DNA from: Nitrospinales bacterium | GTDB taxonomy: Bacteria > Nitrospinota > Nitrospinia > Nitrospinales > VA-1 | NCBI GenBank assembly: GCA_965262115.1 | Contig: OZ253496.1 | Location: forward strand, 1,472,001-1,536,000 | Reading direction: 5' to 3' | Length of the DNA: 64,000 nucleotides | Translations under genes and position numbers: made by a program | Part shown: in pieces, positions 1-64,000 of the stretch | Position numbering within the stretch: the first letter of the stretch is position 1 | Layout of the letters: the number at the start of each line of letters is the position of its first letter | The notes under the pieces: generated by a model | Told to the model about the DNA's origin: nothing | The model's database searches: none | The model's input: the letters and a program-made list of their open reading frames with translations, nothing else

Positions 1-246
1 GAAATTCTTTATACGTTGAGCCGGTGTCCCGAGGCAAGAGAACACTATCGGCATTTTAATCTGGAATATTCAGAAAGCCGTTTTAAAGAAGACATGGACT
101 TTATTGTCGCCTCCTGCTTGGAGGAAGAGGGGCATCTGCAAGAAGCTTACAACCGGTTTAAGGTTTTGGAGGGGCATTATATTTACCCTGCCATACTCAA
201 AATGAAACTGGTGAGCATTGAAAAAAGGATGAAAAAGAAACACTGA
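1..246 (+). CDS. C-terminal part of a hypothetical, probably TPR-like protein (runs off the window)
   Basis: Frame open from base 1; helical TPR-like pattern; stop overlaps the serS start (TGATG). Confidence 0.6.
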   Translation, partial: EILYTLSRCPEAREHYRHFNLEYSESRFKEDMDFIVASCLEEEGHLQEAYNRFKVLEGHYIYPAILKMKLVSIEKRMKKKH

Positions 247-1529
247 TGCTCGATTTAAAAATTATTCGCGAAAATCCTGATGCAGTGAAAACCCGTCTCA
301 AACGTCGGGGCGGTGACTTCAAGGAACTGGATGAATTGCTCAAGCCCGAAGAAGACCGACGGTTGGGACTTCAGGAATCGGAATTGCTGAAAAATAAAAA
401 AAAGAAACTTTCGGCAGAGGTCGGGCAGCTCAAACAAAATGGCCAGGACGCTTCGGAGCTTATGGAAGAGGTCAAAGTCATTAACAGTTCCATAAAAGAA
501 CTGGACGATAAAATTCAAACCCTGGAACAACAGGTGCAAGAGAAACTGCTTGGCATCCCCAACACTCCTGATGACTCCATTCCTGATGGTGCCGATGAAA
601 GCGCCAACCGAAAGGTGCGCGATTGGGGAACGAAGCCGGAACTTTCATTCAAACCAAAAAATCATGTGGAAATCGGCGAACAGCTCGGCCTGATCGATTT
701 AAAAAGAGCCGCAAAAATTTCCGGAGCCCGGTTCGCGGTATACAGAGGACAAGGAGCAGGACTGTTGCGTGGTTTGATCAATTTTATGATCGATGTGCAA
801 ACCCGGGAAAACGGTTATGAGGAATTGTATCCACCCTTCCTGGTCAATAAGGAGAGCATACAGGGCACCGGGCAATTGCCCAAATTTGAGGAGGAGTTAT
901 TCGCCACCCGCGACGACCCCTTTTACCTCATCCCCACCGCCGAAGTTCCTGTTACGAACTTTCATCGTGATGAAATTCTGGGAGAGGAGTCGTTGCCCAT
1001 CTGTTATGCCGCTTACACCTCTTGTTTCAGGAGAGAGGCCGGGTCCTATGGCAAAGACACGCAGGGATTGATTAGGCAGCACCAGTTCGACAAAGTAGAG
1101 CTGGTCAAATTTAGCCGACCGGAGGATTCACCCGCAGAGCTTGAGACTTTGGTCGAGAATGCAGAAGCCATCCTTAAAAAACTTGACTTGCATTACCGGG
1201 TGATGGAGTTATGTGCCGGTGACTTGGGTTTCTCTGCAGCTAAAACTTATGATCTGGAAGTGTGGCTTCCCAGTCAGGATACATATCGGGAAATTTCGTC
1301 CTGCAGTAATTTTACTGATTATCAGGCTCGGCGGGCCCGGATCCGCTGTAAAAAACGCACGGGTGGTAAACCGGAGTTTGTCCACACCTTGAACGGTTCA
1401 GGCCTGGCTGCAGGCAGATTGTTTGTGGCCCTGCTGGAAAACTATCAGCAGGAAGACGGAACGGTTGTGGTGCCGGAAGTGTTGCGCCCCTATTTGCACG
1501 GGCAGGAAGTTTTAGCAGGGCATCCATAA
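246..1529 (+). CDS. serS: Seryl-tRNA synthetase
   Basis: MLDLK start, coiled-coil arm, LIPTAEVP, FRREAG, RQHQFDKVE, EISSCSN, HTLNGSG motifs. Confidence 0.99.
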   Translation: MLDLKIIRENPDAVKTRLKRRGGDFKELDELLKPEEDRRLGLQESELLKNKKKKLSAEVGQLKQNGQDASELMEEVKVINSSIKELDDKIQTLEQQVQEKLLGIPNTPDDSIPDGADESANRKVRDWGTKPELSFKPKNHVEIGEQLGLIDLKRAAKISGARFAVYRGQGAGLLRGLINFMIDVQTRENGYEELYPPFLVNKESIQGTGQLPKFEEELFATRDDPFYLIPTAEVPVTNFHRDEILGEESLPICYAAYTSCFRREAGSYGKDTQGLIRQHQFDKVELVKFSRPEDSPAELETLVENAEAILKKLDLHYRVMELCAGDLGFSAAKTYDLEVWLPSQDTYREISSCSNFTDYQARRARIRCKKRTGGKPEFVHTLNGSGLAAGRLFVALLENYQQEDGTVVVPEVLRPYLHGQEVLAGHP

Positions 1530-1735
1530 ATCTATAATTTTTATTTTGGCCATTCGCGTAACCTTTATTTAAAGGCTGTGTTCGCGCTGATAGTGGATTT
1601 TTATTACGCCATAAAGCATTGACTTAAAGCAGGAAACCGTCCCTTGACATTTTCCCGCAAGTAGATAAATATAAACGGGCTCACAATATTCAGGAGGGAT
1701 GGCCGAGTGGTTTAAGGCGGCGGTCTTGAAAACCG
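1446..1735 (+). repeat. Left copy of a 290-bp direct repeat (serS 3' end, spacer, tRNA-Ser 5' half)
   Basis: Appears identical to 3758-4047 (offset 2312). Confidence 0.95.
1693..1735 (+). pseudogene. Truncated tRNA-Ser(TGA), 5' half only
   Basis: Matches 4005-4047 and ends just after the anticodon arm. Confidence 0.9.
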
Positions 1736-1946
1736 AAATTAACCTAACCTCAGTTCAATCCCCCTTATTTATCAACCCCCCTGTCTTCCTCTGATCTCTC
1801 TATTTTTCTCCTACTGTGCCACGGTATTTGTTTAAAAATTATGCACTGCTATAAAACTCTTTTGTGGAAGCGGCAGGGATTGAAACAAGTGAATGTTGGC
1901 CACTGCAACTAAATCCCACCAATGTTCAAACAAATTATGAAAGAAA

Positions 1947-3023
1947 CTAAGTTTTAATCATTTCATAAAGTTCTACATTGTAATACAAGTGATGCCTTCC
2001 CAACCAAAGATCGCCCATGATTCCAGCTTCTTTGAGTTCGTGCAAATGCTTACTGGCGGTTTGAGGGTGAATTTTCAGGGCCGTGGAAAATTGGGTTGGC
2101 GTTGTAAAAAGAAATGAAAAAACATGACTCACAGTTTCAATCGCATTCATCTTAGAATGATTTTTGCGAATAGTTTCTGTCAACCTTTGATATAAACTCA
2201 TCATTTGAAAAATTTTTGTTTTTGTTTTAATAGCTTCTGACCTGAATCCTTCCAGCACGAATAAAATATATGTTTCCCAATCCCCAGTTTCTGTTACTAG
2301 TTGCAGGGTTTGGTAATATTGAGGACGATTCCTGTTAAAATAAGCGCTGGTATACAAAACTGGAAAATCCAGTAAACCCTCCTGCACTAACTGAAGGACC
2401 AGTAATATTCTTCCCGTCCTTCCGTTTCCATCGCCAAAGGGATGAATTGCCTCAAACTGATAATGGGCGATGGCACACCTGATCAGTGGGTCAATTTTCA
2501 GATTGTCCGACCTGTTGACAAAATGTTCCCAATTTTGTATTAACTCGCCTATCCTTGAAGCTATGGGTGGTGTATATGTAATCTCTCCGGTTTTTTTGTT
2601 TTGTATCCCATTTTGTAGTTTCCTGTAACCAACTTTGGTTTGCATCAGTTTTTCGTGTATTCCCAAAACCAACCTTGTTGATATTGAAAAATCTTTGATA
2701 TGCCGCATTGCCCAATGGATCGCCTCTTGATACCTTAAAGTTTCTCTGTCCGGGCCTTTTTGCTCCGATACCGGGAGAACCTGGCTCTTCAAAACACTTT
2801 CTACAGTCGTATGGATTTCTTCAATACCTGAGCTTTCTACGGATTCCTTAGTCATGGCCACGGACATTAGAACCTTTGCGTCTGGGATACTAGTACAGTA
2901 CCCTTTCAGTTCTCCTATCTCCCGGCTTGCAGAATTAAGTGCCTTTAGTATTGAAGTGGCGTCGAAATCTATCTGGGGTGGCAACAGCTTTAAATTATGT
3001 GGTTGATTGGGATTAAAATTCAT
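1947..3023 (-). CDS. Fic family protein (Fic N-terminal region, Fic core, C-terminal HTH)
   Basis: HPFGDGNGRTGR motif; SSGIEE resembles the inhibitory-helix motif; AT-rich. Confidence 0.95.
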   Translation of the reverse strand: MNFNPNQPHNLKLLPPQIDFDATSILKALNSASREIGELKGYCTSIPDAKVLMSVAMTKESVESSGIEEIHTTVESVLKSQVLPVSEQKGPDRETLRYQEAIHWAMRHIKDFSISTRLVLGIHEKLMQTKVGYRKLQNGIQNKKTGEITYTPPIASRIGELIQNWEHFVNRSDNLKIDPLIRCAIAHYQFEAIHPFGDGNGRTGRILLVLQLVQEGLLDFPVLYTSAYFNRNRPQYYQTLQLVTETGDWETYILFVLEGFRSEAIKTKTKIFQMMSLYQRLTETIRKNHSKMNAIETVSHVFSFLFTTPTQFSTALKIHPQTASKHLHELKEAGIMGDLWLGRHHLYYNVELYEMIKT

Positions 3024-3274
3024 TGTTCTGGTAAATGATGTTTTCTTCGAAGTATTCTACCAGAAATATCGAATATTTTTTAATATTTCGACATATTACA
3101 GCGATGTATCGATTTTATTAGAATATTTCAACATATTGGAGGGTAGTATATAGCAGAGGAATAAGATAAATTTCGATGGATTAGCAAAACACATCGAAGT
3201 TAAGTAAAAAATTCGACATAAAGCCACATATCCAAAACCTTTAATTTCAATATATTACCAATAGAAGGGTGAAG

Positions 3275-3321
3275 CCACAAGATATTGTGTTAAGGATTAA
3301 AGAGCATACAAAATATAGAAC
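3275..3321. promoter_or_regulatory. Tandem NrdR-box-like pair, 31-bp period
   Basis: CCACAAGATATTGTGT (3275) and ATACAAAATATAGAAC (3306) fit the core of acaCwAtATaTwGtgt. Confidence 0.55.
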
Positions 3322-3757
3322 TATTTGTGTTTCCTGCTAATTTTCCAGGTTCCCATTAATTAAATAGTTGCGATCAGCTTACAGTCTTTAATGGCCTCCT
3401 TGCCTTCCTCATTCCCAACCAGATAAATATCTGACCTTGCACTTATCCATCCCATTTTAACTTCTTGCCTGACAAAATAATAAATTTGGGGCTGTCCTAG
3501 ATAACATCGAATAGGTGTTATGATGGGTAGTATGAGAAAGAGGAGATTAAGCGCATGGAAGCTCCTTGGAAGGTTTTAGTTGAACCACTATATATCGGCA
3601 GAGGGAAATTATGAAGTGAAATTTTGGAAGGTATTGCTTGGGTATCAGCGTCTATCGCTCCATTTTTGGTCTTTCTCTTTTGAAGTGTGTGTATTGCTTC
3701 TCCTACTGTGCCATTAGTGTGCCATGGCGGTCTTTTGGCGACTTTGAGAGAGAGAAC

Positions 3758-4047
3758 CAGCAGGAAGACGGAACGGTTGTGGTGCCGGAAGTGTTGCGCC
3801 CCTATTTGCACGGGCAGGAAGTTTTAGCAGGGCATCCATAAATCTATAATTTTTATTTTGGCCATTCGCGTAACCTTTATTTAAAGGCTGTGTTCGCGCT
3901 GATAGTGGATTTTTATTACGCCATAAAGCATTGACTTAAAGCAGGAAACCGTCCCTTGACATTTTCCCGCAAGTAGATAAATATAAACGGGCTCACAATA
4001 TTCAGGAGGGATGGCCGAGTGGTTTAAGGCGGCGGTCTTGAAAACCG
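3758..4047 (+). repeat. Right copy of the 290-bp direct repeat, continuing into the intact tRNA-Ser(TGA)
   Basis: Matches 1446-1735; encodes a duplicate SerS C-terminus QQEDGTVVVPEVLRPYLHGQEVLAGHP. Confidence 0.95.
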
Positions 4048-4090
4048 TTGAACGAAAGTTCCGTGGGTTCGAATCCTACTCCCTCCGCCA
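4005..4090 (+). tRNA. tRNA-Ser(TGA)
   Basis: Cloverleaf with long variable arm, anticodon loop CT-TGA-AA, GGTTCGAATCC, CCA end. Confidence 0.97.
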
Positions 4091-4218
4091 CTCTCTAGCG
4101 AGAGAGGCAAATAGCAATAGACGATTGAGCTGAAATAAATCGTTGCTTGCCAGACTGGGCGAATGCTCGTTGCCCCTACGGCTAGTAGCCGTAGGGGCAG
4201 ATAAAAACTATATAGATT

Positions 4219-4450
<232 letters not shown>

Positions 4451-4510
4451 CCCCTTCGGGGCATGAAGGCTGATGAGGGGTCATAACATGGGGCCCAAAA
4501 GGTAAGAACT

Positions 4511-5116
4511 TTGAGACGTTTAAATTACATAGCCCTGCTGGCACTGGTTCTCATAGCGGGTTGCACTTACGAAAGCAAGGAAGATATCGCTGGCCTGAAA
4601 GAGACCGACATCAGCAAACTGAATGTTTCCCAATTTGAAGGATCCCGGTCCAAGCCCGTCCAGCAGATTGAAGCTTCATTGGAAGAAGGTTCGGACAGCT
4701 ATGCGCCTGACGGAAGTCACCCCACAGTTCAAGAGGGAGTGAAAATCCAACGAGCGATTGTCGTGCCCGAGGAGACAGAAGGTAAGTGGAAAGCGGTCAA
4801 GCTTCTGATCAAGAACAAGAAAGACGAAGAACGTAACGAAATGAAAACCATCGCCCTGGGCTCCAGTTTTGAATTGGAAGATTCGGGAATCAGAATTACA
4901 GTGGGCCCGTTTTTACCAAGTTTTGTGATGAGCCAGAAGGCTTATACATCTGGCGGAAACGAACTGACCAACCCTGCTGTTCAATTAGTGGTTGAACAAA
5001 ACGGCAAGACCCTTTATACAGGATGGGCATTCGCGAAATATCCCACGATGTATGCGTTCGAGCACGAAGATTTTGCTCTGCAGTTGATGGATTACATACC
5101 CATTGATGTTTCTTGA
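4511..5116 (+). CDS. Lipoprotein, DUF2155-like C-terminal domain
   Basis: Signal peptide with IAGC lipobox; NPAV...YTGWAFAKYP...FEH pattern. Confidence 0.7.
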   Translation: MRRLNYIALLALVLIAGCTYESKEDIAGLKETDISKLNVSQFEGSRSKPVQQIEASLEEGSDSYAPDGSHPTVQEGVKIQRAIVVPEETEGKWKAVKLLIKNKKDEERNEMKTIALGSSFELEDSGIRITVGPFLPSFVMSQKAYTSGGNELTNPAVQLVVEQNGKTLYTGWAFAKYPTMYAFEHEDFALQLMDYIPIDVS

Positions 5117-5139
5117 CCCGCTAGTCGCCCCTTCGCAGG

Positions 5140-5319
5140 GAGACCTTTGTGTAAGTCGAAAGCGGAAGCAGAAATCCCCCCTCCCTTCATAGGGAGGGGC
5201 CAGGGGAGGGTTGGATTATGAATTCTGTCAAAAACAATCCACACCCCTCCGCGGCTACGCCTTGCCTCCCCTCATGAGAGGGGAGGATCAATGAGGGTCT
5301 CGGGTTGTGCAAAGCTCTC
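5140..5319. mobile_element. MITE (family B) with IS5-like terminal inverted repeats and a 9-bp target duplication
   Basis: GAGACCTTTGTGTAA...TTGTGCAAAGCTCTC; CTTCGCAGG at 5131-5139 and 5320-5328. Confidence 0.8.
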
Positions 5320-5429
5320 CTTCGCAGGGGAGGCAAATTGATATAGCTTGTTGAGCCAAGAGAACGGTTGGACGCGAGATAAAGATATTGCTATTTACCA
5401 GCGGAGGTACTCCGCTAAAACCCAATTAT

Positions 5430-5506
5430 GCGCCCATGGCTCAGCTGGATAGAGCGACGGTTTGCGGAACCGTAGGTCGCAGGTTCGAGTCCTGCTGGGC
5501 GCACCA
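5430..5506 (+). tRNA. tRNA-Arg(GCG)
   Basis: ACGGT-TT-GCG-GA-ACCGT anticodon arm; Arg-type D-loop CTGGATAGAGC; CCA end. Confidence 0.93.
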
Positions 5507-5677
5507 TTACCCGTGTACCCCCCTTTTGGAGCGTGAGACAAGTGAAGATTCACAGGCTCTTGAAGGCCAAGGAGGGGGGTAACACACAGGGGGGTTTGCA
5601 AAAACTCTCCCTCCTGCTCGCCGCAGGGGCAGATAGCAATGGCTTATTAAGCTAAGAGAACGAAAGGAAAAATTTTA

Positions 5678-5875
5678 ATGGCTAAAAGAGAGAAACGACC
5701 AAAAATGGTTTTCCGTAAGTTTTTACAGGATAACCAGAAGCAAATGACCGATTATATAGCCCATGTCGAAGCTTCAGAAAAATATGAACGGGAACCCTGG
5801 ATGTTAGGGTCCGACCCTGAAGGACTCGTCACCCCCGAATCCATTGTCGAACTCAACCAGCTCGGCGACGGCTAG
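5678..5875 (+). CDS. Small hypothetical protein
   Basis: ATG with upstream AAGGA; 65 aa; no recognised motif. Confidence 0.5.
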   Translation: MAKREKRPKMVFRKFLQDNQKQMTDYIAHVEASEKYEREPWMLGSDPEGLVTPESIVELNQLGDG

Positions 5876-6028
5876 CCGGGCCACGCCCGGTGGGATAATG
5901 CAATATCCTGTCAAGCCGCCAACATGGTTTGAGCGTGAGGGCAACATTGGGCAAACATGGGTTTGTAATGCCGAGATAAAAGCTGGACACGGCAGGGCTA
6001 TATAGCTCGTTGCCACTACGGCTAGTAG

Positions 6029-6118
<90 letters not shown>

Positions 6119-6259
6119 CCGGGCCACGCCCGGTGGAAATAGGGCAAGGGTTTTTTCGGTCGAGAAGAATGGTTCATTTTCTGTCCAATGGTGTTACACC
6201 TTAACTTTGAGTATATAGTATGAGGTGTTGATAAATGTTTCTCTTGAGACCAATAAAAA

Positions 6260-7003
6260 ATGACCGAACACCCTAACCTGAAAAACGCACCGATAACGGA
6301 AGCGGCCATAGAGTTTAGGTACCAAGATAAAGTAACGGAATTCCAAACCCTTGAGTCTGTTTATTCAGTATTTGAAAAGGACTTCCCCGAAAAGAAAATA
6401 ATTCACCGTGGAAAAGTGGACGTTACTTTTAGGAAAGATAAGCCAGTCGCTTTACAAGCCGAGGATATGGGCCCAGAAGTTATTATTTTTTCTTCTGCTG
6501 ATCAGAAAAAAATAATTCAGTTAAAGAGGGATAGCTTTTCATTCAGCTGGGTAGGGAAATATTCTAAATGGGAAGAATTTTCATCAAAAGCTTTGGAGCT
6601 TTGGAATAAAGCAGATAAAATATTGAAAAGAGAGGCTTTAATTAGAACAGGTTCCAGGTTTATTAATAATCTTAATATTCCCCAAAATGTAGAATTAAAG
6701 GAAATTATAGTAAACTCCCCGACTCTTCCAAAAGGCACAAGTTTTGAGATGGCAGGGTTTTTAAATCAAATGACCCTTTACGATGACAATAATTCTGTTT
6801 CTGCTGTTGTTTGTTTAGGATTAGACCGTAATGAAATAAAAGAACCAAAACTCCCGGTTATCTTTGATATTGATGTGTTTAGCCTGGATATAATTCCAAA
6901 TGAAAATACTAAAATTAATGAAAATTTGAATAAATTAAGAGTTTTTAAAAACTCTATATTTTTTAATTCCCTTACACCAAAAGGAATGGAGCTATATCAA
7001 TGA
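6260..7003 (+). CDS. TIGR04255-like protein
   Basis: N-terminal L.NAPI.EA.IEFR, Y..WE.F, R.G.RFIN and FDIDV...LR..KN.IFF patterns recalled for this family. Confidence 0.75.
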   Translation: MTEHPNLKNAPITEAAIEFRYQDKVTEFQTLESVYSVFEKDFPEKKIIHRGKVDVTFRKDKPVALQAEDMGPEVIIFSSADQKKIIQLKRDSFSFSWVGKYSKWEEFSSKALELWNKADKILKREALIRTGSRFINNLNIPQNVELKEIIVNSPTLPKGTSFEMAGFLNQMTLYDDNNSVSAVVCLGLDRNEIKEPKLPVIFDIDVFSLDIIPNENTKINENLNKLRVFKNSIFFNSLTPKGMELYQ

Positions 7004-7518
7004 TTGCTCTGAAAGAAAGAAGCGTGTTGCCTTTTGAGCCAGACGAAATTAGCTTTTCCCGTTCTTCAGTGGTCACAACTGATTTAGAAAAATTGATTGA
7101 GGATTCTCCCGGCAGGGAGCCAAATTCATTTGCCGTTAGAGAAAAAATTCATTTACTTCTTGAAGAAATTGATCAAGCTTTTGCTGGTTCTCAAGCGGGA
7201 AACGCTGATAACTATGGAGGTAAAGCAGGTAATACTAATTCCTTCAGAAACATTTGTGAATTTATTTATTTAATGTCAGGGCCGTTATTAGAAATAATGC
7301 CGACAGTTCTTTTAGAACCAGATGGTTCTTTTGCCTTAGACTGGGAAAATGTAAACGCAGATACTTCCTTCGCGGTCAGTTTTGGCCCAAATGACGAATT
7401 ATTTTTTGCGGGGCTTTTTTCAAATGGGGCTAAACAAAGAGGTGTTGAAATTTTTAATAGATTTTGGTTTCCCGAGCCCATTAGTAAAAATATATTACGG
7501 GTCATAAAAGGGAAATAA
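7000..7518 (+). CDS. Hypothetical protein (candidate antitoxin)
   Basis: ATGA overlap with the upstream gene; DNYGG and P....EPDG...LDW patterns. Confidence 0.7.
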   Translation: MIALKERSVLPFEPDEISFSRSSVVTTDLEKLIEDSPGREPNSFAVREKIHLLLEEIDQAFAGSQAGNADNYGGKAGNTNSFRNICEFIYLMSGPLLEIMPTVLLEPDGSFALDWENVNADTSFAVSFGPNDELFFAGLFSNGAKQRGVEIFNRFWFPEPISKNILRVIKGK

Positions 7519-7519
7519 T

Positions 7520-7924
7520 TTGAATTTAAATTCAGTTTCAGATCAAGAAGAATTGTCTAGATTTCTTTTTAACAATCAGGACTTTACAGAAAGCTCAGGA
7601 AATATCCGATGGACTAGATTGATGCCCATATTTTGTGAGCAACTTGATAGATTGGAAACCTCAATATTCAGGACATCTACTTTGAAGCAAGATAAAGAAA
7701 TATGGGCGTTAGGAGATGCTTTTGCAGGTTTGAAGCGAAAACCCCCAAAAGCTATAGCTGTCCTAACAGCAAAACAAATTAGAAATAAGCAGAGATTGGA
7801 TGTGATACCAGAAACCTCAACACACCCGCTCCATGCGGTGATAGTAAATTGGCCAGAGGCAAAAGATGGACAAATGGAGATTTGTAAAGAATTAAACAAG
7901 GAAGCCAAACTAAGGGTTCGATAA
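7520..7924 (+). CDS. Hypothetical protein, candidate ADP-ribosyltransferase-fold toxin
   Basis: Starts 1 nt after the previous stop; E.L.R, ETSIFR and HAVI motifs spaced like an ART fold. Confidence 0.55.
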   Translation: MNLNSVSDQEELSRFLFNNQDFTESSGNIRWTRLMPIFCEQLDRLETSIFRTSTLKQDKEIWALGDAFAGLKRKPPKAIAVLTAKQIRNKQRLDVIPETSTHPLHAVIVNWPEAKDGQMEICKELNKEAKLRVR

Positions 7925-8127
7925 ATATTGTTTCCAATTTAATTTTTAGAATTGTTGTGGTCGGGACCAACGTCGGTAGCTCTCTAATCTAATAGCGGAC
8001 GTTTTCTCGACTTTTTTTGTTAGAATAGGGCTTTGGTGAACGGCTCAGGTTAGCCGAGTGTTGATAGGGCAAAAGCTCAATTCAGCCGAGAAAAACTTTC
8101 GCTTGCCAGATAGAGCGATTGCTCGTT

Positions 8128-8218
<91 letters not shown>

Positions 8219-8320
8219 CCATTCGCCATGGAGGCAAATTGATATAGCCTGTTTGGCCGCGAGGGCAATTGGGCACGAGATAAAGATATTGCATTTTATT
8301 AGCGGAGATTCTCCGCCACT

Positions 8321-8558
8321 GCTCGCCGCAGGGGCAGGTTAAGCCGAGAAGAAGTTTTTGGCTAATTTATAAACTATATAGCTAGTGGGCTCCACGCCGA
8401 GTGGTTGTTCGCCATATCGAGTGATTGCTTATTTTCTGTGGAGGAACTCCGCTCGCCGCAGGGGCAGGTTAAGCCGAGAAGAAGTTTTTAGCTAATTTAT
8501 AAACTATATAGCTAGTGGGCTCCACGCCGAGTGGTTGCTCGCCATATCGAGCAATTGC
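8321..8558 (+). repeat. Tandem duplication, 130-bp period (family A units)
   Basis: GCTCGCCGCAGGGGCAGGTTAAGCCGAG at 8321 and 8451. Confidence 0.92.
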
Positions 8559-8573
8559 ATATTGAAAAGTATT

Positions 8574-8684
8574 GGCAGTTTTGTTGGGCCTCACGCAACG
8601 TGGCTTTGTGAAACCCGTCAGATCCGGAAGGAAGCAGCGGTAGCAAAATTCCATGTGTGCTGTGAGTTCCCCAACAATTCTGCC
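8574..8684 (+). ncRNA. ffs: SRP RNA (4.5S)
   Basis: Domain IV motif TCAGATCCGGAAGGAAGCAGC in a long hairpin closed by GGCAG/CTGCC; lies upstream of dnaX. Confidence 0.93.
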
Positions 8685-8750
8685 TTTAAATAACATCCCC
8701 GGGCGACCCGCGATCAGCGGTTGCCTGCAAATGGTCGGTCTTCTGAAATA

Positions 8751-10349
<1,599 letters not shown>

Positions 10350-10376
10350 AAAATTCCTCGAACAACAGGTGTTTAA

Positions 10377-10700
10377 ATGAGCGATGATAAAGGATGGTTC
10401 TCGTTATTAAAACAGGCTCAGGACATGCAGTCCAAGCTTGCTGAAATTCAGGAAGGCCTCGCTGAAAAAATGGTGGAAGTGTCTACCGGTGGCGGTATGG
10501 TGAAGGTGGTTGCTAATGGACTCAACGAAATTATCTCGGTCCATATTGATGACGAATTGATCAACATGAACGATCGGGAAGTGCTCGAAGACCTGATCAC
10601 CGGCGCCATGAACGAAGTTCATAAGAAAGTGAAAGATCTGGCGCAGGGTGAAATGTCCAAATTGACCGGGGGCCTGAAAATTCCCGGATTGTTCACCTAA
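10377..10700 (+). CDS. ybaB: YbaB/EbfC nucleoid-associated protein
   Basis: KQAQ.MQ, GGGMVKV, LEDLI..A.N; dnaX-ybaB-recR synteny. Confidence 0.95.
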   Translation: MSDDKGWFSLLKQAQDMQSKLAEIQEGLAEKMVEVSTGGGMVKVVANGLNEIISVHIDDELINMNDREVLEDLITGAMNEVHKKVKDLAQGEMSKLTGGLKIPGLFT

Positions 10701-10754
10701 TTACCAGCGGAGGTACTCCGCTAAAAATTAACTTTTTCCATTAGTCGTCTCACC

Positions 10755-11357
10755 GTGAAAAGACCCCCCGCAGTTACAAACCTTATAGATGAATTGAAGA
10801 GGCTTCCCGGCATTGGCCAGAAAACCGCTGAACGTTTGTCGTTTTTCCTGATGCGCGGAAAAGCCGAGCAGGCCAATAAACTCGCCACAGCCATTCAGAA
10901 TCTTAAGGAAAAGATTATCCTCTGTTCGATTTGCCATGGCATCACCGAGTCTGACCCCTGCGATATTTGTTCAGACACTTCCCGCGACCATTCACAGATT
11001 TGCGTGGTGGAAGAACCACACGACGTTTATGTGATGGAAAACATGGGTTATTTCAAAGGCGTTTATCATGTGTTGATGGGGGTGATTTCTCCGCTGGATG
11101 GAATTGGCCCCGATGATCTGAACATCGAAATGTTGAAAGAAAAAGTCAGCAAGCCGGGTATCCGTGAGGTCATCCTGGCGACCAATCCGGACATGGAAGG
11201 TGAATCCACCGCCGTGTATATCTCAAAGGTTTTAAAACCTTACGGTGAAGTTAAGGTCACACGCATTGCCCGGGGCCTGCCGGTGGGTTCGGATATTGAG
11301 TATGCCGACTCCGTGACCCTGTTGAAATCGCTGGAAGGCCGCATGGAAATGACGTAA
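10755..11357 (+). CDS. recR: Recombination protein RecR
   Basis: LPGIG.KTAERL, C4 zinc finger, TOPRIM, GLPVG. Confidence 0.98.
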   Translation: MKRPPAVTNLIDELKRLPGIGQKTAERLSFFLMRGKAEQANKLATAIQNLKEKIILCSICHGITESDPCDICSDTSRDHSQICVVEEPHDVYVMENMGYFKGVYHVLMGVISPLDGIGPDDLNIEMLKEKVSKPGIREVILATNPDMEGESTAVYISKVLKPYGEVKVTRIARGLPVGSDIEYADSVTLLKSLEGRMEMT

Positions 11358-11497
11358 CAAGGCTACGCCTTGAGGAAATGGCAGGACCATAATATGCTTG
11401 GCAAAAAATGGGCAAAGGGTAAATTTAGCCGAGAAAAAGTTTGTCAGCAGAAATACCATATAGCTAGTGGGCCCCACGCCTGGTGGGGGAAATCCAC

Positions 11498-11526
11498 TTG
11501 ACAATATGTTACAAAACAATTAAATT
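11498..11526 (+). promoter_or_regulatory. Sigma70-type promoter for tRNA-Asn
   Basis: TTGACA-17 bp-TAAATT. Confidence 0.7.
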
Positions 11527-11557
11527 TAAGTGTTTTAATCCAATTCAAGAAAACCAT

Positions 11558-11632
11558 TCCGGTGTGGCGCAATGGTAGCGCAATCGGCTGTTAACCGATG
11601 TGTTAGAGGTTCAAATCCTCTCACCGGAGCCA
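11558..11632 (+). tRNA. tRNA-Asn(GTT)
   Basis: ATCGG-CT-GTT-AA-CCGAT arm; CCA end. Confidence 0.96.
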
Positions 11633-11769
11633 GTTTTTGTCTCCTTTTTCAGGGGCATAGATTACAAAACCCTGTCGAACCCACTACCGGGTTTTGCTTT
11701 AGGTTGCAAAGGTCAAATTGATCCGTTATTCTTCTTCATGTTGGTAAACCTCTGCAATAAGAGGCACTT

Positions 11770-12750
11770 ATGATTCAAAGACCGCGCAGAAACAGATTGA
11801 ATCCGGCCGTTCGTGGGCTGATCCGGGAATCGCAAGTGAACCCGGCCAACCTGGTCTGGCCCACTTTCGTGCAGGAAGGCAAGAACCTTCGCACTCCGAT
11901 CGTGTCGATGCCGGGCATCTCAAGGCTTTCCATCGACCAGCTTGCCGCCGATTGCCAAAAGGCCTTTGATCTGGGAATCCCGGCGGTCGCCCTCTTCCCG
12001 GTTTTGGATGAATCTTTAAAAAATTCCGAGGGCAAGGAAAGTCTTAATTCTAACGGACTTCTGCAACGCGCGGTGAAGGAGTTAAAGAAAACCATTCCCG
12101 GTATGTTGGTGATTACCGATGTGGCGCTGGACCCTTATTCCAGTGACGGGCATGACGGACTGGTTAAAGACGGAAAAATTTTGAACGATGAAACGCTTCC
12201 TCTACTTGCTGGCATGGCGGTGGTCCAGGCCGAAGCGGGAGCCGATGTGGTGGCGCCCTCCGACATGATGGATGGCCGGGTCGAGGCCATTTGCTGGGCT
12301 CTGGACGAGGCGGGATTTGAGGATGTGTTGATCTGCAGTTACTGTGCAAAATATGCTTCGGCGTTTTACGGGCCGTTTCGCGATGCGCTCGATTCTGCTC
12401 CGAAAGAGGGCGATAAAAAAACCTATCAAATGGATCCGGCCAATGCCCGTGAAGCGATACGGGAAATTTTGCTGGATGAAGAAGAAGGGGCAGACTGGTT
12501 GCTGATCAAACCGGGCCTGCCTTATCTGGATATCATCCGATTAACGCGCGAGCATTCGGCGCTCCCCATTGCCGCTTACCATGTCAGCGGAGAATATGCC
12601 ATGCTGAAAGCCGCTGCCGAAAAAGGCTGGCTCGATTATGACAGCTGTCTGATAGAGTCGCTCCTCAGCATGCGCCGCGCCGGAGCAGATATGATCTTCA
12701 CCTATGGCGCCATTGATGCTGCCAGAATAATTCGGAAATCTCGCGGTTGA
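11770..12750 (+). CDS. hemB: Porphobilinogen synthase
   Basis: RPRRNR, DVALDPY..DGHDG, SDMMDGRV, FYGPFRDA, YQMDP, KPG. Confidence 0.98.
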   Translation: MIQRPRRNRLNPAVRGLIRESQVNPANLVWPTFVQEGKNLRTPIVSMPGISRLSIDQLAADCQKAFDLGIPAVALFPVLDESLKNSEGKESLNSNGLLQRAVKELKKTIPGMLVITDVALDPYSSDGHDGLVKDGKILNDETLPLLAGMAVVQAEAGADVVAPSDMMDGRVEAICWALDEAGFEDVLICSYCAKYASAFYGPFRDALDSAPKEGDKKTYQMDPANAREAIREILLDEEEGADWLLIKPGLPYLDIIRLTREHSALPIAAYHVSGEYAMLKAAAEKGWLDYDSCLIESLLSMRRAGADMIFTYGAIDAARIIRKSRG

Positions 12751-12794
12751 TGGTTTAACAATCTCCCTGCTTCCATCGGGCGAGGCCCGACACT

Positions 12795-13622
12795 ATGGCA
12801 AGTCCCAATTACTGGGTTCACGATCTGGACCCGTTTCTATTTCAATTTACAGAGAATTTTGGCATCCGCTATTACGGGTTGGCCTATGCGCTGGGCTTTC
12901 TTGCCGGGATGTGGCTCCTGCACCTTTTTTGCAAGCATGGCAAAGCGGTGCTCACGCCCGAACAACAGTCGCTCACCATTACCGCCATGATGATTGGGGT
13001 TTTGCTGGGCGGACGTTTGGGGTACTCACTGTTCTACGCGCTGGACAACACTCTGCACCGACCCTGGATCATATTGCAAATCTGGAAAGGCGGAATGGCC
13101 AGTCACGGCGGGTTCATCGGTGTGCTTGTGGCCTGCTGGTGGGTGGCAAAAAAACTGAAACTTTCTTTTCTGCAACTCGGCGACTTGTTGTGTCCTTTAG
13201 TACCACCGGGAATTTTGCTGGGACGTATTGCAAATTTCATCAACGGCGAACTGTGGGGTAAAGTCACTCATGTTTCCTGGGCGGTGATCTTTCCGCAAAG
13301 CGCTATGCTGGGAACTCCTCTGGAACAGATCGCTCCGCGTCATCCTTCGCAACTTTATGAAGCCGGACTGGAGGGAGCCTTATTGCTGATATACAGCCAG
13401 TGGCGGTTGTGGAAAACCGATGCTCTGAATCAGCCCGGCAGATTGACCGGCGAGTTTCTCATGATCTATGCGGTGGTGCGCGTTTTCGGCGAACAGTTCA
13501 GAGAACCCGATGCTCCGCTTATTATGGACCTCAGCCGAGGCAGTTTTTACAGCCTGTTTCTGCTCGCTGGCGGACTTTACCTGGTTCTGCGGTCCCGCCG
13601 GGCAACGCCCGGTAGTAATTAG
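12795..13622 (+). CDS. lgt: Prolipoprotein diacylglyceryl transferase
   Basis: GGMASHGG, GRIANFINGELWG, RHPSQLYE. Confidence 0.97.
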   Translation: MASPNYWVHDLDPFLFQFTENFGIRYYGLAYALGFLAGMWLLHLFCKHGKAVLTPEQQSLTITAMMIGVLLGGRLGYSLFYALDNTLHRPWIILQIWKGGMASHGGFIGVLVACWWVAKKLKLSFLQLGDLLCPLVPPGILLGRIANFINGELWGKVTHVSWAVIFPQSAMLGTPLEQIAPRHPSQLYEAGLEGALLLIYSQWRLWKTDALNQPGRLTGEFLMIYAVVRVFGEQFREPDAPLIMDLSRGSFYSLFLLAGGLYLVLRSRRATPGSN

Positions 13623-13820
13623 CAAAGCCACTTTTCTCTCGACAGGGAGAAGTTCAATTCCCCCATGAGAAGGGGGGTCAGGGGGGTTAAACATTCACTC
13701 AGCTTTGGACTTCATCCCCACCCGATTGCAACCCGTTATAAACCGATACCGCAATAGTTATAAATATAAAACCTACCATATATCGCGTAGTTTGATTAAA
13801 ACCTCCGCCAATGATCCCGG

Positions 13821-13875
13821 TTGACAACTATATTACCACTAGTTATAATAAACTTTACAACTAGTGGTAATATAG
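13821..13875 (+). promoter_or_regulatory. Consensus sigma70 promoter overlapped by a perfect 17-bp inverted repeat (probable operator)
   Basis: TTGACA-17-TATAAT (13821-13849); CTATATTACCACTAGTT / AACTAGTGGTAATATAG. Confidence 0.8.
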
Positions 13876-13883
13876 GGTTAAAA

Positions 13884-14915
13884 ATGGTCAAGAACCAGGC
13901 AGAAGAAATTCGCGCCTATCTTTTAGCGAAAATACCGGTGCACCCGAAAAATATCGTCGCCAAAGCCTCGAAGGCTTTTTCGTGCAGCCGCACCACCGTC
14001 CACCGGCACCTGAACCGGCTGCTCCGCAATGGAGCGATCATTAAAACCGGCACCACGAGGCAGGCGCAATACTTTTTAAAGTCGGAAAAAAACAAACAAA
14101 TTCTTGTTCCTCTGGAACCGGGAGTTGAGGAGGATAAAGTCTGGAAAGAAAACTTTTTGCAGGACTTTGAAACGCTCCCCAAAAACGTGCGGAATATTTG
14201 TGAATACGGTTTTCTGGAAATGCTCAACAATGCCATCGACCATTCAGAGGGAACAGGGGTAGTGATAAAAACAGAGTGGGCATCTGACTCAATTATGCTA
14301 GCTATTCGCGATGATGGTGTGGGAATTTTTAGAAAGATCAAGAACGCGCTGAGCTTGGAAGATGAGCGCGAGAGCGCCCTGCATCTCTCAAAGGGAAAGT
14401 TCACCACCGACCCGGAAAACCATACCGGAGAGGGAATATTTTTTTCTTCCCGGGCCTTCGATGAATTTCTTATAACTTCAAGAGGAATGGGTTATGCAAG
14501 AAATAATTGGGATGAAGACTGGTTTGTGGAAACGACGAAGGATGAGAATGTATCCGGAACAGGTTTAATAATGAAAATCGCTCTGGGCTCAAAAAGAAAA
14601 ATGCAGGAAGTTTATGCGCAATTTCAAAATGATGACTCTGACGGAATCCAAAGTTTTGACAAGACCCATATTGCAGTGAAACTGAGCAAATTGGGTGATG
14701 AACGCTATATTTCCCGTTCCCAGGCACGGCGCATCTGTTTGGGACTGGAAAAGTTCAAGCATGTGGATTTAGACTTCACAGGTATTTCTACTGTAGGACA
14801 GGGCTTTGTCGATGAAGTGTTTCGCGTGTTTCAGTCCAAACACCCCCGAATAAAAATTGAACACATAAATGCCAATGACGATGTCCGGTTCATGATTAAA
14901 CATAGCCTGCCTTAA
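13884..14915 (+). CDS. HTH + HATPase-like + STAS-like (DUF4325) protein
   Basis: SRTTVHRHL HTH; EMLNNAIDHS, DDGVG, GEGIFF; SRSQA, LDF.GI..VGQGFVDEVF. Confidence 0.85.
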   Translation: MVKNQAEEIRAYLLAKIPVHPKNIVAKASKAFSCSRTTVHRHLNRLLRNGAIIKTGTTRQAQYFLKSEKNKQILVPLEPGVEEDKVWKENFLQDFETLPKNVRNICEYGFLEMLNNAIDHSEGTGVVIKTEWASDSIMLAIRDDGVGIFRKIKNALSLEDERESALHLSKGKFTTDPENHTGEGIFFSSRAFDEFLITSRGMGYARNNWDEDWFVETTKDENVSGTGLIMKIALGSKRKMQEVYAQFQNDDSDGIQSFDKTHIAVKLSKLGDERYISRSQARRICLGLEKFKHVDLDFTGISTVGQGFVDEVFRVFQSKHPRIKIEHINANDDVRFMIKHSLP

Positions 14916-15292
14916 TAGTGGCGGCGGATAGAGCGGCGGTCTTCTTCATTCTCCGATAGATGATTTTGATAATTCACATAAACTTTACTGGCAGGCTGCT
15001 GAAAGACTCATATAACTGTTGTTCGCCAATATTTGCATCCCTCCCTTCGTAAGGGAGGGACTGAGGGAGGGTTGGCCTGTTCTTTGCTGGTTTTTTGGTT
15101 TTGGGAATAACTCTGATATGCCTCAGACGAAAGTCAAACCCTTCTTCCGCCGGTTGACCGCTTCCAGGTTTTTCTCCCGTTTTACCCGTATTTCTTTTAA
15201 CTCAAAATATCCGCCGACTGTTCAAGATGCTTGCGGTTTAACACCCCATTGGTGTAAGCTGGGGGGCTCTATAACAAAAACGGTAATGAGTC

Positions 15293-16579
15293 ATGATTCC
15301 CGAATTATTGTCACCTGCTGGCAGCCCTGAGAAATTAAAATACGCTTTGGCGTATGGTGCGGATGCGGTCTATGCGGGCATTCCCAAGTTTTCCTTGCGG
15401 GCCAGAGAGAATCCTTTCAAAAACGATTTGCTTGAAGAGGCCATTGCCTACACCCACGATAAGGGCAAGAAGATTTATGTTACGGCCAATATTCTCCCGC
15501 CCAACCGGAAAATTGAATCCTTCAAAAAATCCCTGGCTCAACACGCCGCATTGGGACCGGATGCATTCATCATGGCTGATCCGGGGATGATTCAGTTTGC
15601 TCTCAAGGAGTTTCCCCAGATTCCGGTTCATCTTTCGGTGCAAACCAATACTATGAACTGGTCCTCGGTGGAATTTTGGTACAACCTTGGAGTTAAGCGG
15701 GTCATTTTATCGAGAGAGCTTTCCCTGGAAGAGATTCAGGAGATCCATGACCGGGTCCCGGATATGGAACTGGAGGCTTTCGTGCACGGGTCAATTTGTA
15801 TTGCTTATTCTGGCCGGTGCCTGTTATCCAATTATTTCAATCACCGCGATGCCAATCAGGGGACATGCACCAACAGTTGCCGATGGGAATTTAATGTTAA
15901 GGAGGAAGTAGAAAAAGAAACCGAACAGTATCAGCCGCTTAAGGGGCAGTATGCCATTGAGGAAACTTCGCGAAAAGGCGAAATGATGCCTGTCGATGAA
16001 GACGAGCACGGTACTTATATCATGAACTCTAAGGACTTGAGGGCGGTGGAATTTTTAAAACCGCTTCATGAAGTCGGTGTCATGTCATTTAAAATAGAGG
16101 GCCGATCGAAATCCATTTATTATTTGTCCATGGTCACCCGGGCTTACCGTAAGGCCATTAAAGATCTGGCAGAAGGACGTTCATTCGATCCCGAATTACT
16201 TGGAGAAATTGATAAGACGGCGAACCGGGGTTTCACATCCGCGTTTTTAATATCCGCCTCCAATCGGGACACCGAGCGGTTTGATTCACCGCAGGAGAAA
16301 GATCAGGCCCAGGTTTTTGGTGGGCAGGTTGTGAATGAGCGGCCGGGTTGGATGGAGGTAGAAGTTAAAAACCGAATCGAGCTGGGGGATGAGGTGGAAT
16401 ATATTTCCCCCAGCGGGCAATTCAAATTTTCCATTGATGCTATGGAAACAAGCACCGGGGAAAAAGCAACTGTCGCACACGGAGGAAATGGAACGATCTG
16501 GATTGGAATTGATCGGCAGGCAGAACCGTTCGCACTGTTAAGCCTGTTGCAGAAGGCCAAAATGGCTGAAACCGTTTAA
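15293..16579 (+). CDS. trhP: U32 peptidase family tRNA hydroxylase (TrhP/YegQ-like)
   Basis: PELLSPAG, GADAVYAG, HG.IC.AYSGRCLLS, RDANQGTCTNSCRW, KIEGR. Confidence 0.85.
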   Translation: MIPELLSPAGSPEKLKYALAYGADAVYAGIPKFSLRARENPFKNDLLEEAIAYTHDKGKKIYVTANILPPNRKIESFKKSLAQHAALGPDAFIMADPGMIQFALKEFPQIPVHLSVQTNTMNWSSVEFWYNLGVKRVILSRELSLEEIQEIHDRVPDMELEAFVHGSICIAYSGRCLLSNYFNHRDANQGTCTNSCRWEFNVKEEVEKETEQYQPLKGQYAIEETSRKGEMMPVDEDEHGTYIMNSKDLRAVEFLKPLHEVGVMSFKIEGRSKSIYYLSMVTRAYRKAIKDLAEGRSFDPELLGEIDKTANRGFTSAFLISASNRDTERFDSPQEKDQAQVFGGQVVNERPGWMEVEVKNRIELGDEVEYISPSGQFKFSIDAMETSTGEKATVAHGGNGTIWIGIDRQAEPFALLSLLQKAKMAETV

Positions 16580-16598
16580 AGTCAACCGGGAATTTTAT

Positions 16599-16847
16599 TT
16601 ACTCACGGTTGTTTTTGTCATGGCGGGTTTTGGTGGTTTGCGCCCAGAACAGGGTGAGAACAACACCAACAACCAAAGCCAGCCCTAACCAGCCAGACAG
16701 GGTATCGATTCCGTAATCGAAAATATCTTTAGCCAAGGCTCCATCAAAGGCTATTGCTGCCACAATAAAGATTAGAAAAAAAATAAATTTTTTCAAGATC
16801 GGTTTCCGATTAATGGGTCCCCTGCCGATATGGATTGATTTTACCAA
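16599..16847 (-). CDS. Small two-helix membrane protein
   Basis: Two hydrophobic segments; start uncertain. Confidence 0.5.
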   Translation of the reverse strand: MVKSIHIGRGPINRKPILKKFIFFLIFIVAAIAFDGALAKDIFDYGIDTLSGWLGLALVVGVVLTLFWAQTTKTRHDKNNRE

Positions 16848-17006
16848 TATATTTGATGGATGTTGTTTTCCCGGCTAAGGATAAAGTTCTTGGCTCCCCA
16901 AACATACTGGTTTTATAATAAGGTTCTTTTATTCTGGAATTTTAGCAAGAAATCTTTTTGGTGCAATTGGTAATTTTTTTAAACAATTTAATCGGTATTT
17001 AATTTC

Positions 17007-18014
17007 ATGGCTGTCCCGCTGATGCAAGCGTTGAAAATTGGGTCTTATGTCTTTCGGCAAAAATTAAAGGGCAACAAGCGTTATCCACTGGTGATGATGC
17101 TGGAGCCTTTATTCCGTTGCAATTTAGAGTGTATTGGTTGTGGAAAAATTCAAAAACCCAATGAAATATTGAAACAGAATATGACTCCGGAGCAGTGCTT
17201 TAAAGCCGCCAAAGAATGTGGCGCCCCTGTAGTTTCCATAGCGGGCGGCGAGCCCCTAATGCATCCGGAAATTGTGCAAATCGTTGAAGGCCTGATCGCT
17301 ATGAAGCGTTTTATTTATTTGTGCACCAACGCCATTCTGCTTAAAGATCATCTGGATCGATTGCCAGTAAGCCCTTATTTGACCCTTTCCGTTCATCTGG
17401 ATGGAATGGAAGAGGAGCATGATCGCATTGTTGATCAGAGGGGAACTTTCAACCTGGCCATCGAAGCGGTTCGAGAAGCGAAGCGAAAAGGATTCCGGGT
17501 TACCAGCGCCACCACCTTTTTCGAAGATACGACTGTAGAGATGGCGGAGGAATTTTTGGATTATTTAGCCCGTCTTGGGATAGACGGAGTGACCATGGCT
17601 TCGGCATTTCGTTACCCGGATGCTCCCGATCAGGATCATTTTTTCGGACGTCGGCGCACATTTGAATTTTTCGACAAATTGCTGGCGAAAAATAAAAAGG
17701 GCCGTTGGGATTTGAATCATTCGCCGCTTTATTTAGAGTTTTTGCGTGGGGAAAAGGATTACTCCTGTACGCCCTGGGGAAACCCGAATTATTCCGTGCT
17801 GGGTTGGCAGAAGCCCTGCTACCTTTTGGACGATGGTTATGCAGAAACTTATAAGGAATTGATGGAAACCACCGAGTGGGAAAACTACGGTCATCAAAAT
17901 AACCGGAAATGTGCGGATTGCACGGCTCATTGTGGTTATGAGGCGACAGCGGTTGAGGATGCGACATCCAATTTAAAGGGTATGTTTGATTCCGCTAAAG
18001 TGGTTTTTCAATAA
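17007..18014 (+). CDS. hpnH: Adenosyl-hopene transferase (hopanoid radical SAM enzyme)
   Basis: YPLVMMLEPLFRCNLECIGCGK, CTPWGNP, GWQKPCYLL, CADC.AHCGYE. Confidence 0.92.
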   Translation: MAVPLMQALKIGSYVFRQKLKGNKRYPLVMMLEPLFRCNLECIGCGKIQKPNEILKQNMTPEQCFKAAKECGAPVVSIAGGEPLMHPEIVQIVEGLIAMKRFIYLCTNAILLKDHLDRLPVSPYLTLSVHLDGMEEEHDRIVDQRGTFNLAIEAVREAKRKGFRVTSATTFFEDTTVEMAEEFLDYLARLGIDGVTMASAFRYPDAPDQDHFFGRRRTFEFFDKLLAKNKKGRWDLNHSPLYLEFLRGEKDYSCTPWGNPNYSVLGWQKPCYLLDDGYAETYKELMETTEWENYGHQNNRKCADCTAHCGYEATAVEDATSNLKGMFDSAKVVFQ

Positions 18015-18167
18015 CTACGAGGCGCAGGGCCGACTAGCAAGGGCTCGTTGAGCCGTCTATGTCTCCCGCTCGGCACTCGCTCCCGTGAGAAGGAACTGGG
18101 CAAAGGCTCATTAAGCCGAACTAACCTTCCATCCGCCAACAAAAGCTGTTGCTAATGGCCTCCCTCG

Positions 18168-18632
18168 CTAGAGGGTGGTTTTTTCATCGGTGTGGGCTTC
18201 TGCCAGTTGTTCGGGTGTGAGCCCTTCTGCCATTTTCAGGTTGGCCCCTTCGAGCCGGGCGTTTTTTATTTCGGCCTGCATGAAATCGGCACGGACAAGA
18301 TTAGCATTTTTTAGATCAGCATTTTTAAAGTTGGCCCACCGTAGGTTGGCTCCCCGCAAGTTGGCTCCCCGCAAGTTGGCGTTCTCAAGGTTGGCATTTT
18401 TTAAATAAGCTCCATACAGGTTTGCCCCTTCAAGGCTAGCGTTGCTAAGATCAGCACCCACCAGCACGGCCCCTTTTAAATGGCAGTCTTTCAGGTTTGC
18501 CGGTTCTCCATCACGGCCATCCGTTTTCAGCCAGGTTTTGTGGTTGGAAAGGATCGTCTTCAGTTCTGAGATGGAGCGTGTATTTGCTTTGGAAGTTTTG
18601 GAATCGGTATTGCTCATTCCGGTATTGTACAT
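18168..18632 (-). CDS. Pentapeptide repeat protein
   Basis: A(N/D)Lxx repeats after H..WL...G. Confidence 0.9.
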   Translation of the reverse strand: MYNTGMSNTDSKTSKANTRSISELKTILSNHKTWLKTDGRDGEPANLKDCHLKGAVLVGADLSNASLEGANLYGAYLKNANLENANLRGANLRGANLRWANFKNADLKNANLVRADFMQAEIKNARLEGANLKMAEGLTPEQLAEAHTDEKTTL

Positions 18633-18713
18633 CCGGAGAATTTAGGACTGCAAGTTTTCCTGTTGGAAAATTATGAAGCGGAAGGTTTCCCCCGCCTCAT
18701 TCCGAGCAAATTT

Positions 18714-19148
18714 TTACGAAGCCAATACTTTATTATAAAGTTCCTGGAACTTTAAATTACCAGGATCAGCCTGAAGTGCTTTTCCCATGGATTGCCTGGC
18801 CGATTCCTTGTTATTGATTTTGAGGTGGGTGTTGGCAAGCTGGTAATGCGCCTCCACATAAGACGGATTGATATTCAATGATTTTTGAAATGAGTCAATA
18901 GCCTTTTGCAACTTTCCTTCTGTTTAATAAAGGACTCCTAAATTGAAATGAGTGAGCATTCCATTTGTATCGACCTCCATGGACCCTAAAAGGATTTATT
19001 TAGCTTTTTTCAGATCGCCTTTTAAGCGATAGCTGTCTCCCAGATTGTTCGGGTAAGTTGAATTCGCCGGTTCATTTGTAATTTTTATCTTTTTTGGGCT
19101 TGGCCTTTGATTCTTTGTTACTTACTCTGTTGAGAAAGTCTTAGCCAT
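18714..19148 (-). pseudogene. TPR protein with three in-frame TAA stops
   Basis: One frame (NNLGDSYR, HFNLGVLY, HYQLA) broken at 19122, 18996 and 18924. Confidence 0.7.
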
Positions 19149-19202
19149 TTGGTATAATTTTTAGCCGCCATATCTAAATAACTTTATAAAAGTTAAAAAC
19201 TT

Positions 19203-19997
19203 ATGAGCTTTTTGCCAGCCAGGACCCGGGTACCTAAAAAATGGTGTGGGGCTGTAATTTGTATGCTCGTATTTATGTTTTCTGTAGGTTGCGCCACCAC
19301 CGAACGGCTGCCGAATGAAAATAAAACTTTGGCGCAGAAAAAATTCAAGGAGGCCCTGCAGGCAGGCTCCTTGAATCAGCAGGATAAAATGGTGGTCTTG
19401 CTTAAAGAAGCCCTGGAGCTGGATCCTGTGGATTCGAAACTCCATTTTTTCCTGGGCCGGGCTTATTTTGTACAGGGAGATATCGAACAAGCAGAACAGG
19501 AGTATTTAATAAGCATCAAATTAAACAATAATTTGAAGGACGCCTATCGGAAGCTGGGTTTGATTTACATGCAGAAGGGGCAGTGGGAAAAGGCGATTCG
19601 CTACTTTCGGGAAGACCTGGCGCGACCTGGAACCCCGCAACCCCAACAGATTTATAATTGGATCGCGCTGTGTTTTTATAATCTTGGAAAAAAGAATGAA
19701 GCGGAAGTCGAGTGGGAAAGAGCTCTTGACCTAAAAGATAATGCGGGAATTCGGCTTAACCTGGCCTTGGCTTATATTAATCAGGAGCGTTTTGATCAAG
19801 CTAAGGACTCTTTACAAAAGGCTCTGGCTCTCAAGCCGCGTTTTTCTCAAGCCCATTTTGAGTTGGGACAATTATATTTAAAGGAAGAAAAAAAAGACAA
19901 GGCAGTGAATCATTTTAAAAAAGTGATTCTTTATTCCCCCAGAGGGAACCTGGCTAAAAAATCCAAAGAATATATAACATTGGTTTATCCGGAATAA
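19203..19997 (+). CDS. TPR lipoprotein, PilF/PilW-like pilus assembly factor
   Basis: SVGC lipobox, tandem TPRs, directly upstream of a rodZ-like gene. Confidence 0.7.
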
Positions 19998-20000
19998 AAA

Positions 20001-20924
20001 ATGATGGTTGAAAACTTTGGTTCTTATTTAAAACATGAACGCGAATTAAGGGGGGTGCCTCTGGAATAAATATCCAGGGCCACCAAAATTCATATTCGTT
20101 TTCTTAAGGCTCTTGAAGACAACTCTTTTGATGAACTTCCGGGGGAAGTTTTTATTAAAGGATATATCCGGTCCTATGCCAACATCATCGGTTCGGATGT
20201 TGAGGAAATGCTCAATATCTATAAAGAATCTGTGGAGTTCAAAAATCAGTAAAATATCCCCATCAAAATACCTTCTGTTAAAACACGGTCCAAAACCCTT
20301 TTGACATTTGGCCTGTTGATGCTGGTGGTTGTCGGTCTCTTGTTTTGGGTGGGAATCCTGATAAAAAAAAGGGGCGACCCGGAGCAGGTAAAAGTCCCTT
20401 CAATGCAAGAGCAAGAGGAGATAACTATATCGAAGCCTCCAATAAGTTCCGATATTTCCGAAAACCGGATTGTGGAAGAAAATATGGATGTTCAGGAAGC
20501 GGGCTCTGCCGAGCCTGAGACCTCTGCATTATCCGTCAATCTGTCTGATCAACTTGCCGAAGAACTGGACGAGAAAAAAGTCTTATCCCCCGAAGAGCCG
20601 ATCGAACTGAACGCACAGACCTCAAGTGCTTCACGGGCTGCTCCGAGTCCTCAAAATCCCGAGGGCGTGGAAAAATCTTTAAAACTTACAATTCGGGCAA
20701 AGTAAAATTCGTGGTTTAATATGACCATTGATGGTTTCAGGGATGAGGATTTTATTCTCCCCGCAGGCACCGCAAAGACCTTCTGGGCTAATGAAGCCTT
20801 TCGGTTGACGGTGGGGAATAAGACAGGAGTGGAGTTATTGTTAAACGGCAAGGTCTTAGCTTTGCCGGAAAGTGAAGACAGCGTGGTCAAGGGCTTTATT
20901 ATTAACTCTAAGCTGGTAGAGTGA
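20001..20924 (+). pseudogene. rodZ: RodZ-like (HTH-TM-DUF4115) gene with three in-frame TAA stops
   Basis: FG.YLK.ERE, LPGEVFIKGYIRSYA, TM helix, LTVGN..GV; TAA at 20067, 20250 and 20703 in one frame. Confidence 0.85.
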
Positions 20925-20927
20925 ACC

Positions 20928-22001
20928 GTGGCTAAAATTGATGCCTTCCTCAAGCTGATGAATGAACAGGGAGCTTCAGACCTGCACCTTGTTTCCGGTT
21001 CGCAACCCATACTCCGAGTTCATGGAGACATGGAGCGAATCAAATACAAAGTGCTGGAAAATGATGAACTGAAAGCGATGCTGTATGAAATTGCCCCGGA
21101 AAACAAGATCAAGGTTTTTGAAGAAACCGGAGATGTGGATTTCGCCTATGAAATTCCCAATCTGGCCCGTTACCGGGCGAATTATTTTCAGCAGAAATGG
21201 GGTGTCGGAGCGGTTTTCAGGGAAATTCCAAGCACAATTCTGACTTCCGAACAACTGGAGCTTCCCAAAGTCATTACAAAACTTTCCATGTTGCATAAGG
21301 GAATGGTTCTGGTCACCGGGCCTACGGGAAGCGGCAAATCCACAACACTTGCCGCTATGATGGACTACGTTAACAAAAATAAGAAAAGCCATATCATTAC
21401 TATTGAAGACCCGATTGAGTTTGTTCATAAAAACCAAAGTTGTATTGTCAATCACCGGGAAGTGGGGGTGCACACACAAGGGTTTAAGTCCGCCCTGCGC
21501 GGAGCCTTGCGCGAAGACCCGGATCTCATTCTCGTTGGCGAGATGCGGGATCTGGAAACCATTGAGCTGGCCTTGGAAGCTGCTTCCACGGGCCATTTGG
21601 TTTTTGGTACGCTTCACACTCAGAGCGCGGCAAAAACCGTTGACCGAGTTATCGATGTTTTCCCGGCGCACCAACAGCCGCAAATTCGCACCACCCTTTC
21701 TGAATCCTTGAAAGGAGTCATAGCTCAGAATCTGTTCAAACGCGTCGATAAAAAAGGCAGAACGGCAATACTGGAAATCATGGTAGTAACTTCGGCGGTT
21801 TCCAACCTGATTCGTGAGGGCAAGACCTTTCAAATTCCTTCGGCAATCCAGACGGGGAAAAAATATGGCATGCAGTCATTGGACGATGCCATTCTTGTAG
21901 CTTTGGAAGAGAAAAAAATCAGCCCCGAAGATGCTTACGACAAGGCCATTGTTAAAGAGAGGTTTGTTCAGTTTTTAAAAACACCGCCAGATTTTTTATG
22001 A
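20928..22001 (+). CDS. pilT: Type IV pilus retraction ATPase
   Basis: ASDLHL, GPTGSGKSTT, TIEDPIE, LREDPD.ILVGEMRD, GTLHT. Confidence 0.95.
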   Translation: MAKIDAFLKLMNEQGASDLHLVSGSQPILRVHGDMERIKYKVLENDELKAMLYEIAPENKIKVFEETGDVDFAYEIPNLARYRANYFQQKWGVGAVFREIPSTILTSEQLELPKVITKLSMLHKGMVLVTGPTGSGKSTTLAAMMDYVNKNKKSHIITIEDPIEFVHKNQSCIVNHREVGVHTQGFKSALRGALREDPDLILVGEMRDLETIELALEAASTGHLVFGTLHTQSAAKTVDRVIDVFPAHQQPQIRTTLSESLKGVIAQNLFKRVDKKGRTAILEIMVVTSAVSNLIREGKTFQIPSAIQTGKKYGMQSLDDAILVALEEKKISPEDAYDKAIVKERFVQFLKTPPDFL

Positions 22002-22008
22002 GTGACCT

Positions 22009-23181
22009 ATGAGAAAAGCGGAAGTTGATCATATTTTGACCACCATGCTGGAGGCGTTCGGAGATATTTCCGATCTTAATATCACGGTGGGAAAACCCTG
22101 CCAGGTAGAGTCGTCGGGGCGATTGACGGCGGTTCCCATAGAACCTCCCATCGAGGAGTTCACACCTTTCCAGGCAGAAATATTTGCCTTGAATCTGATC
22201 AACGCGGATAGAAGACTAACAGAAATTTTAATCCAGCAAGGTTCCTGCGATTGTTCCTATTTTCTGGTGGGCAAAGCCCGGTTCCGTGTGAATATATTTT
22301 CACAGCGCGGAAATTATACTATCATATTGAAAAAACTGGAGGCACGAATACCCTCCATTGAGGACTTGAAACTTCCGGGCCAGCTTGCCAAAGCCGCCGA
22401 AGAAAAACATGGCCTTATCCTGGTTGCAGGGGCGACCGGAAGCGATAAATCGACCACGCTTGCCGCGTTGTTGAATAAAATGAACGAGGAAAAATCCATT
22501 CACATCATTACCCTGGAAGATCCCGTGGAATTTGTGCACCCCCATAAAAAAGCTACCTTTAACCAGCGGGAATTGGGAAACGATTATGACGCATTCTCCA
22601 GCGGACTTCGGGCTGCCCTTCGTCAAGCACCCAAGGTTATTCTGGTTGGGCAAATGCGTGACCTGGAAACGCTAGAGATCGGTCTTAGCGCGGTGGAAAC
22701 CGGCCATTTGGTCATGAGTGCTCTGCATGCTGTTGATGTCGGGCAAACCATCAACCGCATTGTAGGCATGTTTCCCCAGGAAGAGGAACAGCAAATACGC
22801 ATTCGTCTGGCAGACGCTGTTCGCTGGATCATTTGTCAACGTTTGCTTCCCAAAGTGGGTGGGGGTCGGGTGGCTCTGCTTGAGATTATGTCTTCCAATA
22901 TGCGGGTGAAAGACACCATCATCAATGGCGAATCCGAAGGCAAAACTTATTACGAAATCATTACCAACGGTGACGTATATGGCATGTGGACTTTCGATCA
23001 ACATATATTGAAAATTTATCAGGAGGGTCTCATCACAGAAGAAACCGCTATGGCATATGCTTCCCGCAAGGCTATAGTCGGGCGTGGCATTGACACCCTC
23101 AAATCGGCTAAAGGAGAAAAAACAACCTATATTGAGGGGCTTGATATGGACGATGAGTATGGGGCTCAAGTTAAAAAATAA
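22009..23181 (+). CDS. pilU: PilT/PilU family ATPase with degenerate Walker motifs
   Basis: PilT-like throughout, but Walker A is GATGSDKST and Walker B is VILVGQMRD. Confidence 0.8.
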   Translation: MRKAEVDHILTTMLEAFGDISDLNITVGKPCQVESSGRLTAVPIEPPIEEFTPFQAEIFALNLINADRRLTEILIQQGSCDCSYFLVGKARFRVNIFSQRGNYTIILKKLEARIPSIEDLKLPGQLAKAAEEKHGLILVAGATGSDKSTTLAALLNKMNEEKSIHIITLEDPVEFVHPHKKATFNQRELGNDYDAFSSGLRAALRQAPKVILVGQMRDLETLEIGLSAVETGHLVMSALHAVDVGQTINRIVGMFPQEEEQQIRIRLADAVRWIICQRLLPKVGGGRVALLEIMSSNMRVKDTIINGESEGKTYYEIITNGDVYGMWTFDQHILKIYQEGLITEETAMAYASRKAIVGRGIDTLKSAKGEKTTYIEGLDMDDEYGAQVKK

Positions 23182-23197
23182 TAAGGGATGGACCAAG

Positions 23198-23863
23198 ATG
23201 CAAGTAGTGTGCGATGAGTGTCAGCGTTCCATGAACATTCCGGATGATAAGTTGCCGAAGGACTAGGCCTTCTCCATCACTTGCCCGGGATGCAAAAACA
23301 AGATTAAGGTAGATCAGCACCTGAAAACCCCGGAACCGCCAACACCCTCCAAACCCGAAGAGGTGCTGGACGCGCCGGGCATGGTCGTGGAGCACGAAGA
23401 ATTTGAAGATGATGACGAACTGGTTATTTATGAGGAAGGTGATCAGCTGGCGTTGGTGTTGGATGAAAAAAACCAGTCTGCCTGGACCAAGGTGTTGGAA
23501 AACAAGGATTATAAAATTCAATACGCCAAATCACCCGAACATGCAGTACATAAAATGAAGTTTACCCACTTCCATTTTGTTGTCTTGCATGAAAACTATG
23601 GAGGCAAGGGTCTGGAAAACAACGTTGTTTATAAAACCCTGATCGAATTGCCTATGGTGGCCCGAAGGAACATTTTTTTTGCGTTGCCGGGGACGAACTT
23701 TAAGACCCTGAATAATAAGCAGGCCTTTCAGAAAAGTGCCAATATCGTGATCAACGAAAAAGACATGGATAAGTTGGGAGATATTTTGAAGAAATCGATT
23801 TCCGAAAATGAAATATTTTATAAGGTATTCAAAGAAGCTCTTCACTCTATGGGGAAAGCATGA
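23198..23863 (+). pseudogene. Zinc-ribbon plus receiver-like protein interrupted by TAG
   Basis: CDEC...CPGC ribbon split by TAG at 23264; same frame as ORF 23363-23863. Confidence 0.75.
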
Positions 23864-24019
23864 AGCTGCAAGACACACCGATTCACCATCATTCCAGCAT
23901 TGGTAGAGCGCCTGAGGATCACAACTCATTTTCTGACACGCATTGGACTGGAGCTTGAAAGTACAAAAAATAAAATTAACTCTTATACTTTAAAACAACA
24001 GGAATAGGCCAAATAACTT

Positions 24020-25219
24020 ATGCCTACTTTTACCTACAAAGCGCGGGTCCGGGGCAAAATGCAATCCGGAGAAGTGGAAGCGGAAGACGAAAAGGCCGCG
24101 ATCTCTAAGCTGAAATTGAAGAAAATTCGTGTTACCACCGTCAAGGGAAAAGGGGGTGGAAGCGCTTTATTTGGGCCCAAAGTCCATAAAATCACCACCC
24201 GCGACGTGGTTATTTTTACCCGGACGTTTTCCACCATGGTCGATGCCGGGCTTCCTTTGGTCCAATGTTTGGACATTCTTGGCAAGCAGTCTGACAATCC
24301 TACATTGGGGGAAAAGATTTTAAGCGTCAAGGCAAATATTGAAGCCGGGAACAACCTGTCGGATTCCCTGAAAAAACATCCAAAGATTTGGGACTCGCTA
24401 TACTGCAACCTGGTTGAAGCGGGAGAAGTGGGTGGAATCCTGGACATCATCCTCAGGCGTCTGGCAGCGTATATTGAAAAAGCGGAAAAGTTAAAGAAGA
24501 AAATAAAAACCGCGATGGTTTATCCAGGAGCCATTATGACGGTAGCTTTTGTCGTCGTAGCGTTTTTAATGGTCTTTGTTATCCCGTCGTTTGCCTCGGT
24601 ATTTGCAGGGGGAGGCCAGGAACTACCGGGACCCACACAGATCGTTATGGATGTCAGCGACTTCTTCAGAGACCAGTGGTGGGTCATGATAGGTGGGGCG
24701 GCTGCTTTTATCTTTATCTTTAAAAAAGTTTACGCCACCGAGCGGGGAAATATTGAAATAGATCGGATTGCTTTAAAACTCCCTGTGTTTGGAGATTTAA
24801 TTAAAAAGGTTTCGGTAGCAAAATTTACCCGGACACTGGGAACCCTGATATCAAGCGGCGTGCCTTTGATCGAAGCTTTGGATATTTGCGCACGTACTTC
24901 GGGAAATAAAATTGTGGAACAGGCCGTGTTCAAAACCATTGAGTCTATCAAGGAAGGTGAATCGATCGCCGCCCCTCTTTCGCGGGAAGATGTTTTTCCT
25001 CCTATGGTTGTTCAAATGATTGACGTTGGGGAAGCCTCGGGCTCCCTCGACAAAATGCTGACTAAAATCGCAGACTTCTATGACGAAGAAGTTGATGCTG
25101 CGGTTGACGGTCTAACGACCCTGATGGAACCCGCGCTCATGGTCTTCCTGGGCATTGTAATCGGATTTATTGTGATTGCCATGTACTTACCCATATTTAA
25201 AATGGGAGACGCTGTTTAG
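24020..25219 (+). CDS. pilC: Type IV pilus platform protein (T2SS-F family)
   Basis: AGLPLVQCL, GE.GG.LD, AMVYP, SGVPL, LMEP, AMYLPIF. Confidence 0.93.
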   Translation: MPTFTYKARVRGKMQSGEVEAEDEKAAISKLKLKKIRVTTVKGKGGGSALFGPKVHKITTRDVVIFTRTFSTMVDAGLPLVQCLDILGKQSDNPTLGEKILSVKANIEAGNNLSDSLKKHPKIWDSLYCNLVEAGEVGGILDIILRRLAAYIEKAEKLKKKIKTAMVYPGAIMTVAFVVVAFLMVFVIPSFASVFAGGGQELPGPTQIVMDVSDFFRDQWWVMIGGAAAFIFIFKKVYATERGNIEIDRIALKLPVFGDLIKKVSVAKFTRTLGTLISSGVPLIEALDICARTSGNKIVEQAVFKTIESIKEGESIAAPLSREDVFPPMVVQMIDVGEASGSLDKMLTKIADFYDEEVDAAVDGLTTLMEPALMVFLGIVIGFIVIAMYLPIFKMGDAV

Positions 25220-25255
25220 ACGAAGATTAAATTCGTTGGCGGATCCGGCCGCGCT

Positions 25256-26956
25256 ATGACACGCGAAATCCACAATCAGGATCAGGAATTAGAGCAGCGA
25301 GTCAGAAGAATAATGCTCTTAAGGGTTTTCTTTTTGACCGGGTTTGTGGCCCTGTTGCTTGCCTTTCAAGAGAGTTTGGGAATCACCGCACCCATAGAAC
25401 CTCTCTGCATGGTTATTGGGGTGGGGTTTTTCATGTCCCTGATTTATGCGGTTCTTTTCAGATTTTTGACTTTGGCGGAAAACGCTTCGCTTCAGGTTGT
25501 GGGAGACTTGCTTCTGGTGGGCGGCATTCTCTTCACCACAGGGGGTATTGACAGCCCCATTTCCTTACTTTTCTTATTTGTAATTATTGCATCCAGTGTC
25601 ACTCTGCCCAGAGCCGCAGCCTATCTGGCGGCATCGGGCGCCATTATCATTTATGGAGTGCTGGTGGATCTGGAGTATTTTGGCATCATTACTCCGGTTT
25701 ATTTGTTTCCAGAATCGAAGGTGTCTTTTGCAAGCGGTTATGTTTTTTATGTAATTTTTTTAAACATTGTTTCCTATTATACGGTGGCTTACCTCAGCAG
25801 TTTTCTCTCGCATCGACTGCGAATGGTTAAAGAGAAACTGGCTCGCGCAAGTATCAATCTGGAAGAGCAAAGGGCTTTCAACCGGGACATTATACAGAAC
25901 ATGGGAAATGGGTTGATCACCACTAACCTGGAAGGCAGGGTCACATCCATCAACCCTGCCGCGAGAGTTCTGACGGGTTATTCTGTTGAAGCGAGCCTGG
26001 AGAATCCCATTCGGCGGTTGATACCTTTAGCCGAATTGAAAAACCTGTTTTCCAAAGATTTAACACTTGTTTTTCCAAAACAGATTGAAGGGGAATACCA
26101 ACGAAAAGACGGAAGGATCATTTTTATCCGGATAAAAATCAGCCATCTTGCTGACCTCAATGAACCGGGATTCATTCTGGTATTTGAAGATCTCACCGAA
26201 GTAAAAGAAATGCAGGAAAAGGTTTTGAGGACAGAACAGTTAGCGGCGGTGGGAAGGTTTTCAGCAGGGCTTGCCCACGAAATCAGAAACCCGCTGACTT
26301 CACTGAGCGGTTCCATTCAGGTGCTGGCAAGAGGTCTTAAACTTGAAGACGCCTATAAAAAACTCATGGAAATAGTGATGAAGGAAACGGATCGTCTGAA
26401 TAGCATTCTTTCAGATTTTCTCAACTATTCCCAACCCAAAAAAAGCAATAATACCATTATAGATTTGACTCAACTTGTTCAGGATGTAATCATCCTGTTA
26501 AAGAATAAAGAGGCCTTGAGCTCTAAAAAACAGATTGTTTTCAAAGGAACGACTGACCATTTGATCCTGCATGGAGATGAGGAACAAATTAAACAGGTTG
26601 TGTGGAATTTGTGTATCAATGCTTTGGAAGCGATGTCCCAGGGAACCCTGACCTTGTCGCTTAAGGAGGTTTTTTCATTCCGGAGCGGAGAGTTTCAAGC
26701 TAATCACCGCGGCATGGTTCTTGAGGTCCAAGATGAGGGTTGTGGCATTGCCTCGGATCAGATCAATAATATTTATGATCCTTTCTATTCCAGTAAGAAA
26801 GATGGAGTCGGCTTAGGACTGGCAACCGCATATCAAATCGTCAACCGACACGGAGGGATTATGGATGTCGAAAGCACCCCCGGTACAGGAACTTTATTCA
26901 CGGTTTTTTTCCCCGATCAGGAAAGTGAAAAACCTGTCCCCTTGTCTTCCCATTAG
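25256..26956 (+). CDS. PilS-like sensor histidine kinase
   Basis: Multi-TM N-terminus, PAS, AHEIRNPL H-box, N and G boxes; follows pilC. Confidence 0.85.
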   Translation: MTREIHNQDQELEQRVRRIMLLRVFFLTGFVALLLAFQESLGITAPIEPLCMVIGVGFFMSLIYAVLFRFLTLAENASLQVVGDLLLVGGILFTTGGIDSPISLLFLFVIIASSVTLPRAAAYLAASGAIIIYGVLVDLEYFGIITPVYLFPESKVSFASGYVFYVIFLNIVSYYTVAYLSSFLSHRLRMVKEKLARASINLEEQRAFNRDIIQNMGNGLITTNLEGRVTSINPAARVLTGYSVEASLENPIRRLIPLAELKNLFSKDLTLVFPKQIEGEYQRKDGRIIFIRIKISHLADLNEPGFILVFEDLTEVKEMQEKVLRTEQLAAVGRFSAGLAHEIRNPLTSLSGSIQVLARGLKLEDAYKKLMEIVMKETDRLNSILSDFLNYSQPKKSNNTIIDLTQLVQDVIILLKNKEALSSKKQIVFKGTTDHLILHGDEEQIKQVVWNLCINALEAMSQGTLTLSLKEVFSFRSGEFQANHRGMVLEVQDEGCGIASDQINNIYDPFYSSKKDGVGLGLATAYQIVNRHGGIMDVESTPGTGTLFTVFFPDQESEKPVPLSSH

Positions 26957-27030
26957 TATTAAAAAATTCTAAAAAGGAAATCGATCATGTCAGGAGAGGG
27001 ACCCATAAAAATAACCGACACTACCCCTAA

Positions 27031-27897
27031 ATGGAGAACAGTTTCTTGAAAGCTTTAAATATCCTGGCCGGGTTGATAATGGTTCTTTTTTTATCAGGAT
27101 GTGCCACCCACCTGCAAAAAAATACTCCTGAAAATATGGTTTTCATTGCCGAAGGACCCTTTACCATGGGTTTTGTTATAGAAAATGATAATGAATGGGG
27201 AGATATGGATGAAGACCCGGTTCATGAAGTTACGCTCAGCGCTTACTGGATGGATAAATATGAGGTCACGAGTGCTGACTTCGCCGAATTTCTTAACTCT
27301 CACCAAGGTTCTGCCCGGCAGTTCATGGAAATCACTCCAAGCGTTACGGTTGAGTTTGTAGAGGGAAAATACCAACCCCGGACCGGGCTGGAGAACCTGC
27401 CTGTTAACCGGGTCTCCTGGCATGGTGCCGATGCCTATTGCCAGTGGAAAGACAAACGCCTGCCTACTGAAGCAGAATGGGAAAAGGCTGCAAGAGGAAC
27501 CGACCAGAGAATTTTTCCCTGGGGAAACGAATTTCCCGACAATAGCCGCGTCACTTTTCGGCGTAAATTTTCTAAACTGGGTTTTGAAGTGATGGAACTG
27601 GTAGATAGTATGAGCCAGGGGGTTTCCCCTTATGGAATCCATCACATGGCGGGTAATGTCTGGGAGTGGGTTGCCGACTGGTTTGGTGGAGGAACCTATG
27701 AAGATCGCGAATCCAAAGATCCTAAAGGCCCTGAAACCGGAATCAGCAAGGTATTACGGGGGGGCAATTGGTATTACAAGGCCTACTATTTGAGAACTAC
27801 CTACCGCTTTAACGAACGGCCCGATCAATTCAATATTTGGCAAGGATTCCGCTGCGCCTGGCCAGCGACCGGTGGCAAAAAACTTCCCCCCCTTTAA
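27031..27897 (+). CDS. FGE-sulfatase (SUMF1/EgtB/PvdO) domain lipoprotein
   Basis: LSGC lipobox; RLPTEAEWEKAARG, MAGNVWEWV, GFRCA. Confidence 0.9.
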   Translation: MENSFLKALNILAGLIMVLFLSGCATHLQKNTPENMVFIAEGPFTMGFVIENDNEWGDMDEDPVHEVTLSAYWMDKYEVTSADFAEFLNSHQGSARQFMEITPSVTVEFVEGKYQPRTGLENLPVNRVSWHGADAYCQWKDKRLPTEAEWEKAARGTDQRIFPWGNEFPDNSRVTFRRKFSKLGFEVMELVDSMSQGVSPYGIHHMAGNVWEWVADWFGGGTYEDRESKDPKGPETGISKVLRGGNWYYKAYYLRTTYRFNERPDQFNIWQGFRCAWPATGGKKLPPL

Positions 27898-27898
27898 G

Positions 27899-28027
27899 GA
27901 GACCTTTGCATAAGTCGAAAAAAACAGAAAAGCGAGATTCTTCACTGCGTTCAGAATGACAATACAAGGCTGTTTTGTCATTCTGAGGAACAAAGTGACG
28001 AAGAATCTCGGGTTATGCAAAGCTCTC
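27899..28027. mobile_element. MITE family B copy carrying a GTCATT...AATGAC-type palindrome
   Basis: GAGACCTTTGCATAA...TTATGCAAAGCTCTC termini. Confidence 0.75.
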
Positions 28028-28112
28028 CCTGATAAAGGGGGACTGAGGGGAGTTGGGTTTTCCTGTTTTCGGGTAATGCAGTGTTCCCTACACGGTTAGT
28101 TCTGTTCTGGTC

Positions 28113-28737
28113 ATGACCCTTTATTTATTGCTTTCGGTGTTCGGGTTCCTGGTGCACAACATTTCCGAGTATAACTGCCTCACTTCCCTTTTTATTTACT
28201 ATTTTGTATTTCTGGTTGCATCAATGGGACTCTTGTGCAGAGAAAGCGTTCCGCAAGTTTATAATAATTTGCCGCTCTTGAAAAAAAACATTTATGCTAC
28301 CGTCTATGCTTTTTGCTGTCCTTTTGACAGGATTTGCCTTGTCGAATTATTATAAATATAATCAAATTATAGTTAAAAAACTTCCTTTCAGCCAAACCCT
28401 GGGTGACGCGGAATATGAATTAAGACTTGCCAAAAATTTATGTAAGCAGTGCGGGGGGCCTCATTATTTATCCGGTTTCTTAAAATTGGAAGAGTACAAA
28501 AGAACAAGAGATCCTGAATTGCTAGAGGGAGCGCGAAAAGAGTTTTCCGAAGCTCTTATTCGAAACCCATACAGTTCGAGATTTTATTTTGCTGAAGGAG
28601 ATGCCTTTAACTTTCAAGGAAAGAAGGGGCAAGCAAAGCATTCTTATACAATGACCGGGAAAAACCCTAGGTACGCGTTACCCGCTTTAGAGAGAATTAA
28701 AACCCTGGGGAAAATTGATAGAGGCTTGGAACCCTGA
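28113..28737 (+). pseudogene. 5'-truncated, frameshifted O-antigen-ligase-like (Wzy_C plus TPR) remnant
   Basis: GFLVHNISEYN TM motif, frame change near the A8 run at about 28281, TPR-like C-terminus. Confidence 0.5.
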
Positions 28738-28749
28738 ATTATCTTTGTC

Positions 28750-29526
28750 TTGTTAAACTGTTATAATGGCGTTATGCGAACCAAATCCGTAACGGCAATC
28801 TGTTTGACTATGATAATTTTTGGAATTTCCATTCCTGGAATGTCGCAGCAGTTAAACCCTGATCTGTTTCAACCCTCCTCTTTGGTCAGCAGTGAAATTG
28901 CACGCAAACAACTCCAAAAAATCTACCTGACATCCGCAAAGCAACGCACGTTCCATTGCGGTTGCGTGTTTGACAGGTTAAAACAGGTCTTTCCCAATTT
29001 GTGTAATGCCAGGACAGTTTTTGAAAAAGGCAAACCGAAAAAGCTGATCTGGGCATCTTTGATGCCGCCAAGTGTTTTTGCCAGATCGTTAAAGTGCTGG
29101 AGCAAGACCCTGTGTACGCGCCCCGGTGGGAAAAAAATCAAGGGAGCTCAATGTTGCTCGGAAATTTCGCCAAAGTTTAAAACCAGAGAATCCGATATGC
29201 ATAATATTTTTCCTATGATTGAAAAACCGGCAACTCCTGTTGCGACAAAGGAATTTTCCGGTATGTGGGAATACCGTTATTGTGAAAAAGAAGGCACGCT
29301 TAGAAAAGAGATTAGCGGCAATGCGTCCAGGGCTTATTTATATATGTCGTTTCAATTTAAAATTCCTTTGGATGAGAACCTGGAAAATTCATTGCGGATG
29401 TGGCATTTTGAAGATCCTCCTGATGAGTGGGAGGAAAAACGCAATGACCTGATAGAGGTTATCCAGGGAAACCGTAATCCCTTCATCGATCAGCCGGAAC
29501 TGGTGGAGCGGGTTGCCGATTTTTAG
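28750..29526 (+). CDS. Endonuclease I (EndA/Vvn)-like secreted protein with a degenerate active site
   Basis: TFHCGC, DMHNIFP, RAYLYM, W...DPPD.WE, QGNRNPF; EWEH motif absent. Confidence 0.75.
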   Translation: MLNCYNGVMRTKSVTAICLTMIIFGISIPGMSQQLNPDLFQPSSLVSSEIARKQLQKIYLTSAKQRTFHCGCVFDRLKQVFPNLCNARTVFEKGKPKKLIWASLMPPSVFARSLKCWSKTLCTRPGGKKIKGAQCCSEISPKFKTRESDMHNIFPMIEKPATPVATKEFSGMWEYRYCEKEGTLRKEISGNASRAYLYMSFQFKIPLDENLENSLRMWHFEDPPDEWEEKRNDLIEVIQGNRNPFIDQPELVERVADF

Positions 29527-29567
29527 CGGCCAGTACCCATCCGGGGCATGAAGGTTATGGTAAAAAT

Positions 29568-30005
29568 TCACAAGCGGGTTCCGGGAGGAAGCTGGGTGTC
29601 CTCATCGGTGAGGGTAGCTTCAAGTTGCGAATCAGTGACGCAGGTGTTCTGCAGGTTGGCGCCTTGAAGATAAGCCCCACCCAGGCGGGTGTTTTGCAGG
29701 TCGGCGTTCTCCAGATTAGCCCACATCAGATCGGTTTCTTCTAAGTTGGCGTTTTTCAGGCAGGTGCCCTGCAATTGGGCGTCTTGCAAGTTAGCCCCCC
29801 TGAGGTCGGCATTTTCAAAATTGGCTCCACGAAGGTCAGTGCCTTGCAAATTGGCCTCCACCAGAACAGCATTTTTAAAATTGCTTTCCCTTAAGTCTTC
29901 GCCGCTGAGATCGGCGAATATGCCGTCCTTGCCTTTTGATTCAAACCATTCCTTATGACTCAGGAGGATCTGTGGGAGAATGGAAATGAGGCTGGATTTT
30001 TTCAT
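29568..30005 (-). CDS. Pentapeptide repeat protein
   Basis: A(N/D)Lxx repeats; paralogous to 18168-18632; start uncertain. Confidence 0.88.
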   Translation of the reverse strand: MKKSSLISILPQILLSHKEWFESKGKDGIFADLSGEDLRESNFKNAVLVEANLQGTDLRGANFENADLRGANLQDAQLQGTCLKNANLEETDLMWANLENADLQNTRLGGAYLQGANLQNTCVTDSQLEATLTDEDTQLPPGTRL

Positions 30006-30127
30006 AACTAATGAGGGGTCTTTGAAAAATGCCTTAAAATTATGAAACTCAAACTTGCAAACCGACACATGTATTTACCATAGTATAAAACTGTTTTTTG
30101 TTATTTTTAAATAAATAGACCGCCTAA

Positions 30128-32353
30128 ATGAAAAATAGAGGCATAGTTTTTAAACTGACATCGTTGATTCTCGTCGTCTCGGTTTTATTCTTCCTGATTG
30201 TCAGTAACCATAACTCAAAGAAAATTCGCTCTATATTCAAAGGTAACCTGAGGGAATCAGCAGAGAATTTATCCTATTCCACGTTAAATAAAATAGAATC
30301 GATTCTTAAGGCCGTCGAAAAAGTTCCCCAACAAATTGCTATTTCTTTGGAAGGTTCCTCCCACAGCAAGGAGGATCTGCTGCTTCTCATTCGCCAGGTT
30401 GTGGAAAACAATCCTGAAATTTATGGGTCCACCATCGCATTTGAACCCTATATGTTTGATCCCGACTCACTCTATTTCGCGCCTTATTTTTACAAGCATA
30501 AGGATGATGTAAAATTCACCTTTATCGGGGACGAGTCCTACAAGTACTTTTCATGGGACTGGTACAAGCTTCCCAAAGAGCAAAATAAACCCATGTGGAG
30601 CGAACCTTATTTTGATGAAGGAGCCGGAAATATTGTCATGTCCACTTATTCGGTTCCCTTTTACCGCAATGTAAAAGGAGAAAAAAGATTATGGGGAATC
30701 GTGACCGCCGACATTTCGCTTGCGTGGTTGCAGGAAATGGTGTCTTCCATAAAAATTGCCAAAACAGGTTTTGCCTTTCTCATTTCCAAAAAGGGAACCC
30801 TTGTCACCCATCCCATGCAAGACCTGATCATGAATCACACTATTTTCAGTCTTGCGGATAAGTTTGACCAGCCAGAGCTTCATAAACTGGGGCAAAGCAT
30901 GGTCAACGGCGAAACGAATTTCATTTCCAAGAAGCACCTGTTTACGGGAGAGGACGCCTGGCTGTTCCACGCCCCCCTGCCCTCTAACGGGTGGTCGCTG
31001 GGAGTCATTTTCCCTCAGGATGAATTGCTGGCGGGTATCAACAAACTGCAGATGGAACTGCAGGCCTTTGCCGCTGGTGGAATGGCGCTGCTACTGCTTG
31101 CCATCTGGCTCATCGCACGGTCTATCACCCGGCCTCTTGGTGTCTTGTCGAATGCGACGGAGCAGATGGTAATTGGAAAAACATGTGACCTCGTTTCGCA
31201 GATAGACTCGACCGACGAGGTTGGAAGACTGGCGAAATCGTTCTGCGCTATGGAGCAGGAGATTAAAAAACATATTCAACAGATTGAGGACATTTCAAAG
31301 CTTCCCGGTGAAAATCCCAATCCCGTATTTCGCGCTGGAGCAAACGGAAAGGTTCTTTACGCCAATAAGGCGGCCACCACCGTTCTGGCAGATTGGAGCA
31401 TCAAGGTGGGTAGCAGCCTTCCGGAAGTTTTTCATGAACCGACTGCTGCGGCTATGAAGCTGGAAAAAAATCAGCAAATGGAAGTGGAGCTTGAAGAAAG
31501 AATTTTCACCTTTGAACTCATGCCCGTTATCGAATCTGGTTATATCAATATTTATGGTAGAAATATAACAGAGAGACGTAAGGCCGAGAAGGAGTTGAAC
31601 AGAATCACCGTCGAAAAAAACCGGATCGAAGGTGAAGTGAAATTGGCCACGCTGGTTCAGGAAGGCTTTTTGCCAGAGGCTCCCCCCACCTTTCCAAATT
31701 ATGAATTTTCCGCCCATACTGTTCCCGCAAAATTTGTTGGTGGAGATTTTTATGATTTCATTGCAATCGATTCGAACCGTCTGGGAATAATCCTCGGTGA
31801 TGTTTCTGGTAAGGGTGTCTCGGCTGCTTTATATATGGCGCGCTTGATGAGCGATATAAAATACGTATCGCTGATTGATCCTGAACCTGTTCAGGTCATT
31901 TTCAATATGAATAATATTCTGGTCAAGCGGTCTCGAAAGGGGATGTTTGCCACCGCCTCCTATCTATTATTGGATGTCAAGAACCGTAAACTGAAAATAT
32001 GTAATGCGGGTCACCATGCCCTCATGATAAGGCGGAACAAAACAATCCTCGAAGCAGGTAAAGCAGGGGGAATTCCTTTGGGGATTGTGAAAAATAGCAA
32101 TTACATCGAAGAAGAAATTTCTCTTTTGCCGGGAGACCTGGTGTTCCTTTACTCGGATGGCGCGGTGGAGCCGGTGAACTCTGAAAAGGAACCATTCGGC
32201 ATAGAACGAATCCAGTCCATCCTTCTGGAATTAGAAGGGACACCACAAGAGATACTAAAAAAAATCACCGATTCCATCGGGCAGTTCACTCAAGGCGCTT
32301 CCCAGTTCGACGATATGACCTTCTTAATGTTCAAGGTGGCCAACGGCCGCTAG
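30128..32353 (+). CDS. Cache-HAMP-PAS-SpoIIE (PP2C) sensor phosphatase
   Basis: WSEPYFD Cache, HAMP, VGGDFYD, GDVSGKG, YSDG, DDMT. Confidence 0.92.
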   Translation: MKNRGIVFKLTSLILVVSVLFFLIVSNHNSKKIRSIFKGNLRESAENLSYSTLNKIESILKAVEKVPQQIAISLEGSSHSKEDLLLLIRQVVENNPEIYGSTIAFEPYMFDPDSLYFAPYFYKHKDDVKFTFIGDESYKYFSWDWYKLPKEQNKPMWSEPYFDEGAGNIVMSTYSVPFYRNVKGEKRLWGIVTADISLAWLQEMVSSIKIAKTGFAFLISKKGTLVTHPMQDLIMNHTIFSLADKFDQPELHKLGQSMVNGETNFISKKHLFTGEDAWLFHAPLPSNGWSLGVIFPQDELLAGINKLQMELQAFAAGGMALLLLAIWLIARSITRPLGVLSNATEQMVIGKTCDLVSQIDSTDEVGRLAKSFCAMEQEIKKHIQQIEDISKLPGENPNPVFRAGANGKVLYANKAATTVLADWSIKVGSSLPEVFHEPTAAAMKLEKNQQMEVELEERIFTFELMPVIESGYINIYGRNITERRKAEKELNRITVEKNRIEGEVKLATLVQEGFLPEAPPTFPNYEFSAHTVPAKFVGGDFYDFIAIDSNRLGIILGDVSGKGVSAALYMARLMSDIKYVSLIDPEPVQVIFNMNNILVKRSRKGMFATASYLLLDVKNRKLKICNAGHHALMIRRNKTILEAGKAGGIPLGIVKNSNYIEEEISLLPGDLVFLYSDGAVEPVNSEKEPFGIERIQSILLELEGTPQEILKKITDSIGQFTQGASQFDDMTFLMFKVANGR

Positions 32354-32498
32354 ACAGCGTGACGCTGGACCCAAAAGTAAAACATTCAGGCGAACAATAA
32401 GTTCTCTTGGCTTGATGAATGGTTGTTCATTGCCCCTCTGGCGAAGAGTGGCGAATTCCACCCACTAGCCATGGAGACAAATAGTCGATGCCTCGGCT

Positions 32499-34277
32499 TC
32501 AATTACGTTTTAAGTGGTGATAGGAAGCACCGGCACCTTGCGGGATTCTTATATCATCGACCATATCCCTGATCTCATCCGGGGGTGGGGCGGTGACGCG
32601 GCTGACCAGAATAGCGACCACGAAATTAAACACCATCCCTAAAGTTCCGATTCCTTCAGGAGAAATTCCAAACCACCAGTTTTCCGCTGAATTTATCGAG
32701 GGATTGATGAACTTAAAATAGATGATATAACCGGCGGTGAAGGCGAGTCCGGTCACCATTCCGGCGATGGCCCCTTCTCGGTTCATGCGCTTCGAAAAGA
32801 TTCCCATTAAAATAACCGGGAAGAATGACGAAGCTGCGAGGCCAAAGGCAAACGCCACCACCTGCGCGACGAATACGGGTGGGTGGGTACCAAAATATCC
32901 AGCGATGGTGATGGCCAGTGCCGCCGACATCCGGGCAAAAAGAAGTTCCTGCTTGTCAGTAATATTCTTCAAGAACATTTTTTTCAAAAGATCGTGAGAA
33001 ATGGAAGTCGAGATGACCAGCAGCAACCCGGCGGCGGTGGAGAGTGCTGCGGCGAGTCCCCCTGCCGCGACCAGCGCGATCACCCAGTTGGGCAGATTGG
33101 CGATTTCCGGATTGGCCAGAACCATGATGTCGCGGTCGATATAGAGCTCGTTGCCATTATCGGTTGGTGAATTTGAAATTTTTCTTTCTCCTTCAGGGCC
33201 GCGTGCTTCCAGAAACTGCGGCTTCCCGTCGAACGCTTTTCCCGCAGAATATTGGATCTTTCCATCCTGATTTTTATCGATCCAGGCGATGAGGTTGGTG
33301 TTCTCCCAGTTCCTGAACCATGAAGGGGTTGCCTGATATTCGGCATTGTTAACGGTGTTGATGAGATTAACCCGGGCAAAAGAGGCCAATGCCGGAGCCG
33401 TGGTATAGAGTATGGCAATAAACATCAGCGCATACCCCGCAGAGATACGGGCATCTCGGACTCTGGGAACGGTAAAGAATCTTACAATGACGTGGGGCAG
33501 ACCGGCAGTGCCCACCATGAGCGCGGCGGTGATGAAGAACACATCGATGGTGGATTTATTACCCGCCGTATAAGCTGCAAATCCAAGTTCTTCAGATAAC
33601 TGATCGAGCCTGTCCAGAAGGTAGGTGCCGTCGGCCAGAGTACCGCCGAATCCCAATTGCGGCACGGGGTTCCCCGTCATCATCATCGATATGAAGATGG
33701 CAGGAACCAGAAACGCAAAAATCAAAATGCAGTACTGCGCTACCTGGGTGTAGGTGATTCCCTTCATGCCACCAAACACGGCATAAAAAAATACAATGGC
33801 CATGCCAATTAAAACACCGGTGGTGATTTCCACTTCGAGAAAACGGGAGAAAACGATTCCTACCCCGCGCATTTGGCCCGCCACATAGGTGAACGAAACA
33901 AATAAAACACAAACAACGGCGACCCCCCGGGCAATGTCGGAATAATAACGGTCCCCAACAAAATCGGGAACGGTGTATTTACCGAACTTGCGCAAATAGG
34001 GCGCGAGGAGTAATGCGAGCAAAACATAGCCTCCAGTCCACCCCATCAGGTAAACGGCGCCATCGCGGCCGATGAAAGAGATGATGCCCGCCATGGAGAT
34101 GAAAGATGCGGCCGACATCCAGTCGGCGGCTGTCGCCATGCCGTTGGCGAGTGGCGGAACGCCTCCACCGGCGACATAGAAGTCGTCGGTGTTCCCGGCC
34201 CGCGCCCAGATGGCAATGCCAATATAAAGCGCGAAGGTGGCCCCAACAAAAATAAAAGTTAAAGTCTGAACATCCAT
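32499..34277 (-). CDS. actP: Sodium:solute symporter, acetate permease ActP-like
   Basis: NGMATAADWMSAASF, GTAGLPHV..RFFTV. Confidence 0.88.
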   Translation of the reverse strand: MDVQTLTFIFVGATFALYIGIAIWARAGNTDDFYVAGGGVPPLANGMATAADWMSAASFISMAGIISFIGRDGAVYLMGWTGGYVLLALLLAPYLRKFGKYTVPDFVGDRYYSDIARGVAVVCVLFVSFTYVAGQMRGVGIVFSRFLEVEITTGVLIGMAIVFFYAVFGGMKGITYTQVAQYCILIFAFLVPAIFISMMMTGNPVPQLGFGGTLADGTYLLDRLDQLSEELGFAAYTAGNKSTIDVFFITAALMVGTAGLPHVIVRFFTVPRVRDARISAGYALMFIAILYTTAPALASFARVNLINTVNNAEYQATPSWFRNWENTNLIAWIDKNQDGKIQYSAGKAFDGKPQFLEARGPEGERKISNSPTDNGNELYIDRDIMVLANPEIANLPNWVIALVAAGGLAAALSTAAGLLLVISTSISHDLLKKMFLKNITDKQELLFARMSAALAITIAGYFGTHPPVFVAQVVAFAFGLAASSFFPVILMGIFSKRMNREGAIAGMVTGLAFTAGYIIYFKFINPSINSAENWWFGISPEGIGTLGMVFNFVVAILVSRVTAPPPDEIRDMVDDIRIPQGAGASYHHLKRN

Positions 34278-34279
34278 CT

Positions 34280-34600
34280 TTATTTTTTAGGTTCCTGATC
34301 GTGGTAATAAGAGTCGTCAGAGGCAAAATGGTCCCGGTCCTCATCCACCCCATATTTATGGTCGAGTTTGTTCATCTTGTAGATATAGATGAAGATGAGG
34401 ATGACGAAACAGAAAATGGAACCCTGTTGCGCCATCCAGAAACCGAACTTGAAGCCGAAGAAGCGAAACTGGTCCAGAACATCAACAAACAGGATTGCCA
34501 TGCCAAAGGAGACGATGAACCAGACGGATAGAAGGGAAAGGACGAGCCGGATATTTTCTTTCCAGTAGGCTTTGGCTTCGGGGCTGTGAGAATCGCTCAT
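34280..34600 (-). CDS. DUF4212 small membrane partner of the symporter
   Basis: YWKENIRL, GFWMAQQGS, LD.KYGV; adjacent to actP. Confidence 0.85.
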   Translation of the reverse strand: MSDSHSPEAKAYWKENIRLVLSLLSVWFIVSFGMAILFVDVLDQFRFFGFKFGFWMAQQGSIFCFVILIFIYIYKMNKLDHKYGVDEDRDHFASDDSYYHDQEPKK

Positions 34601-34856
34601 TGATTTTTCTCGAAAAGGGTTTGAAATAAACGAGCTAAAGCCTAACAAAACGGCGAGAGTTTTGACAATATCCAAATGACTGGCAGGTTGCTAAAAAACT
34701 CAACACAGATGTATTCTGAATGTATGGTATTCAACCTTTACCCCACCCCTGCTAAAGCAAAGAATTTAGCTTGTTAATCTATATTGAGGAGCTTCTGGGC
34801 TCTTCATTTTGAAATACTAGTAATATACTAATATCTACTAAACTAGTAATTAATGA

Positions 34857-34885
34857 TTGACATGTTTAAAATACTAAAATATAAT
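34857..34885 (+). promoter_or_regulatory. Consensus sigma70 promoter for the Fic gene
   Basis: TTGACA-17-TATAAT embedded in repeated ACTA/TAGT motifs. Confidence 0.75.
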
Positions 34886-34919
34886 TAGTTAGTAGATAGA
34901 TTTTGATGGAGAAAGATTC

Positions 34920-36272
34920 TTGAAAATCCCCGAAAAAGCCCCGGATATCAGCAGTATTGCTCTGGCTGACTACGAGCATTTAACTGAAATTGCGAAGAAT
35001 GAAGATTTCATTTCACTAATTAAAAAGGCTAATAGCCGCTATTTATATTGGGAAAAATTTAAATATTGTATTCCGCATGATGTGGTTAGCCCTCGTCTCG
35101 CTTGGCATTATTTGAAACTTACTCGTGTGGCTCAAGCGAGAAGAATTCCCTTAAGGGATCAAGCAGATCAATATTTTAACTATTGGTTGCCAGATAAAAT
35201 TCAGGAAGATTTGCACTTTGTGGATAAATATGCGGGAGGACAGATTTCTCTCGATAAGCCTATTATAAACCAAGAATCGCCGGATCGTTATCTAATTTCT
35301 TCTCTCATGGAGGAAGCTATTTCCTCTAGCATGTTAGAAGGGGCGGCGACTACCCGAAAAAAGGCAAAGCAAATGTTGCTATCTGGGAAAAAGCCAGTTT
35401 CCCATGCAGACAGGATGATTTATAACAATTACAGGACGATTAAAAGGTTGCGCAAACTTAAAGACCAGCCTCTTACGGTGGAGATTCTTAATGACCTCCA
35501 TCATTTAATTACTGAAGACACATTTGATGATCCGGGTATTTCTGGAAGATTCAGGAATGAAAACGATGAGCTTGTTTCAGTAATGGATGATCAAGGCACA
35601 ATTTTGTATATTCCACCCCATTACAATGAAATTGAGCGGCAGGTAAATGAGCTGATAGAGTTTGCAAATGAAAATCATTCTTCAGCAAACTTTATTCACC
35701 CAGTGATCAAAGCAATTATTTTGCATTTTGGCATTGGTTATATACATCCTTATAATGATGGAAATGGAAGAACTGCCAGAGCTCTTTTTTATTGGCTTAT
35801 GTTAAAAAATGGGTATTGGATGACGGAGTATATTTCTATTTCAAGAATCCTGTTAAAGTCCGCCAAACAATATGCCCGAGCATATTTGTATACGGAGATG
35901 GATGATCAAGATCTTACTTATTTTATTTCATATCATCTAAAGTCGTTGAGATTGGCTTTTCAGGAATTAAGAGTTTATATTTCTCGAAGACAGAAAACCA
36001 TCGGTTTTTTTTCCGAAGCTTTACAGACTCATCCAGACTTGAACTTGCGGCAGGTTAATATATTGAAGCATGCTTTAAGTCATTCCGGGTTTTCTTATAC
36101 GATTCAACAGCATAAAAATTTTCATGGAGTCACCTACCAAACCGCGAGAACCGATTTATTGGATTTATCAAAAAAGAATATGATGGAGCTTATTAAAAGG
36201 GGGAAAACTTTTTATTTTGTATTGAATAAAAAAATCGGGGATTCCATGGATAAAATGACTGAAAAATCCTAA
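34920..36272 (+). CDS. Fic family protein
   Basis: HPYNDGNGRTAR; SSMLEG inhibitory motif; C-terminal HTH (YQTARTDL); AT-rich. Confidence 0.95.
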   Translation: MKIPEKAPDISSIALADYEHLTEIAKNEDFISLIKKANSRYLYWEKFKYCIPHDVVSPRLAWHYLKLTRVAQARRIPLRDQADQYFNYWLPDKIQEDLHFVDKYAGGQISLDKPIINQESPDRYLISSLMEEAISSSMLEGAATTRKKAKQMLLSGKKPVSHADRMIYNNYRTIKRLRKLKDQPLTVEILNDLHHLITEDTFDDPGISGRFRNENDELVSVMDDQGTILYIPPHYNEIERQVNELIEFANENHSSANFIHPVIKAIILHFGIGYIHPYNDGNGRTARALFYWLMLKNGYWMTEYISISRILLKSAKQYARAYLYTEMDDQDLTYFISYHLKSLRLAFQELRVYISRRQKTIGFFSEALQTHPDLNLRQVNILKHALSHSGFSYTIQQHKNFHGVTYQTARTDLLDLSKKNMMELIKRGKTFYFVLNKKIGDSMDKMTEKS

Positions 36273-36382
36273 TGATTTTTGAATATTTTTATTTCTTTCG
36301 AAGTAAAAATCCAAATTGGAAGGAGATATAACAGTGGCATGAAGTTAAGGACGGGGATATCACAACCTCCCTCGTCAGAGGG

Positions 36383-36469
36383 TGGTGCCGGAGGTCGGAA
36401 TCGAACCGACACGAGGTTGCCCTCGCAGGATTTTGAATCCTGTGCGTCTACCAATTTCACCACTCCGGC
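36383..36469 (-). tRNA. tRNA-Leu(CAA)
   Basis: Reverse strand: CAGGA-TT-CAA-AA-TCCTG arm, long variable arm, CCA end. Confidence 0.96.
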
Positions 36470-36808
36470 ACTCTAGGTTTTTGCTCTTTTTGACTTTGCT
36501 GAAACCGGAATATACCATAAAGTCAGCAAAATTTTCAATCACCCACTCTGCCGGGCGCTCACTAATGGTCCGATTTACCAGGCTTCCGGAAAAAATATGG
36601 GCCAATTAAAAGATATTGATTTACCGTTCCCGGCTGATCAAGGAATTGGGAATTAAATAAAAGACTCCTCTTCGATAAATCGGAAATTCTGCTAAACTGC
36701 CCACCACTAGCCGTGGAGGCAGATAGCAAGGGCTCATTAAGCCGAGTTAACCAGTCGCCTGCTATTAAGACTATTGCAGTCGGCCCTACGCCGAGTAGAA
36801 GGAGAATT

Positions 36809-37651
36809 ATGGTTCTGATTGACGGTAAAAAAGTATCCGCAGAAATCCGCAGCCGCCTGACAAAGGAGACGGCGGAATTAAAAAATAAAACAGATCGTGC
36901 GCCGGGTCTGGCTACTGTTCTGGTTGGTGAGGACCCGGCTTCGGCAGTGTATGTGCGTAATAAAAATAAGATTTGCAAGGAGGTTGGATTTCAGTCTTTC
37001 GAACAAAACCTGCCTGCGGAAACGACCGAGACGCAATTATTAGGCCTCATCAAGGAGCTGAACGAAAATGACGCAGTGAATGGCATTCTTGTGCAATTGC
37101 CGCTACCCAGTCATATCGATTCGGAAAAGATTCTTTTATCCATTGATCCAAAAAAAGATGTGGATGGTTTTCATCCCATCAATGTCGGTAAGCTGGCCAT
37201 TGGTACTGCCCTCCTCACTCCGTGCACGCCAACGGGAATCATTGCCTTGCTGGATTATTATGGTATCGAAATTTCCGGTAAGCATGCGGTTGTTCTTGGC
37301 CGAAGCAATATTGTGGGCAAACCCGTGGCAAATTTGTTATTGCAACGGCACGCCACGGTTACTATTTGCCATTCAAAAACCACGAACCTGAAACAAGTTA
37401 CCCATCAAGCGGATATATTGATCGCTGCGGTAGGCCGGGCCCATTTTGTCAATTCTGATATGGTGAAGGAAGGCGCGGTGGTGATAGATGTGGGAATCAA
37501 CCGCGTGAACGGAAAACTTACCGGCGATGTGGACTTTGATCCGGTCGCTGAAAAAGCCGGGTTCATCACTCCCGTTCCAGGTGGAGTGGGACCCATGACC
37601 ATTGCGCTCCTCATGGAAAATACGTTAAAAGCCTTTAAAGCTTCGTTATAG
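36809..37651 (+). CDS. folD: Methylenetetrahydrofolate dehydrogenase/cyclohydrolase
   Basis: YVRNK, GILVQLPLP, KDVDGFHP, GRSNIVGKP, TPVPGGVGPMT; RBS AAGGAG. Confidence 0.98.
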   Translation: MVLIDGKKVSAEIRSRLTKETAELKNKTDRAPGLATVLVGEDPASAVYVRNKNKICKEVGFQSFEQNLPAETTETQLLGLIKELNENDAVNGILVQLPLPSHIDSEKILLSIDPKKDVDGFHPINVGKLAIGTALLTPCTPTGIIALLDYYGIEISGKHAVVLGRSNIVGKPVANLLLQRHATVTICHSKTTNLKQVTHQADILIAAVGRAHFVNSDMVKEGAVVIDVGINRVNGKLTGDVDFDPVAEKAGFITPVPGGVGPMTIALLMENTLKAFKASL

Positions 37652-37687
37652 GAAAATACGGTAAATCAAAACTGTCCTGAAAATTTT

Positions 37688-39106
37688 ATGATCCGCAAAA
37701 GGCAAAGCCGCAAAGCCCCGCAACCGCTCTTAGCCGAAGACCCGGCTGAGACGCCGAGCCATCCCACGATAGAAAATCCGCAGGTATACAGTGTCAGCGG
37801 ATTGACCCGGGATATTCGCGCCATATTGGAAGCGGCGTTTGACTCGGTGTGGGTGGAGGGGGAAATCTCCAATTTCAGAACCGTGGCTTCTGGTCATAGT
37901 TATTTTGTTTTGAAAGACGAAAAGTCTCAGATCCGTTGTGCTTTATTTAAAGGTTACCTGGCAGGAATAAAATTTCAACCGGAAGATGGCGATCAGGTTT
38001 TAATGTTTGGTCGGATCAGTGTCTACGATGCCCGGGGCGAATACCAGATCATTGCCGAGTCCCTGGAACCAAGAGGACTGGGTGCCCTGCAAAAAGCCTT
38101 CGAGCAGTTAAAGGAAAAGCTGGATAAGGAAGGTTTGTTTGATGAAGATAAAAAGAAACCCCTGCCTGAATTTCCCTGGAAGGTAGGAGTCGTCACCTCT
38201 TCGACCGGTGCCGCCGTCAGAGACATCCTCAATATAATAAGAAGGAGAAATCCGAAAGTTTCTGTACTACTATGCCCTGCAAAAGTCCAGGGTGAAGGAG
38301 CGGCTGAAGAAATCGCCCGTGGTATTGAAGAACTAAACCAAAGAAAAGATATTGAGGTGATCATTGTCGGGCGCGGAGGAGGTTCGCTGGAAGACCTGTG
38401 GGCGTTTAATGAAGAAGTAGTGGCTCGTGCCATATTTGCATCCCATATCCCTGTTGTTTCTGCGGTGGGACACGAAATAGATTTTACCATTGCAGATTTT
38501 GTGGCCGACTTGAGAGCGCCGACCCCTTCGGCGGCGGCCGAGTTAACCGTACCCCTTCTGCAAGATACGGTTCGAGAAATTCGCTCCCTGAATGAAGCAT
38601 TGATAACAACCCTGCAAAAGAAGCTGGAATATTATAGTGATCTATTAAAAAGGCTGATGGACAGGCGGTTCTTCCACCAACCCAAAGAAATATTCAATCT
38701 GCAAATTCAGCGCCTGGATGATCTGCATGTCCGGCTGCTCCGGGGACTTGAGCAAAGCCTGGTGTCCCACCAACAGAGACTGCAGGACAAAATACATCTA
38801 TTATTTCAAGCCTCACCCGAAAAGCATATTCAACATATGAAAGAAAATCGGATGATGCTGGAAAAAAGAATGTTGCATATCATCCAGTCCCAGGTGCGTT
38901 TCAATAAGGAACGCTTTGAAGGAATATTAAAAAACCTGAACGCCATCAATCCACTGGCTATTTTAGAAAGAGGGTATAGTATTTGCTCGAAAGATGAAGA
39001 ATCTCTGAAAAATACGGAAGGGGTCAATCCGGGAGATAACGTTAAAATAAGACTCTCTCGTGGAGGCCTGGATTGCACCGTAAAAAAAATTATAGAGGAA
39101 AACTAA
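37688..39106 (+). CDS. xseA: Exodeoxyribonuclease VII large subunit
   Basis: WVEGEISN, SGH.YF.LKD, RGGGSLEDLWAFN, SAVGHE.D, APTPSAAAE. Confidence 0.97.
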   Translation: MIRKRQSRKAPQPLLAEDPAETPSHPTIENPQVYSVSGLTRDIRAILEAAFDSVWVEGEISNFRTVASGHSYFVLKDEKSQIRCALFKGYLAGIKFQPEDGDQVLMFGRISVYDARGEYQIIAESLEPRGLGALQKAFEQLKEKLDKEGLFDEDKKKPLPEFPWKVGVVTSSTGAAVRDILNIIRRRNPKVSVLLCPAKVQGEGAAEEIARGIEELNQRKDIEVIIVGRGGGSLEDLWAFNEEVVARAIFASHIPVVSAVGHEIDFTIADFVADLRAPTPSAAAELTVPLLQDTVREIRSLNEALITTLQKKLEYYSDLLKRLMDRRFFHQPKEIFNLQIQRLDDLHVRLLRGLEQSLVSHQQRLQDKIHLLFQASPEKHIQHMKENRMMLEKRMLHIIQSQVRFNKERFEGILKNLNAINPLAILERGYSICSKDEESLKNTEGVNPGDNVKIRLSRGGLDCTVKKIIEEN

Positions 39107-39379
39107 GACGAATTTTATTGCAGGTCTTTTGTGGATAGTATTCCGACAAAGTTTTTGTCACGGGTTACAAGAAGCGACCCGATTGCATTATCATAAATTT
39201 TATTGGCGGCGTTATTAACGCTTTCATCTTGCTCAATACTTAAGACAGGGTTTGTCATGCGATCGTTAACAGTTTCCATGGTCACACCAAAAATATTTTT
39301 AGAAAAAAAGAGATAATAGTTAATATAATTTTACTAACAGTTTATTGTCAATATAAACTTGTTTTCAAAGAGGCCGATT

Positions 39380-39607
39380 ATGGGTGAAATAAAATTTGAA
39401 AAAGCCATACAAAGGCTTGAAAAAATAGTCGATGACCTGGAAACGGGAGAATTGGACATTGATAAGTCTCTCGAGATTTTTGAAGAAGGGATAAAGATGT
39501 CGCGTGTTTGCTCGAAGAAATTGAGCGAAGCTGAAGCCAAAATAGAAAAGCTGACTCGCGATCAGAAGGGGAAATTGACGACCGAACTTTTTCCCGTAGA
39601 AGAATAA
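39380..39607 (+). CDS. xseB: Exodeoxyribonuclease VII small subunit
   Basis: FE.A..RLE.IV..LE, FEEG, L..AE.KI. Confidence 0.95.
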   Translation: MGEIKFEKAIQRLEKIVDDLETGELDIDKSLEIFEEGIKMSRVCSKKLSEAEAKIEKLTRDQKGKLTTELFPVEE

Positions 39608-39608
39608 A

Positions 39609-40452
39609 ATGACAAATAAAAATATGAAAATCCGCCTCGATCAGTTATTGGTAAAAAAAACTCGCCAGCACGAGAGAAAAAGCCCACGCCATCATTCTAG
39701 CGGGCAAAGTAAGAATAAACGATACCGTTGCCGATAAACCTGGTCGACGGGTTCCTGAAGATTGTCTTCCCGTTATTCTTGGTGAACCCCAACCCTTTGC
39801 CAGCAGGGGCGGGGTGAAGCTGGATCACGCCTTAAAACAATTCCATGTTTTGCCCTCAGGAAAAACTGCTGTGGATGTGGGAGCCTCCACGGGCGGGTTT
39901 ACCGATTGCCTTTTGCAAAATGGCGCTGAAAAAGTGTATGCCGTGGATGTCGGCTACGGGCAGTTGGACTGGAAGCTTCGTAACGACTCCCGGGTCATTT
40001 GCCTGGATCGGAAAAATGCCCGAACCTTATGCAAAGAGGATATCGGGGAAATGCTGGACCTGGCTGTGATCGATGTGTCGTTCATCTCGCTCCAGATTGT
40101 CATACCCCCCTTGCTGGAAATGCTCAAGCCTGAAGGAGAGCTGGTTGCCCTGGTCAAACCTCAGTTTGAAGTCGGGAAAGAGGAAGTGGAAAACCGCGGC
40201 ATCATTAAAGACCCGGCCAAGCATATTCGGGTACTACTCGACTTGAACCGTTTTATTGAGGAAAAAGGCTGGGCGGTGACAGCGGTAACAGAATCCCCCA
40301 TTACCGGACAAAAAGGCAACCGAGAATTTTTGGTTCATTGCGTACACGGTTTTTACGGAAAACCTGTTGCGGAAGAGGCCATCCGCCAACTAGTCCTGAC
40401 ACCCGGCGAGCCGCCGGGGGCAAATAGCAAGGGCCTAATTGAGCCGAGATAA
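39609..40452 (+). pseudogene. tlyA: TlyA rRNA methyltransferase, frameshifted at an A8 tract
   Basis: RLDQLLV out of frame with LASTREKA...SRGG.KL, DVGASTGGFTD, DVSFIS, KPQFE. Confidence 0.85.
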
Positions 40453-40599
40453 CTCTTTGCCAGCAAGTAAAGCGATTGCTCGCTGGCCCCACGCCGAGTG
40501 GGCGGAGAACCTCCGCAGGTAACTGGCAATAGCGGTTAAATGCGCTCTGAAAGTGTGGGTAGCTATAGAATGTTTGCTCGTTGACCCCACGCCTAGTGG

Positions 40600-40956
40600 T
40601 TACAGTTCGTCTTTATAGACGATGAAACAATCTGCGGGATAGACCAAGTGGGTGTCCCCCCACTGTTTGGAAGCCCCCGGGTCCCATTGTGTTTCGTCTT
40701 CGAGGGGTTTCATGCGCACGCCGCCCGATCCGCCATAAATGAGCAGGGCAACTCCGTCTCCGGATTCTTCCACCTTGCAGGCATAGGCTGGACAAGGTGT
40801 ATTGGAATCTGCGTCCCAACCGGTGACCTGAACCGGTTGTTCCTCACCGTTTACCGGGTATTTGATGCAATACAACTCCCGGGGAGGACTGATATCCCGG
40901 AAAATCATATTGAAACTCCGTTCAGTGTTGGAGTTGGAATCGACCTCGACAAACAC
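40600..40956 (-). CDS. Hypothetical protein
   Basis: GGAG RBS upstream; protein-like composition. Confidence 0.65.
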   Translation of the reverse strand: MFVEVDSNSNTERSFNMIFRDISPPRELYCIKYPVNGEEQPVQVTGWDADSNTPCPAYACKVEESGDGVALLIYGGSGGVRMKPLEDETQWDPGASKQWGDTHLVYPADCFIVYKDEL

Positions 40957-41051
40957 GGGTATTCTCCATTAAAGAATTGGGAAGAGCTATCTTACCCTTA
41001 TTCAATGGGTGGGGTAAAGCTAAGAGATTTAAATGGAAAGAAAAAGGGCAT

Positions 41052-41080
41052 AAAAAAATCGGGTGTGTTTGCACACCCGA
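41052..41080 (-). terminator. Intrinsic terminator
   Basis: TCGGGTGTG/CACACCCGA stem followed by T7 on the minus strand. Confidence 0.6.
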
Positions 41081-41407
41081 CGGTTGAAAAAGGTTTATTC
41101 GCGAGAGTTACAATCAGGCGGTGGCCGCCGCTTCTTTATTGGGCGACGGGGTATTACCCGCTGATCGGGATGCAGAGACTTTTGCTGCTGCTGCTGTTTA
41201 CGGGTAGAAGGGGTAATCTCGGGTTATGCAAAGCTCTCGTTTGCGGGGGAAAAATTTAGACTCACTAAATTTTGAGGGTAACTGTAATGCTTTGAATTGT
41301 AATGTTTTGCGAAAATTAGTGGAAGGGGGTTGAAATTTCCCCCATTGCCTTGTTTATATGGGATATTACGGTCGAATCGATGAGTTCTTTAGCCGGGAGT
41401 CTAAAAA

Positions 41408-42166
41408 ATGTATAAATTGGTCCTTTTAAGGCATGGTCAGAGTCAATGGAACCTGGAAAACCGGTTCACCGGATGGACCGATGTTGACCTGACCGAGCAG
41501 GGAAAACAGGAAGCCGAAGCGGCGGGAAAACTTTTTCTCGATGAAGGTTATACTTTCGACATAGCCTACACCTCTGTTCTCAAAAGGGCGATTCGAACTT
41601 TATGGATCGTGCTGGATAAAATGGATTTGATGTGGATTCCGGTCACCCGCTCCTGGTATCTGAACGAACGCCACTACGGTGCCTTGCAGGGATTGGACAA
41701 AGCCGAGACCGCAGAAAAGCATGGCGCGGAGCAGGTAAAAATCTGGCGCAGAAGTTATGCCACTCCCCCTCCCCCGCTCCCTGACGATGACGACAGGTTG
41801 CCGTCCAAAGATCCACGTTACGCTGGGATACCCCAAAACAAGTTGCCCGCATCGGAAGCTTTAAAACATACGGTGGACCGGTTTCTGCCGTATTGGTTCG
41901 ACCAAATCGTGCCATTCATCAAAGCCGGAAAAAAAGTTTTGATCTGCGCGCACGGTAACAGCTTGAGAGCCATGGTCAAACATCTCGATCAGGTCAGCGA
42001 AGAAGATATCTTGGAATTGAATATCCCCACCGGCATTCCGCTGATCTATGAACTGGATGCGGATTTAAAACCCACCGATCACTATTATCTGGGCGACCCC
42101 GAAGCCGCTAAAAAAGCCGCCGAAGCCGTCGCCAACCAAGCCCGGGCCACGCCCGGAGGAAATTAG
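41408..42166 (+). CDS. gpmA: 2,3-bisphosphoglycerate-dependent phosphoglycerate mutase
   Basis: [26 protein letters not shown]. Confidence 0.98.
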
Positions 42167-42521
42167 CAGTAGCGGAATGGGTGGGCATCAAGTTGTCTTG
42201 GCTTGATAAGCAATTGCCCAATTCCCCCCTGATAAGGGGGGCTAGGGGGGTTGCTCAAAGGGCCCCTCTTTCTAAAGTACCCGTGCCGGGCACGAGGGCT
42301 TTGGAACAATATCACGAGGGGCTGGGGTGATTTGCCTCAAGGGGTTTTGTCATTGCGAACGAAGTGAAGCAATCCAGAAAGCCTGGATCGCCGCGCCACT
42401 TTGCGGCTCGCGATGACAAAGTGAAAGCTTGCCCCCTTTTCCTTGCACTACCCCCCGCCAAACAGATACAATCGGCATTCAAAATCGAGAATCGGAAGTT
42501 TTAAATTAAACGAAAAAGGGG

Positions 42522-42818
42522 ATGGGTATGTCAAAACTACTAGCTATAATTCTAGCACTATTGTTTATCGGCTGCGCAACCGAACGCTTTGGACGTCTGC
42601 AACACGTTACCAATTCCGAAAAGAATTATTTAACTTGTGAAGCTATCCAGGTCGAGCTTGAAAAAGCGCAAGATTTTATTATCGAAACAAATAAAGAAGA
42701 TAACGAATTTAAAGGAACAGATTTTTTAGCTTTCTTAGGTGATTTTGGAATAGGTAATGCCATGGAAGTGTCTAGCGTCATCGAGGGAGATGAATCCCAT
42801 ACTGATTCGGAGAATTAA
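42522..42818 (+). CDS. Small lipoprotein, possibly 3'-truncated
   Basis: FIGC lipobox; LTC..I..E; GDFGIGN. Confidence 0.6.
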   Translation: MGMSKLLAIILALLFIGCATERFGRLQHVTNSEKNYLTCEAIQVELEKAQDFIIETNKEDNEFKGTDFLAFLGDFGIGNAMEVSSVIEGDESHTDSEN

Positions 42819-43007
42819 ACAGGATTGAGCGCAGTCCGTAGCAAATCCTCCGCTTTCGAACCCTTTTTAGTAATTAGCCCTCATTGCATTGCCGGAGGTT
42901 TTCAGATAAAATAATGCCGGATGAAAGACGGGAAGTAATTGTTGCACTTCTAAAAAACAGGAACTACAATTCTAAAAACTATAAATCAAAAGATATAGCC
43001 AAGTAGT

Positions 43008-44452
43008 GGGCCTGTTGCCCAAAGGGTTGCCGTGAAGGGTTGCTGATATTAATTTTGTGTATTTCTTACGAATTTTCTTTTCTAAATTGAAATCCCAAAA
43101 CCCAGATTCATTCCTCCCCAAGTTGAAGCCTGCAAGCAGTTTTTGAATCGTTGTACGACCTTCAGTGCATGACTGTGAATCGGTTTTTTCAGGTGTTGGA
43201 TCATTCGTTTGATGTTTTGAATGGATGCGGTCAGGTATTCTTGAATCTGGATCAGCCATAATCTTCGCCACCGTGCCCTTTTGAATCCCAAGGGCACCGA
43301 ATATGCGAATGACCGTTCCATAAGATGCTGTCTCGTTTTCAGGTCTTGTTTTCCTTTTGGGGTCTTTGCCATTGCGCGCATTTCTTCGAGGTCGTCCTGA
43401 CGATCAACCCGTTGGATCGTGCGTCCGGTTGCACTACGTGTGCATTGGGATTTTAGTTCGCAGGCATTACCGTCGTCTGCTCTGGCGGCGTAATACATAC
43501 GCTGCTCTTTTAACCGGCAGGTCTTCAGCCGCAAGCGTTTGCCCACCGGGCAGATATAGGTATCGCTTTCAGGGTCGAATGTAAATGCGCTGTTGGAAAA
43601 TATTCCATGACGTTTGCCGTCTGTTTCCTGACTCTTTTTCAGGTCGGGCATATGGGGTTGAATGCCCATATCTTTGCAGGCAAGAAAGTTTTCCACCGTA
43701 CCGTATTTACTGTCGGCCACTGCGGTCTTCGCTGACATCCCGGTATTTTCCTGGTGCGCTTCCAGCATGGCACTGAACCGATGCGAATCGTCTACATCGC
43801 CACGTGTCACCTCAGTCGTGGTGATCACTTCCGCCGCCGGATCCACCGAACGATGTACTTTATAACGCAAACGCGAACCCCCGCGCGGCACAATCGCCGC
43901 ATCCGGAGCGGTCGTAGAACGGTAACGAACATTAACTTCTCTGCGTACCCGCCGATTATTGGATTCCTCCGGTTCGCCCAGTCTCTCACAAAGTTTCTCG
44001 TAACCCTTGGTTTCGATAATACGCTGGGATTAGGAATCACAGTGTCCAGACCATAACCCAGAAACCAGAGCCAATCCATCCGCTACGGAAGCGTACGCAT
44101 CAACTCACGTTCGGAACGAACGTTGTAAAAGATGAGCAGCAACATCAGTTTTAGCATCACCGGAGGCGGAACCGATTCGTTGCCATTGTGGCCGTACTTA
44201 TCCTTTACTTGTTCATACACAAAATCCAGGTTCAAAACGGAAGAAACTTGCCGCAACTCGTGATCTGGAGGACTCCGATCTTCAAGATTCACGGCCTAGT
44301 TAAAGAATACGCTCTGGGACGGGGTTTCGCGTTTCATCATGGGAATGACTCCCGGAAAAAAAGATTAAAACTGTAGAAGAACAAAAACTAGCCAGATAAA
44401 TTATAATCCTTATAAACCCACGCTTCTATCAAAAGGTTTGGGCAACAGGCCC
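43008..44452 (-). mobile_element. Defective IS1182-family element
   Basis: 16-bp TIR GGGCCTGTTGCCCAAA; transposase fragments (PPDH.LR, SERELM, WFLGY, ADSKYG, YICP.G, ERSFA) with a stop and an internal deletion. Confidence 0.88.
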
Positions 44453-44467
44453 AAAAGACTTGACAGG

Positions 44468-44819
44468 GAGAGCTTTGCATAACCCGAGATTACCCCTTCT
44501 ACCCGTTCCGGGCATGAAGTTTAAGGAAGAGGACATCACATACCCGTTCTACCCCTGCGGGGCACGAACCGATGGAAGAAATATCACACGCTCATGATGT
44601 TATAGGTTGGGGATATCACAGGCTCGCGAAGGTTAAGGAAAAATATCACGCCTTCGTCACCTTGTTCCTCAGAATGACAAAATGGCCCAGTATTGTCATG
44701 CTGAGCTAGTGATATTTGACCTTTGAATTCTTGCCCCGTAGGGGTATGTGATATCCTCTTCCTTAAACTTCATGCCCGGAACGGGTAGAAGGGGTAATCT
44801 CGGGTTATGCAAAGCTCTC
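44468..44819. mobile_element. MITE family B, long form with 78-bp inverted termini
   Basis: 44468-44545 is the reverse complement of 44742-44819 with one mismatch. Confidence 0.85.
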
Positions 44820-45227
44820 GTTTCCAGAGGTAATTTTATGGGTCCGCAGCAGGGTTGAGGCGAATAACGGTCTGCATTGAAGATTAAAAGTAAATCGACA
44901 AAATGACAGTTGGTGAGTTTTTCAGGAGGTTCCTTCCTGTCCCACAAAAAATAGCTTTAATTCTGGGGAGAATTAGTCCAATTATACCCCCTCAAGCCCG
45001 ATCTCCCAAGTTTCGAGCATCCTCTGAGCTTGATTCGCGGTCTATTTCCAGAGGTTTCTGCCCTTTTTCAGAGTGGCAAGTGATTTTTTCCTGTTAAGAC
45101 GGGTTTTTAGTGGAAAACCGACTCGTCAGGCCTTATTTTGGTGGGTTTCGTATTGTCACACTATATTGAATATGTTAGTCTGAGCTACAATTTGGTTCCC
45201 TTTTTGGGGACTTCCCAAAAAATCTCT

Positions 45228-45300
45228 CACGTTTCCGGATCAAGCCAAGGGTGGCCTGCGGGTTCTTGGTGCGAAGCGATGGAGGCGGAGGTACAACCCA
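45228..45300 (+). promoter_or_regulatory. Probable rpsB (S2) autoregulatory leader
   Basis: CAC...GGGT...GGAGG...AACCC layout just upstream of rpsB. Confidence 0.45.
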
Positions 45301-45320
45301 TTCATTTTTAAGGAGTTTGC

Positions 45321-46118
45321 ATGTCTGAAATCACCATGAAGCAACTGCTGGAGTCGGGGGTCCATTTCGGACACCAGACCAATCGCTGGAACCCAAAAAT
45401 GAAACCCTATATTTATGGGGCACGTAGCGGGATCTATATTATTGATCTGCAGAAAACCCTGGTTCATTTCCAGGAAGCTGAAAAATGTGTCCGGGAATTG
45501 GCTCGGGCTGGCAAGAAGATCCTTTTTGTGGCGACCAAAAAACAGGCGCATGAACTGGTTGCCGAAGAAGCAACCCGTTGCGGGATGTACTACATCAACC
45601 AAAGATGGCTTGGCGGTACGCTTACAAACTTTGCCACCATTCGCAAGAGCATCGCCCGGTTGCATGAACTGGAAAAAATGGACGAAGAAAACCAGTTCGA
45701 TCTTTTACATAAAAAAGAAGCTTTGAAAATGAGAAGAGAAATTGACAAACTGAATAAATTCTTCAGAGGTATCAAAAATATGAAGGATTTGCCGGATGCT
45801 CTTTTCATCGTTGATACACGGAAAGAAAAAATCGCGCAGGCTGAAGGTCAAAAGCTGGGCATTAAAATCATCGCTATGGTCGACACCAACTCCGACCCGG
45901 ACGGCGTGGACTATCCCATCCCGGCAAACGATGACGCAATGCGTTCTATCAAGCTGTTTACCCAGCGGATTGCGGATGTCTGTCTGGAAGGACAGGAAAT
46001 GAACAGGGCCAGCCAGGCTAAAAAAGAGGCGGACAAAAAACCTGAACCCAGCGATTCGCCGGAACCGGTTTCGGTTGCCGGTGACAACGGGAGCAGTGAA
46101 AGCTCTGTGCCTGCCTGA
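45321..46118 (+). CDS. rpsB: 30S ribosomal protein S2
   Basis: [33 protein letters not shown]. Confidence 0.99.
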
Positions 46119-46342
46119 ACCACTGAACATCTCCCCGGGTTCCTATAGGTTAAGAACATCCTTTAAGGAAAGAGTCTAGGTGTATCCGGGCTGAAGCCGG
46201 GAGTCTGAAAAACCGGTTGCGACGGAAAAATTAAGGGAAGCTCTAAAGAACTTTTGTGAGCTTGCAATTCGCCGCCCCATGGCAAAATTTGATTTTTAGT
46301 ATTCTTGAATTTTAATAAACAATTTTTGATTAGGGAAATGGA

Positions 46343-46930
46343 ATGGAAATAACTGCTGCGATGGTTAAGGAATTGCGCTCTCAGTCGGGCGCGGGAATTA
46401 TGGAATGCAAGTCGGCCCTGAAAGAAACCCGGGGCGATGTGGAAGAGGCGATCACATTTCTCAGAAAAAAAGGATTGGCCAAGGCAGATAAAAAGGCCGG
46501 CCGCCAGACCGCTGAAGGAGTCATTGGTTCCTACATCCATCAGGGTAGCAAGATTGGCGTGATGATTGAGCTCAATTGCGAAACGGATTTTGTGGCCAAC
46601 ACCCCTGATTTTCAGGAACTGGTCAGGGATATTGCCATGCATATTGCGGCGGCCAGACCACGTTTTGCCACCCGCGAAGAGGTGACCGAAGATGTTCTTG
46701 CAAAAGAACGGGAAATCTTTGCCCATCAGGCCAAGGAATCAGGAAAGCCGGAAAACATCGTTGAAAAAATTGTTACCGGGAAAATGGAAAAATTCTACGG
46801 AGAAAACTGCGTGCTGGAGCAGCTGTTTATCAAGGATACCAATATTACTATTGGCGATTTGATCAAACAGAAAATCGCCCTGCTGGGTGAAAATATCAAT
46901 ATTGGTCAATTTTCCAGATTTGAAATTTAA
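46343..46930 (+). CDS. tsf: Elongation factor Ts (short form)
   Basis: [23 protein letters not shown]. Confidence 0.97.
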
Positions 46931-47655
46931 TGGGCGAGCCGATTTATAAAAGGGTATTGTTGAAACTGGGCGGTGAAAGCCTGGCCGCTGAAGAAGGCGC
47001 ATTTGGTCTGGACGAGGGCGCTCTGACAAATATTACGGAAGAAATCCGCGAGGCCAGAGATCTTGGAGTTGAAATTGCTATTGTCATCGGAGGAGGCAAT
47101 ATTCTAAGAGGTGCGTCCTTGAGTTCTATAGGAATCGAGCGCACTACTGGCGACTATATGGGGATGCTCGCGACAGTGATCAACGGGCTGGCGTTGCAGC
47201 ATGCTTTGGAACACGTTGGAATTCCCACCCGCGTGCAGTCTGCGATCGAAATTCAGGCGGTGTCGGAAACCTATGTGCGCCGCCGTGCGATTCGTCATCT
47301 GGAAAAAGGGCGTGTGGTTATATTTGCAGGCGGGACAGGCAACCCCTATTTCACCACCGATACAGCGGCATCTCTTAGAGCCATGGAGATTGGCGCGGAG
47401 GTGATTTTCAAAGCCACCAAGGTTGATGGAATTTATTCTGCGGACCCCATGACCGATGAGTCGGCCACGAAATTCGAGGATCTGTCTTATCTGGATGTGC
47501 TGCAGAAGGGTTTAAAGGTTATGGACTCGACCTCGATATCCCTTTGCATGGATAACAAGCTGCCGATGATCATATTTAACTTTCGCCATAAACATAGTAT
47601 TAAACGGGTTCTGCTGGGTGAAAAACTCGGCACCATAGTGGGAGTCTTAAAATGA
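46930..47655 (+). CDS. pyrH: UMP kinase
   Basis: [23 protein letters not shown]. Confidence 0.98.
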
Positions 47656-48209
47656 TTGCTGATTTAATCCATAGCGCAGAAAAGAAAATGGGGATCTCGG
47701 TCGACCACCTGCATCATGAGTTAGGGAAGTTGCGGACAGGTCAGGCTTCGGTTGCGCTGTTGGATGATCTCAAGGTCGATTACTACGGAAACCCGACTCC
47801 TTTAAATCAGGTAGCGACTTTGGGCACCCCGGACAGCCAGACCCTGACGATCCAACCTTGGGAAGTATCGATTTTGAAGGATATCGAGAAAGCTCTCCAG
47901 GCATCAGATCTTGGCCTAACTCCCAACAACGACGGCAAGATGATCCGCCTCACCATTCCACCACTCACCAATGAGCGTCGGCAACAATTGGTCAAGCTGG
48001 TAAAAAAGTATTCTGAGGACTGCAAGGTGGCGATCCGGAATGTGCGGAGAGAAGTTAACGATAAGCTGAAAAAAACAGAAAAAAATCATGAGATTTCGGA
48101 GGACGAAAGCCATAAAGCCGTGGACAATATCCAGAAAATGACCGATAAGTTTGTCGCCGAAATTGATAAAATCGCCCAGACTAAAGAAAAAGATATGATG
48201 GATGTATGA
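47652..48209 (+). CDS. frr: Ribosome recycling factor
   Basis: [30 protein letters not shown]. Confidence 0.98.
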
Positions 48210-48311
48210 AGCAGTTTTTTTGTAGTATCTTTTCAGTATGCAGGTAGTATGTTTGTCAGAAAGCCCCTCTTCTTACCGGTGGGTTTGGCCAATTAATCAG
48301 GAGCCGCCTCC

Positions 48312-49067
48312 TTGGTCGATATATCGTTGCAGGAAAAAATAGATTCCAATCGTTTGCCCAGGCATGTTGCCATTATTATGGATGGCAACGGGCGCTGGGC
48401 GCAAAATAATTCCCTCCCCCGTATTGAAGGTCATTGGGCGGGCGTCAAGGTCGTGGACAGCATTGTCACCCTGAGCCGCGAACTCAACCTGGAAGCTTTG
48501 ACCCTCTACTCGTTCTCCGATGAGAACTGGAACCGCCCGTCCACAGAAATCAACACGCTCATGAAAATCCTGGATTTTTATTTGAAGAAGGAATTGAAGC
48601 GGATGAAAGATGAGAATATCCGCTTCAATACCATTGGGCGTGTTCAGGACTTGCCCGAGGCGATCCAAAAATTGATCCGTCATTCCATAGAAGATACTCG
48701 TAATAATGCCGGTATGGTCCTCACCCTGGCGCTGAGTTATGGCGGCAGGCAGGAGATCATCGATGCGGTAAAAAATATTGCTGAGCAGGTTCGCTCGGGA
48801 CGGATCCGGCCGGAAGAAATTGATCCGGCCCTGTTTGAATCGTTTCTTTCCACACACCCTCTTCCCGACCCTGATCTGATTATCAGGACCAGCGGAGAAA
48901 GAAGGATCAGTAATTTTCTTTTGTACCAGAGTGCTTATACCGAATTGCACTACAACAATGTGTTGTGGCCGGACTTTTCGGATGATGATTTCCTGAACGC
49001 GATCATTGACTTTCAAAGCCGAGACCGGCGCTTTGGAATGACGCAAGAACAAATTGTCAAAGCCTGA
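48312..49067 (+). CDS. uppS: Undecaprenyl diphosphate synthase
   Basis: HVAIIMDGNGRWA, FS.ENW.RP, RTSGERRISNFLL. Confidence 0.97.
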   Translation: MVDISLQEKIDSNRLPRHVAIIMDGNGRWAQNNSLPRIEGHWAGVKVVDSIVTLSRELNLEALTLYSFSDENWNRPSTEINTLMKILDFYLKKELKRMKDENIRFNTIGRVQDLPEAIQKLIRHSIEDTRNNAGMVLTLALSYGGRQEIIDAVKNIAEQVRSGRIRPEEIDPALFESFLSTHPLPDPDLIIRTSGERRISNFLLYQSAYTELHYNNVLWPDFSDDDFLNAIIDFQSRDRRFGMTQEQIVKA

Positions 49068-49159
49068 CCTCAATCATTGACCATTCCTATTGAGAAACCC
49101 ACACCCGTGATCTTAAACGTTCCCACAAGGATTCATAAAAACCCAACAGGAGCTGGCTC

Positions 49160-49954
49160 TTGAAACGCGTTATCAGTGGAGCCATAGGCATTCCCATTGT
49201 GCTGGGAATTGTGTTGTACGGCTCTCCCCTCTTGTTCTTTGGTTTTGTTACGGCAATTGTTTTGCTCGCCAGCTACGAATACTTTGCCATGACTTCTAAT
49301 ACGGGTGTAGAGGGTTTTCCCATTGAGGGCGGGGTGTTGAGTTTCCTGCTTTTACTGGGTTTCTATCTGGGTACCCAGTTTTTATTTTTATTTGCAGCCC
49401 TGCTTCCCGTCATTTTGTTCGCGACCTGGTTCTTCAGGGAAAATAATGTGAAAGTGGCTTTGGATCCGATCGCTTATACGGTTCTCGGGGTTTTTTATAT
49501 TGCGGGATTGGGCGGGTACTTCCTGTTGATCCGCAATTTGGAAGGCGGAAGCCAGATGATCGTGTTCCTCCTGCTTCTGATCTGGGCTGGTGATACGGCA
49601 GCCTATTATGCCGGCCAGAACCTGGGCAAACACAAACTCATGCCTGTGATCAGTCCCAACAAGACGATGGAAGGGGCTATCGCCAATGTGCTGGGAACCC
49701 TTTTGGCCGCATTAATCATCAAGTTATGGTTTTTTCAGGAATTTTCGCTAACGCATTGTTTGATTGTAGCCTTTATATGCGGTATCATCGGTCAGTTTGG
49801 GGATTTTTCGGAATCGCTGATAAAAAGAAATTGTCGGGTGAAAGATTCAGGCTCATGGATTCCGGGCCATGGCGGTTTTCTTGATCGTATTGACAGCCTG
49901 TTGTTCGCTGGCCCGGCTTTCTATTGTTATTACCAATTGTTCCTGGGGACATAG
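49160..49954 (+). CDS. cdsA: Phosphatidate cytidylyltransferase
   Basis: SPNKT.EG, GDF.ES..KR, KDSG..IPGHGG.LDR.DS. Confidence 0.96.
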   Translation: MKRVISGAIGIPIVLGIVLYGSPLLFFGFVTAIVLLASYEYFAMTSNTGVEGFPIEGGVLSFLLLLGFYLGTQFLFLFAALLPVILFATWFFRENNVKVALDPIAYTVLGVFYIAGLGGYFLLIRNLEGGSQMIVFLLLLIWAGDTAAYYAGQNLGKHKLMPVISPNKTMEGAIANVLGTLLAALIIKLWFFQEFSLTHCLIVAFICGIIGQFGDFSESLIKRNCRVKDSGSWIPGHGGFLDRIDSLLFAGPAFYCYYQLFLGT

Positions 49955-49977
49955 TCAAACCCCGTCAGGACAACTTC

Positions 49978-51132
49978 ATGAAAAAGATATCCCTTCTGGG
50001 CTCGACGGGTTCCATTGGCGTCAACACGCTGGACGTTATAGAGCGCTATCCCGAAAATTTTCAGATTTGCGCCCTTTCCGCCGGAAGCAACGTAGAACTG
50101 TTTGCCCGCCAGATTCGAAAATTCAAGTCCGCACTCGCCGCCCTGTTTGATTCCACTAAAGTGGATGCCTTGAAGGAACTGGTTGGCGATTTGGATGTGG
50201 AAATCGTTTCCGGTCCGGAAGGTTCGGTTTCTGCCGCTTCTTTTCCGGAAGCCGACCTGGTCGTTTCCGGAGTGGTGGGCAGCGCCGGATTGCTCCCAGC
50301 CCTTGCTGCACTCAAAGCCGGAAAAAACCTGGCGCTTGCCAATAAAGAAACGCTTGTTATAGCTGGCGAACTGGCGCTGAAAGAAGCCGCGCGGACCAAC
50401 ACTAAAATCATTCCTATCGACAGCGAACACAGCGCAATTTTTCAGGCTTTGAACGGAGAGAAAACAGAGCGCATCAAAAAAATTATTCTGACCGCGTCTG
50501 GCGGACCTTTCAGAACTTTCAGCCTCAAGCAGATGGAAAACGTCACGGTGAAGGAGGCGCTCAATCATCCCAACTGGAGTATGGGAGCCAAAATCACCAT
50601 CGACTCTTCCACCATGATGAACAAGGGCCTCGAATATATAGAAGCCAAATGGCTGTTTGGCGTGGAGACCAACGTCGAGGTCATCGTTCACGCACAGAGC
50701 ATCATTCATTCGATGATCGAGTTTGTCGACACTTCCATCATGGCGCAGTTGGGCATTCCCGATATGCGGGTTCCCATCGCTTACGCCCTGACTTATCCGG
50801 ACCGGTTTGAAAGTGAACTGCCCTCTCTGGATTTGGCAGCAATGGGTGACCTGACCTTTGAGGCTCCAGACTTTGAAAGATTTCCCTGCCTGCAACTGGC
50901 TATGGATGCCATGGAAATGGGCCAGACCCTGCCGGCAGTCCTCAATGCCGCTAACGAAATCGCAGTGCAGGCGTTCCTCGATGAACTGATCCCCTATAAA
51001 GATATTGCAGAACTCATTCGCATGGTCATGCAAAATCACCGCCCGGTCCCCCTGCAGGAATTGGAAGATGTTCTGGAAGCCGACCGCTGGGCTCGCGAAG
51101 AAACTACAAAACTAATAACAGTCACCCATTGA
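49978..51132 (+). CDS. dxr: 1-deoxy-D-xylulose 5-phosphate reductoisomerase
   Basis: LGSTGSIG, LANKE, PIDSEHSA, TASGGPF, HPNWSMG.KIT.DS. Confidence 0.98.
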   Translation: MKKISLLGSTGSIGVNTLDVIERYPENFQICALSAGSNVELFARQIRKFKSALAALFDSTKVDALKELVGDLDVEIVSGPEGSVSAASFPEADLVVSGVVGSAGLLPALAALKAGKNLALANKETLVIAGELALKEAARTNTKIIPIDSEHSAIFQALNGEKTERIKKIILTASGGPFRTFSLKQMENVTVKEALNHPNWSMGAKITIDSSTMMNKGLEYIEAKWLFGVETNVEVIVHAQSIIHSMIEFVDTSIMAQLGIPDMRVPIAYALTYPDRFESELPSLDLAAMGDLTFEAPDFERFPCLQLAMDAMEMGQTLPAVLNAANEIAVQAFLDELIPYKDIAELIRMVMQNHRPVPLQELEDVLEADRWAREETTKLITVTH

Positions 51133-51241
51133 CCGGGCCACGCCCGGTGGAAATATGGCAATGACCCGTTAAGCCGAGAGAACTTTTTGCTCGCCAGTGA
51201 AAGTTATTGCTCATTGAATCCAGCGTCACGCTGGTTAATAA

Positions 51242-51733
51242 ATGAATTTACCGAATATTCGCATTGGCAATGGTTATGATGTGCACCGTCTGGTTGAGGG
51301 AAGAAAACTCATCCTTGGAGGGGTCGATGTTCCGCATTCGATGGGACTGGACGGGCACTCCGATGCCGATGCCCTGGCACACGCTTTGTGCGATGCCCTG
51401 CTGGGGGCGCTGGGGGCGGGGGATATCGGTGCCTACTTTCCGGACACCGATTCGAAGTGGAAAGGCATTTCCAGCTTGCTGCTACTCAAAGAGGTCATGC
51501 GCATGTGCCGGGAAAAAGGGTTTGAACTTGCTAATGCCGATTCCGTGATCGTGGCGCAGAAGCCTAAACTTTCTCCGCATCTGCCAGAAATGAAAAAGAA
51601 TATTGCTGCGGCACTTGATGTAGAAACGAACCGGATAAATATTAAAGCCACCACAACTGAAAAGCTTGGGTTTGCCGGGCGGGAAGAAGGCATCACCGCC
51701 TACGCGGTTGCCTTACTGGTAAAAAATGTCTGA
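51242..51733 (+). CDS. ispF: MEcPP synthase
   Basis: [29 protein letters not shown]. Confidence 0.97.
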
Positions 51734-52979
51734 CCTTAACGAACGCATCGTAATCACAGGAATTGGGTTGACCTCCCCCAACGGCAACAACCTGAAAGAA
51801 TTCCGACAAAACCTGCTGAACGGGGTCTCAGGAGTGCAACATTTCGAAACCCGCTATATGGGGAAGGTCCACGCCGGAGTCTGCGATTTTGATGAACTGA
51901 AATACCAGAAGAAAAAAGAACGCCGTCGCGGCACCCGGGCCGGCTCTGTCGCCATCTACTGTTCGCAGGAAGCCATTGCCGATGCCGGAATTGATCTCGA
52001 AGCGATCGACCGTTCTAAAGTCGGTGTCTATCTCGGCGTGACCGAGCATGGCAATGTCGAGACCGAGAACGAAGTCTACAACATCAGCCAGTATGGTTAT
52101 GACACCAAGTTCTGGTCGCACCATCATAATCCCCGCACAGTGTCCAACAATCCGGCCGGCGAAGTGACCTTGAACATGAAAATCACCGGGCCGCATTACA
52201 CCATTGGCGCGGCCTGCGCCGCCGGGAATATGGGCGTCATTCAGGGTCTGCAGATGTTGCGGCTGGGGGAAGTCGATCTCGCATTGGTGGGCGGGGTGTC
52301 TGAGAGTATCCACACCTTCGGCATCTTTGCCAGTTTCAAAAGTGAGGGGGCTCTGGCCGAGCACGAAGACCCGACCAAAGCCAGCCGTCCGTTCGATAAA
52401 AACAGGAACGGCATCGTCTGTTCAGAGGGTGGTGCCGTCTACACGCTTGAACGATTATCGGATTCGCAAAAACGTGGCGCAAAAATCTACGGTGAAATCG
52501 TCGGTTACGCCACCAACTCCGACGCGATCGATTTCATCCTGCCCGACCCGGGCCGACAGGCTCAATGCATACGCATGGCGCTGGATAAGGCCGGACTCAA
52601 ACCGGGCGACATCGATATCCTCAATTGCCATGCCACCGCTACACAGATGGGAGACATTCAGGAGGCCAAGGCCATCCGCGAAGTGTTTGGCGATAACAGT
52701 AAAACGCGCATCAATAACACCAAAAGTTTTATCGGTCACACCATGGGTGCGGCGGGCACGCTGGAACTCTCCGGCAACCTGCCGACGTTTGAAGATAACC
52801 TGGTCCACCCCACCATCAATCTGGATGACCTCGACCCGGAATGCGCCTTGAACCACCTCGTCGCCAACAAACCGGAAAAACTCCCCTCCGTCGACCTCAT
52901 CATGAACAACTCCTTCGGCATGTTCGGCATCAATTCCGTCCTCATAGTGCGGAGTCCCTCCGCTGGGAACTTGCAATGA
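51726..52979 (+). CDS. Beta-ketoacyl-ACP synthase (FabF/FabB-like)
   Basis: AACAAG (catalytic Cys), [21 protein letters not shown]. Confidence 0.93.
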
Positions 52980-53116
52980 CTCTTTCTAGCGGACAAACAG
53001 TCTTTTTTGCCCATTGGGATATAACTATTTGCCCCCACGGCGAGTGGATTTAGGCTTGAAATTGGTCATATCTTCCATTAAAATCAAGGCTGACGGAGAC
53101 TTGTGAGAGGAAAGTA

Positions 53117-53380
53117 ATGACGATTGAAGAAGTACGGCAGATTATTCTTAATATCCTTGCTGATATTGCCCCGGATGAGGATATCAGTTCTATTGACGAC
53201 AACACCAAATTGCGCGACCAGATCGACCTGGATTCGATGGATTTCCTCGATATCGTCATGGAACTCAGAAAACGCTTCAACATAGAAGTGCCGGAAAAAG
53301 ATTACGAACATCTGGCTACTATGGCCGGCTGCATTTCTTACCTCACCCCCTTATTAAAAGACCGACCGTTGGCCACTTAG
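53117..53380 (+). CDS. Acyl carrier protein
   Basis: LDSMD phosphopantetheine site; acidic, 87 aa. Confidence 0.93.
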   Translation: MTIEEVRQIILNILADIAPDEDISSIDDNTKLRDQIDLDSMDFLDIVMELRKRFNIEVPEKDYEHLATMAGCISYLTPLLKDRPLAT

Positions 53381-53791
53381 GTTTTTTTAGCCCCTCTTTT
53401 TTTGACAGCATCCTTACATCCCCACTAAACACATTGCAAGGCTACGCCTTGAGGAAACTATTATCGCGGTGCTCCATTCGTCATCGCGAGCGACTGCAAG
53501 GGGCGCGGCGATCCAGTCTTTCCGCTTCGGGGCATGAAGGCAAATGAAGAATTTCACACAGTTGCTCGCGATGACAACCCCTTGTTGTAAATCACCCCAG
53601 CCCCTTGTGATATCACCTTCCATAAACTTCATGCCCGGTACGGGTACTTTGAAAAAGAGGGAGCACCCCATCAAGCCGAGAAAAACGATTGCTAGCAGTA
53701 AAACGCTATTGCATTTGTACCCCTCCGGGGCACGAAAACTGAGGAAGAATATCACGGCCCCAGCGTCACGCTGGGTGGTATAATTCGCGCT

Positions 53792-55174
53792 ATGCGTTAT
53801 GACACGATTGTAATAGGTGCGGGGCTATCGGGATTGGCCGCTGGCATTCGCCTGGCCATGTTTGATAAAAAGGTCTGCATTATTGAAAAGCATGTTGAGT
53901 TGGGCGGACTGAACTCTTTTTATGTGAGAAAAAACCGCACCTTTGATGTGGGACTCCACGCGATGACCAACTTTAGCCCTAAGGGTGTCCGGTCTTCGCC
54001 ATTGGGCAAACTTCTCAAACAACTGCGATTCAGTCATGACGACTTCCGCCTGTGCCAGCAGGAGATGTCGGAGATACGCTTCCCGGAGAAATCCCTTCGC
54101 TTCACCAACGATTTTGAGTTCATGCGCCAGGAAGTGGCGGAACAGTTCCCCGACCAGATAGACGGATTCAACAAGCTGGTGGAAAAAATTCTAGCTTTTG
54201 ACGAGCTGAACCTTAACGATGGCGAATGTCTTTCTTCTCGGCCTGTATTGGAATCATTCATCAGCGACCCGGTGTTGATCGACATGTTATTTTGTCCCTT
54301 AATGTATTACGGCAACGCCCGTGAAGGCGACATGGATTTCTATCAGTTCGTCATTATGTTCAAGAGCATTTTTGTAGAAGGATTCTCCAAGCCGGAAGGA
54401 GGCATGCATTTCATTCTCAACCTCCTGGCTGACAAGTACAAGAAACTGGGCGGTGAGTTGAAGATGGGGTGCGGGGTACAATCCATCAACGCCAGCAAGG
54501 GAACGGTCGCTTCGGTGACGCTGGAAAATGAGGAAGAGTTGGCCACCGCGATAGTGCTTTCTTCCATGGGTTATGTGGAAACGATGAACCGCTGCCAGCC
54601 CGAGCTCGCTGAAGCGGGAAGTTTGGAGACTGGGCAGGTGTCGTTTATGGAATCCCTTTTTGTGGTGGATAAGGAGCCCCGCGACCTGGGTTATGACCGG
54701 AGCATTGTCTTTTTTTCCACTCAGCCAAAGTTCACGTACAAGGTACCGGAGGATTTGATCGACATTTCCAGCGGTGTGTTGTGTTGCAGTAATAATTTCA
54801 AATATCCTAAACCTCTTAAAGAAGGGTTGATTCGGCTGACCAACCTGGCTAGTTTCGGGAAATGGGACAGTCTGGTGAGAAAAGACTATATCGCCGCCAA
54901 AAAGCAGTGTAGAGGCCGGGCTTTGCAGGAGTTATTCACATTTTTCCCCGATTTTAGCGATAATGTGGTATTTTTAGACTCGTTTACGCCTAAGACCATA
55001 AAGAAATATACAGACCATATTAACGGGGCTGTCTATGGATCGCCGGAGAAGATTAAGAACGGAAAAACCCCTGTCAAAAACCTGTATATATGCGGGACAG
55101 ATCAGGGGTTTTTAGGTATTGTTGGGGCCACATTGAGTGGAATATCCATGGCCAACCTGCATCTTTTACGATAA
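53792..55174 (+). CDS. Phytoene-desaturase-like FAD-dependent oxidoreductase 1
   Basis: IGAGLSG, EKH...GG, FDVGLH, TP.T...Y.....GAVYG. Confidence 0.85.
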   Translation: MRYDTIVIGAGLSGLAAGIRLAMFDKKVCIIEKHVELGGLNSFYVRKNRTFDVGLHAMTNFSPKGVRSSPLGKLLKQLRFSHDDFRLCQQEMSEIRFPEKSLRFTNDFEFMRQEVAEQFPDQIDGFNKLVEKILAFDELNLNDGECLSSRPVLESFISDPVLIDMLFCPLMYYGNAREGDMDFYQFVIMFKSIFVEGFSKPEGGMHFILNLLADKYKKLGGELKMGCGVQSINASKGTVASVTLENEEELATAIVLSSMGYVETMNRCQPELAEAGSLETGQVSFMESLFVVDKEPRDLGYDRSIVFFSTQPKFTYKVPEDLIDISSGVLCCSNNFKYPKPLKEGLIRLTNLASFGKWDSLVRKDYIAAKKQCRGRALQELFTFFPDFSDNVVFLDSFTPKTIKKYTDHINGAVYGSPEKIKNGKTPVKNLYICGTDQGFLGIVGATLSGISMANLHLLR

Positions 55175-55186
55175 ACAATCACATCA

Positions 55187-56635
55187 ATGAATAAACCCAA
55201 GAGAGACTGGTTGAAGGGTGTTTTGTCGGCTTACGATACGGTCGTCATTGGGAGCGGTCTGGCGGGAATGACGTCGGCCAATCTTCTGGCCAAGCTGGGA
55301 CACAAGGTTTTGCTGGCCGAGCATCATTATAATATGGGGGGCATGGCCACCTGGTTCAAACGCAAGGGCGGGCATATTATGGATATCTCCCTGCACGGGT
55401 TCCCCCGTGGGATGATTAAGACCCTCAGAAAATACTGGACCCAGGACATCTCGAACCGGGTCATCCAGCTCAAAAATATTCGTTTCGACAACCCGCAGTT
55501 TTCTCTCAATACCTCTTTCGACAAAATAGATTTCACCCATATTCTGCGTGAGCGTTTCTGTATCCTGAAAGAAGTGATCGACGAGTTCTTTTTGACCGTC
55601 CGCGACATGAATTTTTATGACGAAGTGGTCATGACCACCCGCGAGCTTTTTGAAAAATATTTTCCCGGCCGCACTGATGTCTGGCGTTTTCTCATGGAGC
55701 CGATCACCTATGCCAATGGTTCCACCCTTGATGATCCGGCAATCACTTACGGCATTGTGTTTTCCAACTTTATGGACAAGGGAGTTTTTACCTACCAGGG
55801 CGGCACCGATCACCTGATTAAGGAAATGAAGAAGGAGCTGTTGAAAAACGGCGTAGACATTCGCACGCACTGCATGGTCGAAAAAATTTATGTGGAGGAT
55901 AAAACCGTACAGGGGGTTCGCATCAATGGTCAGGATATCCAGTGCAAGTCGGTGCTTTCCAATTCCAACCTGTTGACCACCATCCAACAGCTGACCGGCG
56001 AGGAACATTTTGATGCTGAATTTATCAAAGAGGTCAAAAAAGTTAGGCTCAATAATTCCAGTTGCCAGGTTTATATGGGAATTAAAACAGGCGAAACAGT
56101 GCCGAATGTAGGCGATCTGTTGTTCTCGTCCGTGGCCGATGAATACTGCACAGATCAAATATTGAGTAAAGATGTTACCAGCCGCACGTTTTCATTTTAT
56201 TACCCGGAAATCCGCCCCGGTACCAATCGTTACTCCATCGTTTCTTCGACCAACGCCCGCTATCAGGACTGGGCCAACCTGAGTGAATCCCAATACAAAA
56301 AAGATAAGCACGATCTGGAGCAAACGACTCTCGACGCGCTGGAAAAATATGTTCCGGGCATAAGCAAAAAAGTGGACCATGTGGAAGCCTCAACCCCGAA
56401 AACTTTCAAGCGTTATACCCTGCACCCCTCGGGCACCTCGTTTGGAACCAAGTTTGAAGGACTCAAAATAAGCCGGGATCTTCCTAAACAGATCAATGGG
56501 CTGTTCCATGCCGGCTCGGTGGGGATCATCATGTCAGGTTGGCTGGGAGCGGCGAACTATGGGGTCATTGTCGCCAACGAAACCGACAAATTCCTCCGCC
56601 AGCTGAGCCCGAGCCTGGTGACGACATCGGCCTGA
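55187..56635 (+). CDS. Phytoene-desaturase-like FAD-dependent oxidoreductase 2
   Basis: IGSGLAG, EHH..MGG, DISLHG, STPKTF..Y. Confidence 0.85.
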
Positions 56636-56758
56636 ACACCTTTCTTCCCACTTGTCTTGCGGATCATACCTTGAGAAAATACATGATAACTATTGTTAAA
56701 GGGGCAAAAGCACCTGCTAGTTTAATGGGTATTGACCTATTGGCCCCACGCCGAGTGG

Positions 56759-57502
56759 ATGGAATTTGACTTTAAAGGACAAACAGCTTTGGTCACTGGC
56801 GGTACTCGCGGCATAGGCCGGGCTATCTCCGAGGCGTTTCTTAAAACCGGAGCGAAAGTCATCGCCGCTTATCGGGGCAACGATGAGGAGGCGGAGAACT
56901 TTAAACGCGCCAATGCCGGTCACGTCGGCTGTCTCGACATTCATAAATTCGATGTCACCGATTATGAAGCAGTGGAAAAGTTTTATAGAGATATTGAAGC
57001 GAAATATGAAAACTTTCAGATCCTCGTTGTTAGTTCGGGCATTCGATCTGATTCCATTGTTGGCATGATGAAAGCAGAAGACTGGAACCGTGTCATCGAC
57101 ACCAATCTGACGGGAACGTTCAATTTATGCAAGTTGGCGGTGCAGGCAATGATGCGCCAGAGGTATGGGCGGATCATCACTTTAACGTCTCCTATTGGCA
57201 AGTTAGGGTTTGCCGGTCAGGCCAATTACGCTGCATCAAAAGCTGGACAGGTGGCATTCACACGATCCCTTTCCAAGGAAGTGGCGAGCCGGGAAATAAC
57301 CGTGAATTGTGTATCGCCAGGCTTCATTGATACGGATTTCATTGGCGATCTGCCGGAAGAGCAAAGAAAATCCTATAAAGACCAGATTCCCCTGAAACGT
57401 TTCGGGACCCCGGAAGATGTTACCTACCCGGTGCTGTTTCTGGCCTCAAAAGAATCTTCTTACATCACGGGTTCGGTGTTAGAGGTAACCGGGGGACTAT
57501 AG
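56759..57502 (+). CDS. fabG: 3-oxoacyl-ACP reductase (SDR)
   Basis: TGGTRGIG, GQANYAASK, PGFIDT. Confidence 0.9.
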   Translation: MEFDFKGQTALVTGGTRGIGRAISEAFLKTGAKVIAAYRGNDEEAENFKRANAGHVGCLDIHKFDVTDYEAVEKFYRDIEAKYENFQILVVSSGIRSDSIVGMMKAEDWNRVIDTNLTGTFNLCKLAVQAMMRQRYGRIITLTSPIGKLGFAGQANYAASKAGQVAFTRSLSKEVASREITVNCVSPGFIDTDFIGDLPEEQRKSYKDQIPLKRFGTPEDVTYPVLFLASKESSYITGSVLEVTGGL

Positions 57503-57503
57503 A

Positions 57504-57929
57504 ATGCCACAGGACTTTCTCCAATACATTCCCCATCGTCCCCCTTTCCTATTTGTCGATCGGGTGCTTGAAGAAAGTGACGACACCATTAAGACGGAAA
57601 AAAAGATCGACCCGAAAGAACCTTTTTTTGAGGGACATTATCCTGGAAGACCGATCATGCCGGGAGTATTGATCTTTGAATCTATTTTTCAGTCCGGTGC
57701 AATCATGATGGGCAAACGCATCGCCAAGGAAGGCAGGATTCCTGTTCTCACCCGGGTCAACAACATCAAACTCAAGCACGCCGTCCATCCCGGAGACACC
57801 ATGCAGATTGAGGTGACCCTCAAAGACCTGGTCAGTAGCGCCGCCTATATGACGGGGAAAGCCAGCGTCAACGGTAAAATCGCAGTCACCCTGGAGTTCT
57901 CCGCCATGCTGGTTGAGGAGACGCAATGA
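57504..57929 (+). CDS. fabZ: 3-hydroxyacyl-ACP dehydratase
   Basis: [23 protein letters not shown]...E. Confidence 0.9.
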
Positions 57930-58729
57930 GTTTTTTGGATCTGGAAGATAAAAGCATCTTAGTGACCGGAGTGGCAAACAAGAAAAGTGTTGCCTGGCAT
58001 ATTGCGAAGACGCTGGAAGAAGAAGGCGCAAAGGTCATTTACAGCGTCCGCTCCGAAGACCGCAAAAAATCACTGGAAAAACTTCTGGCAGGTAAAACCG
58101 TTGTCATTTGTGATGTGGAAAAAGAGGAAGAGGTTGAACGTTTAAAGACTCAGGTTGCTGAACACTGTAAGGTTCTGCACGGACTCGTCCACTCGATAGC
58201 TTTTGCCAATTATTCAGAGGGCTGGAAACCGTTTCATGAAACGCCGAAAAAGGATTTTCTTCAGTCCATCGATATCAGTTGTTATTCCCTGATCCATCTA
58301 GCCAACGTTTTTAAGGACTTGTTTCACCAGCAAGCTTCTGTGGTCACGGTATCGATTTCGACTACGCGAATGGCGGCGGAAAATTATGGCTATATGGCTC
58401 CGGCTAAGGCGGCGCTTGATTCCACCCTCTGTTTCCTGGCAAAATCGTTCAGCGCTTTTTCTAAAGTTCGGTTCAACTCCATCAATCCCGGCCTGCTCAA
58501 GACATCGGCGTCAGCGGGCATCCCCGGTTATGTCGACTCCTACCTGCATGCCGAAAAAGCAACATTGAGGAAAAAGGCCCTGACCACCCAGGAGGCGGCC
58601 AATGCCGCAGTATTTTTATTGAGCGAACGCGCCAGCGGGATCAATGCTCAGGGCCTGGTTCTCGATGCTGGAATGTCCATCAACTATTTTGATCAGGAAT
58701 TGATTAAATCCACTCCCACCTCTTCGTGA
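57926..58729 (+). CDS. fabI: Enoyl-ACP reductase
   Basis: [27 protein letters not shown]. Confidence 0.88.
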
Positions 58730-58834
58730 CATTCATGCCCTGAAGGAATATGTGATATTCAACCATCTTATATGGATATCATCTCCATAATGTGATAGTA
58801 TAGTCTGAAACTCATTAAAGGTAAATAATTCTTT

Positions 58835-60181
58835 ATGAATAGCTTTTTCGCTGATTTTGCCCAATTGATGTGGGGACCTTGGCTTCTTGCGCTTTTGTTG
58901 GGTACCGGTTTCTGGTTGACGATTCGGCTTCGGGGAATTCAATTCCGCAGTCTTTTCTATGCTCTCCGTTTGACATTCTCGAAGGAGCGGCAAGGACAAG
59001 GCGATATCTCTCACTTTGGCTCTTTGATGACAGCCTTGGCCGCGACGGTCGGCACTGGTAATATAGCCGGGGTCGGCACGGCAGTTGCCTTGGGCGGACC
59101 TGGTGCCATCTTCTGGATGTGGGTCACGGGCCTGGTGGGCATGGCGACCAAATACAGCGAATGTTTTCTGGCTGTTAAATTTCGCCGGGTCAATGATAAA
59201 GGCGAAATATCCGGCGGGCCGATGTATTACCTTGAAGAGGGTCTGAAAAGAAAATGGCTGGCAATGTGTTTTGCCGTATTCGGCGCTTGCGCGGCTTTCG
59301 GTATCGGCAATATGGTGCAGGCCAATACTACCGCTATCGCGGTGGAGGGCTCCATCGGGGCCAGTAAAATGGTTATAGGCGCGCTCCTCGCGTTTTTAAC
59401 CGGGCTGGTGGTGATCGGAGGACTCAAACGAATCGCCGAAGTCGCTTCTTATCTGGTTCCATTCATGGTTGCGATTTATTTTTCCGGCGCCTTGATCGTT
59501 ATTTTCAATCACCTGGACCAACTGGGTTCAGGAATGAGGCTGGTGTTTGAGCATGCTTTTACAGGAACTGCCGCGACTGGGGGATTTGTGGGAGCCTCTG
59601 TAGCGAATTGCATTCGCTACGGCGTGGCACGCGGAATTTTTTCCAACGAATCCGGCATGGGGAGTGCGCCCATCGTTGCCGCCGCCGCAAGAACCAATCA
59701 TCCCGGCAAACAGGCCCTAGTTTCCATGACCGGAACTTTTATCGACACCTTGATCGTTTGCTCCATCACCGCGATCGCGATCAGTTCTACCGGGGTGTGG
59801 ACCTCGGGTGCAACCGGCGTGGCATTGACCGTTCAGGCTTTTACTGCGGGGCTTCCCGTGTGGGGAGAACCTCTGGTTGCTCTGGGTACCATTACCTTCG
59901 CTTTTTCCAGCATTCTTGCCTGGGAATATTATGGTGAAAAGTGCTTTGAATATATTTTTGGGGAGAAATATATCCCCTTATATCGTTATGCCTGGGTGAT
60001 TTTTGTGTTTGTCGGTGCCCAAATCGAACTGGAGTTGGTTTGGAATCTTTCAGACGCGATGAACGCCTTGATGGCAGTACCCAACCTGATTGGGCTCATC
60101 TTTTTAAGCGGGGTTCTGTCCCGTGAGACTAAAGCTTACGAAACGGGAATCTGTGATGGTTCCATTAGTAAATTCGACTGA
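58835..60181 (+). CDS. Alanine/glycine:cation symporter (AGCS family)
   Basis: VGTGNIAGV, GGPGAIFWMW, GGPMYY, FSNESGMGS. Confidence 0.93.
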   Translation: MNSFFADFAQLMWGPWLLALLLGTGFWLTIRLRGIQFRSLFYALRLTFSKERQGQGDISHFGSLMTALAATVGTGNIAGVGTAVALGGPGAIFWMWVTGLVGMATKYSECFLAVKFRRVNDKGEISGGPMYYLEEGLKRKWLAMCFAVFGACAAFGIGNMVQANTTAIAVEGSIGASKMVIGALLAFLTGLVVIGGLKRIAEVASYLVPFMVAIYFSGALIVIFNHLDQLGSGMRLVFEHAFTGTAATGGFVGASVANCIRYGVARGIFSNESGMGSAPIVAAAARTNHPGKQALVSMTGTFIDTLIVCSITAIAISSTGVWTSGATGVALTVQAFTAGLPVWGEPLVALGTITFAFSSILAWEYYGEKCFEYIFGEKYIPLYRYAWVIFVFVGAQIELELVWNLSDAMNALMAVPNLIGLIFLSGVLSRETKAYETGICDGSISKFD

Positions 60182-60206
60182 TGAAAAACACCTGGGAGTC
60201 CTGATC

Positions 60207-61610
60207 ATGTATAAAGCCTGTCTGAAGCTTCACTACTTCTTCTTCCTGATTTTTATCACTGTTGTCAGCCCGGCAGATCAAGCCTATGGCGAGATAGAAT
60301 TGAATCTCTTTACCAATACATTCGATAAGTTTTCTGTGGACGGCCAGTTTCATGTATTTTTTCGACACGATAGTAATCCCTCTTTTGGGGTACCTGCGGA
60401 CACAAGGGGACGGGCAGAAACGACTTTTGGGGAAACAGTGGCCAAGCTGGGTTTCACGTTTGAGAAAAAAATGCCATGGACGGTTTTGGAAGGCCGTGTC
60501 AGCGGGGTATTAATGTCCACCATCAATGCGGATGTATATGGAATTGCAGATGACGAAAGCCAGGGCGATCTGAATGAAGGCTTTTTGATCCTCAAAAAAA
60601 TCAATCAATCCCCTATAGACATCAAGGTCGGCCGCCAGAATATCTTCATTGAAAAATCCTTTATTTCAGGAGACGCGAATCCCGAAGACGCGGCGATATG
60701 GATTTCCGCGCATAAAAGTTTTCCCTTTGCCGTAAGAGTAGATGGAGATTTCGGAAAGTTAAAAACCCTTGCTTTCTGGGCCGATACTGAGCTTTACTCG
60801 CAACAGGGTGATCAGCGAGAGGCGGGAAAAAGAGGAAAGGAGGGTGTCTCCTTTGCGGGAATAAATATACATTACGACTTTTCAGAAACCGCCTATTTAT
60901 ATGGGGGATATTACAGAAAAATAGATGAGAGCAATATTACCTTTGCCAACTTTTCCCCCGGCGGACAAGACCTGTTCTCTGAAAATAACACTAATGCGTT
61001 TGATATAGGGTTTGACACTGCGGTTGGGTCTTTTCATTTTGCTGGAGAATTTGTTTACCAAACGGGAGATGCCGGACGCCTCGGTGGCCAGGAATTAAGC
61101 CGGGACGCCCATGCCGGTTTTGCCCAAGCTCGGTATAATTTCAACCACTCCGCAAACCCTTACCTGAAATTCATGTACGTGTTTTTTTCCGGGGATTCAG
61201 ACCTTGAGGACGATGAAGCGGAAGATTATGACCCCATGTTTATCACCAGCAGGGTTTGGAATGAATGGTTGATCGGGCAGCATGTTGGTGAGGTTCAACT
61301 TGCCAATACGAACAAGTATGCTTTCATTGTGGAAACCGGCTTTTCGCCAATGCCGAGAATGCAAATGGCTTTTATGTTTTTAAAGCATTATTTGGATGAG
61401 CGGTACCTTGGAGTCTCAAGAGGAAGACAAGCCCTGAACAGCGATGATTACGCGGATGAATGGAATTTGCTGATCGACTACGAAGTCAATAACCATGTAT
61501 TTGCCCATGTTGGGGCTGGCTATGTAATTCCGGGAAAAGCGGCGGAAGAATTTTTTGGCAACGGCAACAATAATTTTTTCACCCAAGTGTGGTTAAAGTT
61601 CCATTTTTAA
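60207..61610 (+). CDS. Outer-membrane beta-barrel, alginate-export-like porin
   Basis: Signal peptide, KVGRQ, E..YQTG, SGD..., C-terminal Phe. Confidence 0.7.
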   Translation: MYKACLKLHYFFFLIFITVVSPADQAYGEIELNLFTNTFDKFSVDGQFHVFFRHDSNPSFGVPADTRGRAETTFGETVAKLGFTFEKKMPWTVLEGRVSGVLMSTINADVYGIADDESQGDLNEGFLILKKINQSPIDIKVGRQNIFIEKSFISGDANPEDAAIWISAHKSFPFAVRVDGDFGKLKTLAFWADTELYSQQGDQREAGKRGKEGVSFAGINIHYDFSETAYLYGGYYRKIDESNITFANFSPGGQDLFSENNTNAFDIGFDTAVGSFHFAGEFVYQTGDAGRLGGQELSRDAHAGFAQARYNFNHSANPYLKFMYVFFSGDSDLEDDEAEDYDPMFITSRVWNEWLIGQHVGEVQLANTNKYAFIVETGFSPMPRMQMAFMFLKHYLDERYLGVSRGRQALNSDDYADEWNLLIDYEVNNHVFAHVGAGYVIPGKAAEEFFGNGNNNFFTQVWLKFHF

Positions 61611-61676
61611 AAGTTCACAAACATTGGATGGCAGGAAACGCGATAGACTCCTTCCGGGCTGCCGATGGCTCGCTGG

Positions 61677-61710
61677 TCAGAATTGTTTGAGGAAGCGCAG
61701 GTCGTTTTCA
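61677..61710 (-). repeat. Duplicate of the last 34 bp of pheS (att-like)
   Basis: Matches 62295-62328 with one synonymous mismatch. Confidence 0.9.
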
Positions 61711-61788
61711 GAATCCGCAACCGACCTTCAGGTTCTCATAACCTTTGGCCCTTAAGTTGAAAAATTAGACCTTAATTATCACTGGTGT

Positions 61789-61977
61789 TTAGTTCTGAAA
61801 CATATTTAAATATTGTGAACAGGCAAAAACCCGATTTCTTTTTCCCCCGGTTATTTCTTCCAAAATTCCTTCTGCTAAAAATTGATTTAATAATGAAATA
61901 GCAGACTTAGCGGTGCAACTTAGATGTTTTTTGACCATATTGCTATTGAGGGTATGGGCAATCAAATATGTATTCAT
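61789..61977 (-). pseudogene. C-terminal HTH remnant of a Fic-like protein
   Basis: GILEEITGGKRNRVF...YL resembles Fic C-termini; catalytic core absent. Confidence 0.6.
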
Positions 61978-62037
61978 GCAAAATCTCCGCTGCTTTACTT
62001 TTGTAAAATACCATGAAGTTCTAGGTAGAATATTAGC

Positions 62038-62080
62038 ACACCTTCCCATATTTACCATTTTGGTAAATATGGGAAGGTGT
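62038..62080. promoter_or_regulatory. Perfect 20-bp inverted repeat (operator-like)
   Basis: ACACCTTCCCATATTTACCA-TTT-TGGTAAATATGGGAAGGTGT. Confidence 0.65.
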
Positions 62081-62142
62081 TTGAAGCTATATTGTAAAGC
62101 CGGGGAATACAGTGAAGTATTTATAAAATAAGGAATTTTTTA

Positions 62143-62189
62143 ATACAATATGTTGTGGTCGCTATTCAAAGCTATTCAATATATAGGCT
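62143..62189. promoter_or_regulatory. Tandem NrdR-box-like pair, 31-bp period
   Basis: ATACAATATGTTGTGG (62143) and ATTCAATATATAGGCT (62174). Confidence 0.55.
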
Positions 62190-62294
62190 GTGGAATGCAT
62201 TAACAGGGTTGAAGATAAGAAGATGGAGTGGAAAAAAATTATTTTAAAGAACGATACCCTCATCTTTCCCACCAGTGCCCCCCATGCTAGTGGA

Positions 62295-63317
62295 TCAGAA
62301 TTGTTTGAGAAAGCGCAGGTCGTTTTCAAAAAACAGGCGGATATCGTTGATACCGTATTTCAGCATGGCGATGCGTTCGATACCAAGTCCAAACGCAAAC
62401 CCGGTCCATTTTTCTGAATCGTAGTCGACGCATTTTAATACTGCCGGGTCGACCATTCCACAGCCGAGAATTTCCAGCCACCCGGTTTGCGAACAAACCT
62501 GGCACCCCTTGCCACCGCAAATCACGCATTGAATATCAACTTCCGCGCTGGGACAGGTGAAGGGGAAGAAACTGGGGCGGAACCGGACTTTTGTATCTTT
62601 ACCGAATACTTCCTGGAGGAAAATATTCATAATGCCTTTGAGGTGGCTGAAAGAAACATTTTCATCCACCATAAGTCCTTCGATTTGATGGAACATCGGT
62701 GTGTGAGAAACATCGGAATCGCAACGGTAAACTTTTCCCGGCGCGATAATACGCAATGGTGGTTCACGGTTTTCCATCACATGAATCTGTACCGGTGAAG
62801 TGTGGGTCCGCAAAACAGTTTCCCCTTCTACGTAAAAGGTGTCCTGCATATCGCGCGCGGGGTGGTCTTTGGGAATGTTTAAGGCTTCGAAATTATAATA
62901 GTCTGTTTCAATTTCGGGTCCCTCTTCGACCTGGAATCCCAGCCCCATAAAAATAGTGGTGATATCCTCCATCACCTGGGTAATAGGGTGCAGGGTTCCG
63001 GTGGTTTCTCTTCGTCCCGGCAAAGTGGTGTCAAAGGTTTCACTTTTAGAAGGCTGGCGATTGGCGGATTTCCCCAGTTCTTCCTGCTTTTCTTCCAGCA
63101 GGTTCTCGACATGCTGCTTGAAGTCATTGATGAGTTTACCCGGCTGCCGTTTCTCATCCGGAGAAGCCTGGCGCAGGTCTTTCATGAGCGCCTGAACGCA
63201 GCCTTTTTTGCCGAGGAAGTCTATACGGAGTTGTTTGAGGGATTCTTGATCTGAAATAGCACTAATGCGAGAGTCGAAATCTTGCTGGTGCTTTTCGATG
63301 AATTTGGTTTCAATCAT
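62295..63317 (-). CDS. pheS: Phenylalanyl-tRNA synthetase alpha subunit
   Basis: HPARDMQDTF, LRTHTSPVQ, FHQIEG, FPFT.PS.E, GFAFGLGIER. Confidence 0.99.
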   Translation of the reverse strand: MIETKFIEKHQQDFDSRISAISDQESLKQLRIDFLGKKGCVQALMKDLRQASPDEKRQPGKLINDFKQHVENLLEEKQEELGKSANRQPSKSETFDTTLPGRRETTGTLHPITQVMEDITTIFMGLGFQVEEGPEIETDYYNFEALNIPKDHPARDMQDTFYVEGETVLRTHTSPVQIHVMENREPPLRIIAPGKVYRCDSDVSHTPMFHQIEGLMVDENVSFSHLKGIMNIFLQEVFGKDTKVRFRPSFFPFTCPSAEVDIQCVICGGKGCQVCSQTGWLEILGCGMVDPAVLKCVDYDSEKWTGFAFGLGIERIAMLKYGINDIRLFFENDLRFLKQF

Positions 63318-63425
63318 TTTTCAGCTAGGGACCCCCTGCTCGCCGCAGGAGCAACTTGGCAAAAATTTTTCAAGCCGGGGAAATGGTTGTCCGCTAGAGG
63401 AAGCGATTGCTCGCTGGCCCCGCGC

Positions 63426-63782
63426 CTAGCGGAGTTGGGCGCGTGCGGTTTCGGTCAGGGCTTTGAAGGAGTCCTGATTGTGGATGGCCATCTCAGAGAG
63501 AACCTTGCGGTCGAGCTCAATTTCGGCTTTTTTCAGTCCATACATGAACTGGCTGTAGTTCAGGCCTTCGGCCCTGACGGCGGCGTTGATCCGGGCAATC
63601 CAGAGTCGGCGAAACTCGCGCTTGCGGTTTTTCCGATCGCGATAGGCGTAGCACAAACCATGTTCAACAGCTTCCCGGGCTTTGCGGAAAGCGACGCTAC
63701 GAATACTGCGATAGCCTTTGGCTAGTTTTAAGATTTTTTTACGTCGTTTGCGGGATACGGTCCCGTTTACTGCTCGTGGCAT
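63426..63782 (-). CDS. rplT: 50S ribosomal protein L20
   Basis: AKGY, YAYRDRK.RKR.FR.LWI.RINAA. Confidence 0.99.
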
Positions 63783-63815
63783 TTTGAAATTCTCCTAGTA
63801 TTCAGATGACCTGTC

Positions 63816-64000
63816 TCAGTAAGGCAGCAAAGTCTTAATGCGTTTTGCGTCTCCGGCCGCCATAATGCTGGCTTTTCGCAGGTTTCTTTTTCTTTTGGTG
63901 GTTTTACTTGTCAGTATATGGCTGGTGAAAGCGCTATTCCGGCGAATTTTTCCGGTGCCTGTTTTACGAAACCGCTTGGCGGCACCTCTATTGGTTTTCA
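63816..64000 (-). CDS. rpmI: 50S ribosomal protein L35 (5' end off the window)
   Basis: [16 protein letters not shown]...HILT.K...LLPY on the minus strand; absent from the ORF track. Confidence 0.95.

Follow-up and report, generated by a model that had tools for sequence, protein, structure and literature searches.

A short AT-rich cassette in the genome of a Nitrospinales bacterium is a real and intact member of a modular three-gene family that is apparently undescribed, going by the literature searched. Somewhat better than evenly supported is the view that it is a three-part toxin-antitoxin defence system, in which ORF3 would be an ADP-ribosyltransferase (ART) toxin, ORF2 its antitoxin and ORF1 a controller that acts until an infection signal arrives. 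On the best reading, which is drawn by analogy, this controller-antitoxin-toxin platform would function like the toxin-antitoxin-chaperone (TAC) systems without being a member of them. We infer function throughout from architecture, predicted folds, conservation and the exchange of gene pairs. The term "window" refers below to the whole stretch of 64,000 nucleotides that was analysed. The features under study, numbered from its first letter, are the following:

6029-6118, + strand: tRNA-Ser(CGA), upstream flank
6260-7003, + strand: ORF1, 247 aa, ATG start; TIGR04255 family; putative controller (sensor or chaperone)
7000-7518, + strand: ORF2, 172 aa, acidic (net -9); putative antitoxin
7520-7924, + strand: ORF3, 134 aa, TTG start; predicted ART fold; putative toxin
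8128-8218, + strand: tRNA-Ser(GGA), downstream flank; member of a tRNA cluster upstream of dnaX

The locus and its setting

The three genes are tightly coupled, as the first-pass annotation of this DNA had described: ORF1 and ORF2 share an ATGA overlap, and a gap of 1 nt separates ORF2 from ORF3. The cassette is also AT-rich relative to its flanks, as claimed there, with a GC content of 35.9% versus 46.6% for the window and 46.8% for the genome; a GC content as low as that of the cassette is found in 5 of 624 sliding windows of 1665 nt. Contig pieces from two further sequencing runs (X3 and X4) span the cassette with no differences and no gaps, and those from another run (X5) span it except for a 50-nt hole. 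These runs represent three study codes, and X3 belongs to the same study as the likely source. Because contigs from further runs cover the cassette exactly, its reading frames are real and do not reflect an assembly error. A scan for promoters and terminators returned no signal exceeding that of shuffled sequences. The nearest named relatives are Nitrospinales/Nitrospina genomes, with a protein identity of 87-88%.

The cassette does lie between two tRNA-Ser genes in the window, but this part of the earlier description does not extend to two close relatives: tRNA-Ser(CGA) is missing from the L001 locus and lies downstream of the cassette in L002. Since the position of this tRNA varies between relatives, the two-tRNA-Ser bracket is incidental. 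The tRNA cluster upstream of dnaX carries cargo that varies among the genomes of the genus. The cassette is present at three of the 14 genus loci fetched at or near the site (the window's own genome, G053 and G073), and the remaining loci contain other genes or none in the fetched stretch, three of them with no tRNA in view. The cargo of the site being variable across the genus, the cassette is regarded as accessory cargo. The reported absence of a nearby integrase was borne out by eye among the ORFs of at least 60 aa at positions 2000-13000, six of which were scanned with HMMs. A 16-nt repeat at 5878 and 6121 was considered as a candidate att site and rejected, because it is present in five copies in the genome.

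Families and predicted folds of the three proteins

ORF1 matches TIGR04255 with an E-value of 5.5e-28 and 98.5 bits (cut-off 30) over profile positions 2-247 of 252, which settles the family assignment that the first reading had proposed; it matches no Pfam family at E<=1. The only PADLOC match of ORF1, to PDC-M04B (E 0.014 over 37 residues), was discarded as chance; one of 59 family members also matched this model. The model built from the alignment of 59 sequences has a pLDDT of 93.4, a pTM of 0.87 and two alpha/beta lobes. Its top Foldseek matches are an archaeal TBP and AdoMetDC (E 4e-4 to 6e-4, TM <0.4), and its top VIA-align match is the McsB kinase domain (Z 8.6, rmsd 4.7, 179 residues aligned); further VIA-align matches include the spermine synthase N-domain, guanido kinases, AdoMetDC, TBP (Z 7.0, rmsd 5.0, 154 aligned) and RepDE. 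Identity to the structural matches is about 10%, the rmsd is 4-5 Å and the scores are middling. On this model, ORF1 is a two-lobed, TBP-like saddle, which is a common arrangement only and implies no function.

The first-pass annotation had taken ORF1 to be a double-length SecB-like chaperone, and this identity was not upheld: there is no Pfam match, SecB is absent from the structural matches listed by Foldseek and VIA-align, and no sequence repeat was detected between the two halves of the protein (hhalign probability 0.4%). The residues conserved among the 59 sequences are mostly polar or charged (Y101, F234 and, in or adjoining beta-strands of the model, E14, Q87, R129, R133, N136, D203 and D205). 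A ligand pocket therefore stays a rival to chaperone action, and the charged residues of the model would suit such a pocket no less well than the groove of a chaperone.

A profile search with ORF3 among 1.84 billion representatives returned 451 proteins at E<=0.001. The Arg, Ser and His motifs noticed at the outset proved to be the most conserved residues of the family, S48 and H105 being present in 142 of 142 homologues and R14 in 96%. In the ORF3 model (pLDDT 95.6), R14 lies in the strand at 11-16, T47-S48 in the strand at 44-51, and H105 at the strand formed by residues 105-109. Nearly all 50 rows of the VIA-align list belong to the ART superfamily: they include Tpt1 (Z 7.2, rmsd 3.5, 93 aligned), Tse2 (PDB 5ako; Z 7.0, rmsd 3.6, 108 aligned, 15% identity) and HopF2 (Z 6.0), as well as RES toxins, Tne2, Scabin and DarT. 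All Z-scores are below 8, and ORF3 is predicted to have an ART fold because the match list is consistent and the R/S/H motifs are present. Structure prediction combined with Foldseek, the check first suggested, thus succeeded in part: the ART-like fold of ORF3 was recovered, by VIA-align and not by Foldseek (no match at E<=0.001), and the SecB-like fold of ORF1 was not. Against PDB sequences the ORF3 profile matched only eIF4E (E 0.3). Pfam has no family for ORF3, and its 142 homologues give three single chance matches only; no Tpt1/KptA match was found for ORF3 in Pfam or NCBIfam, or for the 142 homologues in Pfam. In the ESM Atlas, both ORF3 and ORF2 match only clusters labelled "hypothetical".

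Judged by residue order and secondary structure, and not by superposition, the R-S-H pattern of the ORF3 model is Tse2-like. R14, T47, S48 and H105 follow the same order as R14, T79, S80 and H122 of Tse2, which make up its predicted pocket in the accessible part of a preprint (bioRxiv 10.64898/2026.06.15.732508). Tse2 is described in the available portion of a review (PMC6099711) as an NAD-dependent ADP-ribosyltransferase that is blocked by Tsi2.

ORF2 begins with a variable N-terminal region of about 47 aa, followed by a conserved C-terminal domain (P-x-V-x-L-E-P-D-G...W), and has no family match of its own in Pfam, NCBIfam or PADLOC. It was joined by BLAST to the gene-2 protein of locus L017, which, like those of L015, L016 and L019, matches the C-terminal part of PDC-M32A (E 2.6e-6 to 0.0025); these relatives align to PDC-M32A positions ~257-369. 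PDC-M32B is matched by 19 of the 142 ORF3 homologues (best E 5.3e-9). The link to PDC-M32 runs through relatives, as the window's ORF2 and ORF3 match neither model themselves. The N-terminal ~250 positions of PDC-M32A form a different domain that matches another protein family and not TIGR04255, and a match to PDC-M32A was found in none of 59 TIGR04255 proteins. In loci L112 and L113 this N-terminal domain precedes a PIN/VapC-like gene (by eye), and L114, elsewhere in the genome that carries the cassette, is a two-gene look-alike without TIGR04255, the second gene of which is ART-like by eye only. Because of the PDC-M32 matches, the front domain of L112 and L113 and the pair at L114, the ORF2-domain/ART pair appears, at the level of sequence, to be a portable module joined to different front ends. 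Loci L012, L015 and L019 were grouped with ORF2 from our own alignment, and their HMM scores are therefore circular. In the literature searched, PDC-M32 was found only as a prophage annotation in the accessible part of PMC12429752; the name does not occur in the available main text of the PDC preprint, the supplements of which may describe it.

Operon conservation, exchanged gene pairs and broken copies

TIGR04255 proteins are present in 14 of 120 genomes of the phylum, with three copies in the genome of the window, and 300 small genomes of another phylum contained one match. From metagenomes, 80 loci were kept of 246 confirmed; they represent one subclade and include some duplicates. Genes 1 and 2 overlap by 4 nt in 69 of the 75 metagenome loci with a called gene 2; in the five loci lacking a called gene 2, the contig ended too early. 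Two complete downstream genes are found at all 52 loci of this one subclade with at least 1 kb of downstream sequence. The order TIGR04255 gene, antitoxin-like gene, toxin-like gene is the same in the window and at all related loci, and the anticipated co-occurrence of the three genes elsewhere was thus seen in the survey of gene neighbourhoods.

The class of the third gene varies. A DUF7689 gene (label from L006, Pfam E 2e-40) is found at 61 loci, the class of the window's clade at five locus ids from three genomes, an unnamed family called QGD at five loci (plus L021 by eye), and an HEPN-like gene, with plasmid homologues annotated as HEPN, at three. In addition, a zeta toxin is annotated at L103, the third gene of L009 is HicA-like by eye, and those of L012, L015, L019 and L102 are called ART-like solely from their motif; the L012 protein matches the ORF3 profile weakly (E 0.0056, probability 6.6%; HMM E 0.021). 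In BLAST clustering, in which rows L016 and L100 are miscalls, gene-2 clusters largely follow gene-3 classes, with L004 as the exception. Genes 2 and 3 are thus swapped together, as a pair, while the TIGR04255 gene in front of them stays constant. Because it is paired with several unrelated toxin-like genes, TIGR04255 is likely to be the shared controller of antiviral systems that form an undescribed family.

Stand-alone HEPN genes have partner proteins of 118-119 aa, and the gene-2 proteins of TIGR04255 operons have 186-199 aa; alignments between the two groups (E 0.001-0.03) are confined to the C-terminal ~90 aa in the longer proteins. At these two loci of one genus, gene 2 beside TIGR04255 therefore has an extra N-terminal stretch. 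No motif common to the N-terminal extensions across classes was found (2 of 23 sequences at p<0.05; window ORF2 p=0.17). TIGR04255 is found on plasmids in three records. With the patterns applied, neither ORF3 nor TIGR04255 nor DUF7689 had a relative in viral contigs, queries with the ORF3 and ORF2 families matched nothing on plasmids and phages, and phage records contained no relative of TIGR04255 or ORF3. A DUF7689-like domain lies within a longer ORF on Bacteroides plasmids, with no TIGR04255 annotated nearby.

ORF1 is full-length in the window and in four other relatives. Other copies are broken. The same 1-nt deletion lies near the start of ORF1 in loci L001 and L002; in L001 the end of ORF3, with H105, is missing as well, and in L002 a 23-nt deletion frameshifts ORF2 after residue ~45 and leaves ORF3 intact. 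All three genes are fragmented in G072, and G005 has an ORF1 that is mostly deleted and a split ORF3. Synonymous and non-synonymous codon differences from these relatives with broken copies number 24/24, 20/26 and 14/17, a rough sign of purifying selection on all three genes. Programmed slippage at an A-run in ORF1 of L001 and L002 was considered and seems less likely than pseudogenisation, which is the simpler account given the full-length ORF1 elsewhere and the further lesions at both loci. Among the four loci with a broken ORF1, ORF3 is also broken in three, and ORF2 and ORF3 are both intact in none. This joint breakage is as expected if ORF1 is protective; the sample is small, L001 and L002 are kin, and plain operon decay would explain the pattern too. 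The intact ORF3 of L002, next to a frameshifted ORF1 and ORF2, is awkward for a strictly lethal toxin, except where translation of the antitoxin core starts anew or the operon is not expressed.

Proposed mechanism, known systems and rival readings

The proposed mechanism borrows its logic from CmdTAC and HigBAC, as set out in the accessible parts of PMC11618068 and bioRxiv 10.1101/2024.02.24.581848. The C-terminal domain of ORF2 would bind and block the putative toxin ORF3, and the variable N-terminal extension of ORF2 would be a handle for ORF1, mirroring the C-terminal chaperone-addiction tail of TAC antitoxins. ORF1 would keep the antitoxin working until an infection signal arrives. A phage product would then compete for the saddle of ORF1, ORF2 would be lost, and the freed ORF3, using NAD+, would modify a target in the host or the phage (probably either nucleic acid or the translation machinery) and arrest the infected cell. 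DefensePredictor includes TIGR04255 proteins among its predicted new defence genes, in the portion available of the PMC13092281 supplements.

As far as their accessible descriptions go (PMC11618068; bioRxiv 10.1101/2024.02.24.581848), the TAC systems (CmdTAC / PD-T4-9) resemble the cassette in several respects: three coupled genes with an ART-fold toxin, a constant accessory gene with varied toxin-antitoxin pairs, and an antitoxin with an extra variable tail. In contrast to the TAC order of toxin, antitoxin and chaperone, the cassette runs accessory, antitoxin, toxin; by analogy, the layout is thus the reversed toxin-antitoxin-plus-accessory arrangement that was first suggested. The TAC chaperone is of the SecB family (PD-T4-9C matches PF02556 by HHpred in the part seen of the PMC13092281 supplement), whereas ORF1 is a predicted TBP-like saddle with no SecB among its listed matches. 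The TAC antitoxin has a disordered C-terminal ChAD tail, whereas the variable part of ORF2 is the N-terminus and its conserved domain reaches the C-terminus; the accessible text of PMC11618068 describes CmdA as helical with an unstructured C-terminus and CmdT as having the triad H-Y-[E,D,Q], which differs from the largely invariant R14/S48/H105 of ORF3. Four features place the cassette outside the TAC systems: the lack of a recognisable SecB family sequence, the order of the genes, the end at which the antitoxin varies and the triad of the toxin. What survives of the first-pass analogy with CmdTAC is the predicted ART-fold toxin and the three-part layout, and not the SecB identity or a CmdT-type triad.

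Tse2, an antibacterial effector of the Pseudomonas aeruginosa T6SS, shares the predicted ART fold and the R / T-S / H order with ORF3, which differs in being part of an operon of three genes, near which no secretion genes were seen. PDC-M32, a two-gene PADLOC candidate, is matched by relatives of ORF2 and ORF3; the N-terminal domain of its 375-aa gene A is what sets it apart from TIGR04255. DS-42 (PRO1) also has three genes, the first (238 aa) overlapping the second (190 aa) by 4 nt, according to the accessible PMC13092281 supplements, and the text available from the same source reports that its defence activity was validated and replicated, with an EOP effect of ~1.1 log and a reduced plaque size on Bas1. 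Compared by description only, its third gene, DS-42C, encodes a 363-aa MBL-fold hydrolase, in contrast to the 134-aa predicted ART-fold protein ORF3. In the main texts searched, a set lying outside subscription journals and bioRxiv supplements, the string "TIGR04255" is absent and no function or operon context was found for it. The NetFlax supplements (PMC10440598) contain no TIGR04255, Tse2 or DUF7689. Literature on tripartite toxin-antitoxin systems, TBP-like proteins, phage sensors and DUF7689 yielded no description of a TIGR04255 operon, and the accessible parts of PMC13069673, the PDC preprint and PMC13056530 hold none of the operon family; searches for Tse2 with anti-phage or toxin-antitoxin terms found only unrelated papers.

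Two rival readings concern how the cassette is controlled and whom it serves. It is unlikely, in our estimate, that ORF1 is a ligand- or nucleic-acid-binding sensor or an enzyme that actively switches on ORF2 and ORF3, a reading that would leave the cassette a defence system. Conserved polar and charged residues of the ORF1 model do fall within beta-strands or beside them, its best structural matches (McsB, guanido kinases, TBP, RepDE) bind nucleotides or DNA on the sheet, and 1.5% of bacterial Schlafen anti-phage nucleases carry a fused TBP-like domain (PMC13056530, accessible part); yet ~10% identity and an rmsd of 4-5 Å point to a common arrangement only, and the longer gene-2 N-termini and the loss of the toxin when ORF1 breaks would suit a protective ORF1 better than an activating one. 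A selfish addiction module, that is, a tripartite toxin-antitoxin system that serves its own maintenance or that of a mobile element and plays no part against phages, seems decidedly improbable. Such a module would fit the presence of TIGR04255 in three plasmid records and at a variable tRNA site, the frequent pseudogenisation of the cassette, and the lack of TIGR04255 or ORF3 relatives in the viral contigs and phage records searched. However, many toxin classes behind one constant gene are the pattern of antiphage TAC systems (bioRxiv 10.1101/2024.02.24.581848, portion available), and both the predicted-defence listing of TIGR04255 (PMC13092281 supplements, in part) and the links to the PADLOC candidate PDC-M32 argue against it.

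True membership of TAC, with ORF1 as a highly diverged SecB-like chaperone composed of two fused SecB-like units, has very little probability. SecB is about half as long as ORF1, the model of which is two-lobed and alpha/beta, and the three-part layout with an ART toxin recalls CmdTAC; against this are the lack of a Pfam match and of a half-repeat in ORF1, the other folds that top its structural list, the reversed gene order, the folded C-terminal domain of ORF2 as opposed to the disordered TAC antitoxin tail, and R-S-H as opposed to H-Y-E. Scarcely credible is a housekeeping role in which ORF3 would be a Tpt1-like phosphotransferase and the cassette a small RNA or nucleotide repair operon. 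In its favour, a tRNA 2'-phosphotransferase heads the structural matches of ORF3 (Z 7.2, level with Tse2), and tRNA genes surround the cassette. Against it, ORF3 lacks a Tpt1/KptA match in Pfam and NCBIfam, as its 142 homologues do in Pfam, and is only 134 aa long; unrelated toxin-like genes replace it in other operons, and the cassette is patchy and often broken.

The preferred reading is thus still that of a three-part defence cassette with TAC-like logic. A bolder version, tentative and somewhat on the doubtful side, is that a widespread and as yet undescribed antiphage class has TIGR04255 as its sensor hub, with a TBP-like saddle that would gate interchangeable warheads through the N-terminal tail of the antitoxin. 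These warheads would comprise a Tse2-like ART, HEPN, zeta toxin, DUF7689 and QGD, and probably a HicA-like protein and an MBL nuclease; the class would be a mirror-image, independently evolved counterpart of the SecB-based TAC systems, with a Tse2-type ART acting in phage defence. If this is true, a function would be gained at once for the long-unannotated TIGR04255 and for several unnamed toxin and antitoxin families, and the "constant sensor plus swappable warhead" design of TAC would have arisen a second time with a different fold. We know of no resolved target for Tse2; a cytoplasmic, operon-encoded Tse2-like ART would offer a way of finding what toxins of this class act on.

Genes and repeats at the cassette site

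The three-gene cassette lies in the tRNA cluster upstream of dnaX. The following genes lie at or near this cluster or in the related locus L001.

Window 1947-3023, minus strand: Fic gene of SoFic-like type, rich in AT and matching Pfam Fic with E = 2.9e-18, near the tRNA cluster
Window 5678-5875: 65-aa ORF, its position kept in the genus relative L135
L001:2535-3488: 317-aa ORF directly upstream of the cassette, in the L001 relative only

No family match was found for the 65-aa ORF. By eye, the 317-aa ORF resembles a dCTP deaminase and has two hydrophobic helices as well as a coiled coil at its C-terminus; it is a possible further defence gene. After the tRNA genes come two short repeats (copies at window 4313, 5617, 8322 and 8452, and at 5878, 6121 and 51135), and a tandem duplication of ~130 nt falls within 8300-8560. 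The stretch at ~8570-8700, upstream of dnaX, is kept throughout the genus, and we take it by motif to resemble an SRP RNA gene (ffs).

ORF1 of L001 and of L002, both close relatives of the window cassette, carries an identical 1-nt deletion (4125-4140 in each locus; window ~6390) that gives a run of eight A residues. The common deletion may reflect shared pseudogenisation, or the 8-A run may control expression by slippage.

Third genes behind TIGR04255

In six operons (L004, L008, L010, L014, L020, L021), the third gene belongs to one unnamed family of ~200 aa with the motifs QGD(I/V) and T-x-S/T-C-D; it had no Pfam or NCBIfam match and by eye may be a PemK/MazF-type toxin. In L006 and L022-L099, the third gene is DUF7689 (C...H motifs, papain-like by eye), in every case after a conserved helical protein of ~145 aa, and the two are a candidate protease toxin-antitoxin pair.

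Two further TIGR04255 cassettes are present in the bacterium's own genome.

G000:C1:1675735-1677445 (L007:1492-3211): HEPN-like third gene; apparently intact
G000:C1:1813526-1815300 (L020:1477-3278): short QGD-family third gene; first gene frameshifted near its end

Relatives outside TIGR04255 operons

Domains related to ORF2, the putative antitoxin, and to PDC-M32A, from a PADLOC candidate system, also occur elsewhere.

L114:1042-1794 (minus strand of G000:C1, about 1448200-1448960): an ORF2-like gene paired with a 113-aa gene, the two standing alone
L112:1486-2816 and L113:1480-2816: ~305-aa protein with the PDC-M32A N-terminal domain, coupled to a gene that by eye is PIN/VapC-like

The ORF2-like gene of L114 matches the C-terminal part of PDC-M32A (E = 2.4e-6), its partner carries R/S/H-like motifs, and no TIGR04255 gene was found upstream of the pair. 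The PDC-M32A N-terminal domain of L112 and L113 is another front end common to different toxins.

Follow-up and report, generated by a model that had tools for sequence, protein, structure and literature searches.

Polyunsaturated chains formed without oxygen have so far been explained by the Pfa megasynthase alone, although the hydrocarbon C31:9 is present in some bacteria that, according to reports, have no Pfa. In Shewanella, Photobacterium and Geobacter bemidjiensis the chain-building system PfaABCDE is found together with OleABCD (PMC6463001, PMC4882568 and PMC3098273), and OleA has been argued to take 16:4n-3 straight from the ACP of its partner (PMC6463001). In Pfa synthases the cis bonds originate from FabA-type domains, and one of the two KS domains serves 3-cis and the other 2-cis substrates (PMC11962503). 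A second described arrangement consists of FAS-II clusters with PF01593 flavoproteins in Desulfotalea psychrophila (DP1860, DP2405, DP2406) and Kuenenia stuttgartiensis (kuste3336, kuste3607), which were put forward as an anaerobic polyunsaturated route; the available excerpts of the two sources (PMC2649909; Javidpour 2016, PMC4790861) draw neither a link to OleABCD nor a role as Pfa substitute. D. psychrophila, which possesses DP2405/DP2406, makes C31:8 and C31:9 without Pfa, and Rattray 2009 put forward a related anaerobic route, leaving the pathway open (excerpts of PMC2649909).

The window, by which we mean the whole stretch of 64,000 nucleotides analysed, contains a cassette of seven ORFs on the plus strand in the order KS-ACP-OXA-OXB-KR-DH-ER, whose families are backed by Pfam and NCBIfam (Table 1). 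With discrete KS, ACP, KR, DH and ER carrying their catalytic residues it has the make-up of a type II fatty-acid synthase. The earlier note, made from the sequence alone, had described a FAS-II cluster of seven co-oriented genes with intact catalytic motifs, overlapping ispF by 8 bp and lacking fabH, fabD and plsX, and all of this was confirmed by the ORFs, the Pfam/NCBIfam families and the residue counts: positions 51726-51733 are common to both ORFs, and the three missing genes belong to a canonical plsX-fabH-fabD-fabG-acpP-fabF operon elsewhere in the Nitrospinaceae-like host genome. The later gaps, from KS to ER, amount to 137, 411, 12, 96, 1 and -4 bp.

Table 1. Features of the cassette and its upstream neighbour (positions in the window)
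Feature	Position	Strand	Assignment
ispF	51242..51733	+	upstream neighbour, outside the conserved cassette; TIGR00151 218.5 bits vs cut-off 116.45
KS	51726..52979	+	dedicated ketosynthase, Cys-His-His; PF00109/PF02801
ACP	53117..53380	+	dedicated acyl carrier protein, DSMDFL motif; PF00550
Intergenic repeat mosaic	53381..53791	.	short repeats dispersed in the genome, with a palindromic hairpin; incidental
OXA (flavoprotein A)	53792..55174	+	CrtI/CrtISO-like fold; PF01593
OXB (flavoprotein B)	55187..56635	+	CrtI/CrtISO-like fold; PF01593
KR	56732..57502	+	FabG-like ketoreductase; likely start ATG 56759; NF009466 254.5 bits vs cut-off 222
DH	57504..57929	+	FabZ-type dehydratase; NF000582 126 bits vs cut-off 113
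ER	57926..58729	+	FabI-like enoyl-ACP reductase; FabI models are the best matches, below their cut-offs

The cassette resembles Pfa in adding a further chain-assembling system, equipped with an ACP of its own, that unites KS, ACP, KR, DH and ER activities and is associated genetically with ole genes, with which it often shares an operon; presumably it holds the same metabolic position. Unlike Pfa, it comprises dissociated enzymes with one KS, no chain-length factor, one ACP, a FabZ-type DH instead of FabA-type domains, a FabI-type ER instead of PfaD and no acyltransferase, and it carries two CrtI-fold flavoproteins. All seven cassette genes are single-domain, and multidomain PfaA/PfaC with tandem ACPs is not among them; in the host genome PfaD (TIGR02814) gave no match and no Pfa synthase was found. 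We consider it likely, with a probability of roughly 0.7, that the cassette supplies OleA in place of Pfa as a dissociated, Pfa-independent synthase. In the open-access literature we found no description of the cassette as a Pfa substitute or as a partner of Ole.

In contrast to the clusters of D. psychrophila and Kuenenia, as described in the available excerpts, the cassette lacks genes for radical SAM enzymes, a methylase or a non-canonical FabF. DP2405/DP2406 may correspond to the OXA/OXB pair, and a Desulfobulbaceae-labelled locus (L084) contains an OXA-OXB tandem pair. According to the same excerpts the identity of the Kuenenia enzymes to a CrtI is 31-33%, and they formed no lycopene in E. 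coli; OXA and OXB are more remote. The anammox KS/ACP/phytoene-desaturase-like clusters, which the earlier note had drawn upon, turned out not to be the closest analogue: the ladderane candidates among them include radical SAM enzymes and a FabF lacking the catalytic cysteine, whereas the single KS of the cassette has Cys164/His302/His338. The absence of radical SAM that had been remarked upon holds, since the six frames of 51726-58729 contain no CxxxCxxC motif and the cassette thus has no such gene. A ladderane-type cluster was rejected.

The cassette enzymes share families and catalytic residues with the housekeeping FAS-II (FabF, AcpP, FabG, FabZ, FabI) but are paralogues that form a set of their own, with 30-42% identity to the host fab genes and far greater similarity across phyla. 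The KS is 33% identical to the host's own FabF and ~61-72% to orthologues in other phyla, the ACP 30% to AcpP and ~51-64%, respectively. KS (328 vs 494 bits for fabF), ACP and ER all score below the equivalog cut-offs of canonical FabF, AcpP and FabI, and the KS gate loop reads FGM(L/F)G vs FGFGG in the housekeeping FabF. The KS residues C164/H302/H338 are invariant in 32/32 homologue rows, the ACP motif DSMDFL, with the serine of its DSM, is kept in 34/34, the His/Glu pair H45/E59 of the DH in 50/50 and Y154/K161 of the ER in 40/40. The KR is present in 10/80 loci and is frequently not part of the cassette in other phyla. The dedicated ACP-bound elongation cycle suggested by the earlier note is thereby supported, the cassette having its own KS, ACP, KR, DH and ER. 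Chance juxtaposition of the genes was rejected. Three KS genes, all stand-alone, are present in the host genome.

In four Nitrospinales genomes tested, the cassette ER is the sole FabI-like gene. A single FabI-level match was obtained in the host (G000), G073, G024, G020 and G121, and a second FabI-like match in G120 and G123. Because it is the only FabI-like gene found in the host genome, the ER may also serve housekeeping synthesis and thus be common to both systems; FabK was not seen in the host genome, where the search matches, judged by eye, were an IMP dehydrogenase-like and a dihydroorotate dehydrogenase-like protein. Such a contact with bulk synthesis would agree with a route that makes the usual unsaturated fatty acids of the membrane without O2 and replaces FabA/FabB or desaturases, the Ole link being secondary. 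The host lacks FabA and has only two FabZ-type genes, the DH not being FabA-type (TIGR01749, 32 vs 238 bits), and isotope values tie some monounsaturated acids of D. psychrophila to its C31 polyenes (excerpt of PMC2649909). However, the host encodes two PF00487 membrane desaturases, one of them DesA-like, the cassette is missing from most of the sampled Planctomycetota, Verrucomicrobiota and Desulfobacterota genomes, and a membrane route does not predict the association with OleA described below. We consider this explanation improbable. The alternative unsaturated-fatty-acid route proposed by the earlier note is thus partly supported, by the dedicated cycle, the conserved flavoproteins, the fusions described below and the presence in Desulfobacterota, a largely anaerobic phylum; a general membrane role is improbable.

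The association with OleA was followed in 523 genomes of three phyla (Planctomycetota 171, Desulfobacterota 201, Verrucomicrobiota 151), where only 7-13 candidates per genome were scored, and separately in 120 Nitrospinota genomes. OXB served as marker of the cassette and TIGR02814 as that of PfaD; the latter model also matches Bacillus subtilis and hence marks other PKS as well. In the three phyla OleA was detected in 71/74 OXB genomes (exceptions: G122, G303 and G566), and the 111 genomes with OleA comprised 71 with OXB, 36 with PfaD and none with both. OXB and PfaD occurred together in 0/643 genomes searched. Planctomycetota contained OXB in 31, OleA in 59 and PfaD in 26 genomes, with OleA in 31/31 OXB and 26/26 PfaD genomes; the OXB/PfaD overlap was 0 against 13.7 expected under independence among OleA genomes, an expectation to be read with care as kin are not independent. 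Desulfobacterota (OXB 12, OleA 21, PfaD 15) had OleA in 10 OXB and 9 PfaD genomes, again with an overlap of 0. OXB and OleA were each found in 31 Verrucomicrobiota genomes, 30 of them common to both, and the sole genome with OleA and without OXB has PfaD. Nitrospinota had 95 strong OXB matches, 86 OleA and one PfaD, the last in a genome with OleA and without OXB. PfaD without OleA was observed in 7 genomes. Four OleA genomes have neither OXB nor PfaD; one of them, G269, carries the cassette's KS, ACP and OXA, and long PKS-like frames occur in the remaining three. The cassette is tied to OleA and mutually exclusive with the Pfa synthase marker. Since OXB is nearly confined to OleA carriers and never accompanies PfaD, the cassette is likely an alternative supplier of polyunsaturated chains for long hydrocarbons, and these two observations point to a polyunsaturated hydrocarbon precursor rather than a general membrane route.

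The cassette was found again in genomes of Planctomycetota, Verrucomicrobiota and Desulfobacterota, in many cases together with ole genes at the same locus. The 9-kb flanks hold an OleA-like gene in 28/80 GTDB loci, and complete operons have the order KS-ACP-OXA-OXB-KR-DH-ER-oleA-oleB-oleC-oleD (L141) or oleA-KS-ACP-OXA-OXB-KR-DH-ER-oleB-oleC-oleD (L145). The OleA-like protein of L141 matched the structure group of 3ROW, which we take to be the Xanthomonas OleA, at 1.5e-67 vs 5e-18 for FabH. About half of the loci are split, KS, ACP and OXA being within reach in 30/61. The ole genes of the host are far from the cassette: an oleA-oleB-like pair at C1:112441-114353, an oleD-like gene at 173807 and an oleC-like gene at 2545032. 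OleA exceeds its cut-off (NF006720, 451.6 vs 285 bits), whereas the OleC-like (558 vs 900 bits, over PRK09274), OleD-like (351 vs 580 bits) and haloalkane-dehalogenase-like OleB-like proteins have the expected models or families as best matches but remain below the cut-offs of the named Ole models.

In the phylogenetic tree the OleA proteins group by type of supplier and not by phylum: cassette-linked OleA from four phyla fall into one group (25/25; support 89/94) and 15/17 of the Pfa-linked ones into another (support 100/100). The cassette and its OleA may consequently have moved as one unit, and, taking furthermore into account that kin are not independent, the Fisher values overstate the significance. 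The separation into two clades would also suit a different specialised chain delivered to OleA (mono- or di-unsaturated, conjugated or of other length) and leading to hydrocarbons or beta-lactones other than C31:9. OleA/C/D also yield beta-lactones (PMC7064751), and D. psychrophila contains more C31:8 than C31:9 (excerpt of PMC2649909). This seems unlikely, however, since the cassette and PfaD replace each other strictly in four phyla, which suggests one and the same class of product, and since C31:9 has been reported from cassette-carrying lineages. These lipid records refer to relatives in the carrier lineages: n-C31:9 was reported at 2.8% in Lacipirellula parvula (PMC6995999), a member of the family of Botrimarina colliarenosi, in which OXB and OleA were found and PfaD was not. 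The product of the cassette is probably the C31:9 precursor.

Both flavoproteins contain an N-terminal GxGxxG and are only 23% identical to each other. Their AlphaFold models (pLDDT 92.5 for OXA and 90.9 for OXB) had 4REP as top Foldseek match, each with TM 0.74, at 20% and 16% identity, respectively; identity to solved CrtI/CrtD is 14-20%, and PDB searches revealed no close solved relative. Fold and FAD-binding motif are thus shared with CrtI/CrtD/CRTISO (4DGK, 4REP) and with UfaD, a phytoene-dehydrogenase-related fatty acyl desaturase that requires O2 (PMC7380195). In contrast to CrtI/CrtD/CRTISO, OXA and OXB score far below every CrtI-family cut-off (crtI_fam 61 and 80 vs 238, carot_isom 78 and 101 vs 587, HpnE (TIGR03467) 34 and 32 vs 283), have ACP-dependent enzymes as partners and are two diverged paralogues kept together. 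They form separate clades, each an orthologous group of its own, and their conservation beside fab genes, which the earlier note had made a condition, was borne out across phyla. OXB is fused to OXA in two proteins (P0394, P0395), further fusions join it to DH (P0242) and ER (P0397), and OXA was found in 4/4 genomes where OXB lies apart from it. The two OXA-OXB fusions, the sole basis for it, suggest a heterodimer; the complex prediction (score 0.00 in two runs) carries no weight either way. Relatives in the ESM Atlas bear automatic phytoene-dehydrogenase-like names only, and some sources label OXB relatives as all-trans-retinol 13,14-reductase.

The CrtI fold, the upstream run uppS-cdsA-dxr-ispF and a host with squalene-hopene cyclase and no HpnE above cut-off could point to an action on isoprenoids (carotenoids or HpnE-like on hopanoid precursors). 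Against this stand the low HpnE and CrtI scores, the OXB fusions to DH and ER, and the adjacency of ispF in only 2/80 GTDB loci; the coupling of ispF with the cassette is lineage-specific. No hpn gene lies beside the cassette, and given a single squalene-synthase-like gene (TIGR01559 159.5 bits, below the cut-off of 286.75) HpnE would be unnecessary. The isoprenoid role hinted at by the ispF overlap was rejected as highly implausible.

As a dissociated supplier of OleA, the synthase would build a polyunsaturated acyl chain, predicted to be 16:4n-3, on its own ACP, and OleA with OleBCD would condense two chains to the C31:9 hydrocarbon. Malonyl and starter units would be provided by the housekeeping FabD and FabH, and KS, KR, DH and ER would run the elongation, the ER saturating at C4, C10 and C16. 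OXA and OXB would most likely take the place of Pfa's FabA-type dehydratase/isomerase domains, working as reduced-flavin isomerases that do not need O2, one shifting the trans-2 bond to cis-3 at C6 and C12 and the other setting the cis geometry at the even positions C8 and C14. Cis/trans isomerisation with reduced FAD is known from CrtI-fold enzymes (PMC3382138) and is, besides desaturation, part of the chemistry of this family. For the flavin step we give non-redox isomerisation, as against desaturation or diene reduction, somewhat less than even odds. On balance we lean slightly towards a third route to methylene-interrupted polyunsaturated acyl chains, besides O2-dependent desaturases and Pfa, in which a CrtI-fold pair sets cis bonds on ACP without oxygen. 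The single KS, as opposed to the two KS domains of Pfa, counts against a Pfa-like scheme.

Within the same supply to OleA, the flavoproteins may instead be redox enzymes, performing quinone-linked desaturation of acyl-ACP, as proposed by Rattray (excerpt of PMC2649909), or a retinol-saturase-like conversion of 2,4-dienoyl-ACP to cis-3-enoyl-ACP with the partner isomerising. The nearest structures are carotenoid desaturases, UfaD acts on fatty acyl chains, quinones can stand in for O2 with CrtI (PMC3382138), OXB relatives bear the reductase name mentioned above, and one KS would suit a route avoiding 2-cis substrates. However, CrtI and UfaD lengthen conjugated systems, unlike the methylene-interrupted double bonds of C31:9, UfaD depends on O2, and KS, KR and DH already give double bonds without oxidation. 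Redox chemistry is a serious possibility that we would stop short of calling probable.

With ~7 kb and small proteins the cassette is a compact candidate for the gap left by C31:9 producers without Pfa, and it can be tested in E. coli together with oleA, for which a 31:8-ketone read-out exists. If the proposed role is true, the cassette would be the main OleA supplier in Opitutales, many planctomycetes, some sulfate reducers and nearly all marine Nitrospinales, and would offer new flavin chemistry on acyl-ACP as well as a compact set of separate enzymes with which omega-3 chains could be engineered. Marine nitrite oxidisers and Opitutales would then be a new source of a lipid biomarker that is usually attributed to bacteria with Pfa, and Nitrospina an overlooked marine producer of C31:9.

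A promoter scan remained at chance level, with 9 found where 8.0 were expected; for terminators 14 were found and 9.6 expected. The gap between ACP and OXA (411 bp) is filled by genome-wide repeats with 174 other matches in the host's own genome (blastn) and includes a hairpin at 53468-53580 of -43.6 kcal/mol (RNAfold).

The seven-gene cassette in the window (KS, ACP, the CrtI-fold flavoproteins OXA and OXB, KR, DH and ER) is real and widespread, biochemically uncharacterised as far as our literature searches reach, and likely works as a substitute for the polyunsaturated fatty-acid synthase (Pfa). As described in an earlier note on this DNA, the seven genes are co-oriented with intact catalytic motifs and without radical SAM enzymes, and ispF and KS overlap by 8 bp. 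A radical SAM motif was detected in none of the six frames of the cassette. The genes follow rpsB-tsf-pyrH-frr-uppS-cdsA-dxr-ispF on the same strand. The catalytic residues of KS (C164/H302/H338), DH (H45/E59) and ER (Y154/K161) and the ACP serine within DSMDFL are furthermore invariant in the homologues from the fetched loci. The cassette KS carries FGM(L/F)G, whereas FabF of the source genome has FGFGG. In ER an Ile144 is invariant in 40/40 homologue rows, which takes the place of the first active-site tyrosine in E. coli FabI.

Coordinates of the cassette genes (window positions) and of related genes elsewhere in the source genome (contig C1)
Feature	Position	Strand	Basis or remark
KS	51726-52979	+	ORF; family by Pfam and NCBIfam
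ACP	53117-53380	+	ORF; family by Pfam and NCBIfam
OXA, flavoprotein A	53792-55174	+	ORF; family by Pfam and NCBIfam
OXB, flavoprotein B	55187-56635	+	ORF; family by Pfam and NCBIfam
KR	56732-57502	+	ORF; family by Pfam and NCBIfam
DH	57504-57929	+	ORF; family by Pfam and NCBIfam
ER	57926-58729	+	ORF; family by Pfam and NCBIfam
oleA-oleB-like genes	C1:112441-114353		
oleD-like gene	C1:173807		below named Ole cut-off
oleC-like gene	C1:2545032		below named Ole cut-off
squalene-hopene cyclase	C1:1731591-1733555		model score over cut-off
squalene-synthase-like gene, single	C1:1051088-1052191		model score below cut-off; in place of hpnCDE

The gap between ACP and OXA (53381-53791) is a patchwork of repeats that are dispersed in the genome, with 174 other matches (blastn) and a long palindromic hairpin; smaller repeats are present in the KS-ACP and OXB-KR gaps as well. 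The cassette is followed by genes for an agcS amino-acid carrier and an alginate-export-family outer-membrane protein (58835-61610; Pfam, NCBIfam), and none of the best 80 out of 261 GTDB loci showed agcS next to the cassette. A short ORF upstream of rpsB (44083-44292, minus strand) resembles a transposase fragment by eye.

The source genome (2.68 Mb, one contig, 93.9% complete) encodes the canonical operon plsX-fabH-fabD-fabG-acpP-fabF apart from the cassette and a fabZ in the lpx region, and the cassette proteins share 30-42% identity with their housekeeping paralogues. Neither FabA nor the Pfa marker PfaD was found in this genome. The cassette ER is its sole FabI-like gene; the same holds for an Opitutaceae genome and for three further Nitrospinales genomes assembled as single contigs, and ER may therefore also serve bulk synthesis. 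Two other cassette carriers possess a second FabI-like gene. A third KS, stand-alone and FabF-like (C1:1611732-1612982), has no fab neighbours; it may act as an additional condensing enzyme of the cassette or have nothing to do with it. Upstream of fabZ two tandem identical 180-aa OmpH/Skp-like ORFs were detected (C1:1699643-1701005), which arose either by recent duplication or through misassembly.

OXA and OXB share 23% identity and form two distinct orthologous groups. Their predicted folds are CrtI/CrtD-like (TM 0.74 to 4REP at 16-20% identity), their scores fall far under every carotenoid or hopanoid model (NCBIfam), and their best named homologues belong to Nitrospina and Nitrospinaceae. 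The cultured Nitrospina gracilis 3/211 and N. watsonii are among the named carriers of OXB orthologues. The cassette stands outside the Pfa, CrtI, HpnE and ladderane-cluster families. For Kuenenia kuste3336 and kuste3607, CrtI activity in E. coli is reported as missing (PMC4790861). Fusions of OXA with OXB (P0394, P0395), of OXB with DH (P0242) and of OXB with ER (P0397) were found as assembly-derived single proteins, some of which may be frameshift artefacts.

A GTDB scan confirmed 261 loci, ranked by similarity to the protein P0241, and the following counts refer to the best 80 of them, which are labelled as Opitutales, Planctomycetota, Nitrospinota, Desulfobulbaceae, Halobacteriovoraceae and others. 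DH was present in 46, ER in 41, OXA in 38, ACP in 34, KS in 33 and KR in 10 loci; KS, ACP and OXA occurred together in 30 of the 61 loci whose upstream flank measures 6 kb or more. KS identity between phyla amounts to about 61-72%. Where OXB was detached from OXA, the latter was found elsewhere in the same genome (4/4 cases). OleA and OleB of the olefin pathway OleABCD were neighbours in 28 and 21 loci, respectively, and two loci (L141, L145) combine the cassette with all four ole genes in single operons. ispF was a neighbour in only 2 loci. A role of the flavoproteins in isoprenoid metabolism is unlikely, since the link to ispF is a local one and the squalene-hopene cyclase and the squalene-synthase-like gene are located elsewhere in the genome.

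Variants of the cassette include two OXA copies (L034:5899-8949), repeated C-terminal OXB fragments (L047:10498-10854) and KS-ACP-OXA divergent from OXB (L052:5590-10446). An OXB orthologue (64%) without other cassette genes nearby lies on a contig labelled Candidatus Kuenenia (L015:9001-10425), and is either a genuine anammox occurrence or a binning error.

OXB (E<=1e-80; 1e-10 in Nitrospinota), OleA (NF006720, E<=1e-60) and PfaD (TIGR02814, which marks other PKS as well; E<=1e-60, 1e-30 in Nitrospinota) were profiled on identical genome samples, each containing its centre genome, which is OXB-positive by construction. In Planctomycetota (n=171) OXB was detected in 31, OleA in 59 and PfaD in 26 genomes; OleA accompanied OXB in 31/31 and PfaD in 26/26 cases, and OXB and PfaD never occurred together. 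Desulfobacterota (n=201) yielded 12, 21 and 15 genomes, respectively, with OleA in 10 OXB and 9 PfaD genomes and again none holding both OXB and PfaD. In Verrucomicrobiota (n=151) OXB and OleA were each found in 31 genomes, 30 of them shared, and the leftover OleA genome carries PfaD. Pooled over these phyla, with only 7-13 candidates scored per genome, OleA was present in 71/74 OXB genomes, and the 111 OleA genomes comprise 71 with OXB, 36 with PfaD and 4 with neither. Of these four, G269 possesses KS, ACP and OXA of the cassette, and long PKS-like frames occur in the three others. Among 120 Nitrospinota genomes OXB matched in 98 (95 strongly; G084, G004 and G112 weakly) and OleA in 86, and the single PfaD genome has OleA and no OXB. 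All four samples contain non-independent kin and many incomplete genomes. The PfaD half of this profile agrees with the suggestion that some planctomycetes and deltaproteobacteria obtain their olefin precursors from pfa-like clusters (PMC3098273).

The earlier note had proposed an alternative, O2-independent route to unsaturated fatty acids. Such a route serving membrane lipids in general is improbable, as it does not predict the dependence on OleA and the source genome already encodes two PF00487 desaturases, one of them DesA-like. The second desaturase belongs to a run of genes (C1:1112330-1117725) of which the others are by eye class II PLP aminotransferase-like, GNAT-like, NAD-dependent epimerase-like and CDP-alcohol phosphotransferase-like. 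The run resembles a bacterial ceramide/sphingolipid set; if true, this would be notable for Nitrospina.

In a tree of 45 OleA proteins chosen to span four phyla (25 cassette-linked, 17 Pfa-linked, 3 with neither; outgroup FabH of the source genome), all 25 cassette-linked proteins grouped together (bootstrap 89, SH-aLRT 94; a single group in 88% of bootstrap trees), and a 100/100 group contained 15 of the 17 Pfa-linked proteins. The OleA type tracks the supplier rather than the phylum, which fits the report that the ACP of the partner system hands OleA its substrate (PMC6463001). Cassette and OleA may have spread together, in which case the number of independent events would be smaller.

OleA joins two acyl chains; an olefin is then formed from the product by OleD, OleC and OleB, the predicted chain in Pfa bearers being 16:4n-3 and the final hydrocarbon C31:9 (PMC6463001, PMC4882568). 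For Pfa, a 31:8 ketone served as the read-out in E. coli (PMC6463001). The Pfa chain is described to proceed via 3-cis and 2-cis intermediates from FabA-type domains, using two KS domains (PMC11962503). Apart from FabA-type domains, a second KS and an acyltransferase, the cassette covers all activities of this cycle, and in their stead it contains two flavoproteins of the CrtI fold. Since CrtI-fold enzymes are reported to isomerise double bonds by means of reduced FAD with no overall change in redox state (PMC3382138), the related UfaD acts on fatty acyl chains (PMC7380195) and FabA-type domains are absent, we infer that OXA and OXB may set cis bonds on ACP-bound intermediates, one performing the 2-to-3 shift and the other the trans-to-cis change. 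The altered KS would pull the kinked products onward, and FabD and FabH would be supplied by the housekeeping operon. Desaturation or a reduction of 2,4-dienes by the flavoproteins are live alternatives to such isomerisations. The single cassette KS is a point against an exact copy of the Pfa scheme, and a different specialised chain delivered to OleA is conceivable and rather unlikely.

Our search of the open-access literature retrieved neither hydrocarbon lipid data for Nitrospina nor a description of the cassette as Ole partner or Pfa substitute. Desulfotalea psychrophila is reported to produce C31:8 and C31:9 without known polyunsaturated pathways; its FAS-II clusters hold the phytoene-dehydrogenase-like DP1860, DP2405 and DP2406, and a new route operating without oxygen was put forward in that study (PMC2649909). 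In Lacipirellula parvula n-C31:9 was reported at 2.8% (PMC6995999), and Botrimarina colliarenosi of the same family possesses OXB and OleA, with no PfaD detected in its genome.
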